DNA of 5,245 bases from a virus (lineage: Duplodnaviria > Heunggongvirae > Uroviricota > Caudoviricetes), in the IMG/VR virus record IMGVR_UViG_3300018467_000008, positions 1 through 5,245 of that record. One strand, 5' to 3'. This document shows, one piece after another, positions 1 through 5,245 of this stretch. The notes under the pieces were generated by a model that was given only the letters and a program-made list of their open reading frames with translations, was not told the origin of the DNA and made no database searches. The translations under genes were made by a program, and so were the position numbers. Within the stretch, counting starts at the first letter, position 1; every line of letters starts with the position of its first letter.

Positions 1-552
1 ACCGGCTTCTTCATTTTCGCCCAGCAGAACACCAACTTCGGAAGTACCATCAGCTGTTGCCCACTCCATAGTGCGACCGTCAGAAGTGGTCAGAATCTGC
101 GCCACACTGGCGATGCCACCGTAGGATTTCATCTTCTCAACAACTTTCGCCAGGAATGTTTCTGGTACGGTATATCCGCCCTTTTCATCCTGAGCTACCC
201 CCTGGGCACGAAGTTCACGCAACGCCTTTCGTTCTTCTGATGTCAGCTCACTGGCACCGTGACGCATCCACTTATCAAAAACCTGAGCTCGTTTCTCATC
301 ATGTTGCGGATTGTTTTCCGGATCAAGATTCTGACGCTGCTCTTCCTCATTGCTTTCAATGTACGCCTGATCCTGACGACGCAGTTCTTCTTCGCGTGCA
401 ATTCGTTCATCAAGCGCTTCCAGTTCGGATTTTGCTTTGTTCCACTCAGTGCGCTGCTCTTCCGTCCATGCGTTATCACCAATTTTTTCATTCAGGGCGC
501 GCATGTCAGTTGCGATAGTATTACGTTTCTGTTTCAGTTCATGCAGTTTCAT
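1..552 (-). CDS. Major capsid protein, HK97 family, N-terminal 184 codons only (C-terminus lies beyond the window start)
   Basis: ATG at 552..550 preceded by AAGGAAACATC (Shine-Dalgarno AAGGAA, about 5-nt spacing). The frame is open all the way to position 1 with no stop. Translation begins MKLHELKQKRNTIATDMRALNEKIGDNAWTEEQRTEWNKAKSELEALDERIAREEELRRQDQAYIE, a charged, heptad-like helical N-terminus typical of the HK97 delta (scaffold-like) domain, followed by ...DEKGGYTVPETFLAKVV, which resembles the start of the mature capsid domain. It sits immediately downstream of the prohead protease, the canonical HK97 order. Not in the ORF track because it is truncated by the window edge. Confidence 0.85.
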   Translation of the reverse strand, partial: MKLHELKQKRNTIATDMRALNEKIGDNAWTEEQRTEWNKAKSELEALDERIAREEELRRQDQAYIESNEEEQRQNLDPENNPQHDEKRAQVFDKWMRHGASELTSEERKALRELRAQGVAQDEKGGYTVPETFLAKVVEKMKSYGGIASVAQILTTSDGRTMEWATADGTSEVGVLLGENEEAG

Positions 553-562
553 GATGTTTCCT

Positions 563-1165
563 TTACGCGTTAAGAAGGGTCAGGACGCGTTCACGCGCCA
601 TACGTTGATTAATGGCTTTCTGTAGCGCGCCACTGTTGCGCGCCTCCTGCCATGCTTTCATGGAGCGAACAGCCGAGTCAGCCTCCTGATAGGCAGGATA
701 TGTCACAGGACTGACATCCAGCAGACGGGAAAAGCGGGTTATCTCGCGAATAACAACCCCGTCCTCATCCTGATACCACTCCTCACCGTCACGGGCGACA
801 CGGAAAGCGAAAGATGACTGGTTAATATCTCCACATTGCATCGGGGCCAGCACCAGATCACGAATGGTCTGTGTCTCCGGAGCCTGGATGTCATAGCGTA
901 ATCCGCGCTCATCAACTGAAAGATTCAGCGTGCCTGCTGCACTACGCCCAAGAATAAAATTAGGATCGTGGTTAAACAGTGCGCGTACATCATCACCAAG
1001 CACATCGTCAAAAGCGCCGGGCCGGATGATTTCGCGGAATGAACCGAATATCAGCTCAGAACGACAGTCAAACACCGATCCATAACCGATAATGTGCGCC
1101 GGGTTATCGTCATGCCGCTCAGCACGCACCTCACCGCTGTAACAACGGATTTCACGGTCATTCAT
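563..1165 (-). CDS. Prohead maturation protease, HK97 family (S78/U35-like)
   Basis: Minus-strand ORF with TAA stop at 565..563. Translation MNDREIRCYSGEVRAERHDDNPAHIIGYGSVFDCRSEL...FNHDPNFILGRSAAGTLNL... fits the size and position of a prohead protease, between portal and capsid. Preferred start is ATG 1165..1163, which has GAGGG 8 nt upstream and overlaps the portal stop (ATGAATGA). The ORF track's longer version starts at ATG 1222 (219 aa) but has no convincing ribosome-binding site and overlaps 65 nt of portal coding sequence; ATG 1180 is a third option. Confidence 0.85.
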   Translation of the reverse strand: MNDREIRCYSGEVRAERHDDNPAHIIGYGSVFDCRSELIFGSFREIIRPGAFDDVLGDDVRALFNHDPNFILGRSAAGTLNLSVDERGLRYDIQAPETQTIRDLVLAPMQCGDINQSSFAFRVARDGEEWYQDEDGVVIREITRFSRLLDVSPVTYPAYQEADSAVRSMKAWQEARNSGALQKAINQRMARERVLTLLNA

Positions 1166-2384
1166 TGGTTTTTCCCTCATCGTTTTTTGGGGGCTTAAAA
1201 TCTCCTGCCGGGTTAGCAGCATTCACGCTTACCAGCATCTCATCCAGCCCTTCAACCGGATTCATATCCTCGAATGCGCGGGCCTCATTACGGCTCATCC
1301 ATCCATCGGTAATAGCGAAGTGATAGAATTGCGCGCGCTCCTGCGGAGTTCCGCGTAAAAGCCCCGTCAGATTGAACCTGACGTAATACCCGGCGGCTAA
1401 CTCAGCGCGGGTAAACAAGCGACGGTTAAGCTCCTGCTCCCAGTTCGTCACCCACGGCATCATCGTGTAGCGGACAAACTGAATCGCCTGCGCAGAAATA
1501 TTGGAGAAGGTGGCTTTTTCGAGGTCATTAATCATGTGCGCAGGAATATTGAAAATACCGGCGATCATTGAACGGTTCAGCTTCATCATGTCAATGATCT
1601 GAGCGTCAACTGGCGACACAGTCAGTGCCTTGTAATCCAGATCGGCTGGCAGCAGCATGGTTTTGTTTTCCTGGCGGCGTAACGCCTGCGATGCCTTCTG
1701 CCACTGATCTTTAAGCCAGCCCCAGCTTTCCTTATTGAGTCCGCTTTTAACGGATACTATCCCCGCCGGACGGGCATTACCGCTGAAGAAGCTTTCTGTG
1801 TACTTCTGACCGCTCATCCCCATGCCTATTGTTTCGGCATGTTGCATAATCGGACTCAGCCCCATCTTCTGATTATTACCCAGCGCACGGATGTGGATCA
1901 TATCGTCCGGACTGATCGCAAACGCCCCATATTCGTTGTACAAACCGTAGGTATATCGGCCACCAGTATTCATCAGCGTCGTTTCCCACGGCATACAGCA
2001 ATCCAGGGATATGACTTCACCGCGACGATTACGTTTCACCCAGGTATATCCATTCCCCCAGCCAAGGATGTGACGTTGCTTCAGTTCGCGCCATTTGTAG
2101 CTGGTTTGCCAGGTATTGGGCTCATCATGAACCAGATAAAACGCAGGATGATCGCGTGCGGGTTCAACCTTCCCCTTGTACCTGCGCATAACATGCAACG
2201 GCATCTGGGCAAGGCTGGAAGACAGGACATAGATACAGGAATACACCGCAGCCAGTTTCATCGCAGTCTCAGGACTGACATAAACGTCTGCCCGGAACAG
2301 CCCATCAGTATCAACGGCATCCCCGGTTATCGGGGTGGAAGGATTCTCCAGTGATTTACTTCTGAACAGAGCATCAAGCAGCAC
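1158..2384 (-). CDS. Portal protein, HK97 family
   Basis: About 408-424 aa minus-strand ORF, TGA stop at 1160..1158. It lies between large terminase and prohead protease. The region ...LFRADVYVSPETAMKLAAVYSCIYVLSSSLAQMPLHV...HPAFYLVHDEPNTW...ILGWGNGYTW has the look of an HK97-type portal core. Start chosen as GTG 2384..2382, preceded by GAAGGGGGACGC (Shine-Dalgarno-like), giving an N-terminus [16 protein letters not shown]. The track's GTG 2432 start would add a Trp-rich 16-aa extension ([10 protein letters not shown]) with no ribosome-binding site, which I judge less likely. Start is uncertain within 2261-2432. Confidence 0.9.
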   Translation of the reverse strand: MLLDALFRSKSLENPSTPITGDAVDTDGLFRADVYVSPETAMKLAAVYSCIYVLSSSLAQMPLHVMRRYKGKVEPARDHPAFYLVHDEPNTWQTSYKWRELKQRHILGWGNGYTWVKRNRRGEVISLDCCMPWETTLMNTGGRYTYGLYNEYGAFAISPDDMIHIRALGNNQKMGLSPIMQHAETIGMGMSGQKYTESFFSGNARPAGIVSVKSGLNKESWGWLKDQWQKASQALRRQENKTMLLPADLDYKALTVSPVDAQIIDMMKLNRSMIAGIFNIPAHMINDLEKATFSNISAQAIQFVRYTMMPWVTNWEQELNRRLFTRAELAAGYYVRFNLTGLLRGTPQERAQFYHFAITDGWMSRNEARAFEDMNPVEGLDEMLVSVNAANPAGDFKPPKNDEGKTNE

Positions 2385-2535
2385 GCGTCCCCCTTCTGGC
2401 CATAGCCAGTGCGCCCACCAGCAGTAAAGCACCGGACAAAATCAGAGCCGGAGCCATACCAAACTGCAGGTAAACCCCGCACGTAAGCAGGCCAAAACCA
2501 GCCAGCCCGATAACATCAGCAATTAGTGATTTCAT
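2374..2535 (-). CDS. Hypothetical small hydrophobic protein (53 aa, two predicted transmembrane segments) between large terminase and portal
   Basis: Read directly from the sequence, not in the ORF track. ATG 2535..2533 overlaps the large-terminase TGA stop (2534..2532) as ATGA; TGA stop at 2376..2374 lies 6 nt past the preferred portal GTG start. Translation: [53 protein letters not shown], two hydrophobic stretches and a basic C-terminal tail. Codon usage is CTG/GGC-rich like the neighbours. No Shine-Dalgarno upstream, so expression would depend on translational coupling. It overlaps the alternative extended portal frame, so it could be a chance ORF. Confidence 0.4.
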
Positions 2536-4265
2536 AGAATTAAGAGATCATCGTCCGGATCAAGAGATGAGAGGAAATCGTCAGGTTCTTTGAGCATTGC
2601 CCGACCGATCGTCATAATCAGTGCAACCGCACCATCGATTTTGTTTTCCGCCTGCTCCTTGACGGGCTTCACTAAATCATCGTTACCTGGCATGTTTTTG
2701 CCGACCACATTGCCGATACACCAGGTCATGATGGGATTGCCGTCATGATGAAAGCGTCCCGATTCAATCGCTGCTTCCAGCTCTTTCATAGGATCGGACA
2801 TATTGGCGAAGTTCTGGACGATAGTGACGGGATTCAGATCTTCATCAGCAAGGTCATGTGACAGCCCGGTCGCCCCGAAGGGGTCGATGGGTGACTCACT
2901 GACCGGGCTGATTTTGTTCGCCGCTTTGGCCTCTTCGAGGATGTAGCGATAATCCACCTCTGCACCATCGGTAACGGTCAGGACGCCCATTTCCACCCAT
3001 TTCTGAAAGCGTTCGGCTGTCCGTCTATCTTCATTTTTCTCGACGCTGTACACCGTGTCATACGGTACCCAGAAACGCGGGGCTACACTGTAGTAATGCG
3101 TTTTACCGTCAATCTCGCGGGTATAAAGTCGCGCCATGCTGTTCATATCCAGTTTACGCGCCAGGTCAAAGGCCAGAATGCACGGCTGCCCCTCGAACTG
3201 CTCAAGGGACAGTGATTTATCCTCGCAGCTCTGCCAGCTCACCAGGTTGAAATACGCCGAACGCGCCGACACCCAGATATTGAGGTGTTTTGTTTTAAAG
3301 ACGTTTGCCAGACGGGCGTTATTTTTCGCACGCTGCTGCTGACTTAACAAAAATTCGCGATAAACCGACACGCCAATATTTGGATTGGCTTTTTCCAGCA
3401 CCTGCGGGTCGGTCCAGTCGTCACCTTCATCAACGGTATAGATGATCCCGAACAGTTCATCGTTAGGCACCGAGCCGTTGAGCATCTCGATGACTTCCCG
3501 CCGTTTGTCGTAGCACGGCCCCTCAATGTTGTACCCGGCGGTAGTGATAGCCCACATCAGTGGCTGACGTCGCGCCCCCATCCCGGTAAGCATCGTGGTG
3601 TAAAGCGCATCTGTGGCGTGCTCGTGATATTCATCCACCACGGAACAGTGGGGTGATGAACCATCACCGGGGTTACCGATCAGCGGTTCAAACCGCGCGC
3701 CATCCTCCGGACGATTCATGTTTGAGGCGTTAACCTCAATCCCGAACGCTTCCGTCAGCATGGGTGTGCGTTTACACATCAGTCGCGCCGGGCGAAAGAC
3801 TTCCCACGCCTGTTTCTCTGTCGTGGCACCGGAATACACTTCCGCGCCAAACTCGTTATCACAGGCAAAACAATACAGGGCAACACCGGCAGAGATTGCC
3901 GATTTGCCGTTCTTACGGGGGATTTCGGTATACACCTCCCGGAAGCGGCGCAGCCGGGACCCTTTATTGACCCAGCCAAACGCACAGCAGACCACAAATA
4001 GCTGCCACGGCTCCAGCGTGATGGGCATCCTCTTGAATGCCCACTCACCCTTGGTGTGCGGCAACAGCTGAATAAATTTGGCGGCCCGTTCAGCCAGGTC
4101 CTTGTCGAAGCGGTAACGAAACGACTTACTTTTTTCCGCCATCAGGTCATCAAGATGGCGCTGGCAGGCCTGAATCACAAACTGGCAGGCCACAATCTTT
4201 CCGCGCACAACATCACGGGCATACTGATTGGCAGCATTTACGTTGGGGTAAGATTTCCGGCTCAT
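2532..4265 (-). CDS. Terminase large subunit (ATPase/nuclease), Terminase_1-like
   Basis: 577-aa minus-strand ORF, ATG 4265..4263, TGA stop 2534..2532. Walker A-like P-loop EIPRKNGKS at about residues 114-122 and Walker B-like hhhhDE in [10 protein letters not shown] at about residues 206-215. The C-terminal half is acidic, consistent with an RNase H-like nuclease domain. Its start overlaps the small-terminase stop (ATGA at 4262-4265) and it is followed by the portal, the canonical order. Confidence 0.95.
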
Positions 4266-4756
4266 GATTCGATGATTTTCAGAAACGGGTTAGTGGCTTT
4301 CTTCTGCCCCGCCAGGCCAATCAGACGCTGGCGGCTGCTGGGGTCGAGTCCGAGCATTGCCCCCGTGCTGCTCATCTCGGACTCCTGTTCTTTTTTGGCG
4401 GTCAGCTCCGGATTTTTGACCCTGCCGCCCATTGCACCGGTGATGGTGTTGCCCTGTATGGCAATATTTTTCACGGCACGTCGCCAGAACTCATAGGCCA
4501 CGCACCACCGCTCAAGCACCGCGAGGTCAGTCACGCACAACAGGCCCTGACCGCAGAGTTCTTTGGTTGTCAGTTGCCACATGATCGTGGCGAGAGGGAG
4601 ATCTTCTTCAGCGAACCACTCTGGTGGCTCAACACCTTTGATGGGCGTAAAAACAGGTTCATCTTTGTTCAGGGCTCGCTTGCCGGGGTTTCCGGCCAGC
4701 GCCTTGCGCGCCGTTGGCTTGGGGCGACGCCCGGAACGCCCCGCCGTTCCAGCCAT
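4262..4756 (-). CDS. Terminase small subunit, P27 family (Terminase_4-like)
   Basis: Minus-strand ORF with TGA stop at 4264..4262. N-terminal [34 protein letters not shown] matches the characteristic GRxGRPPKPTxLKxLxGNPGKRPLN signature of P27-family small terminases as I recall it. Preferred start is ATG 4756..4754 with AGGAG 8 nt upstream; the track's GTG 4765 start lies directly against that AGGAG and is unlikely. Immediately upstream of the large terminase with a 4-nt overlap. Confidence 0.9.
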
Positions 4757-4795
4757 ATGCGGCACTCCTGGTTAAATTTCATTTTTCGCGGGTAT

Positions 4796-4854
4796 AAAAA
4801 AACGATGGGGCGGGCAGTCCTGAAGGCGTCAGGTCACAGGGATTTGGCCCGCCC
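4796..4854 (-). terminator. GC-rich hairpin followed by a T-run on the minus strand in the HNH-small terminase intergenic region; terminator-like, or part of the cos/packaging-site region
   Basis: Plus-strand 4808-4815 (gggcgggc) pairs perfectly with 4847-4854 (gcccgccc), an 8-bp all-GC stem around a 31-nt loop. The loop holds a nested 5-bp hairpin (cctga 4819-4823 / tcagg 4829-4833). Read on the minus strand, the stem is followed by CATCG and then seven T (plus-strand A-run 4796-4802). The 5-nt spacer before the T-run and the large loop are atypical for a textbook intrinsic terminator. Confidence 0.3.
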
Positions 4855-4880
4855 TCCCCTCTGGCAGTGGGAACTGGTTC

Positions 4881-5229
4881 TTACTTCAGCCGTTCACGGG
4901 CCGTCTTCGCCTTATGACACGGCCAGCACAGGCTCTGCAGATTGCTGTCGACATCAGTGCCGCCATGCGATTTAGGGATGATGTGGTCAACGGTCTTCGC
5001 CTCACGCACCACACCAGCACGCAGACATAACTGACACAGGCCTTTGTCACGCTTCAGGACACGCGCGCGGATACTGTCCCACTTGGTACCGTAGCCACGC
5101 TGGTGGCGGGACTGGCCTGGCTTGTATTGCTTCCAGCCTTCGCTTTTGTGGCTTTCGCAGTAGCCTGACGGGTCTGTGGTGGTATTACGGCAACCTCGAG
5201 CACGGCAGGCTTTCGGGATTCGTGGCGGC
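4881..5229 (-). CDS. HNH endonuclease (phage packaging-associated), N-terminus missing at the contig end
   Basis: Minus-strand frame open from 5229 down to TAA stop at 4883..4881. Translation read by hand: ...PPRIPKACRARGCRNTTTDPSGYCESHKSEGWKQYKPGQSRHQRGYGTKWDSIRARVLKRDKGLCQLCLRAGVVREAKTVDHIIPKSHGGTDVDSNLQSLCWPCHKAKTARERLK. It contains paired Cys motifs (CQLC ... CWPCH) and the DH...N...H core of the HNH fold. No start codon is reached before the adapter-like sequence at 5230. Located directly upstream of the small terminase. Confidence 0.9.
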
Positions 5230-5245
5230 AGATCGGAAGAGCGTC
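5230..5245. other. Illumina TruSeq adapter fragment (sequencing/assembly artefact) at the window terminus
   Basis: The terminal 16 nt, agatcggaagagcgtc, are identical to the first 16 nt of the Illumina universal/Read-2 adapter AGATCGGAAGAGCGTCGTGTAGGGAAAGAGTGT, recalled from memory rather than searched. The sequence stops there, cutting the HNH ORF before its start codon. Confidence 0.85.

Follow-up and report, generated by a model that had tools for sequence, protein, structure and literature searches.

A conserved gene for a predicted membrane hairpin at the terminase–portal junction of SfV-type phages

In phage lambda, the slot between the terminase gene A and the portal gene B is occupied by the gene for gpW, a soluble head-completion protein of 68 residues that acts at the portal vertex. 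In HK97, which is the model for the head type considered here, this slot is empty and the terminase is followed directly by the portal, as a preliminary description of our locus had noted. Two groups of small proteins encoded between the large terminase subunit (TerL) and the portal are closer to the locus described below. The first comprises YmfR of Escherichia coli K-12 e14 (b1150, IPR020297), Sb3 of phage ST64B and SfII_03 of phage SfII, which are equivalent and are filed in PHROGs as phrog_502, 'membrane protein'. The second is represented by orf3 of Pseudomonas phage D3 (NP_061499), annotated as a hypothetical protein. No functional description of any family member was found in the literature, in a search that covered YmfR, SfV, D3 orf3 and WP_000838376, the RefSeq entry for the protein studied here. 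A direct connection between head assembly and the membrane is described for T4, in which assembly starts on the inner membrane via the portal protein gp20 and YidC (PMC9026906).

Here we analyse the TerL–portal junction within a stretch of viral DNA of 5,245 nucleotides (the window), which is 99.4% identical to Shigella phage SfV, and the small gene encoded at this junction.

The junction and the evidence for a small gene

The preliminary description had placed a 53-aa ORF between TerL and the portal, wedged between them and overlapping both, and its coordinates and translation proved to be as claimed (Table 1). The translation in the ORF listing is exactly the product given there. The start ATG lies at 2535-2533 and the TGA at 2376-2374, the latter 8 nt downstream of the first base of GTG 2384, where the portal begins, and the overlap between the portal and the small gene is 11 nt. 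Intergenic space is absent from both flanks, and both the 4-nt ATGA and the 11-nt overlap are kept in relatives. The GC content of the small gene is 0.57, compared with 0.45–0.53 in its flanks, and is higher because the product is rich in Gly, Ala and Leu. An open frame of 53 codons is uninformative alone, since the window contains 31 ORFs of at least 40 aa; it is the conservation of this frame that makes it more than a chance occurrence.

Table 1 Features of the TerL–portal junction, in window coordinates
Feature	Position	Strand	Remarks
Small gene	2374..2535	minus	53 codons and TGA, ATG start; from the ORF list, homologs and family match
ATGA overlap	2532..2535	minus	4 nt in which TerL ends (TGA) and the small gene begins (ATG)
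TerL, large terminase subunit	2532..4265	minus	TerL_ATPase and TerL_nuclease
Codons for acidic C-terminal tail of TerL	2535..2591	minus	
Portal gene	1158..2384	minus	PF04860; 408 aa from GTG 2384
Predicted helix 1, residues 8-24	2464..2514	minus	Gly-rich (G10, G13, G15, G20), marginally hydrophobic
Conserved turn F-G-x-A-x, residues 25-29	2449..2463	minus	G26 97% conserved
Predicted helix 2, residues 30-46	2398..2448	minus	Clear transmembrane segment
Basic C-terminal tail RRGTRAA	2377..2397	minus	Codons also hold the portal Shine-Dalgarno and start

We compared substitution patterns across 12 loci, the window and eleven relatives, along the 44 small-gene codons that lie outside the overlaps. 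The dN/dS ratio was 0.20 in the small-gene frame, whereas the other two frames gave 0.83 and 2.7, and variability by codon position in the same alignment was 0.27, 0.14 and 0.49. The protein has 27 close homologs, nearly all of 52–53 aa, and at the 50%-identity level there are 140 homolog clusters, almost all of 45–65 aa and matched end to end. The phrog_7105 HMM matched residues 1–52 over profile positions 1–52 of 52 (E = 3.2e-22, 79 bits), and distant members of the family also match this profile best; by this profile match the small gene is a member of phrog_7105, listed in PHROGs as of unknown function. The protein is identical to RefSeq WP_000838376.1, a 'hypothetical protein' that PGAP places at this junction in prophages of E. 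coli, and the gene was called by PGAP and by gene callers on independent contigs in all cases. These entries show no sequence difference from the small protein; they represent its own family and carry no functional information. The gene had been described as unannotated, which holds for the GenBank and RefSeq records of SfV and fails for E. coli; being already catalogued in RefSeq and PHROGs, it is ordinary as a sequence feature. The synonymous-biased substitutions in this frame, the full-length profile match and the many homologs of the same length argue against the chance ORF that the preliminary description had kept as its alternative, and indicate a real coding gene under purifying selection, which we regard as almost certain.

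The genome-contig scan used one narrow pattern, and the relatives that it reached belong to the Enterobacterales only. Viral-contig scans with P0073, P0104 and P0083 returned no relatives, and tblastn of P0036 and P0073 against phage records gave no matches.

The same alignment bears on the start of the portal. In the SfV records (U82619 and NC_003444) the small gene is absent and the portal is annotated from a position equal to 2432 in the window, which makes it 16 codons longer than from 2384. The GTG at 2432 is not conserved among the relatives, and its Shine-Dalgarno duplex energy is −1.7 kcal/mol, compared with −10.8 kcal/mol at GTG 2384, a position at which five relatives have ATG. In the window, the 19 codons ahead of 2384 are free of stops in the portal frame, whereas stops close this frame 3–5 codons upstream in 5 of the 11 relatives (L013, L014, L015, L019 and L020). 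The frame with the dN/dS of 0.83 is that of the portal, and through the small-gene stretch it contains 1–8 stops in the window and in all eleven relatives. These sequence comparisons support a portal start at 2384, as preferred in the preliminary description, rather than at 2432.

Predicted architecture and translational coupling

The AF2 model of the small protein is a helical hairpin (pLDDT 88.7, helices 2–25 and 27–52), and its GRAVY is 1.25. Helix 2 is of transmembrane grade, with a KD of 2.4 and an additive Hessa dG of −1.4, and helix 1 has a KD of 1.9 in the window protein that falls to 1.0 in a distant clade. Lys and Arg are most numerous in the C-tail (K+R count 2.4), followed by the N-end (1.1), and scarcest in the loop (0.3); this K/R-poor turn is predicted to form a short loop on the periplasmic side. 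The structural model, the hydrophobicity values and the charge distribution bear out the two-helix hydrophobic hairpin with a basic tail that had been read from the sequence, and suggest that the protein is very probably an inner-membrane helical hairpin with both ends in the cytoplasm. The expectation of transmembrane helices is clearly upheld for helix 2 and only marginally for the Gly-rich helix 1; because helix 1 is so weakly hydrophobic, the predicted topology of the hairpin is provisional.

Conserved residues in 63 diverse sequences are D7, G13, G20, G26, G35 and A42. The nearly invariant D7 just precedes helix 1, while within helix 2 the invariant G35 and A42, a position that is small in 97%, are spaced i, i+7. 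Scans of the small protein and its distant members against Pfam, NCBIfam and PADLOC gave nothing above threshold (0 PADLOC families), and a PDB profile search gave 0 matches at E ≤ 1. Foldseek against BFVD and PDB found no significant match; a bare hairpin carries little fold information. The likeness to lambda gpW is confined to the slot, and a head-completion protein of the gpW type was rejected on the lack of a Pfam match, the GRAVY value and the hairpin fold. We also rejected a lipoprotein signal peptide, as the lipobox-like L-L-T-C19 is not maintained in homologs, most of which have A, Y, S or G in place of C19.

No Shine-Dalgarno sequence is found at the start of the small ORF (duplex dG +0.3 kcal/mol). 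TerL likewise lacks one, and its start shares an ATGA with the TerS stop at 4262-4265. The portal Shine-Dalgarno, AAGGGGGA at 2395-2388, lies within the last small-gene codons, which are doubly constrained because they also provide this signal and the portal start; the invariant R48 is encoded by its AGG. This pattern, weak at the small ORF and strong at the portal, is kept across the relatives tested, with moderate small-ORF values in L007 and L277. A simple consensus scan of the minus strand found no promoter-like site within 500 nt upstream of the small gene, and terminator-like sites were at chance level (4 found, 5.0 expected). A weak hairpin at 2481-2465, likewise at chance level, was considered and rejected as an internal rho-independent terminator; the record of SfII carries a similar 'terminator' annotation within SfII_03. 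Given that no Shine-Dalgarno lies upstream, initiation of the small gene probably occurs by termination-reinitiation after TerL. In e14, ymfR is upregulated together with the lytic genes under SOS, with a log2FC of 4.5 (PMC10012262).

On these signals the small gene is probably a late gene whose expression is coupled to TerL. The preliminary description had suggested that it could be a moron. In the sense of Hendrix and Juhala, morons have their own promoter and terminator and are sporadically present; the small gene shows neither signal, and every locus with this portal type has it, to portal identities as low as 42%. The moron reading is further disfavoured by the missing Shine-Dalgarno, the ATGA coupling to TerL, the constant company of the portal type down to 32% identity, and the induction of the sister gene ymfR with the lytic genes of e14.

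Inheritance of the junction and the sister hairpin groups

In SfV-type loci, TerL lies upstream of the small gene in 48/48 cases and the portal downstream in 49/49, and the order TerL, small gene, portal is also seen at 49%, 40% and 32% identity. YmfR, Sb3 and SfII_03 occupy the same slot (80/80 and 79/80 loci), and the position of D3 orf3 is equally fixed, with TerL upstream in 79/79 loci with a scorable upstream ORF and the portal downstream in 80/80. A hairpin gene of ~50–60 aa is the rule at the TerL–portal junction in the SfV-, YmfR/Sb3/SfII- and D3-type head modules; the membrane micro-protein that had been called atypical for this place is characteristic of it.

The YmfR group shares the hairpin architecture and the basic tail of the small protein, and comparison with the family profile gave an hhalign probability of 89.5% and a score of 26.5 bits, the best shuffle reaching 21. 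It differs in its length of 60 aa, its identity of ~29%, the absence of D7 and a PP turn, and its genes have a weak Shine-Dalgarno of their own and an 11-nt gap after TerL. The small protein matches phrog_502 second (E = 5.7e-6) and in the reverse direction Sb3 matches phrog_7105 with E = 0.055; by these profile scores it is a remote relative of phrog_502/YmfR and not a member. D3 orf3 is a 54-aa hairpin whose gene overlaps TerL by 4 nt and the portal by 8 nt, and it reached an hhalign probability of 88% against the family profile, with a score above all 1000 shuffles. It is ~27% identical to the small protein, has no acidic residue at position 7 and accompanies a D3-type portal that is 27% identical. 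In the HMMER shuffle control, 0/1000 shuffles reached the real score for either sister group. Both groups share the residue pattern of the small protein and, on these profile comparisons, are probably its distant homologs.

Comparison of SfV with SfII (PMC3851460) separates the inheritance of the two flanking genes. TerL of SfII is 98% identical to that of SfV and of the window, but the portals are only 28% identical, and each portal type is accompanied by its own hairpin gene. The mosaic breakpoint against SfII/ST64B lies at ~2590–2613, and small gene, portal type and the acidic C-terminal tail of TerL co-segregate. Across 41 phylogenetically non-independent loci, small-protein identity correlated with portal identity with a Spearman rho of 0.74, as compared with 0.44 for TerL identity. 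These alignments show inheritance in a single block, which comprises the C-terminal tail of TerL, the small gene and the portal type. Co-inheritance with the portal is weaker evidence for a shared role than it may appear, because the small gene sits physically between the co-segregating TerL tail and the portal, and anything located there would travel along.

Candidate roles of the hairpin

We consider the small gene to be, in all likelihood, a genuine late gene of an SfV-type head-packaging operon (HK97-fold, with a P27-family TerS and HNH-associated). The HNH gene was examined as a possible fragment and this was rejected; its frame is uninterrupted, and a sequencing adapter at the end of the contig has clipped the start. 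Ribosomes finishing TerL would translate the small gene via the ATGA, and its last codons would supply the Shine-Dalgarno and start of the portal, so that its expression would be tied to that of TerS, TerL and portal during lytic growth. The hairpin itself we judge most likely to be a membrane-resident accessory factor of the portal/packaging module in the lytic cycle. It might, for example, keep portal-ring or prohead initiation, or the docking of TerL on the portal, near the inner membrane, whether through direct contact or through an operon mRNA that is tethered co-translationally. The full statement, of a late, translationally coupled inner-membrane hairpin that is accessory to the portal/packaging module, is put forward tentatively and at a little under an even chance; an assembly or packaging role of the hairpin, taken by itself, is possible and rather doubtful.

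In placing portal-ring or prohead initiation on the cytoplasmic face of the inner membrane, this proposal resembles the membrane-initiated assembly of T4 (gp20, YidC/gp40). T4 differs in that it relies on an insertase of the host and on a larger phage chaperone, the two systems are unrelated in sequence and structure, and membrane assembly of SfV proheads is hypothetical. HK97 assembles without such a gene, which counts against an assembly role and suggests that the hairpin would be helpful, not indispensable. Furthermore, there would be little surface for binding a soluble portal, because only ~7 residues at each end are predicted to be cytoplasmic.

Such small cytoplasmic exposure fits action within the membrane and speaks for a second reading, in which the protein is an accessory, envelope-directed factor for superinfection exclusion or host-membrane modulation. 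An inner-membrane hairpin of this kind would stop the entry of incoming phage DNA or alter a membrane protein of the host, be it in the lysogen, in the manner of a moron, or during lytic growth, as with T4 Imm. Superinfection exclusion factors are usually small inner-membrane proteins of phages, among them T4 Imm and HK97 gp15, and the empty slot in HK97 implies that the gene is dispensable for the head type; both points favour this reading. The sister family phrog_502 is also filed by PHROGs under 'moron, auxiliary metabolic gene and host takeover', only via the label 'membrane protein'. However, the small gene lacks the independent expression signals typical of exclusion morons, having no promoter-like site, Shine-Dalgarno or terminator. 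It is never sporadic, always accompanies its portal type down to 32% identity and is probably fixed across three portal lineages that are 27–28% identical, and it has no PADLOC, Pfam or NCBIfam match. The expression of ymfR, which rises with the e14 lytic genes and does not stand out as lysogen-expressed, points the same way, and we regard this envelope-directed reading as rather unlikely.

A holin-like, antiholin-like or membrane-depolarising peptide that tunes lysis timing seems improbable, notwithstanding a likeness to class II holins and pinholins such as S21 of phage 21. These share with the predicted hairpin two helices in an N-in/C-in arrangement, a Gly-rich and weak, SAR-like first helix (here KD 1.0–1.9, followed by a strongly hydrophobic helix 2) and a basic C-tail, and one distant family member scores 18 bits with Phage_holin_3_6 (PF07332; E = 0.0028), below the cut-off of 28.4. 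With 53 aa and a loop of ~4 residues, the hairpin is shorter than the known pinholins, and no holin family was matched at threshold. The small gene is not part of a lysis cassette, the lysis gene of one relative (PF03245) being found upstream of HNH, beyond it and outside the packaging operon, and a lysis role would leave the strict adjacency to the portal unexplained.

It is very improbable that the ORF is a translational bridge only, handing ribosomes from TerL to the portal and setting their ratio while encoding a functionless peptide. The overlaps with both neighbours, the absence of its own Shine-Dalgarno and the portal signal inside it, including the AGG codon of R48, speak for a bridge; against this stand the purifying selection on the peptide over the 44 non-overlapping codons, the specific residues conserved in the 63 sequences, the length and hairpin kept in three groups, and HK97, which couples TerL directly to the portal without any such ORF. 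That there is no gene here at all, and that the frame arose by chance or is the first part of a longer portal from GTG 2432, as the SfV annotation and the upstream opening of the portal frame in the window would allow, has almost nothing left in its favour given the stops and the dN/dS of 0.83 in the portal frame, the poor signal at 2432 and the independent gene calls of the small gene.

Returning to the accessory hairpin of the portal/packaging module, the small gene belongs to a widespread, position-locked class of ~50–60-aa hairpins that includes K-12 YmfR, ST64B Sb3 and D3 orf3, and this class is without an assigned function even though it lies within some of the most studied phage operons. 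The SfV reference records U82619 and NC_003444 merit correction, as the small gene is missing from them and the portal is overlong by 16 codons. The block of TerL tail, small gene and portal marks a probable terminase–portal docking unit. We can speculate, with little confidence, that the three hairpin types (SfV, YmfR/Sb3 and D3 orf3) belong to a single ancient family whose members partner the portal/terminase docking module at the membrane. In many HK97-fold temperate phages they would bring portal-ring nucleation, prohead initiation or packaging to the inner membrane. A T4-like membrane-initiated step of this kind would have escaped notice because HK97 and lambda, the model phages, are without the gene. 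If a membrane link of portal assembly or packaging were true, the textbook view of HK97-type head assembly as purely cytoplasmic would change.

A conserved gene between the large terminase and portal genes

Every gene of the window lies on the minus strand, and their layout is that of the beginning of an HK97-type late operon (see table). At the junction, the sequence shares 99.4% identity with Shigella phage SfV and 100% with prophages of many E. coli genomes; a 701-nt junction query found a partial match in 1375 of 5426 complete genomes, with at least 80% of the query matched in 256. An exact Illumina adapter core, AGATCGGAAGAGC, is present at the window edge (5230-5242), where the minus-strand sequence begins with the last part of the TruSeq adapter, GACGCTCTTCCGATCT (5230-5245). 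As adapter stands in place of the start-codon region of the HNH endonuclease gene, this end of the contig is artefactual, a product of assembly, and a broken HNH gene was rejected in favour of one clipped by adapter.

Genes of the window in operon order, followed by their stop/start junctions
Feature	Position	Strand	Remark
HNH endonuclease	about 4881-5231	minus	first in operon order
P27-family small terminase (TerS)	4262-4765	minus	second
Large terminase (TerL)	2532-4265	minus	third
53-aa ORF (small gene)	2374-2535	minus	fourth
Portal	1158-2384	minus	fifth
S78 prohead protease	563 to about 1165	minus	sixth
Major capsid gene, beginning only	from 552 downwards	minus	last
TerS/TerL ATGA overlap	4262-4265	minus	stop/start junction
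TerL/small gene ATGA overlap	2532-2535	minus	stop/start junction
Small gene/portal 11-nt overlap	2374-2384	minus	stop/start junction
Portal/protease 8-nt overlap	1158-1165	minus	stop/start junction, PGAP start

The small ORF, its translation, the overlap of its ATG with the TerL stop and its TGA just within the portal gene are all as first described. The label 'unannotated' holds for the SfV records, which have no gene there, but not for E. coli, where PGAP annotates hypothetical protein WP_000838376.1 and begins the portal at 2384. Comparable genes carry annotation in D3, ST64B, SfII and K-12, and the uncharacterised PHROGs family phrog_7105 matches at full length (E = 3e-22). As a sequence object the gene is already known: an identical protein is annotated, its family is catalogued, and it is ordinary for the lineage.

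That this is a real, conserved gene is well supported. In a codon alignment of 12 loci, with the codons overlapping TerL and portal left out, the small-ORF frame gave a dN/dS of 0.20 (pS 0.57, pN 0.19), against 0.83 and 2.7 for the other two frames; variability at codon positions 1, 2 and 3 was 0.27, 0.14 and 0.49. A protein search returned 27 homologs with identity down to 64%, nearly all of 52-53 aa, and searching 1.84 billion representatives with a profile gave 140 clusters, almost all of 45-65 aa and matching end to end, which is not how stray hydrophobic hits behave. Across the same stretch the portal frame contains 1-8 stops in the window and in all eleven relatives, and a chance ORF or portal extension is effectively refuted.

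Portal start and predicted expression within the late operon

The SfV records (NC_003444/U82619) omit the small gene and begin the portal at position 2392, equal to GTG 2432 of the window, a start that the preliminary description had set against the small gene. At the position of GTG 2384, five relatives have an ATG, and in five a stop closes the portal frame 3-5 codons upstream. AGGGGG or GGAGG always precedes this start in the window and the relatives compared, and the anti-Shine-Dalgarno duplex energy is -10.8 kcal/mol at 2384 (top 1% of the window background) versus -1.7 at 2432. The SfV portal is therefore over-extended: the records place its start 16 codons too early, and the conserved start is 2384.

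The small-ORF start itself has no Shine-Dalgarno (+0.3 kcal/mol against a background mean of -2.7), which is also absent in most relatives; TerL lacks one too. Together with the overlapping junctions, this makes the block look translationally coupled, and the operon would form a chain of such genes in which the small gene relies on translation of TerL. No promoter-like site was found upstream on its strand. Within the small ORF, at 2465-2481 on the minus strand, there is a weak hairpin resembling a terminator, and SfII_03 likewise contains a 'putative rho-independent terminator' according to the SfII record (2370-2419 of locus L003); we dismissed the hairpin as a signal, since terminator-like sites around the gene occur at chance frequency. 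Expression within the coupled late operon is a well-supported prediction. The sister gene ymfR of K-12 responds to SOS-inducing conditions with a log2FC of 4.5, alongside ymfJ, ymfL, ymfM, ymfQ, xisE and tfaP (PMC10012262), about 23-fold with e14 genes.

A predicted membrane hairpin and similar groups in the same slot

The product is a small hairpin that almost certainly lies in the membrane. AlphaFold, given a 63-sequence alignment, returned a confident hairpin (pLDDT 88.7) with helices at residues 2-25 and 27-52. Helix 2 is of clear transmembrane grade (residues 30-46); helix 1 is Gly-rich and of marginal hydrophobicity (KD 1.9 in the window protein, 1.0 in a distant clade). Near-invariant positions of the family are D7, G13, G20, G26, G35 and A42. 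G26 lies at the turn, and the i, i+7 spacing of G13/G20 and G35/A42 is the pattern expected of a tight helix-helix packing face. D7 and R47/R48 would lie at equal depth and could form a clamp. The N-end has a K+R count of 1.1, the loop 0.3 and the tail 2.4, from which the positive-inside rule predicts an N-in/C-in topology. The 'basic tail' noted earlier partly doubles as the portal Shine-Dalgarno, the invariant R48 being an AGG codon. A lipobox reading of the LLTC motif was dropped, as C19 is not conserved.

The gene's position is conserved, and the view that it always accompanies its portal type has good support. In every fetched context, close and mid-distance homologs show TerL, small gene and portal with the 4-nt and 11-nt overlaps. 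Among 49 IMG/VR loci, 31 of which belong to a clade sharing about 50% identity with the window protein, TerL lies upstream in 48/48 and portal downstream in 49/49; junction offsets differ in this divergent clade. The slot is unchanged in members at 49%, 40% and 32% identity, one of them on a 37.5%-GC contig. Every match in the phage records (SfV, SKA5, Edwardsiella EPP-1, Klebsiella phages and vB_EcoS-733R5) spans the boundary of TerL and portal, and hosts include Escherichia/Shigella, Citrobacter, Klebsiella, Edwardsiella, Atlantibacter, Kluyvera, Phytobacter, Symbiopectobacterium and Halomonas. Symbiopectobacterium purcellii CP189882 (loci L010-L012 and L271-L275) carries at least 5 copies of the HNH-TerS-TerL-small-portal module in one genome, one of them adjoining pyocin S/cloacin-immunity genes. 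Another relative (L005) encodes an AcrIF11-like ADP-ribosyltransferase (anti-CRISPR family PF26151; 303-761) on the other strand, a short way upstream of HNH/terminase.

HK97, as stated in the preliminary description, holds no gene between TerL and portal. A membrane-type protein here is nevertheless not atypical, for two further groups occupy the slot: SfII_03, ST64B Sb3 and E. coli K-12 e14 YmfR, a 60-aa 'membrane protein' (IMG/VR: TerL upstream 80/80, portal downstream 79/80), and Pseudomonas phage D3 orf3, a 54-aa hairpin overlapping both neighbours (79/79 and 80/80). In e14 (locus L102), ymfR (b1150) is intact and differs little from SfII_03/Sb3, while the adjoining genes survive as remnants: ymfN as a chimeric terminase, beeE as a truncated portal. 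Against the SfV-type profile, hhalign gave probabilities of 89.5% (YmfR/Sb3/SfII_03) and 88% (D3 orf3). In a composition control, the real scores of 26.5 and 27.4 bits were reached by 0/1000 full or core shuffles (maxima 21-22), and reversed sequences scored 7-12 bits. These comparisons suggest that the three groups are likely distant homologs; convergence on one architecture is a possible alternative.

An inherited unit and candidate roles of the small gene

SfII and SfV share 98% identical TerL proteins but portals only 28% identical, and a separate hairpin gene goes with each portal type (PMC3851460). Over 41 non-redundant loci, small-protein identity follows the portal (rho 0.74) more than TerL (rho 0.44), and several loci keep portal and small gene next to a TerL whose identity is only about 40%. 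Block-wise, these TerL-swapped loci retain the SfV-like last ~17 TerL residues (DFLSxLDPDxDLLxL), and the SfII/ST64B TerL proteins are about 100% identical up to the acidic C-terminal tail, then diverge. The tail, encoded among the TerL C-terminal codons at 2535-2613 of the window, follows portal type even where the remaining TerL is replaced. The terminase C-terminus is known to bind the portal (lambda gpA), and the acidic tail, which marks the mosaic breakpoint, is probably a portal-docking segment. From this co-segregation, the unit inherited together comprises the C-terminal tail of TerL, the portal and the small gene between them.

We tentatively prefer a role in the lytic cycle linked to the portal/packaging module. 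This reading agrees with the coupling and with a conservation that is both deep and locked to one position; counting against it are how little surface faces the cytoplasm, the empty slot of HK97 and the linkage itself, since a gene between two co-adapted partners would be co-inherited whatever its function. In one version the hairpin would help to initiate the portal or prohead, or to package DNA, close to the membrane, as in T4, where head initiation is membrane-linked via gp20 and YidC (PMC9026906). An envelope-directed accessory role for the hairpin, such as superinfection exclusion, is rather unlikely, a holin-like role is doubtful, and we give very little weight to the ORF as a mere translational bridge in the coupled block. 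In the searchable literature we found no description of hairpin genes as a class locked to this junction, of the inherited block of three parts or of the corrected portal start; all three are useful but incremental.

Follow-up and report, generated by a model that had tools for sequence, protein, structure and literature searches.

A very probable HK97-type cos between the HNH and small terminase genes of an SfI/SfV-like Escherichia coli prophage

The short gap that separates the HNH endonuclease gene from the small terminase gene in a stretch of 5,245 nucleotides of viral DNA (hereafter "the window") very probably harbours a cohesive-end site. Judged by comparison with its relatives, the segment 4772-4861 would be the cos of an SfI/SfV-like lambdoid E. 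coli prophage with HK97-type packaging, i.e., packaging by a small terminase subunit (TerS) and a large one (TerL) with an HNH protein as helper. This assignment is made because genome ends have been mapped in relatives, not because of the hairpin structure of the gap. The cos at this place is already known through experiments on the near-identical phage SfI, and it is an ordinary site; the extra beyond what was known is modest and concerns the cut-site half, which is common to divergent TerS families.

All genes of the window lie on the minus strand, in the order HNH, terS, terL, a 53-aa open reading frame, portal, prohead protease and major capsid. Those with mapped boundaries are the following:

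4881..5229, minus strand: HNH endonuclease gene (Pfam HNH, E = 8e-17), stop codon at 4883..4881
4262..4756, minus strand: small terminase gene terS (Pfam Terminase_4, P27 family), ATG at 4756..4754, ribosome-binding site AGGAG at 4769..4765
2532..4265, minus strand: large terminase gene terL of HK97 type (Pfam TerL_ATPase and TerL_nuclease)
1-549, minus strand: 5' part of the major capsid gene (product starting MKLHELKQKRN...), cut off by the window end

Further Pfam matches in the window are Phage_portal and Peptidase_S78. The setting is, thus, that of an HK97-type module, with HNH upstream and terS downstream of the gap, followed by an HK97-type TerL, portal, protease and capsid. The capsid frame is missing from the list of open reading frames because it has no stop codon within the window. 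The 53-aa frame between terL and the portal gene (2374-2535, minus strand) encodes a strongly hydrophobic product that is annotated as hypothetical in the RefSeq entry of the identical prophage and that had no match in a Pfam search. At the other end, the last 15–16 bases of the window (5230-5245, AGATCGGAAGAGCGTC) are Illumina adapter read-through and not phage DNA; the identical E. coli prophage reads ...GGCGGCAT (the HNH start codon) where the adapter begins, so the ATG of the HNH gene is clipped in the window. The HNH protein itself is 92% identical to that of SfI and homologous to HK97 gp74 (E = 3e-10). Its residues ~8-30 (5120-5225, minus strand) form an N-terminal CxxxC...CxxH motif (CRARGCRNTTTDPSGYCESH), a domain that HK97 gp74 lacks and that resembles the zinc-ribbon HNH nickases, which have been called site-specific (PMC3592412).

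Over 5229 nt, the window differs from a prophage of E. coli strain 135 (NZ_CP080260.1) at 9 positions and, judged by this match, is evidently part of an E. coli prophage; the cos region is found there unchanged at 3,987,693-3,987,853. The RefSeq annotation of the identical prophage places the genes in a late operon on one strand, comprising a Q-like antiterminator, holin, endolysin, spanin, HNH, cos, terS, terL, portal, protease and capsid. A 161-nt query across the region matches 1111 of 5426 complete E. coli genomes; the prophage family is very common in this species.

The gap itself has the features that an earlier, sequence-only reading had described. It consists of 124 non-coding nucleotides between the HNH stop codon and the terS ATG (4757-4880) and is the only sizeable non-coding stretch in the window, given that 1-549 codes for the N-terminus of the capsid protein. 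It contains a perfect 8-bp inverted repeat (4808-4815 / 4847-4854) enclosing a 5-bp hairpin (CCTGA/TCAGG, 4819-4823 / 4829-4833), the pentamer CATCG followed by seven T on the minus strand (4807..4796), and a G-rich tract, GAGGGGAGGGCGGGCC, at 4861..4846 of the same strand. An Rfam search with 4650-5000 at E ≤ 1 returned nothing. From this structure, that reading had proposed either that the cos of an HK97-like phage is recognised and cleaved here or that the gap holds a leaky terminator. The location was correct, and the reason for choosing it incidental.

Central to the cos assignment are the termini of SfI. Run-off reads from both ends of SfI virion DNA miss 10 nt, 5'-TGCCCGCCCC-3', relative to the prophage, and these define the SfI cohesive end (PMC3636060). 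The same 10-mer constitutes the last 10 nt of the SfI record and recurs without change in the window, where the sequence at the cut is, hence, that of the experimentally determined ends of a close relative:

4807..4816, minus strand: cohesive end of 10 nt (minus strand TGCCCGCCCC, plus strand GGGGCGGGCA), within which the downstream stem arm 4808-4815 lies

The TerS proteins of SfI and of the window are 98% identical. More broadly, the region is 84–94% identical to the genome-end junction of SfI, SfII, SfIV, SfV and related Salmonella and E. coli phages. Among these, the serotype-converting phages of Shigella flexneri (SfI, SfV, SfII, SfIV) are 88–94% identical, have the same placement between HNH and terS and share the cohesive end TGCCCGCCCC, whereas their host is S. 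flexneri and that of the window E. coli. The window departs from SfI by an A instead of a G at +1 (numbered from the cut), by a G-rich box that is one G shorter and carries a T-to-C change, and by changes in the spacer. The SfV and SfIV records start 17 nt upstream of the cut; these starts were considered as physical ends and rejected, since they reflect arbitrary linearisation. A cos determination for SfV is reported in the papers on SfI and SfIV. In the full-text literature, TGCCCGCCCC in either orientation retrieved, among the matches listed, only unrelated primers.

Two further records break at the homologous place. That of the Edwardsiella phage EPP-1, described as "corrected using PhageTerm" (PMC11043334), ends in ...GTAC TGCCCGCCTC and starts with CCCCAATTTTTATGACCGCGAAAAATG, and the record of HK97 ends in ...GAC CGCCGCCAAA and starts with GTTTGAATTT.... 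The proposal that an HK97-like packaging module recognises and cuts its DNA in the gap is, thus, borne out by the identical SfI 10-mer together with the breaks in the SfI, EPP-1 and HK97 records. The ends of the window's phage would be 10-nt 3' overhangs, a polarity which the SfI paper itself (PMC3636060) does not state and which we infer because a run-off "gap" corresponds to recessed 5' ends and because HK97 has such an overhang. From the 10-nt gap in SfI and the geometry of HK97, the plus-strand nick is predicted between 4816 and 4817 and the minus-strand nick between 4807 and 4806.

HK97 is a model system with which the site can be compared. Its ends are 10-nt 3' overhangs; its TerS binds a minimal 15-bp site at +15 to +29, CTAACCCGATTTTTT, the binding depending on a C:G pair at position 21 and on an A/T tract; by stalling the motor, the bound TerS brings about the cut by TerL at cos; and cleavage is stimulated by the HNH protein gp74 (PMC11331095, PMC9410871). 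The Discussion of PMC9410871 gives 10-nt 5' overhangs for lambda and 12-nt 3' overhangs for HK97, numbers that look swapped; it is contradicted by the Figure 1 legend of the same paper and by the later PNAS paper, both of which give 10-nt 3' overhangs for HK97. The HK97 cos shares with the window the G-run, the motif AAATC, exactly 21 nt of spacing, the GAC and the N10 geometry, as do about 70 HK97-like viral contigs, and in both phages a conserved block with CCCG and an A/T tract lies at about +12 to +30, where HK97 TerS binds. In contrast, the HK97 overhang is CGCCGCCAAA as opposed to TGCCCGCCCC in the window, the sequence of the right-hand module differs, and in HK97 cos lies about 320 bp away from the HNH gene.

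At the protein level, the window TerL is 26% identical to HK97 gp2 (E = 4e-30), and its sole sequence relative in the PDB is 6Z6D, the HK97 TerL. Between the P27-family TerS and HK97 gp1, BLASTP, hhalign and a PDB profile search found no sequence link. An AlphaFold model of the window TerS from the single sequence was unusable (pLDDT 39.5), while an alignment of 42 sequences gave a usable core (pLDDT 77.5); Foldseek with the TerS model returned no match at E ≤ 0.001, the highest TM-scores being those to HK97 TerS (a weak fold match).

The cos of phage lambda (cosQ-cosN-cosB) yields 12-nt 5' overhangs, is cut without the need for an HNH protein and involves gpNu1 R-sites and IHF. Its logic is similar to that of the window, with a partial-dyad nicking site, a conserved element upstream of the cut and, on the side that is packaged, a region for TerS binding, which is putative in the window. 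Both sites are located where the lysis genes meet the head genes in a late operon under Q antitermination; however, there is no sequence similarity between them. A lambda-type cos was rejected for the window, given a TerS of the Terminase_4 (P27) family, a TerL whose relative is that of HK97, the presence of HNH, and mapped relatives with 10-nt ends.

The conservation of the region was analysed in a scan of GTDB genomes with TerS, which yielded 43 loci whose TerS proteins are 49–99% identical to that of the window and which belong to many genera of Enterobacterales and to Cupriavidus. Anchored on one motif, the upstream regions form a nearly gap-free alignment of 39 sequences (38 relatives and HK97), and the information per column was computed over the 38 relatives. 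The following blocks are distinguished, all on the minus strand, with positions relative to the cut and the information content given for each:

4846..4861 (-55 to -40): G-rich box GAGGGGAGGGCGGGCC, 1.18 bits, containing the upstream stem arm 4847-4854
4838..4845: AAATC core (4841-4845; -39 to -35), 1.93 bits, then CCT
4820..4837 (-31 to -14): variable spacer, 0.67 bits, holding most of the inner hairpin 4819-4833
4817..4819 (-13 to -11): GAC, 1.74 bits, with A and C invariant, directly 5' of the cohesive end
4807..4816 (-10 to -1): cohesive end block, 1.20 bits
4803..4806 (+1 to +4): ATCG, 0.56 bits, variable columns
4796..4802 (+5 to +11): T-run of seven T, 1.57 bits, two T columns invariant in 39/39
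4772..4795 (+12 to +35): block ATACCCGCGAAAAATGAAATTTAA, putative TerS recognition, 1.76 bits
Flanks outside the named blocks: 0.5–0.6 bits

Within the upstream half, conservation is highest in AAATC. A43, A44 and T45 are invariant in 39/39 sequences including HK97, and the distance from AAATC to GAC is 21 nt in nearly all site-spanning loci of the SfV-type and HK97-type families. A signature derived from these elements, AAATC-N21-KAC-N-GCC, occurs once in the window, versus 0.01 matches expected, and a single match at the homologous place was found in 186 of 218 loci, among them all the site-spanning loci of both families. HK97 and its relatives have the G-rich box in the form of a G-run, and the box of the window has one G fewer than those of most close relatives. 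In HK97-like viral contigs (L141-L216), whose cos regions are otherwise near-identical and whose spacing from AAATC to GAC is constant, the G-run, some 40 nt upstream of the cut, comprises between 7 and 11 G. In SfI and many other relatives the sequence is GAC-N10-GTC, a partial dyad of the kind that two symmetric nicks at a distance of 10 nt would lead one to expect; in the window, ATC takes the place of GTC. In the 38 relatives, the cohesive end is followed by the T-run and by ATACCCGCGAAAAATGAAATTTAA.

The conservation of these blocks across genera is far beyond chance, and the hairpin is within chance. The sequence-only reading had put forward an alignment of related cos regions as a check and had named a lack of hairpin conservation as a refutation; what the alignment returned is conserved blocks and a hairpin that is not conserved, which does not refute the cos assignment, based as it is on the mapped ends of relatives.

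The right-hand block, ATACCCGCGAAAAATGAAATTTAA at +12 to +35, is a putative recognition site for TerS. It is conserved across TerS proteins of 50–100% identity and is positionally equivalent to the minimal site of HK97 TerS (+15 to +29, CTAACCCGATTTTTT), the window having TACCCGCGAAAAAT at the equivalent position. Alternatively, the block might serve as a translation or transcription signal for terS; it is A/T-rich and is followed in the window after 2 nt by the ribosome-binding site and after 15 nt by the terS start codon. Such a signal is unlikely, however. In Xenorhabdus, Photorhabdus and Morganella, the distance from the block to the terS start is 40–70 nt longer, while that to the cut stays fixed, which argues for a role in cos over one in translation; in addition, a scan reported no promoter-like site at the block, and HK97 TerS binds the positionally equivalent segment. 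A site for IHF in the A/T-rich block was also considered, and inspection by eye found no match to the consensus.

Intrinsic terminators are characterised by a GC-rich stem, a loop of about 3–8 nt and a U-tract that abuts the stem (0–2 nt). The gap shares with them a GC-rich 8-bp stem and, 5 nt beyond it on the sense strand, seven U, so that a leaky rho-independent terminator, ending the lysis/HNH transcript instead of or beside cos, had been suggested. This is very unlikely, since the likeness ends there: the loop comprises 31 nt and contains a second hairpin, the 5 nt CATCG stand between the stem and the T-run, and the RNA fold is no more stable than those of shuffled sequences (z = -0.06, -0.64 and -1.35 in three frames). 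A consensus terminator scan does not report the element. Nor do the relatives favour a terminator, in that covariation is absent: the RNAalifold consensus of 39 sequences has 4 pairs only (-1.84 kcal/mol), the two central pairs of the outer helix are broken in 23–24 of the 39 sequences, and the T-run is kept in relatives without the stem. Moreover, late transcription must read through the gap because HNH, terS, terL and the head genes follow a Q-like antiterminator on one strand. What speaks for termination comes from beyond the window, where a few distant relatives from Xenorhabdus have, at the equivalent position, T7 directly behind a hairpin of canonical look. In all probability, the T-run of the window does not serve as the U-tract of a terminator but is a conserved part of cos, an A/T tract that separates the cut from the putative TerS box.

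In these Xenorhabdus loci (L113-L119; L117:1090-1122), the cut region lies in the loop of ACCCAAGG-GACCGCCA-CCTTGGGT, which is followed by T7; in L117, the stem has 9 bp, the loop 8 nt and the fold a z of -2.57. This hairpin may extend the dyad symmetry of the nicking site, or it may be a true terminator that overlaps cos.

The 8-bp hairpin of the window, which the sequence-only reading had taken as the mark of a functional segment, is incidental, a by-product of a G-rich box and a C-rich cohesive end that are complementary in composition. As a functional unit it fails on three counts: its arms lie in two independently conserved blocks, covariation is absent, and the stem is missing in relatives with the same TerS. 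Dinucleotide shuffling of the region, repeated 2000 times, yielded a perfect inverted repeat of 8 bp or more with a loop no longer than 40 nt in 5.5% of cases, and such repeats are present in 12 of 166 tiles (124 nt each) sampled over the window. The inner hairpin occurs only in the window, in one identical contig and in one other contig; most close relatives have the spacer GACGTCTTCCGG instead of GACGCCTTCAGG, which breaks it.

That the complementarity between G-rich box and cohesive end has been selected, as a DNA cruciform or as an mRNA stem-loop for packaging or mRNA stability, is highly improbable. Part of the G-rich box can indeed pair with the C-rich cut region in many relatives, the longest Watson-Crick runs of cognate pairs ranging from 3 to 8 bp (8 bp in the window, Shigella and Gilliamella), and 78% of the cells of the outer helix are paired over 39 sequences. 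However, in a permutation test that allowed any register, cognate and non-cognate combinations of box and overhang were alike in mean Watson-Crick run (5.46 versus 5.35, p = 0.22) and in duplex energy (-19.16 versus -19.33 kcal/mol, p = 0.72), and shuffles match the observed values for the outer helix in 9–10 of 500 trials, a range that arises without structure. HK97 lacks the pairing (longest run 3), and two viral contigs (L024, L071) whose TerS is 99–100% identical to that of the window have, with the same overhang, the G-rich box GGGGGAGGTC, which breaks the stem. A G-quadruplex in the G-rich box was likewise rejected; the window has only three G-tracts, and in HK97 relatives the box is a plain poly-G of variable length.

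With the cos assignment at hand, a course of events can be proposed by analogy with HK97. TerS would bind at +12 to +35 downstream of the cut, in the way HK97 TerS does at +15 to +29, and the bound TerS would position or stall TerL such that the cut falls at the cleavage module. Terminase, helped by HNH, would then nick the minus strand at 4807/4806 and the plus strand at 4816/4817, leaving the 10-nt 3' overhangs, and packaging would start at the cut and proceed in the direction of terS, terL and the portal gene. The upstream module of G-rich box, AAATC and GAC would constitute the TerS-independent part, read by the TerL nuclease or by HNH.

Support for such a division of the site comes from a scan of viral contigs, in which the signature of the left half was found joined to at least five different right modules, i.e., the SfV type, the HK97 type, TTTTTTCACACCGCCGCAGGTTAGAAAAC, AAATTTTTACGCG..AAAATAAG and others. 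The TerS proteins behind the alternative right halves are of the Terminase_4 family and 21–31% identical to that of the window, with TerL proteins of 31–57% identity; behind the HK97 right half stands gp1, which is undetectably related to the window TerS. The left half, conserved from HK97 to the prophages of Cupriavidus, would, thus, be the substrate of a conserved nuclease machinery, and the right half a TerS-specific address. The co-variation of the right module with TerS is suggestive and not specific, because TerL also diverges among the right-module types.

In its most general form, this reading holds that the upstream half (G-run, AAATC, 21 nt, GAC|NGCC) is a universal, TerS-independent cleavage/termination subsite of HK97-type cos, with an exchangeable, TerS-specific downstream half; we put it forward tentatively, rating its chances at somewhat less than even. 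The upstream half may be read by the TerL nuclease together with HNH or possibly by the portal channel, and the upstream box lies 25–45 bp inside the cut, which corresponds approximately to the stretch of DNA that the motor holds when packaging terminates. Functionally, the half would compare to cosQ plus cosN of lambda. In the accessible papers on HK97 packaging, the downstream TerS site alone has been dissected, and the upstream box goes unmentioned.

Sequences resembling the left module (GGGGATCAAAATC..N..GGGACCGCC) were also encountered beside non-terminase genes in four loci (L226, L315, L305, L316), with a ParB-N/N6-methylase fusion and a C5 methylase as neighbours in L305 and a phosphoribosyltransferase gene in L315. 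They may represent cos sites of satellites or of phages with another gene order, or remnants.

For annotation, the assignment fixes the genome ends of a prophage family that is found in about a fifth of the complete E. coli genomes, and a hairpin plus T-run at this location should not be labelled a terminator. The only part that might repay further work is the conserved, TerS-independent upstream module. If confirmed, the two-module layout would provide a sequence rule by which cos ends can be predicted directly from prophage sequence, and it would call attention to an upstream element that has so far gone unstudied in the model system HK97.

Follow-up and report, generated by a model that had tools for sequence, protein, structure and literature searches.

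Gene content of the contig

The stretch of DNA analysed here (the window, 5,245 nucleotides) is an entire assembled contig, ena:ERZ27272474:k141_20310 (5245 bp, range 1-5245). This contig was found by exact look-up of its edge gene product (RSSDLPPRIPK..., 120 aa), which returned exactly one contig. Note that a k141_ name follows the convention of the assembler MEGAHIT, with a final k of 141. The genes described below lie on the minus strand and are given in the order in which they are read, starting from the high-numbered end of the window.

The HNH endonuclease gene comes first, with codons 2-116 and the stop codon intact (4881..5228; translation and Pfam), and is followed by a predicted cos site (4807..4816). 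The small terminase subunit gene terS (4262..4756) belongs to the P27 family (Terminase_4; PF05119, E=4e-20; annotations), and the large subunit gene terL occupies 2532..4265 (PF03354, PF20441). Further along are the genes for the portal protein (1158..2384; PF04860, E=6e-98), an HK97-family prohead protease (563..1165; PF04586, E=2e-40) and the major capsid protein (1..552; PF05065). The last is represented by its N-terminal 184 codons and is cut by the other end of the contig. No adapter was present at this base-1 end, and relatives align from window base 1. A strongly hydrophobic open reading frame of 53 aa w/o Pfam match (2374-2535) lies between terL and the portal gene and overlaps both; gene calls at this position exist for the source contig as well as for E. 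coli 135 (WP_000838376.1, a hypothetical protein).

The nearest matches to the window are E. coli prophages of poultry and duck isolates (99.8-100% identity). The Shigella phages SfI, SfIV, SfV and SfII are 87-93% identical to it at the nucleotide level across the HNH/cos region, and their HK97-type module has the same gene order (HNH - cos - terS - terL - portal - protease - capsid) and like Pfam families. In its biological content the contig is unremarkable: a head-and-packaging module of an SfV/SfI-like E. coli prophage.

The contig ends in library adapter

The last 16 bases of the window (5230-5245, plus strand) read AGATCGGAAGAGCGTC and are preceded by ...TTCGTGGCGGC. The published adapter texts are AGATCGGAAGAGCGTCGTGTAGGGAAAGAGTGT for read 2 and AGATCGGAAGAGCACACGTCTGAACTCCAGTCA for read 1 (PMC8722114). 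AGATCGGAAGAGCGTC agrees at 16/16 positions with the opening 16 bases of the TruSeq-type read-2 adapter of Illumina, which is the complement of the universal adapter. Adapter bases 14-16 (GTC) tell the read-2 form from the read-1 form, which runs on as ...GAGCACA; beyond GCGTC, the read-2 adapter continues as GTGTAGGGAAAGAGTGT. The 16-mer is unique in the window when up to 3 mismatches are permitted, and shuffled sequences gave a mean of 0.03 matches at equal tolerance. The chance of an exact 16-mer match is 2.3e-10 per position. The original prediction, that the window closes on the start of the TruSeq adapter, was thus exact in both sequence and coordinates.

To determine where the genomic sequence stops, we compared the end of the window with its relatives. 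The complete chromosomes of five E. coli strains (135, HYM1, T-HYM1, LP-26-E1-261 and OZ392478) align from base 1 to 5230 or 5233 at 99.8-99.9% identity, and none aligns further. After the break, the relatives read T-ATGTACTAATCTCC, whereas the window reads G-ATCGGAAGAGCGTC. In direct alignment, GGCGGCAG-ATCGGAAGAGCGTC of the window stands opposite GGCGGCAT-ATGTACTAATCTCCG... of E. coli 135 and T-HYM1. When the last 446 bases were searched, matches came from 1118 E. coli and 14 phage records with a homologous HNH gene, none of them extending beyond window position 5236. Occurrence of the 16-mer at the homologous position, which had been named beforehand as the observation that would speak for genuine phage sequence, was found in none of these records.

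Bases 5231-5245 are thus demonstrably non-genomic, the relatives differing from 5231 onwards, and the A at 5230 agrees with the genome. We take this A to be the dA-tail/adapter base expected under standard ligation chemistry, matching the genome by chance. Since the first adapter base here equals the genomic base, BLAST alignments enter the adapter by one base.

The 16-mer is a terminal feature of public viral contigs

As the window and the contig are coextensive, the terminus that carries the 16-mer is a real contig end. The 16-mer stands on the plus strand at the 3' end and reads outward from the contig. A 31-nt probe spanning the junction, GGGATTCGTGGCGGCAGATCGGAAGAGCGTC, gave 0 matches in each of IMG/VR, the JGI metagenomes and the GTDB genomes, indicating that neither this contig nor a second one with the junction is present in those collections.

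As a control, we scanned IMG/VR for the 16-mer itself, which is present in at least 120 contigs. Among the matches listed, 81/81 lie within 154 nt of the end of the locus (median 13 nt), and all point outward. Where IMG/VR contigs extend past the 16-mer, they continue with the remaining adapter, GTGTAGGGAAAGAGTGTAGATCTCGGTGGTCGCCGTATCATT, and then with poly-A. One locus (L007, 1-70) carries the whole universal-adapter complement followed by poly-A, a second (L050) a degraded copy, and a third (L048) adapter at both ends. In assembled contigs the 16-mer therefore behaves as a terminal artefact, with a geometry equal to that in the window. The likeness to adapter read-through in other IMG/VR contigs extends to sequence, terminal position and outward orientation; the difference is one of extent, with 16 nt kept in the window versus the whole adapter plus poly-A in some public contigs.

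We conclude with high confidence that 5230-5245 is a remnant of the library adapter, a sequencing artefact and not phage DNA. An adapter at a contig end is ordinary contamination with nothing novel about it, and the feature is not real. The original view of the terminus as artefactual is borne out by an adapter that sits at the true contig end, points outward and is missing from relatives.

The HNH gene is complete except for its start codon

The insert/adapter junction falls in the start codon of the HNH gene (5229..5231, minus strand). In five relatives compared at this position (three E. coli prophages, SfI and SfV), 5229-5231 reads CAT (ATG on the minus strand), versus CAG (CTG on the minus strand) in the window. 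The HNH protein of E. coli 135 (WP_001135095.1) has 116 aa and corresponds to window-equivalent 4881-5231 on the minus strand. The matching interval of the window translates as LPPRIPKACRARGC...KTARERLK*, in which residues 2-116 are the same as in WP_001135095.1 and only residue 1 differs. Both N-terminal zinc-ribbon-type motifs (C9-x4-C14 and C25-x2-H28) are kept, as is the stop codon (4881-4883), and the HNH domain (PF01844, E=7e-17, residues 65-111 in Pfam) is C-terminal. The proposal that the N-terminus of HNH is missing therefore fails: all 115 codons after the ATG are present, and the sole change is ATG to CTG. What is lost are the first 1-2 nt of the coding sequence and the Shine-Dalgarno region, the complement of which (...CTCC...) is found in all relatives.

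Note that the gene call of the source (4884-5243, minus strand; L002:3-365) enters the adapter and gives a 120-aa product starting with RSSDL. The first four residues of this product, together with Leu in place of Met1, come from adapter-derived bases, so that a chimera stands in a public protein collection.

Zinc-ribbon HNH endonucleases adjoin cos, and their motif classes have been described (PMC3592412). In HK97, gp74 acts together with TerL and promotes cos cleavage (PMC9410871). The gene in the window shares with this packaging class the HNH domain, the place beside cos and terminase, and the N-terminal CxxxxC/CxxH arrangement. An HNH gene in this location fits the packaging-associated HNH class.

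A mosaic joint at the start of HNH

What precedes the HNH gene is variable even among close relatives and differs among all of the Sf phages and prophages compared. Five references (L001:3432-3700, L127, L128, L003 and L005) all read ...GGCAT and are mutually different from there on. Most HNH matches in E. coli records end within ~13 nt of the ATG, and a 469-bp probe across the HNH start is covered to >=80% by only 21 of the 2981 E. coli records that match it. The homology break at the HNH ATG and ribosome-binding site is a sharp mosaic joint. In E. coli 135 the region beyond it, where the chromosome continues as NZ_CP080260.1:3988184-3991183, holds a small hypothetical gene and then the lysis cassette. 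The suggestion that upstream late genes are missing from the window is accordingly right in a loose sense, given that what lies there varies.

Separately, a stretch of ~120 nt upstream of HNH in E. coli 135 (L001:3503-3622, outside the window) has conserved counterparts in many E. coli records without this HNH gene, at 87-98% identity among the matches listed. It often has no annotated feature or lies beside DUF2560 genes.

The presence of a mosaic joint raises the question of why the contig ends where it does. The adapter could be artefactual and the contig could nevertheless have been bound to end near here, not at a random coverage gap, with the assembly graph branching at the joint upstream of the HNH start. 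The low coverage of the start-spanning probe (21/2981) and the divergence of the five references right after CAT are in line with this scenario. However, a branch alone would leave a genomic contig end, and an adapter tip of 15 nt set against real branches would normally be clipped. We consider this explanation possible but rather unlikely as the main cause; a branch at the mosaic joint may have been a secondary contributor to the contig end. That the junction falls in a start codon is probably a chance coincidence. By a rough estimate, start and stop codons take up <1% of the window positions, and the coincidence was noticed post hoc.

The packaged end is predicted to lie inside the window

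An alternative raised in the original prediction was that the adapter marks a genuine end of packaged phage DNA. Direct sequencing of the ends of SfI virion DNA identified a 10-nt cohesive end, TGCCCGCCCC, and the published SfI genome is linearised such that it starts at terS and finishes at cos (PMC3636060). SfIV, SfII and SfV are reported to have the SfI cos, and the SfIV group is described as packaging from cos with unique ends (PMC3851460).

The window carries an identical 10-nt cos: 5'-TGCCCGCCCC-3' occurs as an exact match on the minus strand at 4807..4816, downstream of the HNH stop codon by 64 nt and upstream of the terS ATG by 50 nt. It lies 413 bp from the adapter junction, and the contig is continuous across it. 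Reading through cos implies a template in prophage, circular or concatemeric form, as opposed to packaged linear DNA. The junction is located in the HNH start codon and not at the cos sequence. The packaged terminus of this phage group is thus predicted to be 4807-4816, inside the window, and not the contig end.

We also considered whether the junction might correspond to the ends of the SfI, SfIV and SfV records, since BLAST matches touched those ends. This was rejected, as the record ends map to 4807-4824 (the SfI record end opposite window position 4807, the SfV record end opposite 4824).

TruSeq-type adapters ligate to any DNA ends, and real termini yield adapter-flanked pile-ups. An adapter ligated to a real in vivo or virion end (cos, pac or a recurrent double-strand break), with 5229 as a physical terminus, would likewise leave adapter at the junction, and the junction does fall on a gene start at which prophages show a mosaic joint. 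Against this stand the SfI-mapped cos, conserved 413 bp away where it would be expected, between HNH and terS, the SfI and SfV genomes as deposited, which end at the cos region and not at the HNH start, and a contig that runs unbroken through cos in a group for which unique cos ends are reported (PMC3851460). A physical terminus at 5229 is therefore very unlikely, and the packaged-end alternative is not supported. We regard as likewise very unlikely the more specific version in which genuine double-strand ends arise repeatedly at 5229, on the mosaic joint, e.g. through a recombination or nuclease hotspot marking the module boundary, with the adapter ligated directly to such an end and not to a random shear point. 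Finally, the idea that the 16-mer is genuine genomic sequence resembling adapter by chance, e.g. at a novel mosaic joint, is extremely unlikely: real variability upstream of the HNH ATG means that divergence from the references is no proof by itself, but the match is exact against the chance expectation given above, it destroys the ATG (CAT to CAG) and the Shine-Dalgarno complement kept in five aligned relatives, and it stops exactly where the contig does, pointing outward as is typical of the artefact.

The caution in the original prediction, that no element boundary, cos or att site should be read from this terminus, is well founded, the end being adapter and cos lying elsewhere.

Proposed origin of the adapter end

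The adapter identity of the terminal bases, their terminal position, their absence from relatives and the intact HNH frame are direct observations. Returning to the reading of 5230-5245 as library adapter, we propose the following course of events. A fragment of a ligation-type library would have ended at 5229 and been dA-tailed, giving rise to the A at 5230. If this fragment was shorter than the read, read 2 would have run ~16 nt into the adapter, making the insert approximately the read length minus 16. Adapter trimming would have been absent or incomplete. With no better-supported path into the true upstream sequence to compete, the assembler would have kept the adapter k-mers as the contig end.

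This scheme makes predictions for the underlying reads. If the end is an adapter artefact, a single fragment or a small number of them, or their duplicates, should be soft-clipped at 5229/5230 into AGATCGGAAGAGCGTCGTGTAGGG. The mate should carry AGATCGGAAGAGCACACG where the insert ends on its far side, around 5096 for 150-nt reads. Any remaining reads would be expected to continue into ATATGTACTAATCTCC or a different upstream variant.

Implications

The value of the finding is mainly one of hygiene. Adapter remnants are common at contig ends in the public viral collection IMG/VR, and in the present contig 5230-5245 should be trimmed before genes or boundaries are called or the sequence is submitted to a database. 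The consequence for the gene content is small, the encoded HNH protein being otherwise complete, and in annotation HNH should count as complete apart from the start codon. In conclusion, the biologically meaningful terminus of this packaging module would be the predicted cos at 4807-4816, inside the window.
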